Below, piece after piece: positions 1 to 64,000 of a DNA stretch of 64,000 bases (within the stretch, counting starts at the first letter, position 1; every line of letters starts with the position of its first letter). The translations under genes and the position numbers were made by a program. Source of the DNA: an uncultured Clostridia bacterium. Its GTDB lineage: Bacteria > Bacillota > Clostridia > Christensenellales > UBA1242. The DNA lies in NCBI GenBank assembly GCA_944349895.1, contig CALVNQ010000001.1, positions 145,461 to 209,460 of the forward strand, written 5' to 3'. The notes below the pieces were generated by a model. It did no database searches and was not told where the DNA came from. It worked only from the letters and a program-made list of their open reading frames with translations.

Positions 1-322
1 TATTAAGCACACTTTTAACATGCTCACCTAAAATCCGAGTAGAACCATTATAATGAGAAGATGGCAATAAAAATAGGTTTGGAAATTTAGGGTCTTCAAT
101 CAAGGCCTGTTTTGCACGACATTTACCCATAATAACATCAGTAATATCAAACACCACTTGTTTTTCAAGCCCCATGACAACATCTAGGTTATTTAATCCC
201 ATATCGACATCTACGAGAACAGTTCTAAAACCAAGGCTTGCAAGATTTACTCCAAGATTTGCACAAACGGTAGTTTTGCCGACCCCACCTTTCCCACTTG
301 TTAAAACTATTTTTCTAGCCAT
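1..322 (-). CDS. minD: Septum site-determining ATPase MinD, N-terminal part; the gene runs off the left edge
   Basis: Hand translation from ATG at 322-320 gives MARKIVLTSGKGGVGKTTVCANLGVNLASLGFRTVLVDVDMGLNNLDVVMGLE... It has the deviant Walker A KGGVGKT and the MinD-type DxGLxNLDVVMGLE block. A GGAG RBS lies just upstream. It is absent from the ORF track because it is truncated. Confidence 0.85.
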   Translation of the reverse strand, partial: MARKIVLTSGKGGVGKTTVCANLGVNLASLGFRTVLVDVDMGLNNLDVVMGLEKQVVFDITDVIMGKCRAKQALIEDPKFPNLFLLPSSHYNGSTRILGEHVKSVLN

Positions 323-415
323 ATTTCTCCTTCTACGAATTAAATTTTAACAAGCACAGAAAAAAAAAGAAAGAAAAATTTTGTTGAAGAATTTTCTTTC
401 TTGTCAAATAAATTG

Positions 416-1408
416 TTAAGATAAAATCTTGTTTAACAGCATTGGGTCGTTAAGTAATTTCCCCGCCCCGATCATAGCTGAATTTGATGGGTCATCGTCT
501 ATAATAAAATTATATGTGATTTTTCTTTTAAGGAAATCATCTAAGCCTGCGATTTGAGCTACCCCCCCTGTAAAAATAACGCCATTTTTAATTATATCTG
601 CTGAAATTTCCGGAGGCAAAGAATTGATGGTAACATTAATAGTCCTTACAATTTCTTCCAAAAAAGATTCGAAAACATACCTGATTTCTTTCGAAGAAAC
701 TATTCGCGTTTTTGGGACATTAGTTTCTCCATCAAGTCCCATAACTTCCATATTTAACTTGTCATTTTTATAAAGACTACCAATTTCATTTTTAACTTTT
801 TCTGCAGTAGGCAAACCAATCAATATGCTATCTTTTGACATAGCTAATGCGTTTGCTAATGCAATATCCATTGCTTTCCCTCCGAAACCAATAGTTACGC
901 CTTTCAAAATCGATCCTAAATTAACGACAGCAATGTCTGTTGTTGCTCCCCCAATATCAACAATTAAATTAGCTTTTGGCGACATAACATTGACATTTTG
1001 ACCTATAAGAGAACAAATAACGGAAGGAACTAAATTTATATCATTAAATCCCAACTTTTCAAAAAGATTAAAATAAAGTTGTTTCTCTTCAAATTTTAAA
1101 CCACAAGGAATGAGTATGATTATATTAGAATTTTTTTTATATTTAATCTTTTTGAAAAAATCTAAAAGCATAATTTCTGCATATTCAAAATTATCAATGA
1201 CGCCATTCGCTATTGGATTAAAAACTTCGACTTCATCTAAAGTTTTCCAAACAAGCTTTTTTGCTTCATTGCCAACAGCCTTAACCTTATAACCTTCATC
1301 ACTTGTTTCCACAGCCACCAAAGTAGGTTCCTTTAAAACAAAACCTTGATTTTTTGCATAAATTGTTGTAAAAGCACCACCAAGTTCTATGGCATAATTG
1401 TAATGCAT
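416..1408 (-). CDS. mreB: MreB/Mbl-family actin-like protein (divergent N-terminus)
   Basis: ORF-track protein carries DIGGATTDIAV (phosphate-2 motif), GGKAMDIALANAL and GVIFTGGVAQIAGLDDFL, which resemble MreB blocks. I place the start at MHYNYAIELGG (1408) because AAAGGAG sits 6-7 nt upstream. It lies next to minD. Confidence 0.8.
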   Translation of the reverse strand: MHYNYAIELGGAFTTIYAKNQGFVLKEPTLVAVETSDEGYKVKAVGNEAKKLVWKTLDEVEVFNPIANGVIDNFEYAEIMLLDFFKKIKYKKNSNIIILIPCGLKFEEKQLYFNLFEKLGFNDINLVPSVICSLIGQNVNVMSPKANLIVDIGGATTDIAVVNLGSILKGVTIGFGGKAMDIALANALAMSKDSILIGLPTAEKVKNEIGSLYKNDKLNMEVMGLDGETNVPKTRIVSSKEIRYVFESFLEEIVRTINVTINSLPPEISADIIKNGVIFTGGVAQIAGLDDFLKRKITYNFIIDDDPSNSAMIGAGKLLNDPMLLNKILS

Positions 1409-1425
1409 AATAACTCCTTTCAAAT

Positions 1426-2904
1426 TTAAATGAGTTGTAAATTTTTCTTAAAGAATTTACGGTAATCTTGCGCAACTTTCATACCCTGTAAAATTTCATA
1501 AGTTGGATCGGAATTAACAATAGTTTTCATAATGACAGAATCTCCAAGTATATCACACATCACATCTGTAACGACTTGTTTTTTCGAACTATTTAATGCA
1601 ACAGCCAACTTGATAATTATACCTAACTTTCTAACAGCATTCAAATCTTCGTCATTTAAAAGATCTTTATATTTCATCCATTGCGATAGATTAAAATTAT
1701 CTGCTGTTTGGCACTGACAAATAAACGCCCCCAAAAGAAGATCCTTTTGACTAACACCACAAAGTCCGGAATTTAAAATCATGTAAAAACCATGTTTTTC
1801 ATAGTCTTCAAAATTAACTTTTTTGCCATAGTCAAACATGTAAGCCGCAACTCTCATTGGTTTGACATAAGCCCTAGGAAGCTTATGCATAACTTTCAAC
1901 TGCTTAAACAAAATACCTGCCATATTTGCGACTCTTAAATTAACAGAATTTTCGTCTTTATTAAATTCATGAATTGAATCAAAAGAAGATCCCAATAAAT
2001 CGGAGAATTTTTCCTGTATGTCGGTTGAAACTGAGGAAATAATAACACCATCAGATACCGAAGCTGTAGAAACAGAAAGCTCGTTAATTTTAAGCTTCTC
2101 GTAAATTGCTGAAATTAATGCAAGTTGTGAAATAAGGACATCGGTCCTATCTTCAACAAGTCCTTTAACTTTTTTAATCTTTTCTAAATCAAGGCTGTTT
2201 ATAAAATCTGTTACCTTTTTCTCTAATCCTTGACTTACAGGATAGTTATTATCAATTTCGAGAGGATAGTGCTCAACCTTTTTAGCAATTCTTCCTAAAT
2301 TTATAAAAGCATTTCCAACACCAACAAAAGGCTCGTTTTCGTCAATTACTAAATCATTAAGATCCAATTTTTCCAAAAAAGCGCTTTTAATATCTTGAAA
2401 ATTAGTGAGCCCATTACTTATGTTTTCATAACCATAATTAATATTAACAAATCCTAAAGTTGTTCTGCGATTATATTTAATAATGTAAGTATTATGTGAA
2501 GATATATTGATAATTGTACCTTTTGAGTTATCAATTTTATTGACTACTGAATAATAAGTATTTTTAACAATTTCTTCGTCATTCAAAAATGAAAAAGTCA
2601 TGCCGGTATTATTATATATTTCTTCAAAAAAACCTCTTTGATTTCTAGCTTGCAAAACAACACCGTCTGCAACACCAATAATTTTCTGTACATCATTTTC
2701 TTCAATAATGTTTCTGTATAATTTTAAAATTGAAACTATATCGGAAATTGTTTTAGGTTTAAGGAGTTTATCCTCTTCAATATCATTCCCAACATTAATT
2801 TTGTCATTTTCCGTTCTAATGAGTTTGCTTCGCCCATTTTGTGAATCATATATAGACAAAACTGCTGAAGAATTTTTAATTTCTATAATTGCAATTTTTT
2901 CCAT
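1426..2904 (-). CDS. Ppx/GppA-family (ASKHA fold plus helical HD-like C-domain) protein with degenerate catalytic motifs
   Basis: At 492 aa, the overall layout resembles exopolyphosphatase/GppA. The N-terminal DxGSNS block reads EIKNSS, the DIGGGSTE block reads NISSHNTY, and the LHDIG-like block reads MFDYG. The family call comes from pattern memory only. Confidence 0.5.
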   Translation of the reverse strand: MEKIAIIEIKNSSAVLSIYDSQNGRSKLIRTENDKINVGNDIEEDKLLKPKTISDIVSILKLYRNIIEENDVQKIIGVADGVVLQARNQRGFFEEIYNNTGMTFSFLNDEEIVKNTYYSVVNKIDNSKGTIINISSHNTYIIKYNRRTTLGFVNINYGYENISNGLTNFQDIKSAFLEKLDLNDLVIDENEPFVGVGNAFINLGRIAKKVEHYPLEIDNNYPVSQGLEKKVTDFINSLDLEKIKKVKGLVEDRTDVLISQLALISAIYEKLKINELSVSTASVSDGVIISSVSTDIQEKFSDLLGSSFDSIHEFNKDENSVNLRVANMAGILFKQLKVMHKLPRAYVKPMRVAAYMFDYGKKVNFEDYEKHGFYMILNSGLCGVSQKDLLLGAFICQCQTADNFNLSQWMKYKDLLNDEDLNAVRKLGIIIKLAVALNSSKKQVVTDVMCDILGDSVIMKTIVNSDPTYEILQGMKVAQDYRKFFKKNLQLI

Positions 2905-2915
2905 TAATATCTCCT

Positions 2916-3086
2916 TTAATCTTCATCAATAGCACTTACAGGGCAACTTGCTTTACAAGCTCCGCAAAGTATACATTTGGTTTTATCTATTTTAGCTTTT
3001 TTATTTTTATCAAAAGAAATAGCTTCGACTGGGCAAATAGCCACACACGTTCCACAACCAATGCACTTTTTTTGATTAACTATCAT
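2916..3086 (-). CDS. 2x[4Fe-4S] ferredoxin (56 aa; below the ORF-track size cutoff)
   Basis: Hand translation gives MIVNQKKCIGCGTCVAICPVEAISFDKNKKAKIDKTKCILCGACKASCPVSAIDED. It contains two CxxCxxCxxxCP clusters. Confidence 0.85.
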   Translation of the reverse strand: MIVNQKKCIGCGTCVAICPVEAISFDKNKKAKIDKTKCILCGACKASCPVSAIDED

Positions 3087-3171
3087 AAATTACTGCTCCT
3101 CTGGAGAATTATAACACAAAAAAGGTGGTTTGTCCACTCATTTTACTAAACTTTACACTGTAAAAAAAGTT

Positions 3172-3543
3172 TTATATACCCTGTTTTTTAAAAATTTTTA
3201 AAAATTCAACAATAGCTAAAATAACCAGAAAACCCCCAAAAATTTTTCTTAAGACTAAACTTGGGACATAAGTTGCCAAAACCGATCCCAAAATAGCAAA
3301 AACCACTCCACCCAAAATAATCCAAATGAGATTTTTTGTAACAATAAAACCATTTTTGGAATGTATGACGAGCGAAAATAAAGCCATAACGACAAAAGTC
3401 AAGAGATTGATTCCTTGACTAAGCTGCTGATTAAATCCCAAAAAGATGGTTAAAAGAGGAATTAAGAGCGTCCCACCGCCCATACCGAGGCCACCAAAAA
3501 AACCTCCTAAAACCCCAAATAAAACCTGTAAAAAAAACATCAT
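3172..3543 (-). CDS. TauE/SafE (DUF81)-family membrane protein, C-terminal-half equivalent
   Basis: The 123-aa protein is polytopic and hydrophobic, with a GLGMGGGTLLIPLL motif. Its start overlaps the upstream stop (ATGATG/TGA at 3538-3543). Confidence 0.65.
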   Translation of the reverse strand: MMFFLQVLFGVLGGFFGGLGMGGGTLLIPLLTIFLGFNQQLSQGINLLTFVVMALFSLVIHSKNGFIVTKNLIWIILGGVVFAILGSVLATYVPSLVLRKIFGGFLVILAIVEFLKIFKKQGI

Positions 3544-3953
3544 AAAATAAGTCTAATTCCTCCAACTAACATTATTAAAGAAAACAATATTCTTAAAATT
3601 TTCGATGACATAAATTTTAAGCATAATGAACCAATAATCCCCCCTAAAAGAACACCGAGCCCAACTGTTAAAAGTGGGAGTGAATCTACAGCTCCATTAA
3701 AGACATAAATAAAACAACTTATCAAAGATAAAGGAAATATAACAGCAATAGCTGTAGCATGAGCTTGTTTGTTATTCAAATTAAGACTTTTTTCAAGCGT
3801 TGGCACACAAATCATACCACCTCCACCGCCAAAAAATCCATTTAAAAAACCTATCACTCCACCGAGCAATATTAGCAATAATTTCTTTTTAACATTAAAG
3901 CCATTTTTAACCTTGTTTTTTGACTTTTTAAAAGACTTTTTTTGTTTTCTCAC
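3540..3953 (-). CDS. TauE/SafE (DUF81)-family membrane protein, N-terminal-half equivalent
   Basis: The 137-aa protein has a basic N-terminus followed by TM helices and an FFGGGGGMICVPTL motif. It is translationally coupled to 3172-3543. Confidence 0.65.
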   Translation of the reverse strand: MRKQKKSFKKSKNKVKNGFNVKKKLLLILLGGVIGFLNGFFGGGGGMICVPTLEKSLNLNNKQAHATAIAVIFPLSLISCFIYVFNGAVDSLPLLTVGLGVLLGGIIGSLCLKFMSSKILRILFSLIMLVGGIRLIL

Positions 3954-3985
3954 CCTATTATTATAAATAATTATATAAAAAATAT

Positions 3986-4014
3986 TTGATTATTAAGTCA
4001 AATTGTTGTATACT
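3986..4014 (+). promoter_or_regulatory. Sigma-A-like promoter for the large surface-protein gene
   Basis: TTGATT (3986-3991), a 17-nt spacer, then TATACT (4009-4014), about 30 nt upstream of the ATG at 4045. Confidence 0.5.
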
Positions 4015-4044
4015 AAATCGTAAACTACAAAAAAGGATGTTAGC

Positions 4045-7000
4045 ATGACAAAAACAATATCTTTACTTACAAAAATTTCTTTGATCATATTTGCATTAAT
4101 AATGCCTTTTGCATTATTTGATATTATGCCAATTAAAAATTCATTAAAAGCAGACACGGTATATGATGAGTATTCAAATTCTGTGTCTATAACAAATTCA
4201 AGTTTTAATAGCACTTCCAGTGTGTATTCTAAAGGAGATGTAACTGGCTGGACAAGGAAATGGAAAAATACCGGTGCGACAACAATGATAATTGACGTCA
4301 CAGACAAATTCAGCGATTATATGTCTTCAGAATATTTTTTAAAAGAAAATCCTGGGAAAAAGGGATATGACAACAAAATAATGATGATAAATTCGGCTTC
4401 CTCATCTCCGAATGCAACAGGATACAATGATGAGGCAAAAAGTGAAGGATATATCTCAAACACTATAAGTTTGTCTGCTAATTCATACTATCAATTCCAA
4501 GTTTCAATGAAAACCACTTCTTTTACAGATTCATCAGAATTTGGATCGATATATATTTCAGGTTTAGTCGATGAAAATGGACAAAGCGTTGAACTTGCAA
4601 GCGAGAAAAAGAGTTCCTCAACGTGGCAAACATATTACTTTTACATTTCGACAGCAAACACAACACAAACAATAACAATTGATTTATGGCTTGGAACCGA
4701 TGAATTGCCATCTCCTGGAGCAGTATTTTTTGATGATGTAATTGGCATACAACTATCAGAAAATGCTTATTACAACAATATGGAACAAAGACAATCTGAA
4801 GGCAAAGAGTTTGTTTCTGTGCAACTAGAAGATAGAAATATTATTGATACAACTTCGCTTAATTTTGATTTTGAAAAATCAACAGACGATTCTTTGAATA
4901 ATTTAGTTGATTGGAATAAAACAAACTGTTCTGCAAATGCGCATGCCATGATTTTGGATATGAATGAAGGCAATTTTAAAAATATCACAACATTTACCTA
5001 CCCTGGAACAGATTTAAGTTATGAGAACACAAAATCAATGGTTCTTTGGTCTACAAATGATGGTTATGTATCAACACAATCTTTACCTTTTGAAATAAAA
5101 TCTCACGGTCTTTACAAGCTTACAATGTATGTTAAAACAGCAGATTTGTCAAAAGGTGCATTCACGGTCTCTTTAAATGAAACATCTAAAATAAAAGAAG
5201 AATTTGAATATCTTGAAAACTACACATTGAAATCAGCGACTTCATCATCAATAACAAGCAATTCTACAAATAATTTTATAAATGGTTATACCGAATTAAC
5301 ATTTTATATACAGGGCCATAATAGATATGATTCGGAATTAGAATTACAATTAAACTTAGGAAGCGAAAGTAATTTAGCTAAAGGAGCCGTTGTTATCGAT
5401 AATATAACCCTAGAATTAGTAAGCTCTGAAAATTTCAAAACAGATGGGAATTTACTTGAATTAACCACTTTAACCACAGACATTACAGAAACTATTGCTA
5501 ACGGTCAATTTAACAAATCAGAAAATGGAGACAATAAATTAAATTATCCTTTAATACCTGCAAATTGGGAAATTTCACAATCATCTTCGGCATGGAAAAA
5601 AGAAATTGGAATTATAAACATTTATAACGATTACTTTAATTCTTATTCTAACACATATAATTATTATTGGGCTGAAGGTTTATCAAATCCAGGTTCACCG
5701 AATAAATATGGATCAACAAATGATGTTAATAATATCTTAATGATTTATAATCAAAAACAAGATTATCAGTCAATAAGTTCAACAAGCTTCGAGATAGCTA
5801 AGAACACCTATAAAAAACTAAGTTTTAGTTTTAAAACTTATGGTGAAAATGCAAGCATTAACGTTAAATTAATCGACGAAGATGGATTTACAATATTAAA
5901 CGATAAAGCAATTTTTTCTAGTGAATGGTCAGTATATGAATGTGTAATTAATTCTGGTGAATCAACAAAAAATTTACAATTAGTTATTGAATTAGGAACT
6001 CAAGAAGAAAAAGTTTCGGGATATGTTTTTATAGATTATGTTGAATTAGTAGACAGTGATGAAGAATCTTTCCAATCATCAACAACTCAAATTGATTTGT
6101 CAGGTTTTATGCTAAATTTAGATCCAAATAACGAGATAACTAACACAATATCCACTTCCATAGCTTTTTCTGGAACACATGAGTCTGGTAGCAATGCTAA
6201 TGGTGGGATAATAAAAGGTGCAAATAATGACTCTTATTATTTTATTGATAAAAATGGCGAAGCACAATCAATTGATGATGGTTCATTAATCACAAACGTT
6301 TTGGTTATTGAAACAAACACAATTTCAACATATAAGTTAACATCTAATTTCTCTTTAAATCTTACTAGCGGGAGTTATTATAAATTATCTTTCAGGTTAT
6401 TAACATCATTCCCTAGCTATACAGGTTCACACATACACAATGGAAAAGAGACCGATTCTAAATTCGGAGTTAAAATTGGATTGAGTAATTATTCCTTGAT
6501 AGAAGGATTAATTTCAAATGAAGGATGGAAAGAATTCACAATTTTCTTTAGTGCAAGTGAAGATTTAGAATCAAACTTTATTGTGAGTTTAGTATCAGAT
6601 TGCTTGTCAACAACGGGCTATGCTTATGTTACAGATATAAAATGGGAAGAAAGTGATTCTGACTCATACAATTCAGCAAAAAATAATGATAATTTTGGCA
6701 AAACAATATTTACCACCACATTAGATGCTTCAGATGAAGAAGATGATGAAGATTCTGCTGACACTAATGAAAATCAACAATCTCCATCAACAGATAACAC
6801 AACATGGTTGCTTGTCCCTTCTTTGATCATGGGTTTAGCTTTAATAATTGCAATAGTTGGATTTAGTTTAAGACACATTAAAGTGAAGAAGTTTGACAAA
6901 AAGACAAAAGAAAATTATGACAGGGAACAAAGTCTCCATGCAGACATTTTAATGAACGAAGCAAAGGATATTCAAAAATCAGAAATTGAATCTTTAAAAG

Positions 7001-7254
7001 AAAAAATTAATGAACTTTCTAAAGAATTAGAAGAACTTGAAAATAAAAATAAAGAAACGGTTGCTTTATCAAGAAAAGAAGGGAAAGTAACCAAAGACAT
7101 TGAAAAACAATTTAAATCTTATGCTCAAAAAAGGAATTCTTTACAAAAAACAATTGAAGAATATAACGAACATTTAACATATGTAGAAAGCTCTGATTAC
7201 CTTTTATCCATTCAAAAAAAATTAATTTCTAATAAAGAAAATAATAAAAAATAA
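4045..7254 (+). CDS. Large surface protein: signal/anchor, four repeated beta-sandwich (CBM-like) modules, acidic linker, C-terminal TM helix and cytoplasmic coiled-coil tail
   Basis: The 1069-aa protein has a hydrophobic N-terminus (ISLIIFALIMPFALF). Four modules each end in a similar strand pair: GAVFFDDVIGIQL, GAVVIDNITLELV, GYVFIDYVELVD, GYAYVTDIKWEE. A TM helix WLLVPSLIMGLALIIAIVGFSL (6805-6870) is followed by RHIKVKKFDKK and 127 aa of K/E-rich heptad-like sequence. Confidence 0.6.
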   Translation: MTKTISLLTKISLIIFALIMPFALFDIMPIKNSLKADTVYDEYSNSVSITNSSFNSTSSVYSKGDVTGWTRKWKNTGATTMIIDVTDKFSDYMSSEYFLKENPGKKGYDNKIMMINSASSSPNATGYNDEAKSEGYISNTISLSANSYYQFQVSMKTTSFTDSSEFGSIYISGLVDENGQSVELASEKKSSSTWQTYYFYISTANTTQTITIDLWLGTDELPSPGAVFFDDVIGIQLSENAYYNNMEQRQSEGKEFVSVQLEDRNIIDTTSLNFDFEKSTDDSLNNLVDWNKTNCSANAHAMILDMNEGNFKNITTFTYPGTDLSYENTKSMVLWSTNDGYVSTQSLPFEIKSHGLYKLTMYVKTADLSKGAFTVSLNETSKIKEEFEYLENYTLKSATSSSITSNSTNNFINGYTELTFYIQGHNRYDSELELQLNLGSESNLAKGAVVIDNITLELVSSENFKTDGNLLELTTLTTDITETIANGQFNKSENGDNKLNYPLIPANWEISQSSSAWKKEIGIINIYNDYFNSYSNTYNYYWAEGLSNPGSPNKYGSTNDVNNILMIYNQKQDYQSISSTSFEIAKNTYKKLSFSFKTYGENASINVKLIDEDGFTILNDKAIFSSEWSVYECVINSGESTKNLQLVIELGTQEEKVSGYVFIDYVELVDSDEESFQSSTTQIDLSGFMLNLDPNNEITNTISTSIAFSGTHESGSNANGGIIKGANNDSYYFIDKNGEAQSIDDGSLITNVLVIETNTISTYKLTSNFSLNLTSGSYYKLSFRLLTSFPSYTGSHIHNGKETDSKFGVKIGLSNYSLIEGLISNEGWKEFTIFFSASEDLESNFIVSLVSDCLSTTGYAYVTDIKWEESDSDSYNSAKNNDNFGKTIFTTTLDASDEEDDEDSADTNENQQSPSTDNTTWLLVPSLIMGLALIIAIVGFSLRHIKVKKFDKKTKENYDREQSLHADILMNEAKDIQKSEIESLKEKINELSKELEELENKNKETVALSRKEGKVTKDIEKQFKSYAQKRNSLQKTIEEYNEHLTYVESSDYLLSIQKKLISNKENNKK

Positions 7255-7281
7255 AAGAACCTTTAATTAGGTTCTTTTTTT
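7254..7281. terminator. Bidirectional intrinsic terminator between convergent genes
   Basis: Stem AAAGAACC (7254-7261) pairs with GGTTCTTT (7270-7277) and is followed by a T-run. Confidence 0.7.
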
Positions 7282-7795
7282 AATCTTCATCGTCTTCGTC
7301 ATCATCATCGTCTTCATCGTCGTCATCTTCTTCATCATCATCTATTTCATCATCTTCATCATAAAAGTCCATATCATCTTCAATTTCTTCATCTATATCA
7401 ATATCTTCATCATCTAAATCTTCGCCAAAAGTCATATCTTCATCGAAATCCCCATCGAGAATTCCGGAATCATCAAGATCGGTTACCGAAGCCATATCTC
7501 CTGTCTCTTCATCTGGATCAACAAAATCATCTTCATCGTCCCTATCCACATATTTACTCCAATCAGAGTTTACTTCCCCATCTTCAGATTGGTGCTCTTT
7601 AAGACATGATGAACACATAATTTCATCTGGTTGTATATAATTGGTTTTACAAATTGGACAAAGCTCTAAATCCAAATCGTCGACATAGTCATCCTTATTT
7701 GCGAGTTCAGCTTGGCAAACAGAACAAAGTTTTTCATTTTTTTTAATAAAATTTAATTCGCATCTTGGGCATCTTTTATATTCAGGTTTTTTCAT
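7280..7795 (-). CDS. Double zinc-ribbon protein with an extremely acidic C-terminal tail
   Basis: Four CxxC pairs (CPRC, CSVC, CPIC, CSSC) lie in the first ~65 aa. About 100 aa dominated by D/E follow, ending DDEEDDDDEDDDDDEDDED. Confidence 0.55.
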   Translation of the reverse strand: MKKPEYKRCPRCELNFIKKNEKLCSVCQAELANKDDYVDDLDLELCPICKTNYIQPDEIMCSSCLKEHQSEDGEVNSDWSKYVDRDDEDDFVDPDEETGDMASVTDLDDSGILDGDFDEDMTFGEDLDDEDIDIDEEIEDDMDFYDEDDEIDDDEEDDDDEDDDDDEDDED

Positions 7796-7955
7796 ATATC
7801 CTCCAAAATTACATTGCCATTATAACTATATAAATAAACATTGTCCACTAATTTTGAGCATTTTTTTAAAAAAAATAAAAAAATTTTAATAATTTATTTT
7901 TTAATATAATTATGACATATCTCAGAAAATATTGTCTCTAAATAAAATATAAAGA

Positions 7956-8567
7956 CTATTCTTCTGCAGAAGAACGTCTAATATATTTTACCGAAAGATC
8001 TTTAGCAGATATAAATTGTCCATTTTTTTCATAATCTAATGCAGTTTCAAGCAAAGTCTCACAAGAAATATCAACCCCTAATGAAAGAAAAGACTCTTCA
8101 ACTAAACAAAACTTAGCGCCTTTACCTTTTAAAATATCTGAATTCTCAATTAAATGTTCTTCATTAATTTTTTTACCTTTGCTATTAAAATCTGCTGTAT
8201 AATATAAACCACTTTGAGCATTAAGGAAACAAGAAAAAGAAGCTTTTGGTTTAACATCTTTTATAACTTGTTTAGCCATGAGCTCTAAAGTTGGAATAGG
8301 CACTACTTTTTTATCAGGCAAACCAGCACAAAATCCTTTAATTAAAGCTGCGCCAATTCTTAAACCTGTAAAAGAGCCCGGCCCAATAACTAATGCAAAA
8401 TTCCCTACTTGGTCCAAAGTAATAGAATTATTGGTAAGAATTTTATGTATTTCAACCATCATTTTTTCAGATTGATGACAATTTGCCTCAAGTTCTGAAT
8501 AGAATTTTTTTCCATCAACATCAATAGCTATTAAAGCTTTTTTTGTTGCAGTAGATATTGCAAGCAT
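7956..8567 (-). CDS. tsaB: tRNA t6A biosynthesis protein TsaB (YeaZ)
   Basis: It carries a GPGSFTGLRIG motif. I place the start at MLAISTATKK with AAAGGAG upstream. It follows tsaE directly. Confidence 0.8.
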   Translation of the reverse strand: MLAISTATKKALIAIDVDGKKFYSELEANCHQSEKMMVEIHKILTNNSITLDQVGNFALVIGPGSFTGLRIGAALIKGFCAGLPDKKVVPIPTLELMAKQVIKDVKPKASFSCFLNAQSGLYYTADFNSKGKKINEEHLIENSDILKGKGAKFCLVEESFLSLGVDISCETLLETALDYEKNGQFISAKDLSVKYIRRSSAEE

Positions 8568-8571
8568 TTGA

Positions 8572-9003
8572 TTAACTCCTTTTTTGTATTTCAATTAACC
8601 TATGGTTTTCATTTTCTAATTTATTAATGATAACTTTATAGTTCCAACCATTAATCATTTCGGGGATATTTTCAGGCCATTCGATAACACTTATCCCATC
8701 TAACTGATTTTTATCAAAGTAATCTTGAAAGCCTAAAATTTCGGCTTCTTGAGAATTTTTGATTCTATACATATCAAAATGATAAATAGGACATTTACCA
8801 CCTTCATAAACATTCATGATCGTGAAAGTAGGACTTGTCACCAGATTTTTATATTTTAATCCTTTTGCTAATCCTTTTACAAAATGGGTCTTCCCTGCGC
8901 CCAAATCTCCATATAATAAAATAATCGATGGTTTAAGTAAAGATTTTGAAAAATTTTTAGCTATTTTGAAAGTATCTTTTTCACAGTATGAATTATAAGT
9001 CAT
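8572..9003 (-). CDS. tsaE: tRNA t6A biosynthesis ATPase TsaE (YjeE)
   Basis: The P-loop reads GDLGAGKTHF, the length is 143 aa, and it is adjacent to tsaB. Confidence 0.85.
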   Translation of the reverse strand: MTYNSYCEKDTFKIAKNFSKSLLKPSIILLYGDLGAGKTHFVKGLAKGLKYKNLVTSPTFTIMNVYEGGKCPIYHFDMYRIKNSQEAEILGFQDYFDKNQLDGISVIEWPENIPEMINGWNYKVIINKLENENHRLIEIQKRS

Positions 9004-9532
9004 TTTGTTGCCCTCTTTTTTTGTAAATGTAAAATCCTATAAAAGAAATTATAGCACCTATTATAGCCCCAACCAATATATCTGTCAAATAATGCAAGCC
9101 TAGATATAATCTAGAAAGGCATATCAATAAAACAAACACCGAACTAAATATTATAAAAAAAACTCTAAAAAATTTTTTATTGGTAATTTTAAAAATAAAA
9201 TAACATAAAAATAAAGCCATAATTACAGAACATAATGCATGCGAACTCGGCATGCTTTGTCCAAAAGTATTAGTCAAATTCATTATTTGGTTATAAGTAA
9301 CATAAGGCCTTGGCCTATTAATTAATAATTTTAACAAGTAATTAAAACCTACCCCAAATAAAAAACAAAATGCAAACAAAAAAGAAACTTTTTTATTTAT
9401 GCAAAAAAATAACAAAAACAAAATCGCAAAACCCAAATAGCTCCCGAATAAAGAAATGATTTCAAAAAAACTTGTCAAATTATCATTAGCAATAGATTGT
9501 AAAGCTACAATAATATTAACTTCAAACTGCAT
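8993..9532 (-). CDS. PAP2-family phosphatase (BcrC/undecaprenyl-diphosphatase-like membrane protein)
   Basis: The three PAP2 motifs are present: KLLINRPRP, PSSHA and SRLYLGLHYLTD. The protein is polytopic. Confidence 0.75.
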   Translation of the reverse strand: MQFEVNIIVALQSIANDNLTSFFEIISLFGSYLGFAILFLLFFCINKKVSFLFAFCFLFGVGFNYLLKLLINRPRPYVTYNQIMNLTNTFGQSMPSSHALCSVIMALFLCYFIFKITNKKFFRVFFIIFSSVFVLLICLSRLYLGLHYLTDILVGAIIGAIISFIGFYIYKKRGQQNDL

Positions 9533-9572
9533 ATATATATTTTATCAAAAAGAATAAAAAAAACCAAGAAAA

Positions 9573-10166
9573 TTATTCTGAAATTTTTTTCGCAACTGCA
9601 ACACCATCTTCGAACTCTAACAATTTAAAATCAAAATTTGAATCGTTTGAAAGATCTAATAAAAATTTTCTTAAATTAGTAACTATGGTTCTGTGTTTAT
9701 GTTTTACAGGACCGTTTTGCTTTACATACCCATGAAATAAAACATCATCTGCGACAAGGAAGCCTCCAATTGACAAAATTTTTTTTAATAGAGGCAAATA
9801 TTTAAAATATTGACCTTTTGGGCCATCTAAAAAAATTAAATCAAATTTTAATTTGTTTTTATACAAACTTTCTAAAACCGAATAACCATCATCACAAATG
9901 ACATTAACTCTAGCTGCGAAACCTTCATCAAAAAAAGTTTTCTTTGCTTGTGCGACAGCAAATTCATCACAATCAATTGTTGTCAGAAAAGCATCTTCTG
10001 ATTGAGAAAGCATAAGGCACCCAGAATAACCAAAACAAGTGCCTATTTCTAAAATCTTACGAGGTTTTTGTTTTTTAACCAATTCACATAAAAATTTAGC
10101 GCTTTCTTCTCTAATGATAGGAAGCCATTTTTCCCGAGATAATTTTTTAATTTCTTCTATTTTCAT
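9573..10166 (-). CDS. Class I SAM-dependent O-methyltransferase (family 3, YrrM/TrmR-like)
   Basis: It has SAM motif I (ILEIGTCFGYSG), FLDGPKGQY, and a length of 197 aa. Confidence 0.65.
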   Translation of the reverse strand: MKIEEIKKLSREKWLPIIREESAKFLCELVKKQKPRKILEIGTCFGYSGCLMLSQSEDAFLTTIDCDEFAVAQAKKTFFDEGFAARVNVICDDGYSVLESLYKNKLKFDLIFLDGPKGQYFKYLPLLKKILSIGGFLVADDVLFHGYVKQNGPVKHKHRTIVTNLRKFLLDLSNDSNFDFKLLEFEDGVAVAKKISE

Positions 10167-10167
10167 A

Positions 10168-11823
10168 TTAATCCAAAGTTACAATTGTCAAAATCATAGG
10201 TCTTCTTTTAGTTCTTCTAAAAATGAAATTAGAAATATTTCTTTTTATTGTATTTTTTATAACTGCTGGTTCAGCTCCTCTCAAATCTTGTTCTTTTAAA
10301 GAAGCTATGATTGCAGCTTTAGCATCTTGAACAAATGCCTCCATTTCATCTTGGTAAACCACCCCTCTGGTTATAATAAATGGTTCACTTGATACGCAAC
10401 CACTAACATTATTAATGTTAACCACAACAACGCAGATACCTTCTTCTGAAAGTTGTTTTCTTTCATTAAGAACATTGCTATCCATGTCGCCAATCCCTAT
10501 ACCATCAACTAATCGCTGTCCTGCCGTAACAAAACCACATTGCCTTATTGAATTTTGGCCCAGTTCGACCTGCATACCTAAAGATGGCAAAAGTATGTTT
10601 CTTTGATCCATTCCAAGTTGTTGAGCAAGTAAGGAATGCATTCTTAGATGCCTATACTCCCCATGAACAGGTATAAAGAAAGCTGGTTTAGTAAGAGCAT
10701 GAATGGTTTTTAATTCTTCCTGGCACGCATGTCCTGAAACATGAACTTCTGCCAACTCATCATAAATAACATCTGCGCCCAATTTATATAAAGCATTAAT
10801 AACATTATAAACATACTTTTCATTACCTGGAATAGGAGAAGCAGAAAAAATTATTAAATCATTTTCTCTAAGTTTTATCTTTTTAAATTCGCCAGCGGCC
10901 ATTCTAGTCAACGCACTCATAGGCTCACCTTGACTTCCTGTAGTTACAATTAACAATTCTTTGTCTTCATATTTATCTACTTTATCAATGTCAATAATAT
11001 TTTCTTTATTGTATTTGAGCTCGCCTATTTTCATTGCCACTTCACTAACATTAATCATGCTCCTGCCAGTAAAAGCCACTTTACGTTTATGTTTTTCAGC
11101 TAAATCAAGAATTTGTTGCATTCTGTGAATGTTGGAAGCAAAAGTTGCAACAAAAAGTCTTTTTGAAGGATTCCTTTCAAAAATTTCATCAAGCGTTCTC
11201 CCAACAGATCTTTCGCTCATTGAGTAACCTTTTCTGCAAACATTGGTACTTTCGCAGAGTAATAATTTAACTCCCCTTTTACCTAATTCACCAAACCTAG
11301 CTAAATCTGTCATAACACCATCAATTGGTTCAAAATCTATTTTAAAATCACCAGTATGAACAATATTCCCGGCAGGCGTAGTAATACATAGAGCTAAAGC
11401 TCCTGCTATGGAATGGCTTACCTTTATAAATTCAATGGTGAAAGAACCCAATTTTAAAACATTTTTTGGTTTTACTGAAATGGCTTTATATTTAATTTTT
11501 TCAAATTCTTTCATTTTGCTTTCAACCAATGCAAGAGTAAGCCTTGATCCATAAATAGGCACATTAACTTGACCAAGTACAAAAGGAAGGGCTCCTATAT
11601 GATCTTCATGTCCGTGAGTCAATATAACAGCTTTTACCTTATCCTTATTTGCAATTAGATAACTAATATCAGGAATAACGATATCGACTCCCGGTAACTC
11701 TTCTCCTGGGAAAGTCAATCCAGCATCAATAACGATTATTTCATTTTCATATTCAATGGCAGTCATATTTTTACCAATTTCACCCACACCACCAAGGAAG
11801 GTGATTTTAACTTTATTATTCAT
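10168..11823 (-). CDS. rnj: Ribonuclease J
   Basis: The 551-aa protein has the metallo-beta-lactamase motif HGHEDHIGALPF followed by beta-CASP-like and C-terminal domains. It starts MNNKVKITFLGGVGEIGKN. Confidence 0.9.
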   Translation of the reverse strand: MNNKVKITFLGGVGEIGKNMTAIEYENEIIVIDAGLTFPGEELPGVDIVIPDISYLIANKDKVKAVILTHGHEDHIGALPFVLGQVNVPIYGSRLTLALVESKMKEFEKIKYKAISVKPKNVLKLGSFTIEFIKVSHSIAGALALCITTPAGNIVHTGDFKIDFEPIDGVMTDLARFGELGKRGVKLLLCESTNVCRKGYSMSERSVGRTLDEIFERNPSKRLFVATFASNIHRMQQILDLAEKHKRKVAFTGRSMINVSEVAMKIGELKYNKENIIDIDKVDKYEDKELLIVTTGSQGEPMSALTRMAAGEFKKIKLRENDLIIFSASPIPGNEKYVYNVINALYKLGADVIYDELAEVHVSGHACQEELKTIHALTKPAFFIPVHGEYRHLRMHSLLAQQLGMDQRNILLPSLGMQVELGQNSIRQCGFVTAGQRLVDGIGIGDMDSNVLNERKQLSEEGICVVVVNINNVSGCVSSEPFIITRGVVYQDEMEAFVQDAKAAIIASLKEQDLRGAEPAVIKNTIKRNISNFIFRRTKRRPMILTIVTLD

Positions 11824-11900
11824 TTTTCTCCTTTTAAAAATATAAAATTATACGACTTATAAGTCGATATATTAAATTTAAACATTTACTTTGCCATATG

Positions 11901-12827
11901 TTACAGCAAAAACTTAGCTTTTGTTATTGTGTCTTGTTCTTCTAATTTTTTTGAAGATAAAATGGTATCTTTATCTAAATAATAACGCATACCTTGGCAA
12001 TCAAAGAAATTCATTGTTTCAAAAATAGAGGCAGTAATACTAACTGTTGGAACTATAATAATAAGGCTAAAAATACCGAATCCAAAAGCGAGCAAAAGTG
12101 AGAAGAAATAAATGCAAAGAGCAAAAATTGTCGATCTACCAAATCCTCTAAATGTTGCTTTAATTCCAATTCCAAAACCTTTGTAAACATTTTCTCCGTA
12201 AACTATCATTGCTGGAGCCCAACCAAGAATTAATATAAGTTTGAGAGCCAAAATAAAAGTGGCACAAACTATGAATACAATTGGCATGACTATAATGAAA
12301 GCTTCATTAGAAATTGTTAAAAGTAAGTAAAAAACGAAAAGAGTCAAAAAATTGAAAGGTAAACAAAATAAAGTTCTAAAAAAAGCATAACCGATGGACT
12401 TTTTAAGAGTTTTGACAAAAGTGGAAGCAAATCCCATTTTCGTATAACTTGACATGAACCCATACATCATTTCATTGACAACATATCTGCCAATTGCCAT
12501 AAGCATAGGTTTAATTAAAAACAAAATAATTGCTAAATAAACTCCAACAGCTGTGTAAGAAACAAAAAGGGTTTCGACCAAAGAAAGTATAATAACAAAA
12601 ATCACAGCAAAAACAGGAGCTACGTTTTTCCCATAGAACATTCCAGCCGATGCAAAATTGATGAACAAATCATCATTCCAAACAGATAAAATAAGTTCTT
12701 TTAAAATATTATAACATGGAGCTATCAAAGCTATAACAAAAAGCCAAACAATGACACGATAAAAAACCAGTTTCCATGTCTTATCAAAATTAGCAAAAGA
12801 AATTTTCAAATAATTTTTAAAATTCAT
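11901..12827 (-). CDS. Polytopic membrane protein of unknown function
   Basis: The 308-aa protein has about 7-8 hydrophobic segments and no motif I recognise. Confidence 0.5.
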   Translation of the reverse strand: MNFKNYLKISFANFDKTWKLVFYRVIVWLFVIALIAPCYNILKELILSVWNDDLFINFASAGMFYGKNVAPVFAVIFVIILSLVETLFVSYTAVGVYLAIILFLIKPMLMAIGRYVVNEMMYGFMSSYTKMGFASTFVKTLKKSIGYAFFRTLFCLPFNFLTLFVFYLLLTISNEAFIIVMPIVFIVCATFILALKLILILGWAPAMIVYGENVYKGFGIGIKATFRGFGRSTIFALCIYFFSLLLAFGFGIFSLIIIVPTVSITASIFETMNFFDCQGMRYYLDKDTILSSKKLEEQDTITKAKFLL

Positions 12828-12901
12828 ATAAACTTTTCCTCTTTTAATTATAGCAAAAGTTTATCTTTTAATCAACTAAAAATAAACACGAAAAAATAAT
12901 A

Positions 12902-13372
12902 TTAAATGCTAATATCTAAAATTTTATATTTTACTTCGCCATTTGGAGTATTAATTACAACAGATTCTCCAACTTTGTGGCCTATTAATCCTGCACCAAC
13001 TGGAGATTCATTTGAGATAAGGCCATTTGCTGGATCGCTCTCATCAGAACCTACAATTTTATATTCTACTTCTTCATCAAATTCTTCATCATAAAGCTTA
13101 ACCTTTGTTCCGATATTAACTTTTGAAACATCTATATCTGATTTTTTTATAATGATAGCATTTAATAAAGTATCTTCAATTTCAGCAATTTGAGATTCCA
13201 AAAGAGCCTGCTCTTCCTTAGCTGAATCATATTCAGAATTTTCAGAAAGATCCCCAAATTCTCTCGCCAAACCAATCTTTTTGACCACTTCTGGTCTTTT
13301 AACAGTCTTAAGATATTGGAGTTTTTCTTCAAGTTGTTTTTTACCCTCAGGTGTCAAATATTTAGCTGGCAT
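12902..13372 (-). CDS. greA: Transcription elongation factor GreA
   Basis: It has the GDLSENSEYDSAKEEQ motif and is 156 aa long. Confidence 0.9.
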   Translation of the reverse strand: MPAKYLTPEGKKQLEEKLQYLKTVKRPEVVKKIGLAREFGDLSENSEYDSAKEEQALLESQIAEIEDTLLNAIIIKKSDIDVSKVNIGTKVKLYDEEFDEEVEYKIVGSDESDPANGLISNESPVGAGLIGHKVGESVVINTPNGEVKYKILDISI

Positions 13373-13502
13373 ATTACCCCTCCAAATTACAGAATAATGA
13401 TATTATATGCATAAAAAACAAAAAAGTCAATCAAATTAATAAAATTTTTAAATAAAGAATTAATAAGAAAAATTATCACATAATATTCAAAAAGGAGGGA
13501 TT

Positions 13503-13907
13503 ATGATAACGTTTCTAGCATTTGCATTAACAATTGCGGGTTGTGTCAATTGGCTACTTATTGGTCTTTTACAATATGATTTCGTAGCAGGAATTTTTGG
13601 TTACCAAGGCAGTATATTTTCACGTTTAGTCTATATAGTGATTGGAGCCGGGGCTTTATTTCTAGTTGTAAAATTATTTATTGATAAAGGTTCAATACAT
13701 GTATGGGGTTCCAAAAAAAGAAAAAAAGAAATGTTGCAGACAGCTCAAATTTCACAAAATATTGAAGCTTCAAAAGAAGATATGCGCAGAAAAGAAACCG
13801 GTTATAATGAACACAGCAACATAAATGACAATTATGATTATAATAATTATAATAAAGGAAATAACCATCAGCAAAGTTTTTTTGATGAACATTTAGACAG
13901 AAAATAA
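13503..13907 (+). CDS. DUF378-type small membrane protein with an N/Y-rich C-terminal extension
   Basis: The N-terminus has two TM helices (GCVNWLLIGLLQYDFVAGIFG). The tail is low-complexity (NDNYDYNNYNKGNNHQQ). Confidence 0.55.
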   Translation: MITFLAFALTIAGCVNWLLIGLLQYDFVAGIFGYQGSIFSRLVYIVIGAGALFLVVKLFIDKGSIHVWGSKKRKKEMLQTAQISQNIEASKEDMRRKETGYNEHSNINDNYDYNNYNKGNNHQQSFFDEHLDRK

Positions 13908-13949
13908 TTTGACATTTTATTTTGACAATGTTAATATTTTGCAAATGAG

Positions 13950-15455
13950 GTGAAAATGATAACATTAGTCATATTAGATGGTTTTGGAATAAATAAAAAA
14001 AGATTTGGGAATGCGATAAAAGCATCTGGAACCCCATATTTAAAAAAGCTTAAAAAAAAATATTCTCATTGCCAACTATTAGCGAGTGGCAGCGCTGTCG
14101 GTTTGCCTGAAGGGCAAATGGGAAATTCAGAAGTTGGGCACTTAACTTTAGGAGCTGGAAGAATAATATTACAAAATCTTGAAAAAATAAATCAATCAAT
14201 AACTGATGGGTCTTTTTTTGAAAATAAGAATTTGTTAAAAGCGATAGAATTTGCCAAACAAAACAAATCATCTTTACATTTAATAGGACTGTTATCAGAT
14301 GGTGGGGTCCATTCACACATAAATCATTTGAAAGCAATTTTGAAATTAGCAATAGAAAATAATTTAGAAAAAATATATGTGCATGTTATAACAGATGGAA
14401 GAGACACAGGAATAAATGAAGGCCAATATTTCGTAGAAGATTTAGAAGAATATATTAAAAATACCAACTGTAAAATAGCAACCGTATGTGGCCGAATATA
14501 TATGATGGACAGAGAAAAAAGATATGACCGATTAGAGAAAGCATATAATTTATTGACAAAAGGTGATGGACAAAAATATAATTCATGCCTAGAAGCTATA
14601 AAAGACAATTATAATAATGGAATAACTGATGAATTTATTAATCCAAGCATAATAGATAAAAGTGGAACAATAAAAGACAACGACAGCGTTTTATTTTATA
14701 ACTTTAGAACTGACAGAGCAAGAGAAATAACCTCAGCTTTTGTAGATAACAATTTTAATGAATTCAAAACAAAAAAATATAGAAATTTGTTATTTTCTGC
14801 GATGGAACTATATGATGAAAAATTAAAGAATCTAAATGTCATATTCCCTACGGTAACGGTAGAAGATAACCTTTCAGCAATTATATCTAAAAACAATTTA
14901 ACTCAATACCACATTGCAGAAACAACAAAATATGCTCATGTTACATTTTTCTTTAATGGAATGATAGAAAAAGCATATCCTGGTGAAGAAAGAAAACTAA
15001 TTGATAGCATTGAAACGAAAGATTTCACTCCATACCCAAAAATGAGGGCATTAGAAATAACTTCCAATTCTCTTGATGCGATAGCAAGCAATAAATATGA
15101 TTTTATATTAATAAACTATTCAAACACCGATATGTTAGGTCATACAGGCAATTTTAATTCAGCAAAAGAATCTGCCGAATGTGTTGATAAGCAAGCTTAT
15201 GCCATAGCACTTGCCACATTAATGGCTAATGGAACATGTATAATAACAGCCGACCATGGCAATGCTGAACTTATGTATGACAAATTTGGTAACAAAATAA
15301 CTTCACATACATCAAATAAAGTTCCGTTTATAATAGTGAGCAAAAACAAAATAAAAATAAAAAATAAAAAAGGATCAATAGCAAACGTTGCCCCAACTAT
15401 TCTAAAATTATTAGGTATTGAAATACCTAAAAGCATGAATCCTCCACTAATATAA
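13950..15455 (+). CDS. gpmI: 2,3-bisphosphoglycerate-independent phosphoglycerate mutase
   Basis: It carries MGNSEVGHL (catalytic Ser), TDGRDT and ADHGNAE, and is 501 aa long. Confidence 0.9.
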   Translation: MKMITLVILDGFGINKKRFGNAIKASGTPYLKKLKKKYSHCQLLASGSAVGLPEGQMGNSEVGHLTLGAGRIILQNLEKINQSITDGSFFENKNLLKAIEFAKQNKSSLHLIGLLSDGGVHSHINHLKAILKLAIENNLEKIYVHVITDGRDTGINEGQYFVEDLEEYIKNTNCKIATVCGRIYMMDREKRYDRLEKAYNLLTKGDGQKYNSCLEAIKDNYNNGITDEFINPSIIDKSGTIKDNDSVLFYNFRTDRAREITSAFVDNNFNEFKTKKYRNLLFSAMELYDEKLKNLNVIFPTVTVEDNLSAIISKNNLTQYHIAETTKYAHVTFFFNGMIEKAYPGEERKLIDSIETKDFTPYPKMRALEITSNSLDAIASNKYDFILINYSNTDMLGHTGNFNSAKESAECVDKQAYAIALATLMANGTCIITADHGNAELMYDKFGNKITSHTSNKVPFIIVSKNKIKIKNKKGSIANVAPTILKLLGIEIPKSMNPPLI

Positions 15456-15457
15456 AA

Positions 15458-15488
15458 AAATTATAACTATCACGTTATAATTTTTTTT
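15458..15488. terminator. Bidirectional intrinsic terminator after gpmI
   Basis: Stem AAATTATAAC pairs with GTTATAATTT around loop TATCAC and is followed by T8. Confidence 0.7.
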
Positions 15489-15493
15489 ATTTA

Positions 15494-16162
15494 TTAAAAA
15501 GTTAAACCAGGTTCATCATAATTTAAATGCGATTCAATCTTCTCTTCATAATTTGTTATATCCTGAATACTAACTTCATAAGCAGTTTTCTCGTAAGGAA
15601 CATCGTCTATAACTTTATTATATCTTCTTGACTGAATTCTTCCAACAATTCCAACTTTATCTCCTACTCTAAAGTTTTTAGCAAACAATGCATTTCTTCC
15701 CCAAGCAATAAGAGGAATATAATCCGATTTTTTAAAAAAAGGTCTGTTAACTGCTAACAAAATGTCATTAATTTGTCTTTTAAAAGGCGTCTCTCTAAAT
15801 ATGGGTGGTTTACAAACAAAACCTGAAAGTTCTATTTGATTAACATCCAAATTATCAGTTCTTTCAGCCACATCTTTACAAAAAACAGATAAAATTAACT
15901 TGCTTCTACCATTTTCTTCAAAATTATGTGATCTGAATTCTCCCGAGATTTCAATGGGTGCACCTTTATCAAAATTTAATTTGCTAGAAGCCATAAGAAA
16001 TTCTGAAATGGTAACTGGAATTGAATCAACCACCCCAGATAAACGCTGAACATCAACAACTAAATTAAAAAACTTCTCTCCCCCATATAATTCATGACTA
16101 AAAACTGGTGACGATGATACCGTCCCTGAAAGTAAAACCGAATTTGTCTTTTCGTAATCCAT
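15494..16162 (-). CDS. Tandem OB-fold, SSB-like protein
   Basis: Two segments with an SSB-like beta pattern are present (LSGTVSS...FNLVVDV...ISGEFRSH and LSGFVCKP...LLAVNR...GRIQSRRY). I place the start at MDYEKTN with AAAAGGAG upstream. The C-terminus reads YDEPGLTF. Confidence 0.5.
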   Translation of the reverse strand: MDYEKTNSVLLSGTVSSSPVFSHELYGGEKFFNLVVDVQRLSGVVDSIPVTISEFLMASSKLNFDKGAPIEISGEFRSHNFEENGRSKLILSVFCKDVAERTDNLDVNQIELSGFVCKPPIFRETPFKRQINDILLAVNRPFFKKSDYIPLIAWGRNALFAKNFRVGDKVGIVGRIQSRRYNKVIDDVPYEKTAYEVSIQDITNYEEKIESHLNYDEPGLTF

Positions 16163-16178
16163 ATTAAATTTTCTCCTT

Positions 16179-16943
16179 TTATTTTTCGTGTTGCACGCCA
16201 TTTCTATCTACCTCAAAATTATCCTTATAAACAAGTTCACCAACACTTGTTATTTTATAACCTTGCATAGTGAGACGATCAAGAATCATCCTTAGTCCTT
16301 CAAGAATATTATCAGAATTGTTATGCATTAAAACAATAGACCCATTTTTAACATTTTTCACTACTCTATTGCACATTTCTGTTGCAGAAATACCTTTCCA
16401 ATCTAAAGTATCAACATCCCACTGAATAGTCATTAAATTCAATTCTTGAGCCTTTTCAATCAAAGTGTTGTTATAGGAGCCAAAAGGTGCTCTGAAAAGA
16501 TTTACATTTTTGTTGGTGATGTCTTCAATTTTTTTAATGGAGGTTTTGAGCTCATTTTCAATAGAGTTAGCATCAAGTTTAACCATATCTGGGTGTTTAT
16601 TAGAATGTGTACCAATCTCCATGCCAGACTCATCGATTTTTTTAACCATATCAGGGTATTCGTCAACCCAAAATCCGACTAAAAAGAAAGTGGCAGTAAC
16701 GTTATACTCTTTGAGAATTTCCAAAATGCCTTCAGTTTTATCTGCACCCCAAGCAGCATCAAAAGAAATGGCGACTTGTTTTTCATCTGTTTCAACAGAA
16801 TAAATAGGAACCAATCTTGTGGAGTATCCGAAAAAAACTTCGGCAAGACGAGCTCCACTGAAACTAATAGTGAGTAAAACGCAAACTATTATCATTACAA
16901 TAACAATTTTTATTGTTCTCGATTTAACAACTGCAAAATGCAT
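16179..16943 (-). CDS. Polysaccharide (peptidoglycan) deacetylase, NodB family, membrane-anchored
   Basis: An N-terminal TM helix is followed by SFDAAWG, HSNKHP and WDVDTLDW blocks. Confidence 0.8.
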   Translation of the reverse strand: MHFAVVKSRTIKIVIVMIIVCVLLTISFSGARLAEVFFGYSTRLVPIYSVETDEKQVAISFDAAWGADKTEGILEILKEYNVTATFFLVGFWVDEYPDMVKKIDESGMEIGTHSNKHPDMVKLDANSIENELKTSIKKIEDITNKNVNLFRAPFGSYNNTLIEKAQELNLMTIQWDVDTLDWKGISATEMCNRVVKNVKNGSIVLMHNNSDNILEGLRMILDRLTMQGYKITSVGELVYKDNFEVDRNGVQHEK

Positions 16944-17087
16944 GCAAACCTCGCTTTTAATAATACAAAATTTAGCTTAACTGCTCAAATTAATGCATTG
17001 AAATAATTTGTCTAGTTCAATCGACTAATGTCGAATAAGAAAGCTTAATTTACTTTATTAAAAAAGAATAAAAAATATGTCAAAAAA

Positions 17088-17120
17088 AGAGTATGACAAC
17101 AAAATCATACTCTTTTTAAT
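17088..17120. terminator. Intrinsic terminator downstream of the topoisomerase operon
   Basis: Stem AAGAGTATGA (17088-17097) pairs with TCATACTCTT (17106-17115), with T/A runs on both sides. Confidence 0.7.
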
Positions 17121-17132
17121 TAAAATGAAATA

Positions 17133-19511
17133 TTAACAAAAAGCATAAACACCTAAAAATTTCTTTTTAATTATCGGTTCTCCAGATGACAATCTTTCTG
17201 ATGCTTTAAATTTTTTAGTTTCTAAAGGTAAAATTTTCAACCCAAAGTCAACTGCTAAAACAGAAGAAATATTATCTGAAGATGCAAAAATCACCTTACT
17301 GTTGTTTGCAAGTGAAAAATATTTTAATCCTTTTCTATATCGTGAAGCTAAAGGAAATTTTTCACATTCAATTTTCTTAACAAATCCGTCAGAAGAAACG
17401 GTTATAATGGAATTGTTTTTCAAAATTAATCCAGCAAAAATCAAAGTATCCCCATCTTCAATGTTAATGCCTTTGACGCCAATAGATATTCTTCCTTGCA
17501 AAGGAACTTCAGTTGGGTCAAAGGAAAGGCTCATGCCACTTTCTGAAAGCATGAGAACTTTGGCGTCTGGCATTAAATATTCAACATTCAAAAGTTCATC
17601 TTTATCTTGAATTTTTAAAGCTTGATAATAAGATTTCTGTGTTAAAGTATCGGCTAATGTGGATCTTTTAATCATTGCCTTTTTACTAAAGAATAAAATT
17701 TCATTAGCTTTACCAGAAATTAGAATCTTAACAGGTTTCTCAGTGACTAATGAAGAGTTATCTAACTGATTCATTGAAAAACCAGGGTCCCTCCATTTAC
17801 ATTCTTTAATTTTATCAACAGAGATTTTTAAAACATTACCCATATTAGAAAAAACTAAAACGGTATCAGAAGAAGAAGCTTCAATAATCTGGGTGTGGAC
17901 ATCAGTTAACGAAGAAGAATCATTCAAGCTCTTATTTGACATTGAATAATTTTTAACAGTAACTTTCTTAATTGTTCCTCCTGCAGTCAAAGCTAAAATA
18001 TAATTTTGACTGGAAGAAACTTGATTGTCCACTTCGCAAATTTTTACATCAGCGTTCTTTAAAATATGACTTTTTCTTGGTGATCCAAAAGACTTTTTAA
18101 TTTCAAGCAATTCTTTTTTAATAACATCATTTTGAAGAGTTTTGCTAGCCAAAATTTTAGATAAATTATCTATGATTTGAATCAGTTCACTTAGCTCAGC
18201 CTTAAGTTTATCCTCCTCAAGATTAACTAACCTTGCAAGACGCATATCCATAATAGCTTGAGTTTGTTTTTCAGAAAAAGAAAACTTTGCTTTTAAGCGT
18301 AATTTTGCTTCTGATACTGTGGGACTTGATTTAATAATTTTTATAACGGCATCAATATTTGCAATTGCTTTTAGTAATCCTTCAACAATATGGGCTCTTT
18401 CTTTAGCAGCATTTAAATCAAATTTGGTACGTCGGATAATAATTTCTCTCTGATAGTCAGCATAATAAGAAATAATATCCATCAGTCCAAGTAGTTTAGG
18501 TTTACCACCAGCTATTGCCACCATATTGATTGCATATGAAACTTGCAAGTTAGTAGATTTAAAAAGTATCTCTAAGACTTTTTTAGGATTGGCCTCTTTT
18601 TTTAATTTAATTATGGCTCTCATACCATTTTTATCACTTTCATCTCTTATTTCACTAATAACAGAAAGCTTATCCTTATTGGAATCTTTTAATTCAACAA
18701 TTTTCTGAAGTAAAGCAGATTTATTAACTTGATAAGGAATTTCAGTAATAATCAAATTGCATTTATCGCCATTAGACTCGATCCCAACCTTTGCTCTAAT
18801 AGTTATTTTACCTTTACCAGTAGCGTAAGCGGTTTTTAAACCTTCATCAAAAATAAGTTCTCCCCCTGTGGGAAAATCAGGTCCTTTAATAATTGACATC
18901 ATTTGTTCGAGGTTGATCCTAGGGTTATTAATATACGCCACCACTCCATCAATGACTTCACCTAAGTTATGAGGAGGAATATTAGTCGCAACACCAACAG
19001 CGATACCTGAAGCACCGTTTACAAGAAGATTTGGGAATCTTCCCGGCAAAATATCAGGTTCCTTTAACGTATCATCAAAATTTAAACTCCATTTAACAGT
19101 ATCTTTTTCAATATCTCTTAATAATTCCATAGCAAGAGGAGCAAGTCTCGCTTCAGTGTAACGCATAGCGGCCGGACTATCCCCGTCAACCGAACCAAAA
19201 TTACCATGGCCATCAACAAGTGGGGCTCTTAAAACAAAATCTTGACTCATTCTGACCATAGCATCATAAACAGAACTGTCGCCATGTGGATGATATTTAC
19301 CCATACAATCACCGACAATTCTAGCAGATTTTCTATAAGGTTTTTCTGGCTGTAATCCAAGTTCCATCATAGAATATAGAATTCTTCTTTGAACAGGCTT
19401 TAATCCGTCTTCAACTCTCGGCAAGGCACGATCCAAAACAACATGTTCAGTATAAGGGATCATGGAATCATGCAAAACTTCATCAAGCGATTTATATATA
19501 ATTTCTTCCAT
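17133..19511 (-). CDS. parC: Type IIA topoisomerase subunit A, probably topoisomerase IV ParC
   Basis: It carries [14 protein letters not shown] and [18 protein letters not shown]. As I recall, KPVQRR is typical of ParC and KPVHRR of GyrA. I see no GyrA-box (QRRGGKG) in the C-terminal domain. The length is 792 aa. Confidence 0.65.
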
Positions 19512-19516
19512 AAAAA

Positions 19517-21463
19517 TTAACCTCCCTTATATTCATCCATAAATTTATCGACACGATCAAAATTAGCATGCTGAGAAATATATTCTTTTCTGGCTTCAAT
19601 ATCATCTCCCATAAGAGTTACAACCATTTTTTCAGCTTCAGCAGCATCATCAATAGTAACTTGAATCAAAGATCTTTTTTCAGGATCCATAGTAGTTTCA
19701 TAAAGCTGATCAGGATTCATTTCCCCAAGTCCTTTATATCTTTGAATCATATAACCTTTACCACACCTAGCAACTGCCGACGGCAATTCAGCATCAGAGT
19801 AAACATATTCTTCGAAACCCTTTTTGTAAACTTTATAAAGAGGAGGCAATCCAATAAAAACATGACCATCATTAATTAATTCTCTCATATATCTGTAAAA
19901 GAAAGTTAAGAGTATTGCTCTAATATGAGCTCCATCTTGATCTGCATCAGACAAAATTATGACTTTATTATAACGCAAAGAAGACAAATCAAAATCTTCA
20001 CCGATTCCAGTTTCCAGTGCACTAATAATAGTCCTTATTTCTTCGTTACCTAAAACTTGATCAATTCTTTTCTTTTCGGCATTTAAAGGCTTTCCTCTGA
20101 GAGGTAAAATTGCTTGAAAAGATCTATCCCTTCCTTGTTTAGCACTTCCTCCTGCCGAATCCCCTTCGACAATAAAAAGTTCAGCTTTTTCCCTATTTTT
20201 AGAGGAAGATGCAGCTAATTTTCCAACGAGGTTAAAATTATCAGCTGAGTTTTTTGCACGGGATAGTTCCTTAGCTTTTTTTGCGGCTTCACGAGTTTTA
20301 GCAGCCGCTTTTGCTTTGTCAAGAATAGAAGTAGCGACAGCAGACATTTTTTTATTAGATAAAAGTTCCGACAAACCTTTAACTGCCAAAGCCTCAACTT
20401 TGACTCTTGCCTCAGGGTTGCCCAATTTTGTTTTTGTTTGTCCTTCAAATTGAACATTGTTCATTTTTACAGACAAAACAATAGTCACCCCTTCACGAAA
20501 ATCTTCACCAAGAAAATTTGGCTCTTTATCTTTTAAAAAATTATTTGAACGTGCATAATCATTAAAAACTTTTGTTATAGCTGATTTCGCACCTGTTTCA
20601 TGTGTCCCTCCCTCAGTGGTTGGTATATTATTCACATAAGAGAAACAGTTTTCGGTATAGCCATCGGTATAAATTAAAGCAAGCTCCATTTGAAAATCTT
20701 TGTCTTCTTGCTCTATGTATAGAGGCTTATCAAATAATTTATTTTTTCCTTCAACAAGATAATTAGCAAAATCAGCAATTCCACCTTCATAGTGAAAAAA
20801 AGCTTGCCCACCTTCAATTTTATCTATAACATTTATTTTAAGATTTTTATTAAGGAAGGCAAGTTCTCTAGCCCTTCTTGAAATAATTTCAAAATTGAAA
20901 TTTTGTTTGCCGAAAATTTTTTCATCGGGTAAAAAAGTAACTCTTGTCCCTGTTTTTTTTGTAGAACCAACGACAGCCAAAGATTTATCAACAAGCCCTC
21001 CATGAATCTTTCCATCACTTGTTTCCTTAGAAACAAAACGCATATTATACTCTTTCCCATCTCTAAAAACAGTAACATCACACCAACTTGATAAAGCATT
21101 AGTTACAGAAGCACCAACACCATGTAGCCCCCCTGAAAATTTATAATTAGAATTATTAAATTTGCCACCGGCATGCAAAGTTGTATAAACTACTTCCACC
21201 CCCGATTTTTTCATAGTAGGATGAATGTCAACAGGGATACCTCTTCCATTATCTTCAACTGTAGCGCTACCATCCTGATTTAAAATTATGTTAATAGTAT
21301 CACCAAAACCACTAGCGATTTCATCAATAGCATTATCAACAATTTCCCAAAGAATATGGTGAAAGCCCTTTGCCCCTGTTGTCCCTATATACATACCGGG
21401 TCTAAGCCTTACCGCATCAAGGCCTTCCAAAACAACAATATCTTTAGATTTATATTCAGCCAT
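19517..21463 (-). CDS. parE: Type IIA topoisomerase subunit B, probably ParE
   Basis: A GHKL ATPase N-terminus ([23 protein letters not shown]) and the TOPRIM motifs EGDSAGG and DADQDGAHI are present. The ParE assignment rests only on pairing with the ParC-like gene. Confidence 0.65.
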
Positions 21464-21630
21464 AACATCTCCTGTGTTTACAAATTATTACAAAATTAGT
21501 ATACCATATTTAACACTTTTAACCAAGAAAATTTGAAAGAAAATTATCGTATTTTTATTCAATTTACTGCATAAAAACACATTAATATAAATATGGAAAT
21601 GTGCGTATTATAATATAGAGGAAATTTAAA

Positions 21631-22668
21631 ATGAAAAAAATAGTTTTTACAGGTGGTGGAACAGCTGGCCACATTTACCCAAACTTAGCAATAGCTGAAG
21701 AATTGGTTGATTATGAAAAACATTATATAGGAACAGACGCCATGGAAAAAGATATATTAAAAAAATATGACCATATTATTTTTCATGAAATAAAAGCTGT
21801 AAAATTTAACAGAGGCAACATAATTAAAAATTTTTTATTACCGATCAAATTGTTATTTTCCATAAAACAAGCAAAAAAAATTTTACGAGAAATAAAACCT
21901 GACGTTATTTTCTCAAAAGGAGGCTATGTTTCATTGCCAGTTGCAATAGCGTCGAAAAAATTAAATATACCATTGATAACTCATGAATCAGATTTAACAT
22001 TAGGTCTTGCCAACAAAATAATTTCTAAATATGCAACAGTGGTATGCACTACGTTTTATGAAACCAGTAAACTTAATAAAAAATATTTATGGACAGGGCA
22101 ACCTTTAAGAAAGTCAATATATGAAGGAAATAAAATAAAAGTATTAAAAAAAATTAAATTTCCAAACAAACCTATAATATTATTTGTTGGAGGCAGTCTA
22201 GGTGCAAAAAAAATTAACGATCTACTTGACGATCCAACTTATTTAACCCAAAATTATGTTATAATACATTCGGTTGGTAAAAATAATTACCCAAATATAC
22301 AAGCACAAGAAAATTATTATCCATTTGCATACCTAGATCCCATATCAAACTTTTATTCTGCTGCAGACTTAGTAGTAACAAGAGCTGGTTCTGGCGTAAT
22401 TAATGAGCTTTTAGCATTAAAGAAGCCTATGTTAATGCTCCCTCTTTCAAAAGATGCCTCGCGAGGCGATCAAATAGACAATGCTAAATTATTTACAAAA
22501 CTGGGATATGGAGAAATGATATTGGACGAAAATCTAACTAAAGAAAAGCTTAAAGAGTCCATTGATAAAATGCTAACAAATATAAATAAATATAAGAAAA
22601 ATCTTGAAAAAGCAGATAAAAACGAAGCAACAAAAAAAATAATTGAATTAATTAAAAAGTTTAGTTAA
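21631..22668 (+). CDS. murG: UDP-N-acetylglucosamine--LPS/lipid I N-acetylglucosamine transferase MurG
   Basis: It has a GGTAGHIYP G-loop, is 345 aa long, and carries a C-terminal GSGVINELL block. Confidence 0.8.
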   Translation: MKKIVFTGGGTAGHIYPNLAIAEELVDYEKHYIGTDAMEKDILKKYDHIIFHEIKAVKFNRGNIIKNFLLPIKLLFSIKQAKKILREIKPDVIFSKGGYVSLPVAIASKKLNIPLITHESDLTLGLANKIISKYATVVCTTFYETSKLNKKYLWTGQPLRKSIYEGNKIKVLKKIKFPNKPIILFVGGSLGAKKINDLLDDPTYLTQNYVIIHSVGKNNYPNIQAQENYYPFAYLDPISNFYSAADLVVTRAGSGVINELLALKKPMLMLPLSKDASRGDQIDNAKLFTKLGYGEMILDENLTKEKLKESIDKMLTNINKYKKNLEKADKNEATKKIIELIKKFS

Positions 22669-23793
22669 ATTTGGATAACCAAAGCCTTCCATATTTTTAT
22701 TAAAAGAAATAGGTTGACAAGACAGCAATAATTTTCTTTTAGCTTCATCGGGAGAAATATTTTTATATTTTTCACAAAATAAAGTCATGGCTCCCGCAAT
22801 CATTGGTGTCGCCACACTTGTGCCACTTAACTTAACATAGTCTCCACCACTTCCACAAGAAGTTATATCCACTGCTGGGGCGACAATATCCGGCTTAAAG
22901 CTCTTGAAAGAAGGACCTCTTGATGAGAAGTTGGCTATCTCATAAAACTCAGGAGAAAAAGATCTATCATCTAACCTGTTATCATCCATGCCCCCAACAG
23001 TGATAATCTTACGACTAACTCCTGGGCTTTTTATAGATTGAAATTCAGGACCACTATTGCCAGCTGCGGCGACAACAATAACACCCTCTTTCCATAAAGC
23101 TTCTGCGCCATTCATAATTGGATCATTATACCCAAGGGGCTCACTCCCAAAACTCATACAAACAACTCTGATGTTGTTTTTTTTATGGTTATCAAAAACC
23201 CACTCCATAGCGGAGAGAATTTTATTAGAATATGCTTCGCCATTTTTATCTAAAGCCTTTAAAGCATAAATATTGGATTTAGGTGCAAAGCCTTTATATT
23301 TACCAGCGCTAACGGCACCAGATCCTGAACAAACCCCCGCTATAAAAGTTCCGTGACCGTTATCATCATAAACCGTCTTTTTATCATTAACAAAATCAAT
23401 AAATTTTTTAATGCGATTTTGTCCTAAACAAAAATCATAATGATTCGCAATGCCAGTGTCTATAAAAGCCACTCCAATTCCCTCGCCCGTCAAAGAAGTT
23501 TCAGGCAATTTTAAAACCTTTTTTGCTATATACATTAAAGCCATTGCACAACTATTAGAACAAATAAATTTAACATTATTTTGGAGCGAAAGAAATTCAA
23601 TATCTCTTTTTGTAGCATAAATGTAAAAAGACTTTATGAATAAATATTCATTCAAAATTTCTATTTTTCTATGTAAAAGAATAGATTTTAGTTGATTAAA
23701 TCTATTAGTACTAATTAAACATTTAAATTTTTTTTCATCATTAGCAGTTGTAGTAATAAAAACAAGATAAGAATCAATTTTGTTTATATTCAT
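22648..23793 (-). CDS. Subtilisin-like (S8) serine peptidase
   Basis: The catalytic triad contexts are FIDTGI (Asp), HGTFIAG (His) and GTSVATPMIAG (Ser). Confidence 0.8.
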   Translation of the reverse strand: MNINKIDSYLVFITTTANDEKKFKCLISTNRFNQLKSILLHRKIEILNEYLFIKSFYIYATKRDIEFLSLQNNVKFICSNSCAMALMYIAKKVLKLPETSLTGEGIGVAFIDTGIANHYDFCLGQNRIKKFIDFVNDKKTVYDDNGHGTFIAGVCSGSGAVSAGKYKGFAPKSNIYALKALDKNGEAYSNKILSAMEWVFDNHKKNNIRVVCMSFGSEPLGYNDPIMNGAEALWKEGVIVVAAAGNSGPEFQSIKSPGVSRKIITVGGMDDNRLDDRSFSPEFYEIANFSSRGPSFKSFKPDIVAPAVDITSCGSGGDYVKLSGTSVATPMIAGAMTLFCEKYKNISPDEAKRKLLLSCQPISFNKNMEGFGYPNLTKLFN

Positions 23794-24077
23794 TTTAAGT
23801 TCTCGAGAATTTGTTTTAAATTAATATAGGTTTCATTAGTTAAAAAAGGTCTCATGCTTTCAATGCTTGATTTAATTAAATCAAAATTAAAAGTTCCTTC
23901 TTCTTTCTGTTTTTTTACTTCTTCTGCTAATTTATAAGATAATGAATCAGAATCTAAATTTTTTAAATCATCATATGTTGATTTAAGTTTTTCTTCGTGA
24001 TTAGTACTTTTATCTATTTTTTCATTAGGATTAATTTTTTGTTCATTTAATTTAAAATCACAAAAGTTTTTACCCAC
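23790..24077 (-). CDS. Small K/E-rich hypothetical protein translationally coupled to the S8 peptidase
   Basis: The 95-aa ORF has a GTG start and overlaps the peptidase start by 4 nt. I recognise no motif. Confidence 0.4.
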   Translation of the reverse strand: MGKNFCDFKLNEQKINPNEKIDKSTNHEEKLKSTYDDLKNLDSDSLSYKLAEEVKKQKEEGTFNFDLIKSSIESMRPFLTNETYINLKQILENLK

Positions 24078-24172
24078 TTTAAACGCCCCCTATCTTTTGC
24101 ATTATATGAGTTGAGATAAATTAATTCTACTACACAGTCGCAATTTTATAATTTGAAACATATATAAGGCAT

Positions 24173-24577
24173 ATGAGTAATAATTTTAATTCAAAATTCC
24201 CTCCTTTATATCCACCAGAAGCATACACCGAACAAAATAATGTTCACGCCTTTATCACAGATAATGAAAAACAAAATAATAATAATAACTTTGAATATAA
24301 CTATAACGGAAATAAACCAGAACAAACATCTAATAATACACAAACAGCATTGTCAAATCTGTTCTCCGGGAATTCTTCAAACGGACTAAGCGCATTGCTT
24401 CCAATATTATTAAAATTTTTAAATGGTAGCAATTTACTTTCTGCTATGAATGAAAACAGTAACAAAATAACAGGCGAAAATAATGAAAATCCACTGCTTA
24501 ATTTATTATCATTATTAGGTAATAAAAAAAATACCTCTTCATCTGAAATAGGTGAAAAGGAATTTCCCGAAGATTAA
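24173..24577 (+). CDS. Asn-rich low-complexity hypothetical protein
   Basis: The 134-aa ORF contains N-rich runs (QNNNNNFEYNYNGN). Whether it is coding is uncertain. Confidence 0.35.
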   Translation: MSNNFNSKFPPLYPPEAYTEQNNVHAFITDNEKQNNNNNFEYNYNGNKPEQTSNNTQTALSNLFSGNSSNGLSALLPILLKFLNGSNLLSAMNENSNKITGENNENPLLNLLSLLGNKKNTSSSEIGEKEFPED

Positions 24578-25249
24578 TTATTGATTATTTTGCTCACAAA
24601 ATTCATTTTGAGTAACAATCGAGCCACTTCTGAAATAGATTTTTCTTCTACAAAATCTATCAGCTATCTTTTCATCAGTTGTAGCTAATATTAATGTGGT
24701 CGTCGGCGAAACAATTTTATCCAAAATTTCTTCAACAATTTCAAGATAAAATTCTGATAATCCATCAAAAATATTATCAATCATAAGAAAATCGAGTTTT
24801 CTAAAAGAAAGCCTTATTAAAGATAATATATATTTTTCCTCAATGGACAAGTTGGCAATCTTTTCATCTTTTATTTTCTCTAAAGAAAAATCTATCACGG
24901 CATCATTGATTTTAGCTTCTATCTCCATTGGAGGTACTTTACGTTCCGATAATATATATTTTAAATTTTCATATACAGTTTTATTTTCTAAAAAAACGGG
25001 GGTGGCAGGCACATAACCAGCACTAATATCAAATCTAAAATTAATTTTCTTTAAAGGCCTATCTTTTAAATAAACTTCACCTTTTGTTGGCTCCTCAAGT
25101 TTGGAAATAATTCTAAGTAAACTTGTTTTCCCGCTATCTTCTGCTCCTACTAAAGCAACTTTTTCGCCATCTGAAACTTCCATATTAATATCATATAAAG
25201 CATAAAATTCTCTTGTATATCTTAAAAATAAATGTTTAATTGATAACAT
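24578..25249 (-). CDS. ABC-type ATPase with degenerate signature, Walker B and H-loop
   Basis: Walker A (GAEDSGKTS) is present. The LSGGQ position reads LSIEEK, Walker B reads FLMIDN (Asn in place of the catalytic Glu), and the H-loop position reads ATTDEK. Confidence 0.6.
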   Translation of the reverse strand: MLSIKHLFLRYTREFYALYDINMEVSDGEKVALVGAEDSGKTSLLRIISKLEEPTKGEVYLKDRPLKKINFRFDISAGYVPATPVFLENKTVYENLKYILSERKVPPMEIEAKINDAVIDFSLEKIKDEKIANLSIEEKYILSLIRLSFRKLDFLMIDNIFDGLSEFYLEIVEEILDKIVSPTTTLILATTDEKIADRFCRRKIYFRSGSIVTQNEFCEQNNQ

Positions 25250-25312
25250 ACCGACTCCTACGAGTATAGTTTACAATAAAACAAAAAAAAATAAAAGCGA
25301 TTTTTATCACCT

Positions 25313-25822
25313 TTATTTCATATAACAATCTAAAATAAACTCATCACTAACAGGTTCAGTATTTATAATTACATAGCCGAGTCCAGAATCATTTGGTTCT
25401 ACCTCACCTGCCACTATTCTTAAAAATAATTTAACAGGTCTATCGACATTAAAAATAATTGTGAACCCTTTCGCATCTTTTAACTTTTGAAAACTCTCAG
25501 TATTGACAAGACCTGATGAAGAAACAGTAAGAGAAGTAATTGAGTTCCATCTATCTTTTTCGGCAATTGTGGTTGTTACTTTATCTTCAAATTCTTTCCA
25601 AAAAGTGATATTAACATCATCTACATCTGACATAATTTGTAAATCATAATATTTTTCTGACAAACGATCATCTTGTTCAAAAACAACTTTGACAGCAAAA
25701 TCACTGCTTCCAGCGGCTGTAACATTTGAAAACTTAGCAATAATAAGTTTATTAGAATTTTCACATGCGCTTAAAAAAAACATAAGGCAAAAAAGGAGAA
25801 CAAATATTTTAAGTTTTCTCAT
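25313..25822 (-). CDS. Lipoprotein of unknown function
   Basis: The signal peptide carries a lipobox (MRKLKIFVLLFCLMFFLSAC). I chose ATG at 25822 because GAGG lies upstream. Confidence 0.6.
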   Translation of the reverse strand: MRKLKIFVLLFCLMFFLSACENSNKLIIAKFSNVTAAGSSDFAVKVVFEQDDRLSEKYYDLQIMSDVDDVNITFWKEFEDKVTTTIAEKDRWNSITSLTVSSSGLVNTESFQKLKDAKGFTIIFNVDRPVKLFLRIVAGEVEPNDSGLGYVIINTEPVSDEFILDCYMK

Positions 25823-25877
25823 AAACACCTCAAAACTTTTTTTGCCTTAAAATAAAATATTAAACACAAAATTTAAA

Positions 25878-26582
25878 TTATTTGTCAATAATATCAATCT
25901 TACTTTCTTGGTTGTCAGTTTGATTGTTATCTTCATCAAGCTTAACTGACTCATCTTCAACATTTTCTTCTTGAGATAAATTTTTATTATTATTTTGTTT
26001 TTTAGATTTCTTTTCAAACCAAAAAATTGTTAAAATTTTGCCTAAGATGAGAATTATTTTTTCAGCGTGCACCATCGAATATCTTTTCATTAAAGCCTTT
26101 CCTGAAATGATAAGAGCGGCAATAATTGCAGAAACTAAAGAAGCAATAACAATGGCCACGAATGGTGACATACTTTCATAGGTTAATGCAATAGTAACAG
26201 ATGCCCCAGCAGCACCACTTAATATGCCACAAATATCCCCTAAAATATCTGCAATAATGCTTGCGACTCTGTCGGCATTTTTTATAAGTTTTATAGCCTG
26301 CTTGGCTCCTTTAACTTTTTTTGAAGCCATAGCCATAAAAGGTTGAATATCACAAGCGACAATCGCAACCCCTATCATATCTGTTAAAATGGACAAAATA
26401 ACGAAAACAAGAATAACAATAATAGAAATAACTATGCTGGCATTATTTAAAGCAAGTTCACTAATAATACCAAAAATCATAGACAAAAAAAAGGAAAGGA
26501 ATAAAACAATTAAGGGCCATTGGAACCAAGTTTTAAACAAAGAATTCTTTTTTTTATTGTTATCAAATTGTTTTTTAGCCAT
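25878..26582 (-). CDS. Membrane protein, possibly a CNNM/DUF21-like transmembrane domain without cytosolic domains
   Basis: I chose ATG at 26582 with GAGG 6 nt upstream. There are about 4 TM helices and a polar tail. The DUF21 resemblance (KGAKQAIKLIKNADRVASIIADILGDICGILSG) is weak. Confidence 0.4.
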   Translation of the reverse strand: MAKKQFDNNKKKNSLFKTWFQWPLIVLFLSFFLSMIFGIISELALNNASIVISIIVILVFVILSILTDMIGVAIVACDIQPFMAMASKKVKGAKQAIKLIKNADRVASIIADILGDICGILSGAAGASVTIALTYESMSPFVAIVIASLVSAIIAALIISGKALMKRYSMVHAEKIILILGKILTIFWFEKKSKKQNNNKNLSQEENVEDESVKLDEDNNQTDNQESKIDIIDK

Positions 26583-26608
26583 ACAAAACCTCAAAAAAAC
26601 AAAATTTT

Positions 26609-26636
26609 AAAAAATAGAGCCTTATCATAGGCTCTA
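26609..26636 (-). terminator. Intrinsic terminator ending the 580-nt noncoding unit
   Basis: On the minus strand, TAGAGCC (26636-26630) pairs with GGCTCTA (26621-26615) around an 8-nt loop and is followed by U6 (26614-26609). Confidence 0.75.
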
Positions 26637-27189
26637 AGAGAAGGCAACAATATAAGTAAACCTTGCGCCATAGGTTCGGTCGGATTTCCCAATTCCGCAC
26701 TCAACGTCACCGTTTAAGCAGTTTCCTTTTAAGCAGAATATAACACCGAATCGCCACTTAGAACACACTATAATCCTCATATTGCCTACAAAAAAGTAAC
26801 AGTCTAGAAGCTTTCCTTAACATTTTGCACAAGTTATTCTTCTGTTTTGCAAATATAATTTCATAAGAAGATACAAATTTTATTGGCCAGTAAAATTTAT
26901 AAATTTAACTTAATCCCGAAATATTCACTCAAGATAGGCTACACTACACACAACTTTTATCGCATGTAGGTTCTTTCTCAGAGAGTAAACTACTTCACCC
27001 TGTTGAGTCTCCACGAAAATTGGGTGTTGAACTGTATGCCATTACAGTGCGCCCAATAATCTTAACTCCCAGCATTCACCCCAGTTTGGGCAACCAAAGC
27101 AAACACCAGGAACTTCATCGATATGCCTGTCGATGCCATTACTTCATCTTCCTAACCAATGCAAAATGACTAGAATACTGCACCTTCAC
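26609..27189 (-). ncRNA. Unassigned ~580-nt noncoding transcription unit (candidate large structured RNA or long cis-leader)
   Basis: This is a 650-nt gap with no minus-strand ORF of 60 aa or more. It has its own extended -10 promoter and terminator. Hand-counted G+C is 40-50% per 60-nt line at 26941-27120, versus about 3% in an ordinary spacer line (7861-7920). Local helices include CATCGA/TCGATG (27116-27135) and TTGGG..ACTGTA/TACAGT..CCCAA (27020-27056). A GNRA-type GGGA loop hairpin lies at 26681-26697. Confidence 0.55.
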
Positions 27190-27190
27190 A

Positions 27191-27224
27191 ATTATATTAT
27201 ATCACATTTTAGCAAAAAATGCAA
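27191..27224 (-). promoter_or_regulatory. Near-consensus sigma-A promoter with extended -10
   Basis: On the minus strand: TTGCAT (27224-27219), a 17-nt spacer ending TGa, then TATAAT (27201-27196). A second overlapping TATAAT lies at 27196-27191. Confidence 0.65.
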
Positions 27225-27256
27225 TATAACAATTTACAAGAAAATAAAAGTACAAA

Positions 27257-29160
<1,904 letters not shown>

Positions 29161-29270
29161 AAATTCCTCCTAAATATATATAAGATTTTACTATTTAGTC
29201 ATAAATTTGTAAAGCAAAAGTGCCAACATTGAGAGCATACTTTGTCAAATTAGCTCATAAAAATAAATAA

Positions 29271-30017
29271 ATGAAAAAGACCAAAAAATTTAATTCAAAA
29301 TTTAAAATAATAACATTGCTCACATTATTTTTATCAATACTGGGAGTAATTTTCACAGCAAATTATTTTTCGACTGCTTTATATATGGGTGTGGAATTGA
29401 ATTACAAAACTTTAGAACACTTTAAGGAGGTCGAAATATATGTGGTAAGTTTAGCAAAAACGCAAAACATAAATTCGGCAATAGTAATATCAAAAGACTA
29501 TGAAGATATAAATGCCTCAGGTTATATTTGGCAAATTGGCGACTATTATCATATAGTTTACAATATATACGAAACAGAAAATGAATCAAAATTAGTAAAA
29601 GAAAATTTAGAAAAACAAAATATAGAATGTAATACAATAAAAATAAAGTTGTCTGGATTTGTAATAAATGAAGAGGTATCAACAGAAGAGCATAATATAA
29701 TACAAGAATCAGTGAATTCTTTTTTTTATTCATACAGAATAATGAAAGATGCAAGTGTGGGCAAAGAAACAAATGTATATGATGACAATACAATAAATGA
29801 AAAGTTAAAAAATTTAAAAAATAAAGTAGAAACTTTAGTAAAAAAATTTAATGACACATTTAAAACAACCGTAAATAATAAAATAATAACTTTATGCGAA
29901 TATTTAGCAGATGAATTAGAAAGTATAATGTTAACAAGCAGTAAAAATATAGATTTAAAATATCATGCGATAGAAATCCTTGACATTTACAAAAATATGT
30001 CAATCGAATTTAGTTAA
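29271..30017 (+). CDS. Membrane-anchored protein with a possible SPOR-like domain
   Basis: An N-terminal TM helix is followed by a segment (IYVVSLAKTQNINSAIVISKDY...YHIVYNIYETENESKLVKENLEKQNIECNTIKI) with a beta-alpha-beta-beta pattern reminiscent of SPOR domains. The evidence is weak. Confidence 0.35.
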   Translation: MKKTKKFNSKFKIITLLTLFLSILGVIFTANYFSTALYMGVELNYKTLEHFKEVEIYVVSLAKTQNINSAIVISKDYEDINASGYIWQIGDYYHIVYNIYETENESKLVKENLEKQNIECNTIKIKLSGFVINEEVSTEEHNIIQESVNSFFYSYRIMKDASVGKETNVYDDNTINEKLKNLKNKVETLVKKFNDTFKTTVNNKIITLCEYLADELESIMLTSSKNIDLKYHAIEILDIYKNMSIEFS

Positions 30018-30713
30018 ATAATGATAAAAATTAGCCAAACTACTTCCATCACCAGTTGTCATAAATGAACAATCACAACCACCAGTTTTATTACAAAAAT
30101 TATTTAAACGTTTAGCTATACCTATGCTGCTTCCGAAAAGTTCAGCATTAGTAAAAGAAGAAATTTGTTTTTTAATTGCTTCAAAATGTGTACAACCCAA
30201 AACAATAGCTTTAGGACTATAAATTTCAATATTACTTTTCAAAATTGGGACTAAAAGATCTAAATCAAAAAGATTTTTATCAATTAACATAGGCAAATTT
30301 TCAATAGCCAACTTATTAACGTTTTTATATTTTTTTATTAATTTGCTTTTTTCTAAAGTGACAGGAGTGGCTAAAAGCAACACCTCCTCTTGCCTATATT
30401 TGGCACAAGCAGGTTTTAAAGCAGGCTCACAGCCAATAAAAATAATGTTTTTATATTTTTTTCTTACAAAATCTATTGTTGTGGCAGTTAAAGTGTTACA
30501 TGCAAAAATAATTATATCTGGCATAAAAAAAGAATTTAAAAAATCAATCAAATAACAAGAAATATTTATCAATTCTTTTTGACTTTTTTGACCATAAGGC
30601 GCATTTTTTTCATCTGCCAAAAATAAAAAATTACAATCTTTGCAATCTGCAAACAATTCTTTTAAAACATTCAATCCACCACTACCACTATCAATAACAG
30701 CGACCTTTTTCAC
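30000..30713 (-). CDS. murI: Glutamate racemase
   Basis: It has VIDSGSGGL and two catalytic Cys contexts (ACNTLT and GCTHF). The length is 237 aa. Confidence 0.8.
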   Translation of the reverse strand: MKKVAVIDSGSGGLNVLKELFADCKDCNFLFLADEKNAPYGQKSQKELINISCYLIDFLNSFFMPDIIIFACNTLTATTIDFVRKKYKNIIFIGCEPALKPACAKYRQEEVLLLATPVTLEKSKLIKKYKNVNKLAIENLPMLIDKNLFDLDLLVPILKSNIEIYSPKAIVLGCTHFEAIKKQISSFTNAELFGSSIGIAKRLNNFCNKTGGCDCSFMTTGDGSSLANFYHYLTKFD

Positions 30714-30727
30714 ATAATGAATATATG

Positions 30728-31486
30728 CTAAATTGTTCTTGAGATTGCCAAAGAAATGATTTTAGAAACATTATCAATTTGCTGATGAATATCTTTTGGA
30801 GTTAAAATCAAATCATCAGGAAAGGATTCATCGACTTTGCCTGCCAACAGCATAGTTGGCACACCAATAGAAAGACAAGGAACTCCTAATGTATCCTTAC
30901 ATAACTTATGCCCAAGATTATTTACAGCACTCCCTGGTGTCATACCCACATCATTAATTTGAAAACAAGTTGCGAGTCTAGAAACACTTTCTGTAGCTAA
31001 TGCATCAATAATTAAAATTGCATCTATGTCCTGCCATATTGCAAGCATATGCACCACATCAAAAGAATTTATCCCGGTATTAGCAAAAATATTTGGCGCG
31101 AATTTAAAAATTCTTATTGATTTTTTAAAAACATCAATTTGAGTAAGCTTTAAAACTTTATCTCCTACCGAATCTGCCAAAATTTCAGGATTTCCTAATC
31201 CAACGATAAGCACTCGAGATTTTTTATTCAAATTATGCTTTCTTAATAATTTTTTTAAATATTTTGAAATTTCATACGCTAAATACTCAAAACAATCCAT
31301 TCCATAATAATGCATAAGTGGACAATTAAAAATAAAATAACTGCCCTTATCAAAACCTAGTTCTTTAGACTTAGCTAAAGAATCTACTTCAAGTTTTCCA
31401 ATTGTCAAAGAATACTTTCCTGGCTGAACAGTTTTATAGCCCAATTTTTTTAAATCAGATGCACATTCATCAATTAAATCTATCAT
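30728..31486 (-). CDS. gpr: Germination protease Gpr-like (A25 family), short form
   Basis: VLIVGLGNPEILADSVGD and IDALATESVSRLATCFQINDVGMTPGSAVNN resemble Gpr blocks. It is divergently adjacent to rpsT, as I recall for Bacillus. I moved the start to MIDLIDE (31486) because the upstream part overlaps the rpsT promoter. Confidence 0.6.
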   Translation of the reverse strand: MIDLIDECASDLKKLGYKTVQPGKYSLTIGKLEVDSLAKSKELGFDKGSYFIFNCPLMHYYGMDCFEYLAYEISKYLKKLLRKHNLNKKSRVLIVGLGNPEILADSVGDKVLKLTQIDVFKKSIRIFKFAPNIFANTGINSFDVVHMLAIWQDIDAILIIDALATESVSRLATCFQINDVGMTPGSAVNNLGHKLCKDTLGVPCLSIGVPTMLLAGKVDESFPDDLILTPKDIHQQIDNVSKIISLAISRTI

Positions 31487-31531
31487 ACAAATATATTTTG
31501 TCACAAAGAAGAAAAAAATATTTATTTTTAC

Positions 31532-31560
31532 TTGCAAAAAATGACTTATTATGATATACT
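31532..31560 (+). promoter_or_regulatory. Sigma-A-like promoter of rpsT
   Basis: TTGCAA (31532-31537), a 17-nt spacer, then TATACT (31555-31560). Confidence 0.6.
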
Positions 31561-31589
31561 CTCTCAAGAGACTTCAAAAGGAGATAAAA

Positions 31590-31868
31590 ATGGCAAACAT
31601 TAAATCAGCTAAGAAAAGAATTTTGGTAATTGAAAAAAATCACGAGAGAAATAAAGCTGTAAAATCCAAAATTTCAACATATACTAAAAAGTTTAAAACA
31701 GCTATAGCGGCCAATGATGTTGCTCTCAGTGAAAAAGCATATAGTGAGGTGACATCGATTCTTGATTCAGCAGTAGCAGATGGCGTTATTCATGCAAATT
31801 GTGCAGCCAGAAGAAAATCAAAATTTGCTAAAGAACTTGATAAAATAAAAAATACAGAAAGAAATTAA
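31590..31868 (+). CDS. rpsT: 30S ribosomal protein S20
   Basis: The protein starts MANIKSAKKRILVIEKNHERNKAVKSK. GGAG lies upstream of the ATG at 31590. Confidence 0.95.
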   Translation: MANIKSAKKRILVIEKNHERNKAVKSKISTYTKKFKTAIAANDVALSEKAYSEVTSILDSAVADGVIHANCAARRKSKFAKELDKIKNTERN

Positions 31869-31870
31869 AA

Positions 31871-31898
31871 AAGTCGAGATTCTAATCTCGACTTTTTT
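31871..31898. terminator. Bidirectional intrinsic terminator after rpsT
   Basis: AAGTCGAGAT (31871-31880) pairs with ATCTCGACTT (31885-31894) around loop TCTA and is followed by T6. Confidence 0.85.
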
Positions 31899-31909
31899 GT
31901 TTCAACAAA

Positions 31910-32320
31910 CTATTTTTTCTCTAATAAATTAGCGCTAATTTTATCATAAGCTTGACTTGCCTTGGCCATTATTTCGGCATTTTCATCTGAAACTTTTACA
32001 TTAATATTTTTCATACCTCTGTCATAACCGTTAGCCAAAAACTGTGCCAAAGCTAATGAATATAAAGGCAGTTCTTTATTTTTTAAATCAATTTCGGCAA
32101 ACTCTCTAAAAATTTTACCGAAATCATCTTTCACCACTTTGTTTGTTGTTCCTAAATATGCACTTGTTTTCATATCTACCAAATGACATATAGCAGAATC
32201 GCGACCATCTTTCATAACTAATATGCTCTGCCCTAATGCATTAGGTCTCGAAACATAAAGTAAATCTTCCAACAAATCATCATTAAAATCCACACGTTTT
32301 AAATCCTCATAAATACTCAT
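31910..32320 (-). CDS. Hypothetical cytoplasmic protein with its own promoter, flanking the phage-derived operon
   Basis: I place the start at MSIYEDLKRV (32320), with AGGAGG at 32330-32325. The longer ORF-track start lies upstream of the predicted -10 element. I recognise no motif. Confidence 0.5.
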   Translation of the reverse strand: MSIYEDLKRVDFNDDLLEDLLYVSRPNALGQSILVMKDGRDSAICHLVDMKTSAYLGTTNKVVKDDFGKIFREFAEIDLKNKELPLYSLALAQFLANGYDRGMKNINVKVSDENAEIMAKASQAYDKISANLLEKK

Positions 32321-32340
32321 ATTGCCTCCTACATAAGGAT

Positions 32341-32369
32341 ATATTACCATAAAATGGTAAAATTGTCAA
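32341..32369 (-). promoter_or_regulatory. Consensus-like sigma-A promoter for 31910-32320
   Basis: On the minus strand: TTGACA (32369-32364), a 17-nt spacer, then TAATAT (32346-32341). Confidence 0.65.
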
Positions 32370-32370
32370 T

Positions 32371-32397
32371 AGAAAAAAGAGGGTTATTCGCCCTCTT
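32371..32397 (-). terminator. Intrinsic terminator at the end of the phage-derived operon
   Basis: On the minus strand, AAGAGGG pairs with CCCTCTT with the holin TAA stop codon in the loop (32386-32384), followed by UUUUUU (32378-32373). Confidence 0.7.
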
Positions 32398-32644
32398 TTT
32401 CATCGCTCGAATCATCATAATCTGTTGTAATTTCAATTTCTTCGTTTTTATCTTTTGTTGAAGCAGGCAATGTCACCACACCAAACACCACAAGAAGCCC
32501 AGCAACAGACATAACAATATCGGTGACAAGTTTTTCCTCAATTTCAAAACCAAAAGCTCTGCCAAGCGCACCTATGAGTATAACCAAAGCACTTGCTAAA
32601 GCTGTCCAAAAACTATACGAGCGAATCAGATTTTTTATCTTCAT
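32384..32644 (-). CDS. Phage holin, two-TM (phiLC3/LL-H-like family)
   Basis: The protein MKIKNLIRSYSFWTALASALVILIGALGRAFG...VAGLLVVFGVVTL is followed by an acidic tail. A strong RBS (AAAGGAGG) lies before the ATG at 32644. Confidence 0.7.
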   Translation of the reverse strand: MKIKNLIRSYSFWTALASALVILIGALGRAFGFEIEEKLVTDIVMSVAGLLVVFGVVTLPASTKDKNEEIEITTDYDDSSDEKEGE

Positions 32645-32867
32645 TTTTTTTCCTCCTTTTAGGAGTAACAACTTCTTTTAAATATTCAACATCTTCTTTG
32701 ATTTGATCTATGACGCCGATATGATTGGTAAGATTTTCAATGGTTTTTTGATATTTTTCTTCTCTTTTTTTACTATCTTTTAACTGATAACAAAATAAAG
32801 CGACAAACAAAACAGCAAAAATACCATTGCTAATAATCACACTAACAATTTCTTGCCAAACAGCCAT
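32613..32867 (-). CDS. BhlA/UviB-family holin-like protein
   Basis: The protein MAVWQEIVSVIISNGIFAVLFVALFCYQLKDSKKREEKY carries the FAVLF...SK.RE.K pattern I recall from B. subtilis BhlA. The ATG at 32867 lies 1 nt after the upstream stop. Confidence 0.65.
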   Translation of the reverse strand: MAVWQEIVSVIISNGIFAVLFVALFCYQLKDSKKREEKYQKTIENLTNHIGVIDQIKEDVEYLKEVVTPKRRKKNEDKKSDSLV

Positions 32868-32868
32868 A

Positions 32869-33156
32869 TTATAATTCTCGAACAAGTTTATCGTAGAAAA
32901 TGCCCAACATTCCTCTTAATTGTCCATTAGTCTCAAGAAAACTTAAAGCAACTTCTTTATCAAAATTTTTTAAAAAATTCAAGGTAACATTATAGATATG
33001 TAATTGCTCATTAAATAAATCTGAAGAAACTAGATTATTTTCATCACCGCTGTCATTTTTTTTAATTTGGTTAATTAAACTATTCATTTCAATTTTCTCT
33101 CCTCTTAAAGAAAGTCTTTTTAAAAAAGATGAAGAACATCTATCAATCAAAATCAT
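32869..33156 (-). CDS. Hypothetical phage-module protein
   Basis: The 95-aa ORF has an ATGA overlap with the upstream 490-aa gene. Confidence 0.45.
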   Translation of the reverse strand: MILIDRCSSSFLKRLSLRGEKIEMNSLINQIKKNDSGDENNLVSSDLFNEQLHIYNVTLNFLKNFDKEVALSFLETNGQLRGMLGIFYDKLVREL

Positions 33157-34625
33157 AAAAATACCTTAAATGAGATTTCAGGACAAGAAAGCAAAACTGA
33201 GCCACTATCTGAGATAAAAGAAATTGAAAAGTTTTTACCGAAAATATTTGTTCTAAATCTTTGAGTCAAATTGGATAAAGCAATATCAAAAGAAAAGTTA
33301 TCACCCTCAGATGAAATAATGATCTTCCCTACAAATCCAGGTTTAATTATAATTTCTGAAATTCTCTTATCTTTAAAAGCATAACCAAAATCGGTATTGA
33401 CCGATTGCCAAACTTTTTTAAGTGGGGCACCAAAAAAACAACCGTCCTGAGTAAGCTCACCAATACAGTTCTTTTTATCCCCTCTAAAAATAGCACATAA
33501 TTTGTTTAATTGAGGGGTTTGTAAAATAATCATATCCGCGACATCGACCCCTCTTAAAATATCAAAAGTGTTTTCTGACAAATCATAAATCAAAACGGCA
33601 TTATTAACAAACTGTCCGCTTTCGACACCTATAGCATAAGAATCATTAGCGTTCAATTTACAAGCTAGGAAATATTTATTTTTAAAACAAACAGCTTTAC
33701 AATCACTATTATTTTGAGAAACAATTTTATCAATAAATGGTACTTCAATTTTAGAAACTGAATTGCCATTAAGTTTAAATAATCCGTCATCGCTCAAAAA
33801 GATAATAACATCTCCATTTTTTGCAATAGAATTTGGATAAATATAAGAATTAGACTCGTAGATATTATCAACAGAGATTTTAGAATCTGCACTATATAAA
33901 GAAAGTTTACTGATACCAAATTCACGAAAAATAAACAAATCATCTTCCAATGAAATGAGTTTTGTTAAGCCACCTCTTACACCAGGTATTTCAATAGTGG
34001 AAACATTGTCATCATTCCATATATTAATCCGACTTTCACTATACATAAGTTCATTATTAGCACCCACTGTAATCAAGAAAAAATATGGGCCATGCCAACA
34101 AGCAGAAACAAATTTGGGAATATTATCATAAACTTGAGTTCCTGAGCCATTTAAACCAACAGTTTGGTCGGAAGCAGAAGCTAAAAACAAAGTATCGTTA
34201 TCCGAATTAATTCTAAACGGAGCGGCATTAGGTATCTGAGTAAAAGTTTTTGTAGAATCATACATAAACTTATTGCCTAGGGTATTAAAGAAAAACATTT
34301 TAAGATTCTGATCCAAATAAACTATATAATATTTATCAATATTTTCTAAATTATCAAATAGAACAAAAAACCAAAGGGCCTTTATTTCTGTTGCAGTAAC
34401 ATCAAAATCTTGCATAACATTTGATTGAGATAAAACAGGCAATTGAAGTTTTTTGAAGCCAAACCCTTGAGTTAAAGCACCTGAAGAAATAGAAAAATTG
34501 TAAAAACTTTTTGTTTCATTAGCATCAATAATTGAATCGTCACCTTTTTTAAGTTGATTAAACTTATCAAATCTAAAATTAATTATTTTCGAATTTTTAG
34601 TTTGAAAATTCTTTTTAAGGAACAT
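33153..34625 (-). CDS. Phage structural protein with repeated blade-like strands (candidate tail tube, nozzle or stabilisation protein)
   Basis: The 490-aa protein has recurring hydrophobic strand motifs every ~40-50 aa: LFLASASD, YFFLITVG, LFIFREFG, VIIFLSDDG, YFLACKL, AVLIYDL, LCAIFRG. Its position corresponds to tubular protein B of podoviruses. Confidence 0.45.
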   Translation of the reverse strand: MFLKKNFQTKNSKIINFRFDKFNQLKKGDDSIIDANETKSFYNFSISSGALTQGFGFKKLQLPVLSQSNVMQDFDVTATEIKALWFFVLFDNLENIDKYYIVYLDQNLKMFFFNTLGNKFMYDSTKTFTQIPNAAPFRINSDNDTLFLASASDQTVGLNGSGTQVYDNIPKFVSACWHGPYFFLITVGANNELMYSESRINIWNDDNVSTIEIPGVRGGLTKLISLEDDLFIFREFGISKLSLYSADSKISVDNIYESNSYIYPNSIAKNGDVIIFLSDDGLFKLNGNSVSKIEVPFIDKIVSQNNSDCKAVCFKNKYFLACKLNANDSYAIGVESGQFVNNAVLIYDLSENTFDILRGVDVADMIILQTPQLNKLCAIFRGDKKNCIGELTQDGCFFGAPLKKVWQSVNTDFGYAFKDKRISEIIIKPGFVGKIIISSEGDNFSFDIALSNLTQRFRTNIFGKNFSISFISDSGSVLLSCPEISFKVFL

Positions 34626-34637
34626 AAATACCTCCTC

Positions 34638-35192
34638 CTAAAATTTCCAAGGACGTTTTGGAAGTTTAATGAGTGATTTTTTACGCATAAATGATACTAA
34701 AGAATCTTTAAATCTATTTTCATACAAAAGAGCCTCATCAGATTGGCCTTGAAAGAAATAAAATTCTCTAACAACGCCATAAACCAAAACTCTATCTGGG
34801 AAAATCACTGAAATTTCATCGCCGAACTCTAAAGGCTCGGGAATGGTTTGATAAACGACATCGACTTGATCCTGTGAATTCAATTTAATGTGGTCAACAG
34901 ATTGTAAATAAGGAACATTTCTACCAGAATGGTTTTTAACTGAAATGATCCCACTGATAGGTTTAGAAAAACTGTCAAAATAAATTAAGCCGTTATCAGA
35001 AGAAACTGTTTCTTCGACTAAAATAGGAATATATTCAGTAACAATCTCTTCATAAGCCAAATTAGCACAAGAAAGTAAAATGTCAAGTTTAGCATTTTGA
35101 ATATCGTCTCCGTTTTCGGTTCCAACGACATCAACGAGATCATCGAAACCTAATATTTTGCAGCTTAACTTAATTATATTATTAATATTCAT
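34638..35192 (-). CDS. Candidate head-tail adaptor or connector protein
   Basis: The 184-aa ORF has the size and position of podovirus adaptor (tubular protein A) genes. It overlaps the upstream gene by 1 nt (TAATG). Confidence 0.35.
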   Translation of the reverse strand: MNINNIIKLSCKILGFDDLVDVVGTENGDDIQNAKLDILLSCANLAYEEIVTEYIPILVEETVSSDNGLIYFDSFSKPISGIISVKNHSGRNVPYLQSVDHIKLNSQDQVDVVYQTIPEPLEFGDEISVIFPDRVLVYGVVREFYFFQGQSDEALLYENRFKDSLVSFMRKKSLIKLPKRPWKF

Positions 35193-35503
35193 TAGAGCAC
35201 CTCTTTTATTTGATCAATAGCATGATTTAACAAATTTTTTTTCAATTTATCATTATAAGAATCCATTTCATCTATTAGTTTATCAAAATTTTGTTTTCTG
35301 GTTTTTCTGGCCAAAAAAACAGTCCGTTCATCCAAACAATCAAAAGGCAAAGTGAGAGCGAACGTTGAATCTTTTTGAGAAGAATTATGTAACTCAAAAG
35401 TATGTTTAATGTTATTAAAAACCAAAAAATAATTTTCATCAATATCCCTTAATCTTTCAGTGATATAAAAAGGATCATTATCAATCAAAATTTGACTTGT
35501 CAT
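35192..35503 (-). CDS. Hypothetical phage-module protein
   Basis: I chose ATG at 35503 (MTSQILIDNDPFY), with AAAGGAG 5 nt upstream. Confidence 0.45.
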   Translation of the reverse strand: MTSQILIDNDPFYITERLRDIDENYFLVFNNIKHTFELHNSSQKDSTFALTLPFDCLDERTVFLARKTRKQNFDKLIDEMDSYNDKLKKNLLNHAIDQIKEVL

Positions 35504-35524
35504 AGTAACTCCTTTAAAAATCAA

Positions 35525-35541
35525 AGGGGCAAAAAGCCCCT
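35525..35541 (-). terminator. GC-rich hairpin just after the capsid gene (candidate partial terminator or attenuator)
   Basis: On the minus strand, AGGGGC UUUUU GCCCCU is followed by UUGAUUUUU. It lies 6 nt after the capsid stop codon. Confidence 0.5.
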
Positions 35542-35546
35542 ATTAA

Positions 35547-36782
35547 TTAAGCTCCTGTGTCATCTTCGCCAGTTGTAGTTGAAGAAGAACTATCGCCTGT
35601 ACTATTAGATAAGAAAGGATTAGTAACAGTAGATTTAATTCCACTGATTTTAGCCTGGCCATTAGGTTTATCACAAACAAGCTCAGCATATTTAACAAGA
35701 GTAGCATAGTAAGAAGGTAAATTAGCGTTTTGTCTTAAAATTTTACCATCTTCGCCTTCAATCCATTTCCAATCACAAAGTTCATGTATAACGAAGTCAT
35801 CAGTATTAAGCAAATACATAGTATCAGCATCAACAAATCTATCAGCTACCAAAGGTATACCATTGTAAGAAATAGCTTTGAATCCACCCTCAAGATTCAT
35901 AATATCAATATTAGATCTATAAGCAGTAAGATATTGTTGATAAGCTCTTCTTACAGCACTAGAACAAGCAATAAAGTTGATTTTAGAATCAGCATTTTCT
36001 TCAAGAAAATCAATAGCAGTTTGAATTAAGTTATCTGAAATTTCGGTTTCAGAAGACGACATATAAGGATTCATCCATTGATAATCAGCTCTTGTAAGGC
36101 CATACAAAGTTGTAGAATCAGAGAAAATAGCTCCCAAACCTGTAATTTCAAGATCTTTTGAATTTTGAACATACATGGTGTAAGATCCCGATGTAATGGT
36201 TAAAGATTTATCAATTTTAATAGTCTTATTAATTCTATCTACATACAAAATTTTAGCTCTTGAAAGAACTGGTAAACTTCTAGAATCAACAAAATCTATT
36301 AACATACCTTCAATAAGATTATTAACTTTATCACAAGTAATAACCCCATCAGAAACAGAAATTGCTTTTCCTAAAGCACCTGTTCCATCGCCATAAAGCA
36401 TTCTTCCAAGGTTAAAAGTACTTGCTTTAACAAGGCTCTCCATTTCATCAGAAAGCAAATTAACGAAAGCACCAACATTGTTAGCTGAAGCACGAATGGC
36501 TTTATCTGTGATTTCGATTTTACCATAAAGATTTTTTAAATCTGTTTTAAATTGAACATAATTATTCCCTGAAGCGTTAGGCAATTGAGTATTTTCGCCG
36601 CCGGCTCCGATACCACCGTTAATACCATAAGGAGCAAGTTTGATGACTTCTTTCCCCCAAACATCTTTATTAGTTCTTTTAATTTTGGTTAAGAGTGGGT
36701 TTGCTGCAACATTAAGTTGATTAGCGACAACTCCAAGATAAACGGTTTTAAGTGCGTTTTCAGCACTAGTTAAAGTAACCAT
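35547..36782 (-). CDS. Phage major capsid protein
   Basis: The 411-aa ORF follows the scaffold-like gene directly. AGGAGG lies 7 nt upstream of its start. The assignment rests mainly on gene order and size, plus my unverified impression that the sequence is HK97/P22-coat-like. The tail is S/T-rich. Confidence 0.65.
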   Translation of the reverse strand: MVTLTSAENALKTVYLGVVANQLNVAANPLLTKIKRTNKDVWGKEVIKLAPYGINGGIGAGGENTQLPNASGNNYVQFKTDLKNLYGKIEITDKAIRASANNVGAFVNLLSDEMESLVKASTFNLGRMLYGDGTGALGKAISVSDGVITCDKVNNLIEGMLIDFVDSRSLPVLSRAKILYVDRINKTIKIDKSLTITSGSYTMYVQNSKDLEITGLGAIFSDSTTLYGLTRADYQWMNPYMSSSETEISDNLIQTAIDFLEENADSKINFIACSSAVRRAYQQYLTAYRSNIDIMNLEGGFKAISYNGIPLVADRFVDADTMYLLNTDDFVIHELCDWKWIEGEDGKILRQNANLPSYYATLVKYAELVCDKPNGQAKISGIKSTVTNPFLSNSTGDSSSSTTTGEDDTGA

Positions 36783-36797
36783 AATAATTCCTCCTAA

Positions 36798-37415
36798 TTA
36801 ACTGAACAAATCTTCCACCAATTTTTTAGCCTCTGCGAGCGAAGAAGGGGTGACCGGTTTTTGTCCAGTCACTTTTTCCCCGTTATCGCGACAAATGACA
36901 AAAGGTGGTTGATTAGATTTTAGTTCTTTCATATAATTTTCAATGACATGATTTTTAAGTTCTTCGTCTTGAAAAACATATTTTTTAATAATAGGGTTAT
37001 CGAGTTTTGATTCTCCTGAAGCCAACTTATTAACTAACAATGATGCCCATAAGTTATCAAAATCAACCCTACCGCCCTGTTGGATGCTTAAATTTTTAAG
37101 CTCATCAGCAAAAGGACTTGCATCGCTTTGTCTAGAAAGGAACGAAGAAAGTTCATCATTGATAAAATTCTCATTGATGGTTGCTTTTTCGGTTTTATCT
37201 TTCTCAAGTTCGCTTAGCCTTTGACTTTTACGTGTAAATTCGGCTTCTAGAGCTTTATAAGCTTCGAAAAGCGCATCAGCAGATTTAAATTTGCCGAAAT
37301 TAACACCTAAGTTGTTTAAGGAGCCCCCCTCACTATCGGCACTTTTAACTAATGTTTCGTCAGAAACTGTTGCCTGTTCCTCGGTTGGTTGTTCCTTAAT
37401 TAAATTATCTTCCAT
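36798..37415 (-). CDS. Phage scaffolding-like protein
   Basis: The 205-aa acidic, helical protein (ALFEAYKALEAEFTRKSQRLSELEKDK) lies between the portal and capsid genes. Confidence 0.55.
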   Translation of the reverse strand: MEDNLIKEQPTEEQATVSDETLVKSADSEGGSLNNLGVNFGKFKSADALFEAYKALEAEFTRKSQRLSELEKDKTEKATINENFINDELSSFLSRQSDASPFADELKNLSIQQGGRVDFDNLWASLLVNKLASGESKLDNPIIKKYVFQDEELKNHVIENYMKELKSNQPPFVICRDNGEKVTGQKPVTPSSLAEAKKLVEDLFS

Positions 37416-37424
37416 AATAACCTC

Positions 37425-39296
37425 CTAATTTAATTCGTTAGACTTTTCAAGAAATTTTTTATGTTCTCTAATATGATTTAAAAATAAATCTTCCAATTTA
37501 GGATTAATTAGAGATTTTTCTTCAAAATCTCCTCCTAACATAAACGCGATATGTTTATCGATATGAAGTTCATGACTGTCTATTTCTAAAACTTTAACTG
37601 ATTTGCCATCTAACAATTTTAAATTTTCATTATCAGCTTTTTTAATATGAAGCTCACTTGTGTCTTGAGCATTTTCCCAAATACCAAAACCTAACATTTC
37701 CAAAGCTTTAACTTTCATTTTTTTACTCATACCGTCATTTTGATCATTTAACAAACCAGCTTCAATAAGATCAAACACCATTTGTCTGCGCTGAGCAAGG
37801 CTTTCGCCTAATTCATTTTGAGTTTCGAGTTCAATATCGTCACTTGAAATATCGCTAGAATTGAAGTAAAAAATTTCGACATCACCGTTATCTCCGACAA
37901 TTCTGGCAAGCCTAGGAATAATAGCATACTGCTTATATAATCTTAAAATCATTTGAGAAATATTTTTCACGCAAATCTTCATATTATCGGCTGAATTATT
38001 TAGTCTCAATTCATCTTGCTCAACCATTAATTGAAGAGCGACCCCAGAAATATTAGAAGACACATAATCAGTATCAAGGACCTCATTTACTCCACTAACA
38101 GATTTAAATTCATCTAAGAGATTTTTTTCTTCCTCGGCAAAACTAGAAGAAAGATTTTCTCCATTTAAATACTCAGGAGCATTAGCACCTTGCCTATAAA
38201 CTATAATTTTACCAGGGCACAATCCTTCGTCTTCAAGGTTTTCAATATCCACAGACCCATCTTCAACTTTTAGCACTCCCATGGTTAATCTGTTCATAAA
38301 TTCATGCTTGCGGTTTTTGACTGCATTATAAGCTCTTTGAACAGGTATTAACCTGTCAATAACACTAGCGCCCCAAAAAGAACCCACTTGATTAAGAGAA
38401 ACTTGCTTAATAAAAGGGAAATCCCTGGAATAATCTTTGCCGATAGCGAAAGGCAATTCTCCGTCATAGAAAAGATGATCTCCGACAACAATAGTAAGTC
38501 TGCCAAAAGGAAAATCCTTGGTAGGTTTTTCATATCTCTCAATAACGATAGCGCTATTGGCTTTCACGCCTTGACAAATTTTAGGCGCAGCAGAAGAGTA
38601 TCCCAGTCCCCCCAGGCCTACACTCGTTGAATCAAGAGAAAAGATATTAATATCTTCACCTAAGATATCAATATCATAGATGGATTTAATTTTATCAACA
38701 TCCATAGCTCTAGCGTGAATAATGCTTTGACAAGATTCTATATCTTCACAAGTGAAACTATCTGGATAAATTTCGAAAGGGGAACAAACTGTAATGTCGA
38801 CTTCACCACTTCTGACTTCCTCTCCGTTATCTTCTTTGGCAACAACTTGTCCTTGAGAAGGATCCCAAGAAATTTTATAAAAACTAGTCCCACAAATTTC
38901 GCTCCATTGCATAGCTTCAGTTAACTTTTTAGATAAATCCAACTTATTAGTAATGCTATCTAAGATTTTTTTAGAAACTTTAGAAGCGAAGACATCTCTC
39001 TCATCATTAGAAGCAGGCAAGACATTTGTTTTAGGTTTGATTTTACCGAGTTTAGCTAATCTAACGTCGACAATAGGTGCCACATGATTAAATATTTCTC
39101 TTTCTTGCCAAAAATATTGTTTATCTAGATCTTCAATTTCGCCAGCATAACCAATATCACAGAATTGATTTCCCATATAAAAATTAATATTCATGAGCCA
39201 TTGAGTTTCAAAAGGTTTTCTAGCTCTTTGGCGCTCAGCGAAATCTTCCTGTACAAATTTAACAATTTGTTCTTGTTGTTTAGTCATTTTTTTCAT
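37425..39296 (-). CDS. Phage portal protein
   Basis: The 623-aa protein has an N-terminal RKPFETQWLMNINFYMGNQF block typical of portal proteins. It lies upstream of the scaffold and capsid genes. Confidence 0.7.
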   Translation of the reverse strand: MKKMTKQQEQIVKFVQEDFAERQRARKPFETQWLMNINFYMGNQFCDIGYAGEIEDLDKQYFWQEREIFNHVAPIVDVRLAKLGKIKPKTNVLPASNDERDVFASKVSKKILDSITNKLDLSKKLTEAMQWSEICGTSFYKISWDPSQGQVVAKEDNGEEVRSGEVDITVCSPFEIYPDSFTCEDIESCQSIIHARAMDVDKIKSIYDIDILGEDINIFSLDSTSVGLGGLGYSSAAPKICQGVKANSAIVIERYEKPTKDFPFGRLTIVVGDHLFYDGELPFAIGKDYSRDFPFIKQVSLNQVGSFWGASVIDRLIPVQRAYNAVKNRKHEFMNRLTMGVLKVEDGSVDIENLEDEGLCPGKIIVYRQGANAPEYLNGENLSSSFAEEEKNLLDEFKSVSGVNEVLDTDYVSSNISGVALQLMVEQDELRLNNSADNMKICVKNISQMILRLYKQYAIIPRLARIVGDNGDVEIFYFNSSDISSDDIELETQNELGESLAQRRQMVFDLIEAGLLNDQNDGMSKKMKVKALEMLGFGIWENAQDTSELHIKKADNENLKLLDGKSVKVLEIDSHELHIDKHIAFMLGGDFEEKSLINPKLEDLFLNHIREHKKFLEKSNELN

Positions 39297-39514
39297 TTTG
39301 TCTCCTTTTTAATTTTAGGTCTTAACTTAAAATGTGAATTAGTTCCTTTAGGTACCTGTAACTTGGCGATTTCTTGATACATGCCTTTAAGGCAATCTTC
39401 ACAAAAAGCCAATTCTCTTTTAATCAAACCTTTAGTACTAAAAGAATAATCTGCTAAATTGTTACAACCAATGAAATCACATTTGGTCACTTTCGTACAT
39501 CTTTCGATTTGCAT
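39293..39514 (-). CDS. Small Cys-rich zinc-ribbon protein with a basic tail
   Basis: The 73-aa protein has Cys at positions 6, 12, 17, 38 and 41 and a KLRPKIKKETK tail. GAGGAGG lies upstream of its start, and it has an ATGA overlap with the portal gene. Confidence 0.5.
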   Translation of the reverse strand: MQIERCTKVTKCDFIGCNNLADYSFSTKGLIKRELAFCEDCLKGMYQEIAKLQVPKGTNSHFKLRPKIKKETK

Positions 39515-39803
39515 TATTTTCCTCCTCTTTTAAAAGTTGTAAAAGATGGTTTTTTTCTGCCTCAAGCTGCTCATCTGACATATTTTCTACCGAAAGAACA
39601 TTATAAAATTTTTCAAGCAAAATTTTCAAAGCTGAAAGATCTGGAGAATACTGTTTTTTCGTTACTTTTTTTTTAGCTAAAACTTCTTCCCCATTTTCTC
39701 CAATAGAGTACTCACAAATTTGTTCTTTAGTGACATAACCCAGAGCTTTTTTCAGCAAAGCTTTTTTCAATTTTTCTTCACTAAGTTCTTTCAATTTCCT
39801 CAC
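39477..39803 (-). CDS. Small helical protein, possibly terminase small subunit or HTH-like
   Basis: The 108-aa ORF is the first gene of the operon. The motif KKKVTKKQYSPDLSALKILLEKF resembles small-terminase or phage HTH proteins. The evidence is weak. Confidence 0.35.
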   Translation of the reverse strand: MRKLKELSEEKLKKALLKKALGYVTKEQICEYSIGENGEEVLAKKKVTKKQYSPDLSALKILLEKFYNVLSVENMSDEQLEAEKNHLLQLLKEEENNANRKMYESDQM

Positions 39804-39823
39804 CTCTTACAAAATTCAAAAGC

Positions 39824-39852
39824 ATTTTAATATTGAAAAAACCAGAAAGCAA
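39824..39852 (-). promoter_or_regulatory. Sigma-A-like promoter of the phage-derived operon
   Basis: On the minus strand: TTGCTT (39852-39847), a 17-nt spacer, then TAAAAT (39829-39824). Confidence 0.55.
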
Positions 39853-39920
39853 TAAAGAGTGCCGAAAAAATATTCACACATTTAAAATCTCAGAGTAAAA
39901 TGATAATGTAGAGGTTATAA

Positions 39921-40694
39921 ATGGGCACGATGTTAGAATTTAAAGATGTAAATTTTTTTTATCAAACAAAGAAAGCGGAGATACATGCGTTAAAAGATCT
40001 CAATTTTGAAGTTGACGAAGAAGAATTTGCGTCTATAGTCGGTCCAAGTGGCTGTGGCAAAACAACAATATTATCTTTGATAGCGGGACTATTAGAAAAG
40101 AGTTCTGGGAAAATACTTTTATGTGAGAAAGAGATTGAGAAAAATGATTCAAGGATAGGTTATATGTTTCAAAGAGATCATTTATTTGAATGGAGAAACA
40201 TATGGCAAAATGTAACTCTGGGCATAGAATTAAGCAAACCAAAAAATGCTGATGAAAAAAAAGAATTTGCCAAAGAACTGCTAAAAAAGTATGATCTCTA
40301 CGAATTTATATCAACAAAACCTCGATCCCTAAGTGGAGGCATGCGACAAAGGGTGGCATTAATAAGGACTTTGGTTATGGAACCGGCATTATTATTACTC
40401 GACGAGCCATTTTCGGCATTGGATTTTCAAACACGACTAAAAGTATGCGATGATGTTCATGAAATAATCAAAAGCGAAAAAAAGACAGCCATACTTGTAA
40501 CGCATGACATATCGGAAGCATTGTCGATGTCAGATAAAGTGATAGTACTTTCATCTCGACCTGCCTCCGTAAAACATGTAGAGAAATTAAAACTTAATGG
40601 AGAAACACCGTTAAAGAGAAGAGAAGACACAAATTTTGGAGCTCTCTTTGATTTAATTTGGAAGAAACTTACAAATGAAGAAACAAACAAATAA
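39921..40694 (+). CDS. ABC transporter ATP-binding protein (NitT/TauT-type)
   Basis: It carries GPSGCGKTT, LSGGMRQRVALIRTL, LLLDEPFSALD and VTHDISEA. Confidence 0.85.
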   Translation: MGTMLEFKDVNFFYQTKKAEIHALKDLNFEVDEEEFASIVGPSGCGKTTILSLIAGLLEKSSGKILLCEKEIEKNDSRIGYMFQRDHLFEWRNIWQNVTLGIELSKPKNADEKKEFAKELLKKYDLYEFISTKPRSLSGGMRQRVALIRTLVMEPALLLLDEPFSALDFQTRLKVCDDVHEIIKSEKKTAILVTHDISEALSMSDKVIVLSSRPASVKHVEKLKLNGETPLKRREDTNFGALFDLIWKKLTNEETNK

Positions 40695-41502
40695 ACAAAA
40701 GATGTCAAAAGTTGCTCCATATTCTAAAGCACATGAGAAATATATAAAAAGATTAAGAAATGATAAAATAATAGTAATAGTATTTCAAATATTAATATTA
40801 TTAGCGATAATAGGGCTATGGGAGTTATTAGCATCGACGAAAGTAATTGATCCTTTTTTTGTAAGTAGTCCATCGAGAATATTTAACATGTTCATAGATC
40901 TAGTAAAAAGTGGAGCAATATGGAGGCACATAGGGATAACATTATTAGAAACGATAGTAGGATTTGCGATATCAACGATTGGTGGAACACTGATAGCAAT
41001 AATACTATGGTGGAATGAGAAATTGAGGCGAATACTAGAACCTTATATAGTTGTACTAAATTCTCTTCCTAAAATAGCACTGGGACCGATCATAATCCTT
41101 TGGGTTGGCTCAGGGATGAGTGCGATAATAGTAATGTGTGTGCTTATATGTATAGTATTAACTACAATAACAATGCTAAATGCGTTCAACTCATGTGATA
41201 CAGATAAAATACAACTGATGAAATCTATGCATGCAAATAAGTTTCAAATTTTAACGAAACTGATTCTCCCGAACGCGATGGAAGAATTCATATCTGTATT
41301 AAAAATAAATGTAGGAATGAGTTGGGTAGGAACAATAATGGGAGAATATCTATCTAGCAGTGCTGGATTAGGATATCTAATAGTATATGGAAGCCAAATT
41401 TTTAAAATAGATTTAGTAATGACGAGCACTGTATTATTATGTTTATTAGCTGCATTGATGTATTTAACAGTATGTTTAATAGAAAAATGGCACAATCGTT
41501 AA
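40675..41502 (+). CDS. ABC transporter permease (NitT/TauT-type)
   Basis: The protein has about 6 TM helices and follows the ATPase. The start is uncertain (40675 or 40702). No binding-protein gene is adjacent. Confidence 0.75.
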   Translation: MKKQTNKQKMSKVAPYSKAHEKYIKRLRNDKIIVIVFQILILLAIIGLWELLASTKVIDPFFVSSPSRIFNMFIDLVKSGAIWRHIGITLLETIVGFAISTIGGTLIAIILWWNEKLRRILEPYIVVLNSLPKIALGPIIILWVGSGMSAIIVMCVLICIVLTTITMLNAFNSCDTDKIQLMKSMHANKFQILTKLILPNAMEEFISVLKINVGMSWVGTIMGEYLSSSAGLGYLIVYGSQIFKIDLVMTSTVLLCLLAALMYLTVCLIEKWHNR

Positions 41503-42467
41503 GAAGAATTATGTTGCAAATCAGAAGATAAAAACATTGATAAAAAGAAAATAACACCTAGAACACTAGCAAATGGATATAAAAGGCTAATGATATGACC
41601 AAATCCAAGAACGGAAACAAAAACAGGAAACAAAATGGAAACGAAATAAATTAAGTTTTGTTTAAAATTGAACTTTTTAAGAGTTTCTGAAGTAGTGAAC
41701 ACTAAAGAGAAAAGAGTAGTGATACAACCAGAAAAAACCACAAATCTAATTAACACAAAAGAGAAACCGTTAGATAAAGAAATTAAAGGCATATCAAATT
41801 CCATGCATTCAGGGTTAGAAAGAATAACGAAATTAGTCAGCATTAAAAAACAAGAAAGTGTGAAGCTAGATAAAAAACTAGCCCACACTTTTTGTTTTTT
41901 TGATAAAAGAGAGCCGGATTTAGCGATAACCACACCACTAATAGAAAAATTTAAAGCGGAATAAAGCAAGGTAAAAAAAAGCCCAGCGAAAGCATTTTGT
42001 CCCACAATAGAACATTCATAGTGATTGACATTAGAAAACAACACAATGGCCATACAAATTAAAGTGGAAGGTATTAAGAAAACATTAAGTTTTTCTAAAA
42101 ATGGCACCCCTCTTCTAGAAACATAGCAACAGATGATAATCAAAATCAAAGAAATTAAAATTTTAATAAAATGGCTATCGCCATAAATGTTAACAGCTCC
42201 TGCGAACATAGAAGAAGTAAAAATTAAAGAAATGATAATGCAAAGAAATGAAAAAATCTTAGAAGAAGTAAGTTTAAGCAATCTATCATTACCAAACGAA
42301 AGGAAAAAATATATAATACCCCAAAACAAAAAGAAAGTGATAGCAATAAAAAAATAAGAAACATTACCAAATCTAGAAAAAAAAACTGATATTTCTTTAC
42401 CACTAGCAAAACCAGAACCTATGACAGTGCCAATTATTAACATAATTACAGAAAAAGTTTTTCTCAT
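41499..42467 (-). CDS. YkvI-family membrane transporter-like protein
   Basis: The N-terminal IGTVIGSGFASGKEISVFF block resembles B. subtilis YkvI. The protein is polytopic and 322 aa long. Confidence 0.6.
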   Translation of the reverse strand: MRKTFSVIMLIIGTVIGSGFASGKEISVFFSRFGNVSYFFIAITFFLFWGIIYFFLSFGNDRLLKLTSSKIFSFLCIIISLIFTSSMFAGAVNIYGDSHFIKILISLILIIICCYVSRRGVPFLEKLNVFLIPSTLICMAIVLFSNVNHYECSIVGQNAFAGLFFTLLYSALNFSISGVVIAKSGSLLSKKQKVWASFLSSFTLSCFLMLTNFVILSNPECMEFDMPLISLSNGFSFVLIRFVVFSGCITTLFSLVFTTSETLKKFNFKQNLIYFVSILFPVFVSVLGFGHIISLLYPFASVLGVIFFLSMFLSSDLQHNSS

Positions 42468-42518
42468 TAAAATAAATATATTTTTTTAATTTTTAAAAAA
42501 TTACGCAAAATATAATTC

Positions 42519-43121
42519 ATGAGAAACAAATTTCCCTTTTATGTATTGATATTGATAATCACATGTGGCTTAATCACCTGTCTTTTCCCCTACCCAATAT
42601 TTTCAAATTATGGCAATTTAACAAAAACCGATATATATAACATAAACAACTATAATGAAACAGAAAATGAAATATACAGCCCGGAAGCACGAGTGAGTGT
42701 GTCCAACCTAAATTGGTTTGACACAGTAAACACTATGTTCAAAACCTATCAAAAGACACGAGTAATTGACATAAAAAGTGGTTTAACATATTATGTTTAT
42801 AGAAATGGTGGACATAACCACGCTGATGTAGAACCAATAAACCAAGAAAACACGGCCATATTTAAACAAATTTACGGCGGAGTATGGAGCTGGGCCAGAC
42901 GACCAGTATGGGTTGAGCTAAGTGAAGGAAATTTTGTAGCAGGAAGCATTAATGGCTACCCACACGGACAAAGTTATATTGAAAACACAGGAATGGATGG
43001 GCACACTTGCATACATTTTCTACTAAGTAAAACACATGGGACAAAAAGAGTTGATGAAGCACACCAAGAAGCGGTGGCATATGCCTACGAACATAGAGAC
43101 GAAATTTATAATTATTTATAA
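42519..43121 (+). CDS. Membrane-anchored or secreted hypothetical protein
   Basis: The 200-aa protein has an N-terminal TM helix and a His-rich conserved-looking core (GGHNHADVEP, GMDGHTCIHF). I cannot assign a family. Confidence 0.45.
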   Translation: MRNKFPFYVLILIITCGLITCLFPYPIFSNYGNLTKTDIYNINNYNETENEIYSPEARVSVSNLNWFDTVNTMFKTYQKTRVIDIKSGLTYYVYRNGGHNHADVEPINQENTAIFKQIYGGVWSWARRPVWVELSEGNFVAGSINGYPHGQSYIENTGMDGHTCIHFLLSKTHGTKRVDEAHQEAVAYAYEHRDEIYNYL

Positions 43122-43146
43122 TAAAAAAAGGTTTTATGCCTTTTAA

Positions 43147-43605
43147 TTATTTATGGTAACTAGTACCATTTGATATATTAAAAGCTCTATAAATTTGCTC
43201 GATAGCAACAATTCTAGCCAAATTATGTGGCAAAGTTATATTTCCAAAACTTAATTTTTTAATTGCCTTACTTTTAACATTTTCACTTACGCCATATGAA
43301 CCACCGATAACAAAAGTTATAGTGCTACTAATAATACCCTGTTTTTCAATAATTTTACAAAATTCTTCACTGGTGATATTTTCACCTTGAATATCAAACA
43401 AAAATAAACCACCTTTGCATTTTTCTAAAATAAGTTTTTCCTCTTTTTGTAAAACTTCTTTTGGGAGGCTAGAAACATTTTTATCTTCAACTTCTATTAA
43501 ATTAAATTTACAAAATTTTTGCAATCTTTTTATGTATTCATTTTGGGCTTCAACCCAAAATTTTTCTTTTAAAGAGCCAACACAAACCAAGTTAATAGTT
43601 ATCAT
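43147..43605 (-). CDS. rlmH: 23S rRNA (pseudouridine1915-N3)-methyltransferase RlmH
   Basis: This SPOUT-type protein (152 aa from the chosen start) has FVIGGSYG and LPHNLARIVAIEQIYRA blocks. Its ATGA start overlaps the upstream gene. Confidence 0.85.
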   Translation of the reverse strand: MITINLVCVGSLKEKFWVEAQNEYIKRLQKFCKFNLIEVEDKNVSSLPKEVLQKEEKLILEKCKGGLFLFDIQGENITSEEFCKIIEKQGIISSTITFVIGGSYGVSENVKSKAIKKLSFGNITLPHNLARIVAIEQIYRAFNISNGTSYHK

Positions 43606-44741
43606 AATACCCCCCAAACAAAAGTAAAAAGAGTAAGAACTGACATAAGCAAAAAGGAGCCAAACAAGAGCAACTTACCATATTTAGAAGGTTTAAAAGT
43701 CTCTTCTGTTTGCAAATCCTGGCTAAACACAAATTCTTTAATTTTCAAAAATGGATCATCCAAATTATCATTTTCAAGATCGTAAGTGGGATCAAATTGC
43801 TGACCAGAAAGCTCGGATTTAGTTTTTTCTAAATCAAATAAATAATTTTGTCTTATAATTTCCTTGTTGAAAATCATCTGTATGTCAGCCAAATCTTCCT
43901 TTATTCTAAGCCTAGCAATATGTTGAGTAACAAAAATGAGCAAATAGAATAAAGAAATTAAAACAAGAATAGAAACTAAAATACCCACAAATATATTTGA
44001 GTTAATAACACCTTCGAACCAAGCTATAGCATTCCCCAAAGGTAGCCCATTAACACTTGAGAATATAACATAGCAACTTAAAGCATTATTCATAAAATGA
44101 ACAATCATAGCTGGGATGATAGAATTAGAAATCAAAGTTAAAAATCCTAAGAACACTCCTATTAAAGTAGCGTAGAAAAATTGTTCGATGTTGACATGAA
44201 GTAAGCCAAATAACAAAGCAGAAATCCAAATAGCCCTCCAAGTTCCAAATGGTCTAAAAGCCTTAAAAAGCATACCTCTATGAGCTATTTCTTCGCAAAT
44301 GCCAGGCAAAATCGCTGTAAAAAAAATATTAATAATAAGTGAAGAGAAAGAATAAGAGGTTATGGCACTACCATAGTTATGTTCATAACCAAATAAATCT
44401 ATAATTCCATTAAAGGTCGATGAAACAAAAAGATTAATAAAATAAACAACAAAACCCAGTATGAGGCTAAGACCAATCACCTTCCAAGAAACTCTATTGA
44501 CGCCAAAATCTAAAAAGGTTTTAGAAATTTTTTGTTTTTTTAAAGAAGAAAAAAGAAAAATTGACCCACCAAAAAGTAAAATGATTTGCACAAAAATAGT
44601 GAAAACATAATCACCGTAATCCCCCATAAATGAAAGCAAACCAAAAGAAGATAACAATCTTAAAGTAACAAAAAATATGACAATCAAAAAGTATGTCAGC
44701 ATAGCGAAGTCGAAATTTTTTTGTTTTTCTCTCATATTCAT
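43602..44741 (-). CDS. CPBP-family intramembrane glutamic endopeptidase (CAAX protease-like)
   Basis: It carries EEIAHRG, FGLLH and HFMNN motifs. The protein is polytopic. Confidence 0.75.
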   Translation of the reverse strand: MNMREKQKNFDFAMLTYFLIVIFFVTLRLLSSFGLLSFMGDYGDYVFTIFVQIILLFGGSIFLFSSLKKQKISKTFLDFGVNRVSWKVIGLSLILGFVVYFINLFVSSTFNGIIDLFGYEHNYGSAITSYSFSSLIINIFFTAILPGICEEIAHRGMLFKAFRPFGTWRAIWISALLFGLLHVNIEQFFYATLIGVFLGFLTLISNSIIPAMIVHFMNNALSCYVIFSSVNGLPLGNAIAWFEGVINSNIFVGILVSILVLISLFYLLIFVTQHIARLRIKEDLADIQMIFNKEIIRQNYLFDLEKTKSELSGQQFDPTYDLENDNLDDPFLKIKEFVFSQDLQTEETFKPSKYGKLLLFGSFLLMSVLTLFTFVWGVL

Positions 44742-44770
44742 TTATTATATTCCTCTTAATAAATATAAAT

Positions 44771-45820
44771 TCATAAAGTTTCTGGCATGAATCCTATTGC
44801 GGTATTAATTATAAAAAGAACGAGTGCTATACCAATCCCAACCCACAAAAGAACAGGAATATTTTTTATGCCTTTCGAAAGGTTTTTATCTTTAGATTTT
44901 AACTGTTGCTCGGCATTAATTGAATCTTCCTCACCACTCACATAGTTTTGATTTTTATGCTTGAAATAAAATTTATCAATTAAGAAAATGATAAGCCCGG
45001 TTATGATAACAAGAGCAATAGACAAAATCCATTGCCAAACATTATACTCTAAAGTTATACCACAGTTATAATGTATCGAAATATAAGATTGAATAACAAC
45101 AATAGCATTATTAAGAAAATGTACAATCATACTTGTCACAGTGGAACCTGTCCTTAAAGCAATCCAACCAAGAACAAAACCTAAAATAAACGGATAAATA
45201 AACTGTTGAATTGAACAGTGCATAATGGCAAAAAGAAAAGATGAAAGTAATAAAGAACTAAGATCAGAAAGCCCATTTCTTAATCCATTTAAAATAATTC
45301 CCCTAAAAACCAATTCTTCAAATATAGCAGGTAAAAGCGCCATTAAAATTAAAGCTAAAACAAGCCAGCCAAAATTATCCAAAGGCAAATTAATAGTTTG
45401 AAGGTTATAACCTAGTAATTCCAGGACATGATCAATTCCACCAATAAAATATTGCAAACCGAAAACGCAAACAAGAGGTAAAATAAAACAAATTATTAGA
45501 TTCCATAAACCTATTTTGAATTTAACCTTAGAAGCGGAAAAGGAAACATTTTTTATTTTATTAAAAAGCAAAAAGACAATACAAAAAGCAATTGGGCTTG
45601 CCAACAAAGAAAAAACGTTATAAACTATAGAATTATAAATATCATTTTGAGAAACACCAGTTTTTAAAGCTAATGAACTGACCAAAAGAATTAGCAAAGC
45701 AATAACATACGGAGCAATCAAAGCACACATAAAAGCCAGGCCCATGTCTTTTATAGAATAAAATTTATATTTATCGTAATTGATAATTTTTTTATTTTTC
45801 ATAAAAGCAGTATACAACAT
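44771..45820 (-). CDS. CPBP-family intramembrane glutamic endopeptidase, second paralogue
   Basis: It carries FEELVFRG, FAIMH and HFLNN motifs. The start is uncertain; I moved it downstream of the ORF-track start (45874), which would overlap tadA. Confidence 0.65.
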   Translation of the reverse strand: MLYTAFMKNKKIINYDKYKFYSIKDMGLAFMCALIAPYVIALLILLVSSLALKTGVSQNDIYNSIVYNVFSLLASPIAFCIVFLLFNKIKNVSFSASKVKFKIGLWNLIICFILPLVCVFGLQYFIGGIDHVLELLGYNLQTINLPLDNFGWLVLALILMALLPAIFEELVFRGIILNGLRNGLSDLSSLLLSSFLFAIMHCSIQQFIYPFILGFVLGWIALRTGSTVTSMIVHFLNNAIVVIQSYISIHYNCGITLEYNVWQWILSIALVIITGLIIFLIDKFYFKHKNQNYVSGEEDSINAEQQLKSKDKNLSKGIKNIPVLLWVGIGIALVLFIINTAIGFMPETL

Positions 45821-45860
45821 TTTAGTAGACAAACCAAGCTTTTTAAGGTAAAATATAAAT

Positions 45861-46310
45861 ATGAATAAATACATGAATGAAGCAATAAACCAAGCAAAAA
45901 AGGCTTATAAAAAAGGAGAAATACCAGTTGGAGCTGTTATAGTCAAAGATAATAAAATTTTATCAAAAGCATATAACAAAAGAGAAAAAAAACAACAAGC
46001 AACAAAACACGCTGAAATAATAGCAATAGAAAAAGCCTGTAAGAAATTAAAATCTTGGAGATTAGAAAATTGTGAAATATATGTAACATTAGAACCCTGC
46101 CCTATGTGTGCTGGGGCAATATGCAATGCCAGGATAAAAAAATTGTATTTTGGCGCAGAGGAACAAACATCAAAAGACAATTTATTGGAAAAAATATTAA
46201 ATTCAACAAGGTTAAATCACAAAGTAGAAATAGAAAAAATTGAATCAAAGCAAGCGAGTGAATTAATGAGCAGTTTTTTCAAAACAAAAAGAAAAAAAAC
46301 CGAAAAATAA
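45861..46310 (+). CDS. tadA: tRNA adenosine(34) deaminase
   Basis: It carries HAE and PCPMCAGA zinc motifs and is 149 aa long. Confidence 0.9.
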   Translation: MNKYMNEAINQAKKAYKKGEIPVGAVIVKDNKILSKAYNKREKKQQATKHAEIIAIEKACKKLKSWRLENCEIYVTLEPCPMCAGAICNARIKKLYFGAEEQTSKDNLLEKILNSTRLNHKVEIEKIESKQASELMSSFFKTKRKKTEK

Positions 46311-46318
46311 GTTCGGTT

Positions 46319-46861
46319 TTAATTTTTATTTAAAAGTTCGAAAAGTTTTTTAGTAAACTCCTGTTCAGAAATTTCTCCATTATCTTTCGATTTTCTTAAA
46401 TTTTCAATTTTTTCTTTTAACTGTAAAGAATCATTAGAATCATTTTGTTTATGTGGATCAAATTCCTCTTCACTACCCTTGTTGTCAGTTTTAAAAGCAA
46501 AAGAAATGTAAAGAAAAATGTTAGATAAAGATAACAAGGTGCCGCCAATTATATTAAAAATACAGCCTGAGATGTAAATCCCTTTTTTTTGAGAAAAAAG
46601 AACCGGATCAGATATAGAAATAAAAAGCAAAACTGCGCCAACTAATGAAAATACTCCGAGCACAATTAGTGATCCTGCTAGTATAAAAAAATCCAATTCA
46701 GAAAAATTGAAAAATCCCTGAATATTCCCACTACCTGTTTTTGTATTGCCAAAGTAGCCAACATTTAAAAAAATATTAATTGCCGTAATAAAATAAGCAA
46801 TAGAATCAATAATTCCGAAAATAGCGCTGAATTTTATAAGCATTCTTTTAGTATCATTCAT
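46319..46861 (-). CDS. Membrane protein with a C-terminal SHOCT-like domain
   Basis: Four TM helices are followed by LRKSKDNGEISEQEFTKKLFELL. Confidence 0.55.
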   Translation of the reverse strand: MNDTKRMLIKFSAIFGIIDSIAYFITAINIFLNVGYFGNTKTGSGNIQGFFNFSELDFFILAGSLIVLGVFSLVGAVLLFISISDPVLFSQKKGIYISGCIFNIIGGTLLSLSNIFLYISFAFKTDNKGSEEEFDPHKQNDSNDSLQLKEKIENLRKSKDNGEISEQEFTKKLFELLNKN

Positions 46862-46965
46862 AAACCACCATATAAGTTATTATATAAAAAAAATAAAAAA
46901 AAATCAAACAAAGTTTCTTTTGAAAAAAAACTTAAAATAGTATAATAATCGTAGGAGAGAAAAAA

Positions 46966-47724
46966 ATGAATCGAACGATATTAATAACTGGGGCATCAAG
47001 TGGAATAGGAGAAGAATTAAAAAAACAATATTTAAAAATAGGCGACAAGGTGATAGATTTATCAAGGAATTCAAAAGATTGTTCTTGTGATATTACCAAT
47101 AAGATTGACCTTGAAAATTTTTTTCGAAAATACGAAAATGAAAAGATTGACATACTTATAAATTGTGCTGGTCAAGGTCTGTCAGGAGCAGTCGAACTGG
47201 TAAAAGATAAAGAAATACGCAAACAATTTGATATAAATTTTTTTGGGTTAATAGACGTTATAAAACATTCTTTACCATTAATGAAAGAAAATGGAAAAAT
47301 AATTAACATAAGTTCAACCTGCGCATTATTTCCACTTCCATTTAGATCATATTACTGTGCAAGTAAATCGGCAGTAAACATGATAACTGACGGACTTAGA
47401 ATGGAGCTTAGAAACACAAACATTCAAGTTGCATCAATCTGTCCAGGCGAAGTAAAAACAAATTTTACAAAAAATCGTGTTAAAGATTTTGAAACAAATT
47501 CTCGATATGGCGACAGTGTAAGAAAATCAACAGAGCATGTAGACAGCCACGAAGAAAAGCGCATGAGTGTTGAAAACGCAGTCAAAAAAATGACGAAGTT
47601 TATTGAACGCAAAAAGTTAAAACCAATGACAATTATTGGCAGGCAAAAATTTCTATATTTTATCTCACGCTTTGTTCCTAAATCGCTTTTTATTAAAGTT
47701 ATAGGAAAAATGTTTGTAAAATAA
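46966..47724 (+). CDS. Short-chain dehydrogenase/reductase (SDR)
   Basis: It has a TGASSGIG cofactor motif and a YCASK catalytic motif. Confidence 0.85.
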   Translation: MNRTILITGASSGIGEELKKQYLKIGDKVIDLSRNSKDCSCDITNKIDLENFFRKYENEKIDILINCAGQGLSGAVELVKDKEIRKQFDINFFGLIDVIKHSLPLMKENGKIINISSTCALFPLPFRSYYCASKSAVNMITDGLRMELRNTNIQVASICPGEVKTNFTKNRVKDFETNSRYGDSVRKSTEHVDSHEEKRMSVENAVKKMTKFIERKKLKPMTIIGRQKFLYFISRFVPKSLFIKVIGKMFVK

Positions 47725-47775
47725 AATATCATAAAAAAATGTTTAAGCATATCATGAAAATGGAGGTGCTTACAA

Positions 47776-47973
47776 ATGAAAAATTGTTATACACCGGGCT
47801 GTTATTACAACATGCCCTGCCATTGCCCTCCTCCATCTTTCCCCCAACAATGTTGCAACACACCATGCTGTAACAACAACATGATGGGTGGTTGCGGTTA
47901 TTTAAACATTGCAATCCCAATAGGATTACTTATATTTGCGGGAGGATACTTGCTCGGGCAAAAATGCAATTAA
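47776..47973 (+). CDS. Cys-rich small protein with a C-terminal TM helix
   Basis: The 65-aa protein has nine Cys in its first 40 residues (CCNTPCC) and then YLNIAIPIGLLIFAGGYLLG. GGAGG lies upstream of its start, and its own terminator lies downstream. Confidence 0.55.
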   Translation: MKNCYTPGCYYNMPCHCPPPSFPQQCCNTPCCNNNMMGGCGYLNIAIPIGLLIFAGGYLLGQKCN

Positions 47974-47975
47974 AA

Positions 47976-48004
47976 AAATGCTTAAATTTCTAAGCATTTT
48001 TTTT
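47976..48004. terminator. Bidirectional intrinsic terminator
   Basis: AAATGCTTA (47976-47984) pairs with TAAGCATTT (47991-47999) and is followed by a T-run. Confidence 0.75.
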
Positions 48005-49766
48005 ACATTTGTTTCAATAAATCTTCCAAAAATTTAAAAACTTCATCAAATGTTGTTTGTTTTTCTAAATCAACGCCAGCGTCTTGCAAAAGTTCAACAG
48101 GTCCTTTTTTGCAACCACTTTTCAAAAAGTTTATATACTTTTCTTTTGCACCTTCTTCACCTTTTAAAATTCTGCTAACAATATTTAACGCGCTTATAAG
48201 CCCAGTGGCATATTTATAAACATAAAAGGCTCTATAAAAATGTGGGATCCTTGCCCACTCATATTGAGTTTCTTTTGTAAGTAAAACACCTTTTCCAAAA
48301 TATAATTTGTTAAGTTCTAAATACTTTTGGCAAAGTTTGTCTTTTGAAAGAGGTTGATTTTGTTCATATTGTTGATGCGCCCATTGTTCAAATTCAGCGA
48401 ACATTGTCTGTCTAAAAATAGTGCTTTTCACATCAGAAAACAGTTCATCAATAATTTCACTTGCTTGGCCTTGATTTTTACACTCTTTTAAAAGCATCAA
48501 TCTTACCAACATCTCATTAACTGTGCTTGCAACTTCAGCTACAAAAATCACATAATCGCTTTCTTCAAAAATATTGTTTGAATTGGAGTAATAAGAATGA
48601 ATTGCATGTCCAAGCTCATGCGCCAAAGTGGTAACTGACAAAAAATCGCCAGTAAAATTTATAAGCACAACTGGGTGTGCCCCATAAGCCCCTGCTGAAT
48701 ATGCCCCGCTAGCTTTTCCTTCATTGGGTAAAACATCAATCCACTTTTCATCCACAGCTTTATCAATAAGCGAAACATATTCTTCACCTAGTGGCTGAAC
48801 TGCTTTTTTTATTATTGAAATTGCTTGTTCAAAAGTATAATTCTTTTTAGCAGTGTTTTTAATTGGAGCAAACTGGTCATAAATATAAAACTTATCATAT
48901 CCGAATGATTTTTTCTTTTTTTCAAAATACTTGTAAAGCAATTTTAAATTTTTATGAACACTTTGTATAAGGGTGTTATACACTCCAATCTTTGCATCTT
49001 CACTTTCAATAGCATGCGACAAAGCATTTTGATAATTTCTAATTTTTGCAAAATAGCAATTTGCTTTTACTTCTGAAATATAGTTGTTTGCTAAAAAATT
49101 CATGTATCTTCCGTATGCACCATTTTGCTCAGCAAAAACATTTTTTCTTAAAATTCTATCACTACTACGCATGAATTTATTAAACAAAGCCTGTGAATAC
49201 TCATGTTTTTTACCGTTGCCGTCAATTACATCATTAAATTTTAAATCGGCATCGCTAAACGCATCATAGTTATCAGAAAATCCACTCAAAAAATCACCCA
49301 TACCAGACAAAAGTTTTTCTTCACTTTTAGGCAATACATGGGGTTTTTCTTTAATAATATCTTTAAAAAATAATTTAAAATTGCAAAATTCAGGATTGTT
49401 CATTAAATTATTTAATTTTTGATTTGAAAACTTGCTAACTTCGGGAGTTATAAACGACATTGCAACCGAAACTTTATTTTCAATTTGCGAGATATAATTT
49501 AAGTTCTCCATAGATTTGCTATCATTCAAGTTTTCATCTAATTTGCGTTGTGCATAATTAAATAATAAAATCATTTCTTTGGCATATTCACTTGAATATT
49601 CTAAAACTTTCAAGAGATTTTTTTCATCAGAAAGTTTGCCTTCAAAATTTTTAAAAATTTCTATATATTTCAAAAGATTGGTGGTTCTATTTTTAAAATC
49701 TTCATCATCTTTGGCAAATTCGCTTAAATTCCACTTATATTTTTGTGGCACAGCGCTTCTTTTCAT
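48003..49766 (-). CDS. pepF: Oligoendopeptidase F (M3B)
   Basis: It has an HELGHAIH zinc motif and is 587 aa long. Confidence 0.85.
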   Translation of the reverse strand: MKRSAVPQKYKWNLSEFAKDDEDFKNRTTNLLKYIEIFKNFEGKLSDEKNLLKVLEYSSEYAKEMILLFNYAQRKLDENLNDSKSMENLNYISQIENKVSVAMSFITPEVSKFSNQKLNNLMNNPEFCNFKLFFKDIIKEKPHVLPKSEEKLLSGMGDFLSGFSDNYDAFSDADLKFNDVIDGNGKKHEYSQALFNKFMRSSDRILRKNVFAEQNGAYGRYMNFLANNYISEVKANCYFAKIRNYQNALSHAIESEDAKIGVYNTLIQSVHKNLKLLYKYFEKKKKSFGYDKFYIYDQFAPIKNTAKKNYTFEQAISIIKKAVQPLGEEYVSLIDKAVDEKWIDVLPNEGKASGAYSAGAYGAHPVVLINFTGDFLSVTTLAHELGHAIHSYYSNSNNIFEESDYVIFVAEVASTVNEMLVRLMLLKECKNQGQASEIIDELFSDVKSTIFRQTMFAEFEQWAHQQYEQNQPLSKDKLCQKYLELNKLYFGKGVLLTKETQYEWARIPHFYRAFYVYKYATGLISALNIVSRILKGEEGAKEKYINFLKSGCKKGPVELLQDAGVDLEKQTTFDEVFKFLEDLLKQM

Positions 49767-49768
49767 AT

Positions 49769-50452
49769 TTACCTCACAAAATATTTTGAAATATTAAATT
49801 GGTTCCATGGAAATAAAGTCTCATCTGGGGAAGAAATAAAAACCATTCTCTTTTTTGTAACTGGGTGGTTAAATTCAAGTCTGCCAGCCCATAACGCCAA
49901 AAAACCCTTTGAAGCATTTTTATTATATTTCATATCCCCAACAATAGGGAACCCTATATTTGACAGTTGGACTCTAATTTGATGAGACCTCCCCGTCAAA
50001 ATTTTTACAGATAAAAGGCTTTTATTTTCATTAATATCTAAAGTGTTATAAATCAGTTCTGCTTTTTTTGCACCATTTTCTAAAGGAGGGCAAATTTTAA
50101 CAATATTATTTTGTTCATCTTTTTTTAAATAATTAACCAATTTTTCGGTTTTAACTTTAATTCTTCCATCAACAACAGCATAATAAACTTTATCAAATTC
50201 ACCATTTTGGATTTGTTTTGTAAGCCTATCAGCGGATTTAGAATTTCTTGCAAAAACCATAAGTCCACCTGTTGGTCTATCCAGTCTATGAACTAGGCCA
50301 ATAAAAGCTTCCCCCGGCTTATTATATTTTTGCTTTATATAATCTTTAATCTCATTAAGCAAATCAATATCACCTGACTGATCTTTCTGGGTAGGCTGAT
50401 TTTGTGGTTTAATAACCACAATAATATGATTATCTTCATAAACAATTTGCAT
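49769..50452 (-). CDS. RluA-family pseudouridine synthase
   Basis: It has the catalytic block HRLDRPTGGLMVFA and a GRSHQIRVQL block. Confidence 0.85.
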   Translation of the reverse strand: MQIVYEDNHIIVVIKPQNQPTQKDQSGDIDLLNEIKDYIKQKYNKPGEAFIGLVHRLDRPTGGLMVFARNSKSADRLTKQIQNGEFDKVYYAVVDGRIKVKTEKLVNYLKKDEQNNIVKICPPLENGAKKAELIYNTLDINENKSLLSVKILTGRSHQIRVQLSNIGFPIVGDMKYNKNASKGFLALWAGRLEFNHPVTKKRMVFISSPDETLFPWNQFNISKYFVR

Positions 50453-50477
50453 TATACAAAAACCTCACAAAAACTTA

Positions 50478-51335
50478 TTAATTATTCCAAATTTTGAAAC
50501 CACTGTTCCCACAAGGCAAAGCGATCCCTTCATTTGTTAATAATCCAATTTCATCAGCATCGACATTTTCTTTACCGAAAATTAAACAAAGAATATTTTT
50601 AATAACACCTGCTTGTAAACCGGTTGTATAAGAATTGATAAGAACAAAAAGTGGATTATCGGATAAGAGAAGCTTACAAAGCTTAACAAAATCATATAAG
50701 TTATCTTCTATTTTCCACATTTCTCCACCAGGGCCCCTCCCATAACTTGGTGGGTCCATAATGATAGCATCATATTTATTCCCTCTTCTAATTTCTCGTT
50801 CAATAAATTTTTTACAGTCATCAACAATAAAACGAATACTGTTAATCCCGTTTAACTTTGCATTTTCTTTAGCCCTATCAACCATACCTTTGCTTGCATC
50901 GACGTGAGTAACTTTTGCACCTGAAAAAGCACAAGCGACAGAAGCGCAACCAGTGTAAGCAAATAAATTTAAAACTTTTATTTCACGATGAGATTGAGAA
51001 ATCAACTTTTGCATTCTGTCCCAATTAACAGCTTGTTCTGGAAAAACACCTGTATGTTTGAAACCCATAGGCTTTACAATAAAACTTAATTCATTCCAAG
51101 AGCAAGTCCATTGTTCGGGCAATTTTTTCTTTTCTTGCCAACAACCTCCTCCGGAAGAAGAACGCAAGTATTCAGCAGATATAAGGTGATCAAACTTTTT
51201 TTTACGTTGAGAAAAATCTCCCCAAATAACTTGAGGATCTGGGCGAACAAGCACCCAACCGTTCCAGTTTTCGATTTTTTTACCATCACCGGTAGCTAAA
51301 ACTTCAAAATCAAGCCATCCTTGAGCAACTTTCAT
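50478..51335 (-). CDS. Class I SAM-dependent RNA methyltransferase (RlmI/RlmK-like catalytic domain)
   Basis: It carries LNLFAYTGCASVACA (motif I) and MDPPSYGRG (motif IV). Confidence 0.7.
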   Translation of the reverse strand: MKVAQGWLDFEVLATGDGKKIENWNGWVLVRPDPQVIWGDFSQRKKKFDHLISAEYLRSSSGGGCWQEKKKLPEQWTCSWNELSFIVKPMGFKHTGVFPEQAVNWDRMQKLISQSHREIKVLNLFAYTGCASVACAFSGAKVTHVDASKGMVDRAKENAKLNGINSIRFIVDDCKKFIEREIRRGNKYDAIIMDPPSYGRGPGGEMWKIEDNLYDFVKLCKLLLSDNPLFVLINSYTTGLQAGVIKNILCLIFGKENVDADEIGLLTNEGIALPCGNSGFKIWNN

Positions 51336-51344
51336 TATACCCCT

Positions 51345-54300
51345 CTAAACTTTAGTAATATCAAATTTGACAGCATAATTATCTGTAATGAAATCAAATT
51401 TCCCATCGCCATATTCAAGAGAATCACAAAGGGTCCCCGATTTAATTTCAGAAGAATAATGCATTAAAACATGTTTAAGATATTCATCACCATTAATTGA
51501 AATTTTAATATGGTCAGTCACCTCAAGTCCGATATCTTTTCTTGTTTGTTGGACAAGTGAAATAAAATCTCTAATCAGACCTTTTTCTTTTAACTGATCA
51601 GTAAGATTAACATCAAGAACAACGGTAATGTTGCCATTGCTTTCACTGACAAATCCTTCTTTATTTTTAACTGAAATGAGAACATCATTTTCAGATATGA
51701 TAAAATCACTAAAACTAACCTGTTTGCCACTACGCAATTGCGAGACGATATCATTTGAATCGCAAGAAGCAAGGAAATCACGAATTTCCCCCAATCTTTT
51801 TCCATACTTTGGGCCCAATGTTTTTAATTGAGGTTTAAGCTCAAAATTAACATATTCATTAGCATCATGACTAAACTGTAAGTTTTCTACATTGAGCTCA
51901 TCTTTTATTAAATCTTTAAGCTGATCGTCTAAATCAAGCTTTTCGGTAGAACAAATGATAACTTTTGAAAGAGGTTGACGATTTTTAATTAAACTTGAAG
52001 ATCGACAAGCGCGCCCTAACATAACAATATCTAAAACTTTTTGCATACCCCTATTCAACTTTTTATCAATAAGGTTAAAATTTGCAACGGGATAAGAACA
52101 GAAATGCACACTTTCTGGAGCATTCTTATCAACACTTTTGACCAAATTTTGATAGATAGTTTCAGAAATGAATGGAACGAAAGGAGCAATAAGTTTAGAT
52201 AATGAAGACAAAACCTCATAAAGAGTTCTAAAAGCAGCATTTTTATCATCTGCCATACCATTTTGCCAAAATCTCTCTCTACTTCTTCTAACGTACCAAT
52301 TTGAAAGATCGTCAACAAAAGAGGTTATCAATCTTGTTGCATTTTGCAGATCATATTTTTCCAAAGATGAATCTACATCAAAAATTAATGAATTGTATTT
52401 AGAAAGCAACCATTTGTCCAATAAGCTTAATTTACATTTTTCCAAAGCAATTTTAGTAGGATCAAATTGATCAATCTCTGCATACAAAACATAAAAGGCA
52501 TAAACATTCCAAAGTGTTCCCATAAATTTACGTTGAAGTTCTATTAAATTATCTTCATTAAATGATAGCCCTTGTCCAGGCGAACAAGAATAAAAGAAAT
52601 ACCATCTAAGTCCATCTGCACCCTCTTTGTCCAAAATAGCCCAAGGGTCGATACCATTACCCAAGTGTTTAGACATTTTAACACCAAATTTATCATTTAC
52701 GAGACCAATAGCTTCACAAGTTTTATATGGGCTTTTCCCAAACACAGCGCTATTAACAGCCTGTAATGTATAAAACCAGCCTCTTGTTTGATCAATTCCT
52801 TCAGCAATAAAATCTGCGGGGAAAGTTTTTTCAAACAGTTCTTTATTCTCAAAGGGATAATGGTATTGAGCAAAAGGCATAGAACCAGAATCAAACCAAC
52901 AATCCATAACTTCAGGAGTTCTCGTCATTGTTTTACCACAAATAGGACAAGCAAAGGTTATTTTGTCGAGTGTAGGCTTATGAAGATCTAAATCTTCATT
53001 AATACCAGATAATTTTCTTAATTCATCAACACTACCAACAACATGCTTATGTCCATTTTCACAAACCCAAAAAGGAAGAGGGGTCCCCCAATATCTTGTT
53101 CTAGAAATGCCCCAATCAATATTATTTTCTAAAAAGTTCCCCATTCTACCTTGTTTAATTGTATCAGGCAACCAATTAACAGATGCGTTATTTTTTACCA
53201 AAACATCTTTTATTGCGGTAGTTTTAATGAACCAGGTATTTTTAGCATAATAAAGAAGAGGTGATCCACATCTCCAACAATGAGGGTAAGAATGTTCAAA
53301 AGGAAGAATTTTAAATAATTTATTTGCTTTCTGCAAATCATCGATAATAAATTTATCTGCCTTTTTAACAAATAAACCTGTATACCGAGTTTTATCGGAC
53401 ATATTCCCTGATTCATCGACCAATTGAATAAAATCAAGTCCATAATTTTTCCCTACCTGGTAATCATCTTCACCAAAAGCTGGGGCGATATGGACTATCC
53501 CCGTACCATCTTCGGTTGTTACATAATCATCAACTGTAACGAAATAAGCATTTTTAATTTCAGAAGCCACAAAATCAAAAAGAGGTTCATACTTGCAAAA
53601 TTCAAATTCTTTCCCTGTTTTTTCATAAACAACTTTATAAGTTCCATCTTCAAATAAGGAGGGAATAAGTTTTTTAAGCATAATATAAAAATGCCCTTCG
53701 AAAGAAATTTTTGCATATATTTCATTAGGATTCATACATAAAGCGACATTAGAAGGCAACGTCCAAGGGGTTGTTGTCCAAACTAAAAAGAAAGTATCAT
53801 CTTCTTGCAAACTTCTAAATTTAACGAAAACACTATTTTCTTTTAAAATTTTATAATTATCTCCATTTTCCACCTCCATTTTTGACAGGCTAGTCCCACA
53901 ACGAGGGCAATAAGGAATGATTTTATGTCCCAAATAAACAAGTCCTTTTTTGTCCATTTCTTTTAAAGCCCAAAAAACAGATTCTATATATTTATTATCA
54001 TAAGTAATATAAGGATCAGACATATCAATCCAATAGCCGAGTCTGTCGGTAATTTTTTCCCAAAGGCCTTTATATTTCCAAACAGATTCTTTACAAAGTG
54101 CGATGAATTTTTCAACGCCAAATTTTTCAATATCTTGTTTACCATTTAAACCTAAATTTTTTTCAACTTCCACCTCAACTGGCAAACCATGTGTATCCCA
54201 GCCAGCTTTTCTTGGCACGAAAAAACCCTTCATGCTTTTGAATCTAGGAAAAACATCTTTAATAGCTCTTGTTAAAGGGTGCCCCATATGTGGCATACCA

Positions 54301-54455
54301 TTAGCAGTTGGAGGTCCTTCATAAAAAGAAAAAACCTTGCCTTGATTTTCATTTAAATGCAAACCTTTTTCAATAATATTATTTTTTTTCCAAAAATCTA
54401 GAATTTGTTTTTCATTGTTAACAAAGTCAAGTTTGGTTTCAACTTTCTTATACAT
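51345..54455 (-). CDS. ileS: Isoleucine--tRNA ligase, type 2 (long, eukaryote-like form)
   Basis: The 1036-aa protein has PHMGHPLT (HIGH-type motif) and KMSKHLGN (KMSKS motif). An Ile T-box lies upstream. Confidence 0.9.
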   Translation of the reverse strand: MYKKVETKLDFVNNEKQILDFWKKNNIIEKGLHLNENQGKVFSFYEGPPTANGMPHMGHPLTRAIKDVFPRFKSMKGFFVPRKAGWDTHGLPVEVEVEKNLGLNGKQDIEKFGVEKFIALCKESVWKYKGLWEKITDRLGYWIDMSDPYITYDNKYIESVFWALKEMDKKGLVYLGHKIIPYCPRCGTSLSKMEVENGDNYKILKENSVFVKFRSLQEDDTFFLVWTTTPWTLPSNVALCMNPNEIYAKISFEGHFYIMLKKLIPSLFEDGTYKVVYEKTGKEFEFCKYEPLFDFVASEIKNAYFVTVDDYVTTEDGTGIVHIAPAFGEDDYQVGKNYGLDFIQLVDESGNMSDKTRYTGLFVKKADKFIIDDLQKANKLFKILPFEHSYPHCWRCGSPLLYYAKNTWFIKTTAIKDVLVKNNASVNWLPDTIKQGRMGNFLENNIDWGISRTRYWGTPLPFWVCENGHKHVVGSVDELRKLSGINEDLDLHKPTLDKITFACPICGKTMTRTPEVMDCWFDSGSMPFAQYHYPFENKELFEKTFPADFIAEGIDQTRGWFYTLQAVNSAVFGKSPYKTCEAIGLVNDKFGVKMSKHLGNGIDPWAILDKEGADGLRWYFFYSCSPGQGLSFNEDNLIELQRKFMGTLWNVYAFYVLYAEIDQFDPTKIALEKCKLSLLDKWLLSKYNSLIFDVDSSLEKYDLQNATRLITSFVDDLSNWYVRRSRERFWQNGMADDKNAAFRTLYEVLSSLSKLIAPFVPFISETIYQNLVKSVDKNAPESVHFCSYPVANFNLIDKKLNRGMQKVLDIVMLGRACRSSSLIKNRQPLSKVIICSTEKLDLDDQLKDLIKDELNVENLQFSHDANEYVNFELKPQLKTLGPKYGKRLGEIRDFLASCDSNDIVSQLRSGKQVSFSDFIISENDVLISVKNKEGFVSESNGNITVVLDVNLTDQLKEKGLIRDFISLVQQTRKDIGLEVTDHIKISINGDEYLKHVLMHYSSEIKSGTLCDSLEYGDGKFDFITDNYAVKFDITKV

Positions 54456-54470
54456 ATAAACTCCTTTTTT

Positions 54471-54680
54471 TAAAAAAAATTCGATGGGCTACAAGAACTC
54501 CATCGAGATTAAACCACTTGCAACACCAGCGTGCTTACAACACGCACCTTCTATAACGGGAAGACCCGGCAAAGCTTACTAAAAGTTCAGCTAGCAACTC
54601 CGAAAGTGATAATTTTAACTTTCCCCTTATTGCCTTGCACCTTCCGGCAACTCTCTGAAAGTTCAAAGTAAAAATGTTGT
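54471..54680 (-). promoter_or_regulatory. T-box leader (Ile specifier) with terminator
   Basis: The minus strand reads CAGAGAGTTGCCGGAAGGTGCAAGGC (stem I AG-box/distal region). A candidate specifier loop carries AUU AUC A (54613-54607). A GUGGU-containing T-box-like segment follows. The terminator is TCGATGG...CCATCGA (54506-54481) plus U8. Confidence 0.8.
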
Positions 54681-54745
54681 CTTTCATCATAGCATTTATA
54701 AAATTCATTTCATTTTAACACTCAAAATTTTTTTTGTCAACAAAA

Positions 54746-55465
54746 TCAAAAGTTATCAAGGACTTTGTTAAGTTCTATAGCATCAGCACCAGTTACTATA
54801 CCAAGAGGAATTTCTGAAGGGTTTCCTGTTTTGGTGAGCAAAATTGCGAGCAATTTAGGGTTTTTATGAAATTTATTTAAGGCATCTTCAACTGTAAGAT
54901 CAGCTGAACAAACGTCATAATAATTAGAATCTTTAATATTAGTTAACATATCTTCAATCTGTGCATTTTCTAAAAATGATTTTGCTTTACCCCCAGAAAT
55001 AAGATAAGATCCAAAAGCGTTAAGAATTTTTTGCCCGTTCGCTATTCCAATCAAATGCTTTTCCTTATAAACAGGGATATTGGAATAATTGGAAGAAGCA
55101 ATAAGCTTAATAACATCTTCCATTGAAGCAGAAGCGTGAGTAGAAATAATATCTCTCCTACAAATATCTATTGCTTTAGGAGGGGTATTAATAAGTCTTT
55201 CTATTTTTTCAATATGTTCAACAACCTGCTCATGAGGTTCAGCAATTATGTAAGGTTTATTCCCCTGATGAACAATAGCGTTTCTTAATCTACCATAATC
55301 TATCAAGTCATCTTCATACTTTCTAACGACATAATTAAGACTAACAGATTTTCTAATCAAATCTGAAAAACCCATACTGCGATTAAGACCATATCTTGCT
55401 CTTAAAGAATAATCGATATTATTAAAAGCATTTAAAAATCTTTCTGCGCGTGTTTTATCTGACAT
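54746..55465 (-). CDS. CBS-pair protein with an N-terminal helical domain carrying an Rx4H (HEPN-like) motif
   Basis: The N-terminal ~95 aa contain YGRLRNAIVHQ. The C-terminal ~130 aa have a typical tandem CBS pattern (IPVYKEKHLIGIANG, LGIVTGADA). Confidence 0.6.
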   Translation of the reverse strand: MSDKTRAERFLNAFNNIDYSLRARYGLNRSMGFSDLIRKSVSLNYVVRKYEDDLIDYGRLRNAIVHQGNKPYIIAEPHEQVVEHIEKIERLINTPPKAIDICRRDIISTHASASMEDVIKLIASSNYSNIPVYKEKHLIGIANGQKILNAFGSYLISGGKAKSFLENAQIEDMLTNIKDSNYYDVCSADLTVEDALNKFHKNPKLLAILLTKTGNPSEIPLGIVTGADAIELNKVLDNF

Positions 55466-55544
55466 AATTTCTCCTAAAATGAAAAGTTATAACAAATATA
55501 TAAATAGTATAAAACAAAATGTAGAAAATAAAAAATGATTTTTC

Positions 55545-55573
55545 TTGATTTTTTAATAAAAATGTTATATAAT
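55545..55573 (+). promoter_or_regulatory. Sigma-A-like promoter of the SRP RNA gene
   Basis: TTGATT (55545-55550), a 17-nt spacer, then TATAAT (55568-55573), 7 nt before the RNA 5' helix. Confidence 0.65.
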
Positions 55574-55580
55574 AACAAAA

Positions 55581-55847
55581 CCAGGCTAGATGGGGAGTTA
55601 GCGGTGCCCTGTAACCTGCAAACCGCTATAGCAGGATTGAACGCAAGCCTCGGCATTAGCAGGTCAAAAATGTACAAATTAATTTTAACAATGAAGTCAA
55701 GGTCTCATGCAACATTTGCTCCTGAACCATGTCAGGTCCTGACGGAAGCATCATTAAGGGAATACAAATGTGTGCCATGAGGTAGCTTTGGTGGAGCTAA
55801 AATTATTTGAGGCAGTTGGTATGCTATTGACAAAGTTTGTGCCTGGT
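55581..55847 (+). ncRNA. ffs: Signal recognition particle RNA, long Bacillus type with Alu-like domain
   Basis: GGGGAGTTAGCGGTGCCCTGTAACCTGCAAACCGCTATAGCAGG and GAACCATGTCAGGTCCTGACGGAAGCATCATTAAG closely parallel the B. subtilis scRNA sequence as I recall it. The 5' CCAGGC pairs with the 3' GCCTGG. Confidence 0.9.
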
Positions 55848-55860
55848 AATAAAAAAAATC

Positions 55861-55887
55861 AGCAAGGAATGTTTCCTTGCTTTTTTT
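55861..55887 (+). terminator. Intrinsic terminator after the SRP RNA
   Basis: AGCAAGGAA (55861-55869) pairs with TTCCTTGCT (55873-55881) and is followed by T7. Confidence 0.8.
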
Positions 55888-55938
55888 AAAAAAAAATAGA
55901 AATGTAAAAACATTTCTATTTGGCTGGAGAGAAAAACA

Positions 55939-56109
55939 TTAAGCTTTCTTCTGTGCCTTTTTTGCTTTATTCGTGGCCTTTTGGACTTCTTTCATAACAG
56001 CTTTCTCACTCTTATCCACCATTTGTTTTGCAGATTGTGAATATTTATATAAGAGAGCGCCTGTAACGAGACCCATACTAAAGCCGAGTAACATCATAGC
56101 TTCTTTCAT
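55939..56109 (-). CDS. Small YtxH-like membrane-anchored protein (56 aa; below the ORF-track cutoff)
   Basis: Hand translation gives MKEAMMLLGFSMGLVTGALLYKYSQSAKQMVDKSEKAVMKEVQKATNKAKKAQKKA. GGAGGGGA lies upstream of the start. Confidence 0.55.
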   Translation of the reverse strand: MKEAMMLLGFSMGLVTGALLYKYSQSAKQMVDKSEKAVMKEVQKATNKAKKAQKKA

Positions 56110-56168
56110 ATCCCCTCCTTGGGAATAGTTTGTTAAAGATTTAAAAATATATTCGCAATTATTCGATA

Positions 56169-56196
56169 AAAAAACTCATTTATAAATGAGTTTTTT
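56169..56196. terminator. Intrinsic terminator after iscU
   Basis: The palindrome AAAAACTCATTTA/TAAATGAGTTTTT is flanked by A/T runs. Confidence 0.7.
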
Positions 56197-56197
56197 A

Positions 56198-56608
56198 TTA
56201 ATTATCTATCGACTTTTTTTCTTTTTTAGATGATTTTTCAATGCGTTTATAATAGTCATTTATAGCTGCTTTTATAGCTTCTTCTGCTAAAACCGAACAA
56301 TGAATTTTATTTGGAGGCAATTCGCCCAAAACATCAAACACCTGTTGATTAGTAACTTTTAAAGCGTCTTCAATTGATTTACCCTTAATAAGATCACAAG
56401 CAACATCAGTGGAAGCGATAGCAGCGCAACATCCAAAAGTTTTAAACGAAGCATCTTTAATAATGCCATTTTCAATCAACAAATATATTTTCATAATATC
56501 GCCACAAGCTGAATTTCCTACTTTCCCGATGGCGTTAGCACCTTTCATACCCCCAGCATTTTTTGGATTTTGAAAAATAGAAAGAACTTTTTTAGAATAC
56601 ATAATCAT
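56198..56608 (-). CDS. iscU: Fe-S cluster scaffold protein (NifU N-terminal/IscU type)
   Basis: The three conserved Cys contexts are ACGDIMK, FGCCAAIAS and HCSVLAEEA. It overlaps nifS by 4 nt. Confidence 0.85.
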   Translation of the reverse strand: MIMYSKKVLSIFQNPKNAGGMKGANAIGKVGNSACGDIMKIYLLIENGIIKDASFKTFGCCAAIASTDVACDLIKGKSIEDALKVTNQQVFDVLGELPPNKIHCSVLAEEAIKAAINDYYKRIEKSSKKEKKSIDN

Positions 56609-57783
56609 CTCCTCCCTGCTTTAGTGATAGGTGAAATAGCACGTAACTTTTTAACAGAATTAATTAAAACTTCAACAGCATAATCCACATCTGCTTTGGA
56701 GGTGTTTTTCCCGAAAGAAAATCTTACTGTCCCCTGAGCAATTTCATCTTCTATACCCATAGCTTTTAAAACATGAGAAGGTTGAAGAGAGTTAGAAGTG
56801 CAAGCAGAAGAAGTTGAAACAGCAACACCGTCAAGATCAAGCAACATAAGCAAACTTTCTCCTTCAATCATTTCAAAGGAAATGCTTAAAGTCCCTTGGA
56901 CTTTTTGTTGAGGATGACCGTTGATGTGTATATAATCAATATTGTCTCTAACTTTTGATAAAAAATATTCTCTTATTATTTTAAGTTTTTGTTGATTAAC
57001 TGATAAATCTCTTACAGCTATTTCAACAGCTTTACCAAAACCGGCGATAGCAGGCACGTTAAGAGTGCCTCCACGTTTGCCTCTTTCTTGGCTTCCACCA
57101 TCAATTAAATTATCAATTTTTAAACCATTTTTCAAATATAAAGCGCCACAACCTTTTGGCCCATAAATTTTATGAGCAGAAATGCTTAAAGCATCTATTT
57201 CCATATCTTGGACATCAATTTTTACAGCACCTAGGGCTTGTACAGCATCTGTATGAAAAAGAATATTATTTTCATGGGCGATTTTAGCAATAGTTTTAAC
57301 ATTCTGAATTGTGCCGACTTCATTATTAACCGACATTATAGAAATCAAAATGGTATCTTTGCGAATAGCATGCAAGAGTTCTGCTATATTAACCAATCCG
57401 TACTTATCAACAGGAAGATAGGTAATATCAAACCCCTCTTTTTCTAAAACCGAACAAGCATCAAGCACGGCATGATGTTCAATCGAAGAAGTAATAATGT
57501 GCTTGCCTTTAAACGAATAAGCGTGAGCCAACCCTTTTACAGCCCAATTGTCGGCCTCTGATCCCCCCGAAGTAAAATAAATTTCATTAGAATCCTTGGC
57601 ATTAATTGCTGTTGCAATTCTATCTCTTGCTCTGTCAACAATAGAAGAAGCTTCTCTACCAAATGAATGAATGGAATTTGGATTACCAAACAAAACATTA
57701 AAACACGGAAGCATTTCATTTAAAACTTCACTAGAAACATAAGTTGTTGCGGCATTATCCAAATAAACTTTTCTTCCAGCCAT
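56605..57783 (-). CDS. nifS: Cysteine desulfurase (NifS/IscS type)
   Basis: The PLP lysine context is SAHKIYGPKG, and the active-site Cys loop is SSACTS. I place the start at MAGRKVYLDNAATT. Confidence 0.85.
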   Translation of the reverse strand: MAGRKVYLDNAATTYVSSEVLNEMLPCFNVLFGNPNSIHSFGREASSIVDRARDRIATAINAKDSNEIYFTSGGSEADNWAVKGLAHAYSFKGKHIITSSIEHHAVLDACSVLEKEGFDITYLPVDKYGLVNIAELLHAIRKDTILISIMSVNNEVGTIQNVKTIAKIAHENNILFHTDAVQALGAVKIDVQDMEIDALSISAHKIYGPKGCGALYLKNGLKIDNLIDGGSQERGKRGGTLNVPAIAGFGKAVEIAVRDLSVNQQKLKIIREYFLSKVRDNIDYIHINGHPQQKVQGTLSISFEMIEGESLLMLLDLDGVAVSTSSACTSNSLQPSHVLKAMGIEDEIAQGTVRFSFGKNTSKADVDYAVEVLINSVKKLRAISPITKAGRR

Positions 57784-57895
57784 AAAAATATCTCCTTTAA
57801 TTAATATAAATGATTGTAACACTTTAAGCTAATTAAGTCAATATAAAAAATAAAATGAAATTTATAATTGGAAAATAAAATAAAAAAATCACATC

Positions 57896-58204
57896 TTATT
57901 TTTGATGTGATTTAACAAAATTAATAAGGTCTTCATTTGTCATCAAGCCGACATGTTTATCAATCATCTCCCCGTTATTCATAAGAATGATGGTAGGAAT
58001 AGACATAATGCCGAATCTTCTTGCTAAATTAGGATTTTGATCGACATCAACTTTTAAAATATTAAAATCTGGATTTGATTCTTGAACTTCTTCAAGAACC
58101 CCTCCCATCATTCTGCAAGGTCCACACCAAGTGGCAAAGAAATCAATAACGACCATTCCGTTTTTTGTTTTTTCTTCAAAATCTGTTTCATTAATTTGTT
58201 GCAT
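57896..58204 (-). CDS. trxA: Thioredoxin
   Basis: It has a WCGPC active site and is 102 aa long. Confidence 0.9.
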   Translation of the reverse strand: MQQINETDFEEKTKNGMVVIDFFATWCGPCRMMGGVLEEVQESNPDFNILKVDVDQNPNLARRFGIMSIPTIILMNNGEMIDKHVGLMTNEDLINFVKSHQK

Positions 58205-58213
58205 AAATCCTCC

Positions 58214-59506
58214 TTATAAAACATATTTTTTTAAATCAAATTTTTTCTTAGTTTCCTTAAAAGCATTTTGCACATAAGCTCTATCAATATTAATATCAAG
58301 CATAGGATGAGCACCATTAGCATTAAAAGAAATATCTTCAAGTAACAGCTCCATTATAGTATGCAATCTTCTAGCACCAATATTCTCACCCGATTCATTT
58401 TCTGTTGCAGCCATAGCAGCGATTTCATCAAGAGCATCATCTGTAAATTTAAGATTAATATTGTCGACCTTTAAAAGGGAAGCGTATTGCAAAGTGATCG
58501 CATTTTTTGGTTGAGAGAGAATTTTTTTAAAATCTTTTTCAGATAAACTATCTAAATCAACCCTAATAGGAAACCTTCCTTGTAATTCAGGTATCATATC
58601 TTCAATTTTAGAAACGTGAAAAGCTCCTGAAGCAATAAAAAGAATAAAATCGGTTTTAATGTTCCCATATTTTGTAGCGACAGTGCAACCTTCAACGATA
58701 GGCAATATATCCCTTTGTACTCCTTCTCTTGACACATCTTGCGAATTATTGTTAGAAACGCCGATAATTTTATCTATCTCATCTATGAAAATTATGCCCT
58801 CTTCTTCAGCCCTTCTAATAGCTTCAGAATTAACGTTATCCAAATCAATAAGCTTGTCACATTCTTCGTTCATAAGCACTTCTCTAGCATTTTTGACAGG
58901 CATTTTTTTATTTTTTCGTCTTTGAGGTAAAAGTCCATCAAACATTGATCCTAAACTGATTTCTGGCCCACCAATTGCCATAATAGGCTTAGGGGTATCA
59001 ATAACAGCGATTTCAACGATTTCATTTTCTAATTTTCCATCAATGAGTTGGGTTTTAATCTCGGTTTTATCCAGATTAGGATCTAAATCTTTTTTTGCTA
59101 AAGCGATAGCATCAACCAATCTTGATTCAACAATAGGAGCGACTTTATTTTCAACTTCATGTTGTTTTTCATCTTTAACCATTCTAACTGAAACTTCAAC
59201 GAGGTCTCTAATCATACTTTCGACATCACGACCCACATAACCAACTTCGGTATACTTGGTAGCCTCAATTTTAATAAAAGGTGCTTTGACAAGTTTAGCG
59301 AGCCTCCTAGCTATTTCGGTTTTACCCACACCAGTAGGCCCTCTCATAATAATATTTTTGGGAGTAATTTCCTCCCTCAGTTCTTTAGGCAGTTTACTTC
59401 TTCTATAACGGTTTCTAAGAGCAATAGCAACAGCTCTTTTAGCTTTTCCTTGTCCGATAATATATTTATCAAGCTCGTTAACAATTTGTTTTGGTGAAAA
59501 TTCCAT
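58214..59506 (-). CDS. hslU: ATP-dependent protease ATPase subunit HslU
   Basis: It has the P-loop GPTGVGKTEIARRLA and IFIDEIDKI, and lies downstream of hslV. Confidence 0.9.
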   Translation of the reverse strand: MEFSPKQIVNELDKYIIGQGKAKRAVAIALRNRYRRSKLPKELREEITPKNIIMRGPTGVGKTEIARRLAKLVKAPFIKIEATKYTEVGYVGRDVESMIRDLVEVSVRMVKDEKQHEVENKVAPIVESRLVDAIALAKKDLDPNLDKTEIKTQLIDGKLENEIVEIAVIDTPKPIMAIGGPEISLGSMFDGLLPQRRKNKKMPVKNAREVLMNEECDKLIDLDNVNSEAIRRAEEEGIIFIDEIDKIIGVSNNNSQDVSREGVQRDILPIVEGCTVATKYGNIKTDFILFIASGAFHVSKIEDMIPELQGRFPIRVDLDSLSEKDFKKILSQPKNAITLQYASLLKVDNINLKFTDDALDEIAAMAATENESGENIGARRLHTIMELLLEDISFNANGAHPMLDINIDRAYVQNAFKETKKKFDLKKYVL

Positions 59507-59517
59507 AATAAAACTCC

Positions 59518-60054
59518 TTAAATTTCTTCAACGATAATATTTTCATTGGTAAAAACACAAATTTCGCTAGCGATTTTAAGTGCTCTGTAAGCAATATCCT
59601 TAGCCGACAAATCGGTGTTTTGTTTTAAAGCTTTTGCAGCAGCAAGGGCATAATTACCTCCGGAACCAATAGCACAAACATCATCTTGTGGTTCAATAAC
59701 ATCACCCGTGCCATCAAGTATTAATAAAGTGTCCTTATCTGCAACAATCATCATAGCATCAAGTTTTCTCGCTATTTTATCATCTCTCCAAAGTTGAGCA
59801 AGTGCAACAGAACTTCTCATTAAATTACCTGAATACTTATTAAGCATTTCTTCAAATCTTTCGGTAAGAGAAAAAGCATCAGCTACGCTTCCTGCAAAAC
59901 CGACAACCACTTTGTCATCAAAAATTCTTCTGACTTTTTTTGCATTGCTTTTAAAGATTACAGAATTTTGCATAGTTACCTGTCCATCGCCAGCAATAGC
60001 TATTTTACCATCTTTTTTTACTGCACAAATTGTAGTGCCTCGAAATTCTTGCAT
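59518..60054 (-). CDS. hslV: ATP-dependent protease subunit HslV
   Basis: The N-terminus [12 protein letters not shown] contains the catalytic Thr. The length is 178 aa, and AAGGAGG lies upstream of the start. Confidence 0.9.
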
Positions 60055-61144
60055 TAAAATCCTCCTTAAAATTTTTCAACAAGTCTATAGATTTTTCTCT
60101 ATTTACAGAATTAATTATATCATAAAATTTAAAATTCACATCATTTTTAAATGAGTGAAAGGAAAAAAATTTGTCGATGCACTTGCGAACCAAAGTGTTC
60201 TGAGGCAAAACCACTAATTTTCTACCTTGAATATAATTTAAAATATTTAGAGCGGCAAAATGCCCAGTTAAAATTGCTTCTAATTCATTTTTGGCGAGAA
60301 TTATTTCTCCTGCAAAGAATAAATTTTGATTATTGTTACTCTGCAATGAACTATTTAAAGCTATATAAGGATCAACAAAAGTTGATTTTTCGATAGCCCC
60401 AAACCTAACAATATCGACATCTTTTAATTGAGGTATCAAGTTAAAAAGTTTTACTTGATCATCACCAGAAATTTCTGTATGGAAATTAAGTAAAGTTAAA
60501 ACATCATTCTCCAACTTAAATTTTAAACAATGTTCCAAAATTTGTCCGTTAATACAGACAGGTTTAAATAGTTTAGCCTTTAAAAGTTCTTTCCCATTTT
60601 CTGCCCAATTTTCTAGACAATCATTATCAGAATGGAACTTTTTTAAAAAATCTGAAATGTTTGAAATAACTGTATTTTCAACTGGCAAATAATAAAAATC
60701 TTTATATACCAGATCTTTAATATTATTTGAAAACTGTGGGAAAATTGGCAAATGCCGGTGGGTTCGCATTTTACCAATTACACTTTCAATCTGTTCAAAA
60801 AACTTTTCACTTGTGTGTGCACCAGTCGCAATAATAGTAGGTTCACTTAAAGAAATTTCGTTTATTTCATTTTCAAAAATCATAATATTTGGGTTTTCAA
60901 TTAATTTTTCAAAAATTTTTGATTTTAAATTAAGAAAATTACAATTAATTAAATCTGCAGTTAGGCAACCAAGTGCTTTTAGTTCTTCAAGAAGTCGGTC
61001 ATAATTTTCTTCGACATACAATGGTGGATAATCATTTCTTGGGCAATCAAAAAGATGCACTTCCACACCAAAATTTGCCAAAGTAAGTGCTGCCTCGCCT
61101 CCTGCATAACCTCCACCAATTATATTAACCACATCTCTTTTCAT
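60005..61144 (-). CDS. TrmFO (Gid)-like flavoprotein homologue with degenerate catalytic motifs
   Basis: The FAD motif [26 protein letters not shown] and LFFAGE align with TrmFO, and the gene occupies the topA-trmFO-hslVU position. The LVCSNS Cys region is absent, and GQxTGVEGY reads GEIILAKNE. Confidence 0.55.
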
Positions 61145-63192
61145 ATTTGTTTATAATCACATTTAGAACAAGTTATAATTTTATTTTTGATGATAAGAGG
61201 AGCTTGACAATTTGGACACTTCTCCCCTGTGGTTGGATACCAACTCATAAATTTACAATTTGGGTAATTTTTGCAAGAGTAAAAGGTCTTCCCTTTTTTT
61301 GATTTTCTTGCCAAAATATCTCCCCCACATTCAGGACATTTACCAAAAATTTTTTGTTCTTGTTGATAAGGCATAATATTTCGACACTTAGGAAAGTTAG
61401 AACAACCAAGGAATTTGCCATATTTCCCTTCTCTCAAAAGCATTTTATTCCCACACTTATCACAAATGACATCGGTTTCTACTGGAGGAGCTTTAAGAGA
61501 AAAATCAGAAGCATTAGATTCGGATAACAGTTTAGAAAAACCCGACCAAAAACTTTCTACAACACCGTGCCAATCATCATTTTTTGTTGCAATGTCATCA
61601 AGTCTATTTTCCATATGCGCAGTAAATTTAACATTAATAACCGAGCTGAAAAATTTCTCAAGATATTCTGTAACATTTCTTCCAAGTTGAGTTGGCAAAA
61701 GGCTTTTCCCTTCTTTATATACATATTCTCTTGACAAAAGCACCAAAATGGTAGCAGCATAAGTGGCAGGTCTCCCGATGCCTTTTTCTTCCATAGCTTT
61801 AACCAAACTTGCTTCAGTATAACGTGCAGGAGGCTTAGTAAACTTTTGTTCAGTAATAATATCTTGAGGATTGAGAACATCGCCTTCTTCTAAAGCAGGG
61901 AGCTTGGAAATTTCCTGTTTTTCGTCACCTTCAAATTCTTTATAAGCAGCAGTATAACCAGCGAACTCCATAGTTTTCCCAACAGCTTTAAATTGATAGT
62001 CATCAGCTGAAATGGTTGCGATAACATTAGAATAAACAGCATCACTCATTTGACTTGCTAAAAATCTTTCGTAGATTAATTTATAGAGTTTATAATTGTC
62101 AGGAGAAAGAGACTCTTTAACTTTTTCTGGCGTTAAATTCATATTAATAGGTCGTATTGCTTCATGTGCATCTTGAGCCCCAGCTTTTGTAGAATAAATA
62201 TTAGGTTTTTCTGGTACAAATTTATCTCCATAAAAATTTTTAGCGAACTCTCTACAAGAATTTTGTGCATCAATTGAAACCCTTGTAGAATCTGTTCTAA
62301 TATAAGTAATAAGAGCAATTTTACCTTCACCTGCGATTTCCACTCCTTCATAAAGTTGTTGAGCTGATGAAGTTGTTCTTTTAATGCTCATACCTGCTTT
62401 GTTTAAAGCATCTTGTTGCATAGTAGAAGTGGTAAAAGGTGCTGGCGCATGGGATTTAGTAACCGATTTTTTAAGAACATCAACTTTAAATGAGGAATTT
62501 TTCAAAAATTGAACAATATTTTTAGCATCATTTTCATTTGAAACAGTAAACTTTTTGCCTTTATACTTTTCCAAAGAAGCTTTAAAAGAAACATGATTTT
62601 TATTGAAAAGAATAGCAGAAATTGGCCAATATTCATCAGGGATAAATGCTTCAATTTCTTTTTCTCTATCAACAACAAGTTTAAGGGCAACAGATTGCAC
62701 TCTTCCTGCACTCAAACGAGGTTTAATTTTTTTGCAAAGAATTGGAGAAAGCTTATATCCAACAATTCTGTCAAGGACTCTCCTAGCTTGTTGTGCAGAA
62801 ACCAAATTTTTATCGATAACCCTAGGATTAGTCAAAGCATTTTGAACAGCTTTTTGAGAAATTTCATTAAACTGAATTCTGCATTTTTTATTTTCTGGCA
62901 AATTTAAAACATTAGCAATGTGCCAAGCAATAGCTTCACCTTCTCTATCTGGGTCGGTGGCAATAAGCACTTCATCAGCTTTAGAAGCTTTATTTTTTAA
63001 TTCTGCAATAAGTTCCTTCTTATCTGGCATTATTTCATATTTAGGTTCGAAACGATTTTTAACATCAAGCCCCAAACTTTTAGCAGGTAAATCACGAATA
63101 TGCCCCTTAGTAGCAAAAACATCATATCCATTACCTAAATATTTTTTAAGTGTTTCTCGTTTGGCTGGTGCTTCAATAATAACAAGTTCCAA
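61141..63192 (-). CDS. topA: DNA topoisomerase I
   Basis: It carries VIIEAPAK, TOPRIM TDPDREGEAI, the active-site context ITYIRTDS and C-terminal CxxC zinc ribbons. I chose the TTG start at 63192, with an AGGAGG-like RBS 6-7 nt upstream. Confidence 0.9.
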   Translation of the reverse strand: MELVIIEAPAKRETLKKYLGNGYDVFATKGHIRDLPAKSLGLDVKNRFEPKYEIMPDKKELIAELKNKASKADEVLIATDPDREGEAIAWHIANVLNLPENKKCRIQFNEISQKAVQNALTNPRVIDKNLVSAQQARRVLDRIVGYKLSPILCKKIKPRLSAGRVQSVALKLVVDREKEIEAFIPDEYWPISAILFNKNHVSFKASLEKYKGKKFTVSNENDAKNIVQFLKNSSFKVDVLKKSVTKSHAPAPFTTSTMQQDALNKAGMSIKRTTSSAQQLYEGVEIAGEGKIALITYIRTDSTRVSIDAQNSCREFAKNFYGDKFVPEKPNIYSTKAGAQDAHEAIRPINMNLTPEKVKESLSPDNYKLYKLIYERFLASQMSDAVYSNVIATISADDYQFKAVGKTMEFAGYTAAYKEFEGDEKQEISKLPALEEGDVLNPQDIITEQKFTKPPARYTEASLVKAMEEKGIGRPATYAATILVLLSREYVYKEGKSLLPTQLGRNVTEYLEKFFSSVINVKFTAHMENRLDDIATKNDDWHGVVESFWSGFSKLLSESNASDFSLKAPPVETDVICDKCGNKMLLREGKYGKFLGCSNFPKCRNIMPYQQEQKIFGKCPECGGDILARKSKKGKTFYSCKNYPNCKFMSWYPTTGEKCPNCQAPLIIKNKIITCSKCDYKQI

Positions 63193-63202
63193 AATATTCC
63201 TC

Positions 63203-64000
63203 CTATCCAAGAGCGAAAAAGCCACCTGGCATACGCTTTATTATACCTTTAATTTCAAGAGAAGTCAAAAGACTATTGAGATTTGCAATAGGTAAATTTA
63301 AAATCTCTACCAACATATCGACATTTTTAGGTTCGTCCTGCAATTGTTGAACAATTAGAGATTCATTAATGGATAATTGTTTAGCAATATTTTTTTTCTT
63401 TTTTAAACCTAAATCATTAATGATATTAATTGGTTCAAGAGTGCAAGTTCCCTGCATAGATGCAATAATTCTATTAGTGCCATCGCTTTTAGGTGAAGTG
63501 ATATTCCCTGGTATGGCGTAAATCGGTATTCCATAATCTAAAGCAAAATCTTTTGTAATACTAGTCCCACTTTTAGCTCCAGCTTCGGTAACTAAGAGAG
63601 CATCAGAAAGCGCAGCAACAATTCTATTTCTTTGAGGAAAATTAAATTTTAAAGCTTTTATATCTGGTCTATGTTCTGACAAAACCAATCCTTTTTGTGA
63701 AATTTCATTAAATAATGAGAAATGTTCAGTAGGATAAATATGGTCGAATCCACCGGCTAGAATGGCAACCGTTTTGCCTTTTTCAAGCAAGGTTTTACGG
63801 TGCGCTATGCTATCCACGCCATAAGCTAATCCACTGATAATAACAGCACCAGCTTGGGCCAATTCCCCAGCAAATCTTTCGGTGATAACAACACCGTAAT
63901 TCGACGGAGATCTGGTTCCTACAATAGAGACAGAAACATTATTTAAAATATTAATATCACCTTTATAAAATAAATAATAAGGAGGGTCATCACATCTAAA
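63203..64000 (-). CDS. dprA: DNA processing protein DprA (Smf); the 5' end lies beyond the right edge
   Basis: Hand translation upstream of the ORF-track start continues in frame: ...PPYYLFYKGDINILNNVSVSIVGTRSPSNYGVVITERFAGELAQAGAVIISGLAYGVDSIAH. Confidence 0.85.
   Translation of the reverse strand, partial: FRCDDPPYYLFYKGDINILNNVSVSIVGTRSPSNYGVVITERFAGELAQAGAVIISGLAYGVDSIAHRKTLLEKGKTVAILAGGFDHIYPTEHFSLFNEISQKGLVLSEHRPDIKALKFNFPQRNRIVAALSDALLVTEAGAKSGTSITKDFALDYGIPIYAIPGNITSPKSDGTNRIIASMQGTCTLEPINIINDLGLKKKKNIAKQLSINESLIVQQLQDEPKNVDMLVEILNLPIANLNSLLTSLEIKGIIKRMPGGFFALG

Follow-up and report, generated by a model that had tools for sequence, protein, structure and literature searches.

An OLE RNA locus with an adjoining oapA gene downstream of groEL

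The long gene-free stretch behind groEL in the window, the whole 64,000-nucleotide piece of DNA that was analysed, is almost certainly an ole gene encoding an OLE (ornate, large, extremophilic) RNA, and the next gene is oapA, which encodes its membrane-protein partner. Family membership, the fold, the conservation of promoter and terminator, and the linkage to OapA are all observed here. Positions 27202 to 26625 (minus strand) match Rfam family RF01071 (OLE) at 356.8 bits (E = 3.2e-101; gathering score 50). The match is not truncated, spanning model positions 1-616 of 616 with every conserved block and helix matched. An earlier sequence-only reading had proposed an independently transcribed large ornate RNA, with OLE named first, and had suggested an Rfam covariance-model search; the full-length match obtained by that search and the covariation across 12 relatives uphold the proposal. 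The parts of the locus are listed below.

27257-29160, minus strand: groES (29160-28879, GroES match of 112 bits) and groEL (28864-27257, GroEL match of 802 bits), directly upstream of ole
27219-27224, minus strand: -35 box of the ole promoter, TTGCAT (TTGCAT or TTGCAA in 10/13 loci, TTG in 13/13)
27196-27204, minus strand: extended -10 element TGaTATAAT, with TG at 27204-27203 and TATAAT at 27201-27196 (TATAAT in 13/13 loci, TGn in 10/13)
26609-27188, minus strand: predicted primary OLE transcript of ~580 nt, from a start at 27189-27187 to the U-tract of the terminator
26609-26636, minus strand: intrinsic terminator, with TAGAGCC (26636-26630), an 8-nt loop, GGCTCTA (26621-26615) and U6 (26614-26609); dG -12.1 kcal/mol
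25878-26592, minus strand: oapA, encoding a 234-aa membrane protein, with ribosome-binding site GAGG (26592-26589), ATG at 26582 and stop at 25880-25878

The ORF-free gap (26595-27256) measures 662 nt and is the longest in a window that is 94% coding, as had been claimed; the next, around the SRP RNA, measures 417 nt. ORFs of ≥60 aa are absent from its minus strand, again in agreement with the first reading, the biggest internal ORFs having 48-49 aa. A mechanically called 76-aa ORF on the plus strand (27133-27363) is antisense and extends into groEL. Recomputing the G+C contents that had been counted by hand gave the same values (0.40, 0.43 and 0.50 across 26941-27120; 0.03 at 7861-7920), and overall the RNA is modestly enriched, at 37.7% versus 31.3% for the window. 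Gene callers had left the gap empty, and the OLE annotation fills it.

The Rfam scan covered 4227 families on both strands of the whole window at gathering thresholds, and OLE and Bacteria_large_SRP were the only matches above threshold. ROOL, GOLLD, raiA, 6S, RNase P, tmRNA and M-box were not matched in this window-wide scan, nor was any cis-regulatory family. ROOL and GOLLD, both put forward at first, thus drop out as candidates, and the M-box-like words seen in the 5' part do not make an M-box. The suggested phage association is also rejected: OLE has no link to phages, and the related loci are all non-viral. There is virtually no chance that the stretch is one of these other RNAs or a decayed protein-coding gene: its size resembles that of ROOL, M-box-like words are present and a holin-like ORF lies ~5 kb off, whereas only OLE and the SRP RNA are matched among the 4227 families, substitutions in the helices are compensatory with no codon periodicity, and all ORFs inside the gap are ≤49 aa.

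OLE was detected at 351-412 bits in 12 related genomes of uncultured gut Clostridia, with an OapA homologue directly downstream. Among the OapA relatives, 17 of 18 are from uncultured Clostridia/Firmicutes gut MAGs; Ca. Onthoplasma falls within the Clostridia in the NCBI placement. The most distant homologue (L018, 37% identity) is labelled as a Bacillaceae MAG, and no divergent OLE was found for it at E ≤ 1. Genes for Gpr, a spore germination protease, and for MurG and MurI also lie in the window, and these genes together with the OapA relatives point to an uncultured, spore-forming gut bacterium of Clostridia type as the likely host. This agrees, if indirectly, with the hosts known for OLE, which are Bacillota and typically anaerobes or extremophiles.

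Covariation and fold of the RNA

A covariation test, as the first reading had called for, was run on 13 RNAs (the window copy and 12 relatives) with 166 predicted pairs, and it upheld the fold. Compensatory changes were found at 66 of the 166 pairs, against a shuffle mean of 35.8, and 96.7% of cells were paired, compared with 88.1% in shuffles and 36-45% when the partners were slid. None of the 500 shuffles reached any of the observed covariation measures. The structural elements run as follows from the 5' end, with the last two lying inside the 3' domain.

27182-27187, minus strand: 5' strand of the closing helix, GAAGGU, partner GCCUUC at 26645-26640 (helix 1)
27153-27181, minus strand: 5' strands of the long-range P2-like, P3-like (7 bp) and P3.1-like (5 bp) helices, partners in 26836-26799 (helices 2-5)
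27117-27122, minus strand: AUCGAU palindrome at the foot of the 21-bp hairpin, possibly contacted by OapA
27066-27112, minus strand: 21-bp hairpin with a GCCCA loop (helix 8; Rfam model 88-139), 97.8% of cells paired, 5 compensatory pairs
27015-27061, minus strand: two-tier helix TTGGG..ACTGTA/TACAGT..CCCAA (helices 9-11), with invariant flanks UUAAG and CGUGGAGA
26941-27007, minus strand: shortened P7-like hairpin (27007-26977) and P8-like hairpin (26971-26941) (helices 12 and 13)
26849-26928, minus strand: long AU-rich P9 arm with a GGCC loop at 26888-26885 (helices 14-17, all covarying)
26646-26786, minus strand: 3' domain (helices 20-28), comprising its closing helix (26786-26776/26656-26646), a P12.2-like helix, P13 and GGGAAAUCC
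26699-26719, minus strand: P13 hairpin with a GUGA loop, GNRA in 13/13 RNAs (GUGA, GCGA or GUAA)
26682-26690, minus strand: invariant GGGAAAUCC block

The pairing of GAAGG with CCUUC, predicted earlier to close the molecule, is supported by column pair 24:594, which is A-U in eight sequences and G-C in five. The P2-like strands comprise GCAG and a UCUAG that bears a CUAG palindrome. In the P3/P3.1-type connector (27168-27153/26836-26821) the two helices of 7 and 5 bp add up to 12 bp, with compensatory changes in 11 of the 12 pairs, and 12 bp is the typical sum of P3 and P3.1 in OLE (PMC12265935). The names of the P2-, P3- and P3.1-like helices are putative assignments by position. Mapping has placed the OapA sites of OLE at a pair of palindromes close to P2 and P4a (PMC12265935), and AUCGAU at 27117-27122 may by analogy be one of them.

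Two hairpins of the sequence-only reading were replaced by the comparative fold. The first, CATCGA/TCGATG, is broken by the TCTGTG that four relatives carry, and its CAUC pairs instead with an upstream GAUG (C-G in nine RNAs, U-A in four). The second was a GGGA-loop hairpin at 26681-26697; there, CGGAAU covaries with AUUCUG as the 3' strand of their common helix, and the GGGAAAUCC motif does not vary. The two-tier helix proposed at 27020-27056 did stand, with covariation in helices 10 and 11, and the invariant joining sequences UUAAG and CGUGGAGA agree with the Rfam consensus.

An unpaired A was observed in the 5' strand of the P13 stem; the OLE RNA of Halalkalibacterium halodurans has a bulge, U498. 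In that species OapB binds at the GNRA loop of P13 (PMC7936274). The kink-turn for OapC/bS21 forms at the base of P5 in OLE (PMC9723947, PMC12286853), and from its location in these papers the two-tier-helix region (27015-27061) is a candidate kink-turn site. The palindrome in the P9 loop is kept in all 13 sequences (GGCC in 10, UCGA in 2, GCGC in 1), a pattern like that described for L9.3, the kissing-loop dimer bridge B3 (PMC12286853).

Expression of the cassette and the OapA protein

The promoter given by the first reading (TTGCAT, a 17-nt spacer, TGnTATAAT) is borne out by direct reading and by conservation in the clade, the distance from TATAAT to the first RNA helix being a constant 7-8 nt in 13/13 related loci. 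The consensus scan missed it because TTGCAT fits only 3/6. The transcript ends listed above are predictions from the geometry of promoter and terminator. The clean terminator that had been described, TAGAGCC/GGCTCTA plus U6, is found in 12 of the 13 full-length loci. Its stem is identical in these 12 OLE loci and in one fragment (L004), with differing loops and flanks. Within the window and the related loci (L001-L022) the hairpin is confined to OLE 3' ends. In metagenomes its 17-base pattern has at least 120 matches (G+C 23-62%), and among the matches listed only two adjoin an OLE 3' motif; the pattern being common in unrelated contexts, the terminator sequence is not a unique signature of OLE.

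The -35 box lies 32 nt from the groEL stop, and a terminator scan finds none in 27257-27202, as first noted, so that groESL transcripts may run on into ole. This, together with the order groES-groEL-ole-oapA preserved in the listed contigs of the same species (L019-L022), would suit an RNA that lacks its own promoter and arises merely as the 3' UTR of groEL or by read-through. Such an origin is extremely unlikely given the extended -10 promoter, whose TATAAT is invariant and at a fixed distance to the first helix in 13/13 species, and given that groESL was not found upstream of OLE in 12/12 other species (within the 0.05-5.3 kb of upstream sequence available). The downstream neighbours in the window are an uncharacterised protein and an ABC ATPase, and the flanks differ among species; an OapA homologue adjoins OLE in 12 relatives and is the sole constant neighbour. 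Since promoter and terminator are conserved in the clade and the groESL neighbour is not, ole-oapA is a self-contained cassette.

The ATG of oapA, on the same strand as ole, follows 32 nt past the terminator stem, and its expression is therefore probably gated by the terminator. A weak -10-like TAAAAT (26609-26604) past the terminator could serve as a minor promoter for oapA itself. This short distance, the comparable spacers in two relatives (38 nt in L012 and 43 nt in L015) and the riboswitch-like order, in which a promoter is followed by a structured RNA, a terminator and then the gene, are what would be expected if the RNA were mainly cis-acting, a long leader or attenuator governing oapA through the terminator and not a free-standing molecule. 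In 9 of the 12 relatives, however, the spacer is 68-310 nt long, often with a TATAAT-like box of its own, so the RNA is conserved independently of attenuator geometry. No cis-regulatory Rfam family matches, and the OLE family has been shown experimentally to be a stable, abundant RNP component (PMC12265935). A purely cis-acting leader, the alternative raised by the first reading, is thus not supported as the main function and we regard it as very unlikely, although a partial cis role, through the effect of the terminator on oapA, may be added to the trans role.

A further reading combines the two, such that in the gut clade the OLE RNA is also an autoregulatory leader, with the 3' hairpin 32-43 nt before oapA acting as a regulated terminator and groESL read-through tying dosage to heat shock. 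We consider this rather unlikely. If it were true, the amount of OapA made would depend, through read-through, on how OLE folds or how far it is occupied by OapA, and groESL read-through would tie OLE/OapA dosage to heat-shock transcription; as a check on this coupling, a search of the whole window with up to three mismatches found no CIRCE/HrcA operator.

OapA is an obligate partner of OLE. The window protein matches PF01595 (CNNM/DUF21) at 23 bits over residues 56-187, below the Pfam cut-off of 28.4, and the Pfam search found no CBS, CorC or other domain besides this. The description of the downstream protein as DUF21-like agrees with this sub-threshold match and with the published weak homology of OapA to the CNNM/DUF21 domain of MpfA (PMC11332333). 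NCBIfam holds no OapA model and gave a single, spurious match (MFS, 18 bits), and phmmer against all PDB sequences found none at E ≤ 1. Strong hydropathy segments are centred near residues 27-37, 45-71 and 145-157, with weaker peaks near 115 and 138, suggesting a small multi-pass membrane protein. The basic loop has 7 K/R within residues 78-105, and the DxxxD motif is DILGD (residues 112-116), with both aspartates invariant in 19/19 homologues; in H. halodurans OapA, D100 and D104 are the residues mutated in PM1 (PMC9723947). Other invariant motifs are TDMIGVA, GAK, AD..GD and GKA, and the exact protein occurs on at least 22 contigs. No OapB-like KOW protein, OapC-like L7Ae protein or bS21 was found among 20 small and 3 larger neighbouring ORFs of the 64-kb window, the rest of the genome lying outside it.

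Taken as an ole-oapA cassette, the locus may work as follows. A sigma-A extended -10 promoter would start ole at the first helix or one base ahead of it, and the intrinsic terminator would stop it ~580 nt downstream of the start, giving the RNA as its own unit; groESL transcripts may continue into it. Most likely oapA is expressed by partial terminator read-through, which would give far more RNA than protein. By analogy with H. halodurans and with the clostridial cryo-EM structures, the RNA would dimerise through the palindromic P9 loop. It would also bind OapA, whose transmembrane domain is CNNM-like and which has no regulatory domains in the cytoplasm, and the two would form a presumably membrane-bound ribonucleoprotein. 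As in H. halodurans, a distant alkaliphile, this particle may help against Mg2+, cold, alcohol and carbon-source stress.

Relation to known OLE systems

The window copy resembles the full-length OLE RNAs of H. halodurans and Clostridium acetobutylicum/botulinum in its end-to-end model match and in having oapA directly downstream. Both also have a P3/P3.1-type connector of 12 bp, a palindrome in L9.3, a GNRA loop on P13 and the GGGAAAUCC block, which is invariant. At ~580 nt the window copy is about as long as the RNA of C. acetobutylicum, which has 577 nt (PMC12286853). It differs from these full-length forms in being AU-rich (37.7% G+C) and from the Rfam consensus in a distal P7 that is 13 nt shorter, a P8 that is 3 nt shorter and the lack of a ~19-nt hairpin in the 3' domain (model ~479-497). 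The setting differs as well. The H. halodurans ole lies inside a long polycistronic cluster (PMC12265935), whereas in the window ole is served by a conserved promoter and a terminator hairpin that are its own. Large polycistronic housekeeping clusters are a typical though not a defining location of OLE, and the window locus lies outside this type; its neighbours are groESL and an ABC ATPase, in contrast to the isoprenoid, DNA-repair or translation genes of usual OLE loci.

The shortened P7 and the missing 3'-domain hairpin place the copy near OLE "variant 1", the form of reduced-genome gut Clostridia of the TANB77 clade (Fernando & Breaker 2024, PMC11332333). Common to the two are a low-G+C, uncultured gut host of Clostridia type, a shortened P7 and P8, and the lack of an OapB- or OapC-like gene nearby (here, in the 64-kb window). 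Variant 1, however, is described as often missing nucleotides of P9 and the P13 loop, whereas the window copy has a nearly full-length P9 and its P13 loop is GNRA in 13/13. Its bit score lies between those of full-length and strongly reduced OLE forms; the published cut-offs of 310-390 bits were set with another covariance model and are not directly comparable with 356.8 bits (PMC11332333).

On the protein side, OapA is weakly similar to the CNNM (DUF21) transmembrane domain of the MpfA/CorB/CNNM Mg2+ transporters and lacks both the CBS-pair and the CorC/HlyC domains that these have. The OLE RNP has been proposed as a functional counterpart of MpfA (PMC11332333, PMC12265935).

The locus is a real feature and not a new kind of element. 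Nothing about it is categorically new, because OLE RNAs as a class, OapA as their partner and the reduced forms of gut Clostridia have all been published already. OLE is among the largest and most conserved bacterial RNAs without a settled biochemical function, and recent structures indicate that the RNA may span the membrane. What the window provides is a clean and compact cassette of promoter, RNA, terminator and oapA, ~1.35 kb long, in an AT-rich genome. It keeps the P3/P3.1 connector and both the dimerisation and the OapB-type loops, but has a trimmed P7 and one hairpin fewer, and so would lend itself, as a naturally "minimised" construct, to structural studies or heterologous expression.

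Identity and fold of the RNA downstream of groEL

The entire window was scanned against all 4227 Rfam families at gathering thresholds, and only two matches were returned.

27202..26625, minus strand: OLE RNA (RF01071), 356.8 bits against a gathering score of 50, E = 3.2e-101
55581-55846, plus strand: Bacteria_large_SRP (RF01854), 154.4 bits, full length

The OLE match covers model positions 1-616 of 616, untruncated. The sequence-only reading had favored a large ornate RNA, naming OLE first, and this is supported by the full-length match and by covariation. Of the models it had proposed to search, OLE was the one that matched; ROOL, GOLLD, raiA, 6S, RNase P, tmRNA and M-box had no match in the window at gathering thresholds, leaving its ROOL/GOLLD option and its M-box-like words without a counterpart.

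The ORF-free gap between the groEL stop (27257) and the ATG of the next minus-strand gene, oapA (26582), is 662 nt, the longest in a window that is 94% coding, and was rightly singled out as unusual. The second longest (417 nt) is accounted for by the large SRP RNA. No minus-strand ORF of ≥60 aa was found in the groEL-oapA gap, again as described. The earlier hand-counted G+C values were exact on recount (0.40, 0.43 and 0.50 across 26941-27120; 0.03 at 7861-7920), and the overall enrichment is modest (37.7% in the OLE RNA vs 31.3% in the window).

The 13 full-length OLE RNAs (the window copy and those of 12 related genomes; 66-84% identity to the window copy) were aligned and folded with RNAalifold, giving 166 predicted pairs. 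Standard pairs filled 96.7% of cells, compared with 88.1% in column shuffles, and sliding the partners by 1-3 columns reduced paired cells to 36-45%. Compensatory double changes, the check in related genomes that had been suggested, occurred at 66 pairs vs 35.8 ± 3.2 in shuffles, and none of 500 shuffles reached any observed pairing measure. Selection thus maintains the structure in this clade, a conclusion that does not depend on the Rfam model. Another RNA family, or the decayed protein gene that the earlier reading had named as a refutation, is excluded by the Rfam scan, the ORF search and the covariation together.

Conserved and trimmed elements

27187-27182 with 26645-26640, minus strand: closing helix GAAGG/CCUUC
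27168-27153 with 26836-26821, minus strand: P3/P3.1-type connector, 7 + 5 = 12 bp
26888-26885, minus strand: palindromic L9.3 loop GGCC, at the end of the P9 arm

The closing helix, proposed earlier by eye, is real and covaries (A-U in 8 sequences, G-C in 5). The CATCGA/TCGATG and "GGGA loop" hairpins proposed alongside it are not supported, since covariation assigned their bases other partners. Long-range helices absent from the Rfam structure link the 5' region to the segment following the P9 arm; they include the connector, with compensatory changes at 11 of 12 pairs, whose P3/P3.1 numbering we infer from position. Its 12 bp equal the usual P3 + P3.1 sum in a 2025 review, in which a membrane-spanning connector bounded by "J9/3" is proposed (PMC12265935). 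The L9.3 palindrome is kept clade-wide (GGCC in 10, UCGA in 2, GCGC in 1), and this is the covariation signature of the kissing contact between RNA molecules that cryo-EM revealed (PMC12286853). The P13 loop, which OapB binds in H. halodurans (PMC7936274), is of GNRA type throughout the 13 sequences (the window has GUGA), and UUAAG and CGUGGAGA, the joining sequences of the predicted OapC/bS21 kink-turn, are invariant.

The window copy is shorter than the Rfam consensus by 13 nt in distal P7 and by 3 nt in P8, and it has no counterpart of a small ~19-nt hairpin of the 3' domain; all three reductions are common to the whole clade. The trimmed RNA is close to "variant 1" of reduced-genome gut Clostridia (PMC11332333) but has an almost full-length P9 and keeps the P13 loop; the bit-score cut-offs for that variant come from another model and are not directly applicable to the 356.8 bits.

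Transcription signals and the OapA partner

27224-27219, minus strand: -35 box TTGCAT, read from the sequence
27204-27203 and 27201-27196, minus strand: extended -10, TG and TATAAT, 17-nt spacer after TTGCAT
26636-26630 and 26621-26615, minus strand: terminator stem TAGAGCC/GGCTCTA, then U6, dG -12.1 kcal/mol
26582-25878, minus strand: oapA, 234-aa protein, CNNM/DUF21 match below the Pfam threshold

The extended -10 promoter is as originally described, and was missed by a consensus scan only because TTGCAT scores 3/6. TATAAT is invariant in 13/13 loci, 7-8 nt ahead of the first helix, with the -35 TTG in 13/13 and TGn in 10/13. Given a conserved promoter at fixed distance, the primary transcript should begin at ~27188, where the closing helix starts. 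The absence of a terminator between groEL and ole, reported earlier, was reproduced by our scan; that the RNA is only a groEL 3' UTR is nevertheless contradicted, as the promoter is conserved in species without groESL upstream. In those other species, groESL was absent from all of the available upstream sequence (0.05-5.3 kb).

The terminator was also confirmed. Thirteen relatives share its exact stem sequence (12 full-length OLE loci plus L004, a 3' fragment of OLE at a contig edge), with a variable loop (4-9 nt) and 5' flank; one related locus (L017) has a U-tract immediately past the closing helix in place of the hairpin. This hairpin sequence also occurs away from OLE. TAGAGCC...GGCTCTATTT is common in unrelated metagenome contigs; among the matches listed (at least 120 contigs), two (L063 and L134) adjoin an OLE motif, with the hairpin 32-33 nt past the 3' motif GGGAAAUCC.ACC.AACCUA; the other listed contigs are unrelated contexts with G+C of 23% to 62%. 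From stem to oapA ATG there are 32 nt in the window, a distance that accommodates no more than a weak TAAAAT box, 38 and 43 nt in loci L012 and L015, and 68-310 nt in most relatives. The longer spacers of most relatives, and membership of the RNA in a family with an established role as a stable RNP, make the alternative of a purely cis-acting leader for the downstream gene unlikely.

The DUF21-like membrane protein noted downstream is OapA; its CNNM/DUF21 match (23 bits, cut-off 28.4) agrees with the published description of a small multi-pass membrane protein with weak homology to the CNNM domain of MpfA (PMC11332333, PMC12265935). OapA matched no NCBIfam family and no relative among sequences of solved structures. 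Its DxxxD pair (DILGD, residues 112-116), with both aspartates unchanged across 19 homologues, corresponds to D100/D104, the residues altered in the PM1 allele of H. halodurans (PMC9723947); a basic loop has 7 K/R within residues 78-105.

A search of species-representative genomes with this protein recovered 18 loci (37-72% identity), 17 of them from MAGs of uncultured gut Clostridia or Firmicutes, Ca. Onthoplasma faecigallinarum among them. Full-length OLE (351-412 bits) lies directly upstream on the same strand in 12/18, and L004 is the thirteenth locus. The most distant relative (L018:6001-6585, 37%, Bacillaceae MAG GB_MAG13_007) keeps the DxxxD and TDMIGVA motifs; no OLE was found within ~6 kb on each side (E <= 1), and the homologue may be an OapA-like orphan, or ole may lie elsewhere in that genome. 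Most homologues have variable Lys/Asn/Glu-rich C-terminal tails, and two (L012:3011-3829, L015:5803-6591) carry an acidic, Asp/Asn/Glu-rich N-terminal extension of ~50 residues preceding the first hydrophobic segment. In 5/18 assemblies the contig starts <= ~250 nt upstream of oapA, inside OLE in L004 and without any OLE in L002, L005, L006 and L016, which suggests that metagenome assemblies tend to break at conserved OLE sequence; OLE may therefore be under-counted in MAGs.

Neighborhood and predicted expression of ole-oapA

OapA is the sole neighbor common to all loci and, with the conserved signals, this makes ole-oapA a self-contained cassette here, in contrast to the long polycistronic cluster reported for H. 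halodurans (PMC12265935). The exact OapA protein occurs on at least 22 contigs; among those from the same species, L019-L022 keep the groES-groEL-gap-oapA order, and in them the OLE gap carries no called gene. Other observations in the vicinity concern these genes:

22648-23793, minus strand: subtilase (Peptidase_S8)
30731-31567, minus strand: germination protease Gpr (PF03418)
32387-32671, minus strand: holin-like small ORF
3953-3543, minus strand: upstream TauE/SafE half ORF, profile positions 118-237
3543-3175, minus strand: downstream TauE/SafE half ORF, profile positions 2-111

A subtilase lies within a few kb of ole-oapA, on either side, in 5/19 loci (also L003, L004, L006 and L007), which could be chance given the many S8 paralogues. 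Gpr indicates a spore-forming host. The holin-like ORF, ~5 kb from ole with no evident link to OLE, is probably the "phage-derived module" mentioned earlier. The abutting ORFs at 3175-3953, each matching one half of the sulfite-exporter profile, represent either a pair of half-size subunits or one gene that has been split or rearranged. No CIRCE element (HrcA operator; <=3 mismatches) was found upstream of groES (29161-29270) or window-wide, and groESL regulation may not be HrcA-dependent.

RNA polymerase would initiate at the extended -10 promoter and in most rounds terminate at the hairpin, yielding a ~580-nt RNA needing no end processing. Because the 32-nt spacer fits only the weak box, OapA is probably made from terminator read-through, which would naturally yield RNA in excess of protein. 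Read-through from groESL may also contribute to ole transcription, given that neither a terminator behind groEL nor a CIRCE element anywhere in the window was found. By analogy with the literature, the RNA would dimerize, bind OapA at palindromic sites, associate with the membrane, and contribute to tolerance of Mg2+, cold, alcohol and alternative carbon sources.

Between groEL and oapA lies a genuine and well-formed OLE RNA gene, paired with oapA; the host is an uncultured, spore-forming bacterium of gut Clostridia type. For this RNA the analysis established family membership, fold, OapA linkage and conserved transcription signals. The class, the partner protein and the reduced variants of gut Clostridia have all been described in the literature. 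Three points are of modest interest: the dimerization and OapB-type elements kept in a trimmed RNA, the autonomous promoter-terminator cassette, and the position of an invariant 3' hairpin immediately ahead of oapA.

Follow-up and report, generated by a model that had tools for sequence, protein, structure and literature searches.

A podovirus-derived operon of probable GTA-like function, conserved in gut Clostridia and here separated from its terminase gene

Judged from gene content and layout, the closest published analogue of the locus described here is FpGTA of Faecalibacterium prausnitzii (PMC12946183, Nat Commun 2026). FpGTA is near-universal in its host clade. As in the present case, it is found in a Gram-positive gut anaerobe, is podovirus-like, and occupies more than one locus; it likewise has an operon of ∼10 kb encoding a TerS without a DNA-binding domain, TerL, portal, scaffold, capsid, and short-tail proteins, and lacks integrase and replication genes (PMC12946183). 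The same study describes GTA-type packaging of 4.1–6.3 kb DNA in Christensenellaceae MAGs, for which no gene cluster is named. RcGTA-type GTAs of Alphaproteobacteria also share vertical inheritance, purifying selection, a multi-locus organization, and the lack of replication and integration genes with the system reported here, and a TerS without DNA specificity and host control are counted as shared as well (PMC12946183 and PMC9662315). PBSX of Bacillus subtilis is a defective phage, likewise fixed in the chromosome of a Gram-positive host; it fills its particles with host DNA and leaves the cell through lysis (PMC12946183).

Here, we analyzed an operon of eleven genes in a stretch of 64,000 nucleotides from an uncultured Clostridia bacterium (the window). 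From comparison of this sequence with those of its relatives, we consider it probable that the operon is part of a vertically inherited, chromosome-fixed, podovirus-derived, GTA-like ("viriform") particle system encoded in at least two loci.

Operon layout and predicted gene products

The first-pass annotation had placed eleven minus-strand ORFs between positions 39803 and 32384 of the window, and each of them is present there (Table 1). It had also described every junction as an ATGA or TAATG overlap or a gap of about 25 nt or less, which needs correction at two places: the overlap between genes 1 and 2 is 38 nt long, and a 43-nt gap holding a conserved hairpin lies 3′ of the capsid gene. Based on the profile and structure matches below, the operon is a set of predicted head, short-tail, and lysis genes of a phage-derived particle system.

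Table 1. Features of the particle operon, counted from the first nucleotide of the window (dN/dS values are medians, to be read as stated in the text)
Feature	Coordinates	Strand	Evidence or remark	dN/dS
Operon promoter	39824..39864	-	Box CGGCA, 7 nt, -35 TTGCTT, 17 nt, -10 TAAAAT	
Gene 1, short helical TerS-like protein	39477..39803	-	105 aa (TTG 39794) or 108 aa (GTG)	0.07
Gene 2, four-cysteine zinc-ribbon protein, 73 aa	39293..39514	-	No assigned role	0.06
Portal, 623 aa, P22-like	37425..39296	-	Pfam P22_portal PF16510 1.3e-18; PHROG 156 3.6e-41	0.06
Acidic 205-aa protein, putative scaffold	36798..37415	-	Position and composition only	0.18
Major capsid protein, 411 aa	35547..36782	-	NCBIfam NF033394 capsid_maj_Podo; PHROG 14242	0.05
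G+C-rich hairpin and T-run directly 3′ of capsid gene	35525..35541	-	Predicted fold	
Gene 6, conserved protein, 103 aa	35192..35503	-	No PDB match	0.11
Gene 7, 184 aa, adaptor position	34638..35192	-	Position and size only	0.12
Gene 8, predicted podovirus tail nozzle/hub, 490 aa, beta-propeller and beta-sandwich	33153..34625	-	AF2 and Foldseek	0.06
Gene 9, 95 aa, retained C-terminal domain of ∼300-aa DUF7934 protein	32869..33156	-	hhalign	∼0.28
Gene 10, BhlA/UviB-type holin-like protein	32613..32885	-	Pfam PF10960 2.7e-15	0.08
Gene 11, two-TM phage holin	32384..32671	-	Pfam Phage_holin_1 6.8e-5; PHROG 297 2e-9	0.07
Intrinsic terminator	32371..32400	-	Holin stop TAA (32386-32384) inside loop	

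The portal, the capsid protein, and both holins, named earlier from the sequence, were each borne out by family profiles. The capsid protein matched NF033394 with an E-value of 1.7e-83 and 280 bits (NCBIfam cut-off, 80 bits) and PHROG 14242 with an E-value of 3.6e-55, and its identity among 76 species is 47–78%. The product of gene 1 has no recognizable DNA-binding domain. PHROG 309 (terminase small subunit) was matched by 12 of 15 members of its family (best E-value, 7.8e-8) only within an internal part of the profile, at positions ∼190–243 of 319. In this, it is like the GTA TerS proteins of PMC12946183, which are described as having no DNA-binding domain. In two related loci (L060 and L136), TerL is followed directly by gene 1.

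Four cysteines of the gene 2 product (C12, C17, C38, and C41) are invariant across 26 orthologues, and searches of PDB and family databases returned no match to it. The gene for the acidic 205-aa protein lies between the portal and capsid genes in every locus, and its product had no match in Pfam, PHROG, or NCBIfam. Gene 6 is present in all loci and has six invariant residues; from its position, its product is possibly a head completion or connector protein. Gene 7 is colinear in 60+ loci and fits a gp4-type adaptor in size and position with no detectable match; its profile found nothing in PDB, and its single-sequence AF2 model had a pLDDT of 35.6.

The 490-aa blade-repeat protein encoded by gene 8 was modeled with AF2 from 35 homologues (pLDDT 88.9, pTM 0.89). 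When this model was compared with PDB by Foldseek, it matched 9nwi_Y (Pa223 tail; E-value 2.5e-19, TM 0.74), 8zkk_O (VP1; TM 0.74), P22 gp10 (8eap_D; E-value 1.8e-12, TM 0.58–0.60), and T7 gp12. The predicted structure confirms gene 8 as encoding a podovirus tail nozzle/hub, so that a P22-type portal and a gp10-type tail hub are both present in the operon. Identity between the gene 8 products of different species is only 21–49%, yet the gene has one of the low dN/dS values in Table 1.

Further along the operon, the gene 9 family aligned with the DUF7934 family (hhalign, 92.7%, E-value 4.3e-7) at template positions 225–292 of 296, and it has a weak Pfam match. A full-length DUF7934 gene lies between the nozzle and holin genes in basal relatives (L049, L083, and others), whereas it is cut to 95 aa in the window and absent from the largest clade. 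Basal lineages also carry 3–4 further uncharacterized genes after the nozzle gene. No needle, spike, or ejection protein was recognized in the operon with Pfam or PHROG, and neither the window nor the loci examined yielded an endolysin, a tail fibre, or a receptor-binding protein. Because the post-nozzle genes are reduced or lost, the tail tip may be incomplete.

Both regulatory signals proposed previously, a housekeeping-type promoter and a terminator whose loop includes the stop codon of the holin gene, are in the sequence. The core promoter (TTGCTT-17-TAAAAT) lies at 39852-39824, and the family consensus of the box upstream of it is TGGCA. The motif T[GT][GAT]CA-N6-8-TTG-N18-23-TAnWWT occurs 5′ of gene 1 in 24 of 29 split-type loci, compared with 0.23 expected from shuffles, and 5′ of TerL in 2 of 32. 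In 57 of 74 loci, a hairpin at least as stable as -7 kcal/mol stands at the same place after the capsid gene and leads into a T-run, with stem sequences that vary by clade; this hairpin is a probable attenuator or mRNA stabilizer setting the ratio of capsid to tail proteins. The terminator has a predicted fold of -14.5 kcal/mol (z -3.08; none of 200 shuffles was equally stable). A neighboring 146-aa orphan ORF, which has a promoter and a terminator of its own, does not belong to the particle operon.

A terminase gene outside the window

The lack of a large terminase and an integrase in the window, and of direct repeats flanking the operon, was upheld. Searches with family terminases (tblastn) found no terminase in the 64 kb; ∼30 of the other ORFs of the window, including every one of terminase or integrase size, gave housekeeping matches only in Pfam; and neither tRNAs nor direct repeats of att type are present in it. 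The window is 100% identical, over their overlap, to a 110-kb contig, and on this contig an intact TerL gene (479 aa) lies 7,960 nt past the left edge of the window, ∼40 kb from the operon. The TerL of this species has the Walker A, Walker B, and nuclease motifs. The first-pass annotation's description of a self-contained operon without a packaging ATPase, possibly carrying cargo other than DNA, therefore does not hold; the operon appeared self-contained because the window ends before TerL.

The partner locus contains, on the same strand as the operon, genes for TerL and for a sigma-70-region-4/DUF1492 protein (resembling late activators of phages) and, on the opposite strand, a gene for an SH3-type membrane protein. 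A contiguous set of terminase, integrase, and lysin genes outside the window had been raised as a possibility, but only these three genes were found, ∼40 kb away, with housekeeping genes between them and the operon. A truncated serine-recombinase fragment was also observed beside the TerL locus.

The trio of activator, membrane protein, and TerL genes is kept in every TerL-bearing locus, and TerL adjoins the module in 20+ loci. In basal lineages, the activator, membrane protein, TerL, gene 1, and the genes through to the holins form a contiguous set of about 10–11 kb (8.1 kb in its minimal form), and on one 271-kb contig TerL and the module are about 30 kb apart. Since the trio lies directly 5′ of gene 1 in basal relatives, the locus was split in the window species. 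From these genome comparisons, we conclude that the predicted particle system is encoded in at least two loci.

Conservation and competing explanations

A colinear module was found in 76 loci, one per GTDB species representative, a count that comes from a search returning positives only and gives no frequency of absence among relatives. All 76 carriers are labeled as Christensenellales-type gut MAGs of the Clostridia. The module occupies the same chromosomal neighborhood across clades, and between pairs of genomes the identity of the portal or capsid protein rises and falls with the identities of the ABC transporter, membrane protein, and gpr encoded in the flanks (Spearman 0.80–0.91). Median dN/dS is 0.05–0.18 for 10 of the 11 operon genes and 0.10 for murI, 0.05 for gpr, and 0.06–0.09 for ABC genes nearby, values that are Nei-Gojobori estimates on tblastn fragments from non-independent pairs, many with dS near 1 and some within the window's own subclade. 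All reading frames are intact in the 76 species despite saturated synonymous divergence, and translational coupling, the promoter, and the post-capsid hairpin are conserved. Vertical inheritance of the module under strong purifying selection is thus well supported by these comparisons.

This conservation bears directly on the possibility that the operon is simply what is left of a decaying prophage, whether truncated recently or long since degenerating toward loss. The truncation of gene 9, the separation of TerL from the other genes, and the serine-recombinase fragment would fit such a history, but dN/dS values equal to those of housekeeping neighbors, frames that stay intact in 76 species, and conserved expression signals make it scarcely credible. 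The very recent prophage truncation put forward in the first-pass annotation is refuted by the same conservation, synteny, and purifying selection, and its suggestion of a domesticated GTA-like module is well supported by them. Nearly as improbable is a horizontally mobile, helper-dependent satellite (a PICI or capsid-forming PICI) that borrows fibres, lysin, and other functions. The module is small (8–11 kb), and fragments bearing it are listed as viral in IMG/VR. Capsid-forming PICIs have their own capsid and packaging genes and no fibre or endolysin, as is seen here. Against this earlier suggestion stand the constant chromosomal neighborhood across clades, the co-divergence with flanking host genes, and the finding of no integrase, att repeats, replication/primase gene, or repressor in any locus examined; in many genomes, the two loci are 30–40 kb apart, and the element is therefore not excisable or packageable as one unit. 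As a candidate, a PICI-type satellite was rejected when integrase, att sites, a replication module, and a helper-responsive repressor were all not found in the window or in the related loci examined.

Another explanation is that a domesticated particle has been retained for a role unrelated to gene transfer, such as PBSX-like killing or altruistic lysis, release of DNA or contents (eDNA, biofilm), or holin-driven export to which the capsid is secondary. The small genes with the highest conservation are the two holin genes, one of which is of the BhlA/UviB type, associated with the release of bacteriocins, and the progressive loss of distal tail genes, with no fibre or receptor-binding protein found, argues against efficient adsorption and injection; PBSX, too, packages DNA yet works as a bacteriocin (PMC12946183). 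We nevertheless regard this explanation as unlikely, as the TerL, TerS-like, portal, and nozzle genes are strongly constrained and would be needless for pure lysis or export, and PBSX killing uses a contractile tail, to which nothing encoded here is comparable.

With TerL on the same contig, GTA-like particles, rather than a dead prophage or a motor-less capsid, are the most likely product of the operon. In the terms used for GTAs and viriforms in PMC12946183 and PMC9662315, phage-derived head, tail, and packaging genes lie in the chromosome (TerL 8 kb outside the window), are vertically inherited under purifying selection, and are split between loci; the window, 10 kb of sequence on either side of it, and those related loci that were examined yielded no replication, integration, or lysogeny genes. 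In such a GTA-like system, a host signal would switch on the activator-like gene, and TerL and the operon would then be expressed, with the post-capsid hairpin keeping capsid protein above tail proteins. With the help of the acidic scaffold-like protein, procapsids could form on the portal, and TerL and the TerS-like protein, which lacks a DNA-binding domain, might load them with host DNA irrespective of its sequence. The portal would be sealed by the adaptor-sized protein and the nozzle, and the two holins might free the particles, either with a lysin encoded elsewhere or alone.

The module is also a candidate source of the 4–6 kb packaging in Christensenellaceae, by a circumstantial link. 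The full proposal, that it is an independently domesticated, order-wide podovirus-type GTA of Christensenellales-type gut Clostridia and the source of that packaging, is tentative, and we give it slightly less than an even chance. If it is true, locus splitting and stepwise loss of the distal tail have proceeded while head, packaging, and nozzle genes were kept under strong selection.

Comparison with phages and GTAs

The operon has in common with podoviruses the order portal, scaffold, capsid, small protein, adaptor-sized protein, and nozzle, and the gene 8 fold resembles those of Pa223, VP1, GP4, P22 (gp10), and T7 (gp12) with TM of 0.58–0.74 at a sequence identity of only 8–13%. Unlike those phages, the operon has no recognizable tailspike, needle, or ejection proteins and is chromosomal, non-replicative, and vertically inherited. 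The closest deposited phages, Arthrobacter phage Jasmine/Adat, Microbacterium phage Shocker, and Cellulosimicrobium phage DS1, share the order TerL ... portal, one gene, capsid. They are very distant (22% identity for portal, 25–27% for capsid, and 28–32% for TerL) and are complete Actinobacteria phages of ∼45 kb with tail spike, endolysins, and regulators.

RcGTA resembles siphoviruses in its long tail, carries head spikes and fibres, and has TerL in the structural cluster, whereas the system described here has a podovirus-type nozzle, another capsid family, and a host of another phylum. PBSX is a myovirus-like element of ∼28 kb with a contractile tail, its own lysins, and a repressor, none of which is present in the operon.

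FpGTA differs in several respects. Between the portal and capsid genes, it has a Prp-like protein in place of the acidic 205-aa protein, and its order is TerS then TerL, compared with TerL then the TerS-like gene here. Its second locus encodes baseplate, fibre, receptor-binding protein, holin, and endolysin, whereas here TerL and a regulator make up the second locus and the main operon includes the holins; no FpGTA-like second operon (baseplate, fibre, receptor-binding protein, endolysin) was found in the 64-kb window and ∼20 kb of flanks. The FpGTA capsid protein (RCH50849.1) is annotated as N4-gp56 family (Supplementary Data 2, PMC12946183), whereas the capsid protein in the window matched only NF033394 in NCBIfam at E ≤ 0.01 and not N4-gp56, FpGTA being compared by annotation rather than by sequence. 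Because the FpGTA capsid belongs to another family, domestication here looks independent of it. If the proposal above is true, the system is a third GTA-like lineage in Gram-positive bacteria, after PBSX and FpGTA.

Gene content and expression signals of the operon

All 11 minus-strand ORFs of the podovirus-type operon described in the first-pass annotation are present (genes 1 to 11: TerS-like, zinc-ribbon, portal, scaffold-like, capsid, gene 6, the adaptor-sized gene 7, nozzle, gene 9, BhlA holin, and second holin), and family searches confirmed the portal, the capsid, and both holins (see the table). The junctions had been given as ATGA or TAATG overlaps or gaps of about 25 nt or less; genes 1 and 2 instead overlap by 38 nt, and a 43-nt spacer follows the capsid gene. 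With a G+C content of ~30-35%, the block is not distinct from its surroundings in base composition. The 490-aa product of gene 8, noted from the sequence as a blade-repeat protein, was modeled from 35 homologues (pLDDT 88.9, pTM 0.89), and structure comparison matched the model to nozzle or tail-hub proteins of short-tailed phages, those of Pa223 and VP1 at a TM of 0.74, with further matches to GP4, SU10, P22 gp10, T7 gp12, and Pam1 (probability 1.00 for all).

Among gene 1 orthologues, 12 of 15 match PHROG 309 (terminase small subunit; best E 7.8e-8) only within the interior of that profile, and family profile comparison found no recognizable DNA-binding domain in gene 1. In compact versions of the element, this gene comes directly after that of the large terminase (TerL). 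Comparison of profiles for genes 1, 2, 6, and 7 with PDB sequences gave nothing meaningful, the matches of gene 1 to designed repeat proteins being put down to low complexity. Four cysteines are invariant among gene 2 orthologues, and a single-sequence AF2 model of gene 7 gave no usable fold (pLDDT 35.6).

The predicted promoter (TTGCTT-17-TAAAAT) and the terminator are both found in the sequence. The loop of the terminator contains the stop codon of the holin gene, and its fold (-14.5 kcal/mol) is more stable than 200 of 200 shuffles. At 24 of 29 split loci, in which the module lies apart from TerL, a TGGCA box is followed 5' of gene 1, after 7 nt, by a -35 TTG and a -10 TAnAAT (0.23 expected). 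A sigma-54 promoter, prompted by the TGGCA box, was rejected because the TGGCA-TTG spacing is one base too long, the -12 GC is not conserved, and the -10 TAnAAT is conserved. Upstream of TerL the motif TGGCA-N7-TTG...TAnAAT was present at 2 of 32 loci, near the 0.3 expected from shuffles; a promoter shared by both loci was rejected on this absence, and co-regulation of the two loci is therefore something that we infer. A hairpin with a T-run occupies the same position after the capsid gene in 57 of 74 related loci, with stems that differ and covary between clades (GGGGC/GCCCC, AAAGGCA/TGCCTTT, and GTGGCAGAC/GTCTGCCAT), and this conservation of position with differing stems points to a conserved attenuator or stabilizer that would determine how much capsid protein is made relative to tail proteins.

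Features of the window and of related loci
Feature	Sequence	Coordinates or position	Strand	Remarks
11-gene operon	window	39803-32384	minus	
Portal	window		minus	Pfam P22_portal 1.3e-18; PHROG 156 3.6e-41
Major capsid protein	window		minus	PHROG 14242 3.6e-55; NCBIfam NF033394 'capsid_maj_Podo' 1.7e-83
BhlA-type holin	window		minus	family search match 2.7e-15
Second holin	window		minus	Phage_holin_1 6.8e-5; PHROG 297 2e-9
G+C-rich hairpin and T-run	window	35525-35541	minus	directly 3' of capsid gene, within 43-nt spacer
146-aa ORF	window	31910-32350	minus	between operon terminator and rpsT
Promoter of 146-aa ORF	window	32369-32341		TTGACA-17-TAATAT with TG
Terminator of 146-aa ORF	window	31898-31867		
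1069-aa ORF	window	4045-7254	plus	conserved in the species' other contigs
TerL, 479 aa	BRZ_AM NODE_221 (L098)	7,960 nt left of window position 1	operon's strand	
Sigma-70-region-4/DUF1492 protein, 166 aa	BRZ_AM NODE_221 (L098)	precedes TerL		PHROG 36 1.9e-10, PHROG 248 1.8e-8 (phage transcriptional activator families)
Membrane protein, 267 aa	BRZ_AM NODE_221 (L098)	precedes TerL	opposite to TerL	SH3_3 domain in some orthologues
Serine-recombinase fragment, 97 aa	L098	17397-17690		N-terminal resolvase domain only
Surface protein, window species	L098	20871 onward		786 aa, signal peptide
Surface protein	L049	3351-5852		833 aa; M26-N, GLUG, InlB B-repeats
Surface protein	L078	11794-14277		827 aa; DUF285, BspA-type LRRs
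dprA and comM-type Mg-chelatase gene	L093	7405-10023		directly past topA
Extra nozzle-holin genes	L109	13573-16861		
Extra nozzle-holin genes	L076	7447-11133		
Minimal 8.1-kb form	L136	2378-10485		TerL, gene 1, portal, scaffold-like, capsid, genes 6-8, BhlA holin

The terminase locus and the surroundings of the operon

No terminase or integrase had been seen in the window, and this observation holds: tblastn with TerLs of related loci gave no match, and Pfam analysis of ~30 other window ORFs, including every one of terminase or integrase size, returned housekeeping functions only (mreB, ppx, RNase J, iPGM, gyrA/B, murG, subtilase, ABC transporters, groESL, murI, gpr, rpsT, oligopeptidase F, IleRS, and topA). 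The window contains no tRNA genes, and the block has no att-like direct repeats around it, as the first-pass annotation had also reported. A 1069-aa ORF gave no Pfam domain save a weak C-terminal coiled-coil match. The 146-aa ORF next to the operon has its own strong promoter and its own terminator, is without homologues across the 76 related loci, gave no family match, and has a strain-level dN/dS of 0.73; by these features it is a lineage-specific insertion outside the operon unit. The 10 kb past the right edge of the window hold housekeeping genes only. Just right of the window lie dprA and a comM-type gene; genes of this kind serve DNA uptake and recombination, and GTA recipients of other systems depend on them.

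In one large clade of related loci, a ~480-aa Terminase_6N/6C protein is encoded upstream of gene 1, directly adjacent in L060 and with one large surface-protein gene between them in L049. In other genomes TerL stands alone amid housekeeping genes, and on one 271-kb metagenomic contig TerL and the module are ~30 kb apart. A search beyond the window led to contig BRZ_AM NODE_221 (110,304 bp), which is 100% identical to the window over 12.9 kb and carries a TerL with intact Walker A (GGNRSGKS), Walker B (VWFDEE), and nuclease motifs and 63-68% identity to other TerLs of the family. The earlier description of the operon as self-contained and without a packaging ATPase was an artefact of the window boundary, TerL lying beyond the left edge.

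The trio of activator-like protein, membrane protein, and TerL is kept in all 23-24 TerL-carrying loci, both where TerL adjoins the module and where it does not, and from this follows the ancestral order: activator, membrane protein, TerL, gene 1, and so on to the holins. In the window lineage the ancestral element has been split between TerL and gene 1; in the window species and in many other genomes, 30-40 kb separate the two loci that contain its parts. In further split genomes TerL adjoins groES-groEL. A TerL at the groESL-syntenic site in the window was considered and rejected, as gyrA, gyrB, murG, and subtilase are found there instead, and TerL of this species is on the opposite side of the window from that stretch. 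A resolvase fragment lies ~6 kb left of the window, ~300 nt 5' of the sigma-like gene that belongs to the TerL locus; it may be left over from the rearrangement by which the element came to be split. In many genomes the gene after TerL encodes a secreted or surface protein that is large and variable; such proteins may be cargo, particle adhesins, or unrelated neighbors.

Conservation, selection, and variant forms

A capsid-protein scan in which a single genome stood for each GTDB species, and which returns carriers only, gave 76 loci (47-78% identity), all in gut MAGs labeled Clostridia, Christensenella, Catabacter, Onthoplasma, or Caccopulliclostridium. The order and orientation of genes 1-8 and the two holin genes are identical in every locus long enough to judge. 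In pairwise protein identity, the portal and capsid correlate with the ABC ATPase (Spearman 0.87 and 0.85), the neighboring membrane protein (0.80), and gpr (0.91). Median dN/dS (Nei-Gojobori, 20 informative pairs, including pairs of the window's own subclade; dS is near saturation in many pairs, and pairs are not independent) was 0.05 for the capsid, 0.06 for the portal, the nozzle, and gene 2, 0.07 for gene 1, 0.07-0.08 for the holins, 0.11 and 0.12 for genes 6 and 7, and 0.18 for the scaffold-like gene, values indistinguishable from those of host genes (murI 0.10, gpr 0.05, ABC genes 0.06-0.09). Changes among strain-level variants of the window species (~99% identical) are mostly synonymous. 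The flanking ABC transporter was rejected as a part of the element, since it is missing from the clade in which TerL adjoins the module.

The distal tail region varies. Gene 9 is recognizable as the kept C-terminal domain of a ~300-aa DUF7934 protein (hhalign, 92.7%, E 4e-7), a relation visible only by profile-profile comparison, direct BLASTP giving no match. In the TerL-adjacent clade, DUF7934 lies between nozzle and holin; in the largest clade, DUF7934/gene 9 is wholly lost. The most divergent lineages have 3-4 extra genes (100-570 aa, without family match) at this position, which are candidates for distal tail, fibre, or ejection proteins lost by the window lineage. The truncation and loss of DUF7934 and the extra genes of divergent lineages therefore argue for stepwise shrinking of this region. 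In a more distant lineage, a minimal form flanked by a lipoate/biotin ligase gene and an NTP-transferase gene is without the activator, the zinc-ribbon gene, and the second holin.

The module (8-11 kb) occurs in no fewer than 76 species and in metagenomic protein clusters that number in the thousands. In a library of 1.8 billion proteins, the capsid family comprises 455 representative clusters at E<=1e-30; cluster look-ups for distant capsid relatives returned almost no names. The capsid gene of this family is also present on 35 IMG/VR 'viral' contigs (L100-L134; 45-69% identity; 4-65 kb, all 4-19 kb save two longer ones). When five of these were compared gene by gene, the module was found in four (L100, L109, L112, and L113). 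Nearly the same arrangement is flanked by host genes on genome or metagenome contigs L083 and L136, and the IMG/VR entries therefore look like fragments of a domesticated element catalogued as viruses, a practical problem for such collections.

Predicted function and relation to known systems

Based on these results, the block is an old, conserved, vertically inherited module. Colinearity, co-divergence with flanking genes, and dN/dS in the purifying range exclude a drifting relic as well as a recent truncation, the latter being one of three readings offered when terminase and integrase were seen to be missing from the window. Another, a satellite borrowing functions from a helper phage, is not supported, given the vertical inheritance and the lack of means of integration or self-transfer, and to a satellite or remnant we assign very little probability. 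The third, a domesticated particle-forming module, is supported by occurrence in 76 species, co-divergence, and low dN/dS. The element is evidently under strong selection, with no recognizable means of replication, integration, or self-transfer.

The genes of the module form a full set for assembling procapsids, packaging DNA, closing the portal with a short tail, and permeabilizing the membrane, and the module is probably a GTA-like DNA-packaging particle system. The activator-like protein would switch the system on under host control, TerL and a TerS-like protein without a DNA-binding domain would package host DNA non-specifically, and the holins would release the particles. No fibre or receptor-binding protein was identified in the window or in the related loci examined, and the distal tail genes are reduced. 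A domesticated particle with a different role, such as killing, lysis, or DNA release, is rather unlikely. If the GTA-like reading is true, it becomes testable how much chromosomal DNA Christensenellales mobilize in the gut, by what route a minimal particle with a short tail and no visible fibres reaches a recipient, and how a domesticated phage continues to work after its genes are scattered.

GTAs were long held to be almost confined to Alphaproteobacteria. Our literature search found one directly relevant paper and no other description of the module. That paper reports FpGTA of Faecalibacterium, billed as the first podovirus-like GTA (Nat Commun 2026), with a 10.5-kb operon for TerS, TerL, portal, scaffold, capsid, and short-tail proteins, a second locus of 5.5 kb, and particles of ~40 nm that each hold ~8.5-9 kb of host DNA (PMC12946183). 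It also reports GTA-type packaging in other gut Firmicutes, including Christensenellaceae MAGs (HGM11616, 4.1 kb; QANA01, 6.3 kb), for which no gene cluster is named (PMC12946183). If our reading is true, the module is a concrete and easily recognized candidate gene set for this packaging, and a DNA capacity of roughly 4-9 kb would be expected of its particle should the packaging data apply to it. Its interest is solid because it supplies candidate genes for a process that has been seen in these bacteria.

Among deposited phages, the ~45-kb actinobacterial Jasmine, Adat, Shocker, and DS1 come closest, at 22-32% identity. In its predicted working the module resembles FpGTA. The FpGTA capsid is annotated as N4-gp56 family, whereas the module capsid belongs to NF033394 and has no N4-gp56 match, and the two systems differ in gene order and in the content of the second locus. 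By capsid family, the one testable feature, and with FpGTA represented by its published annotation, the module is not a member of the FpGTA family. From these comparisons, the module is apparently a GTA-like phage particle domesticated independently of FpGTA.
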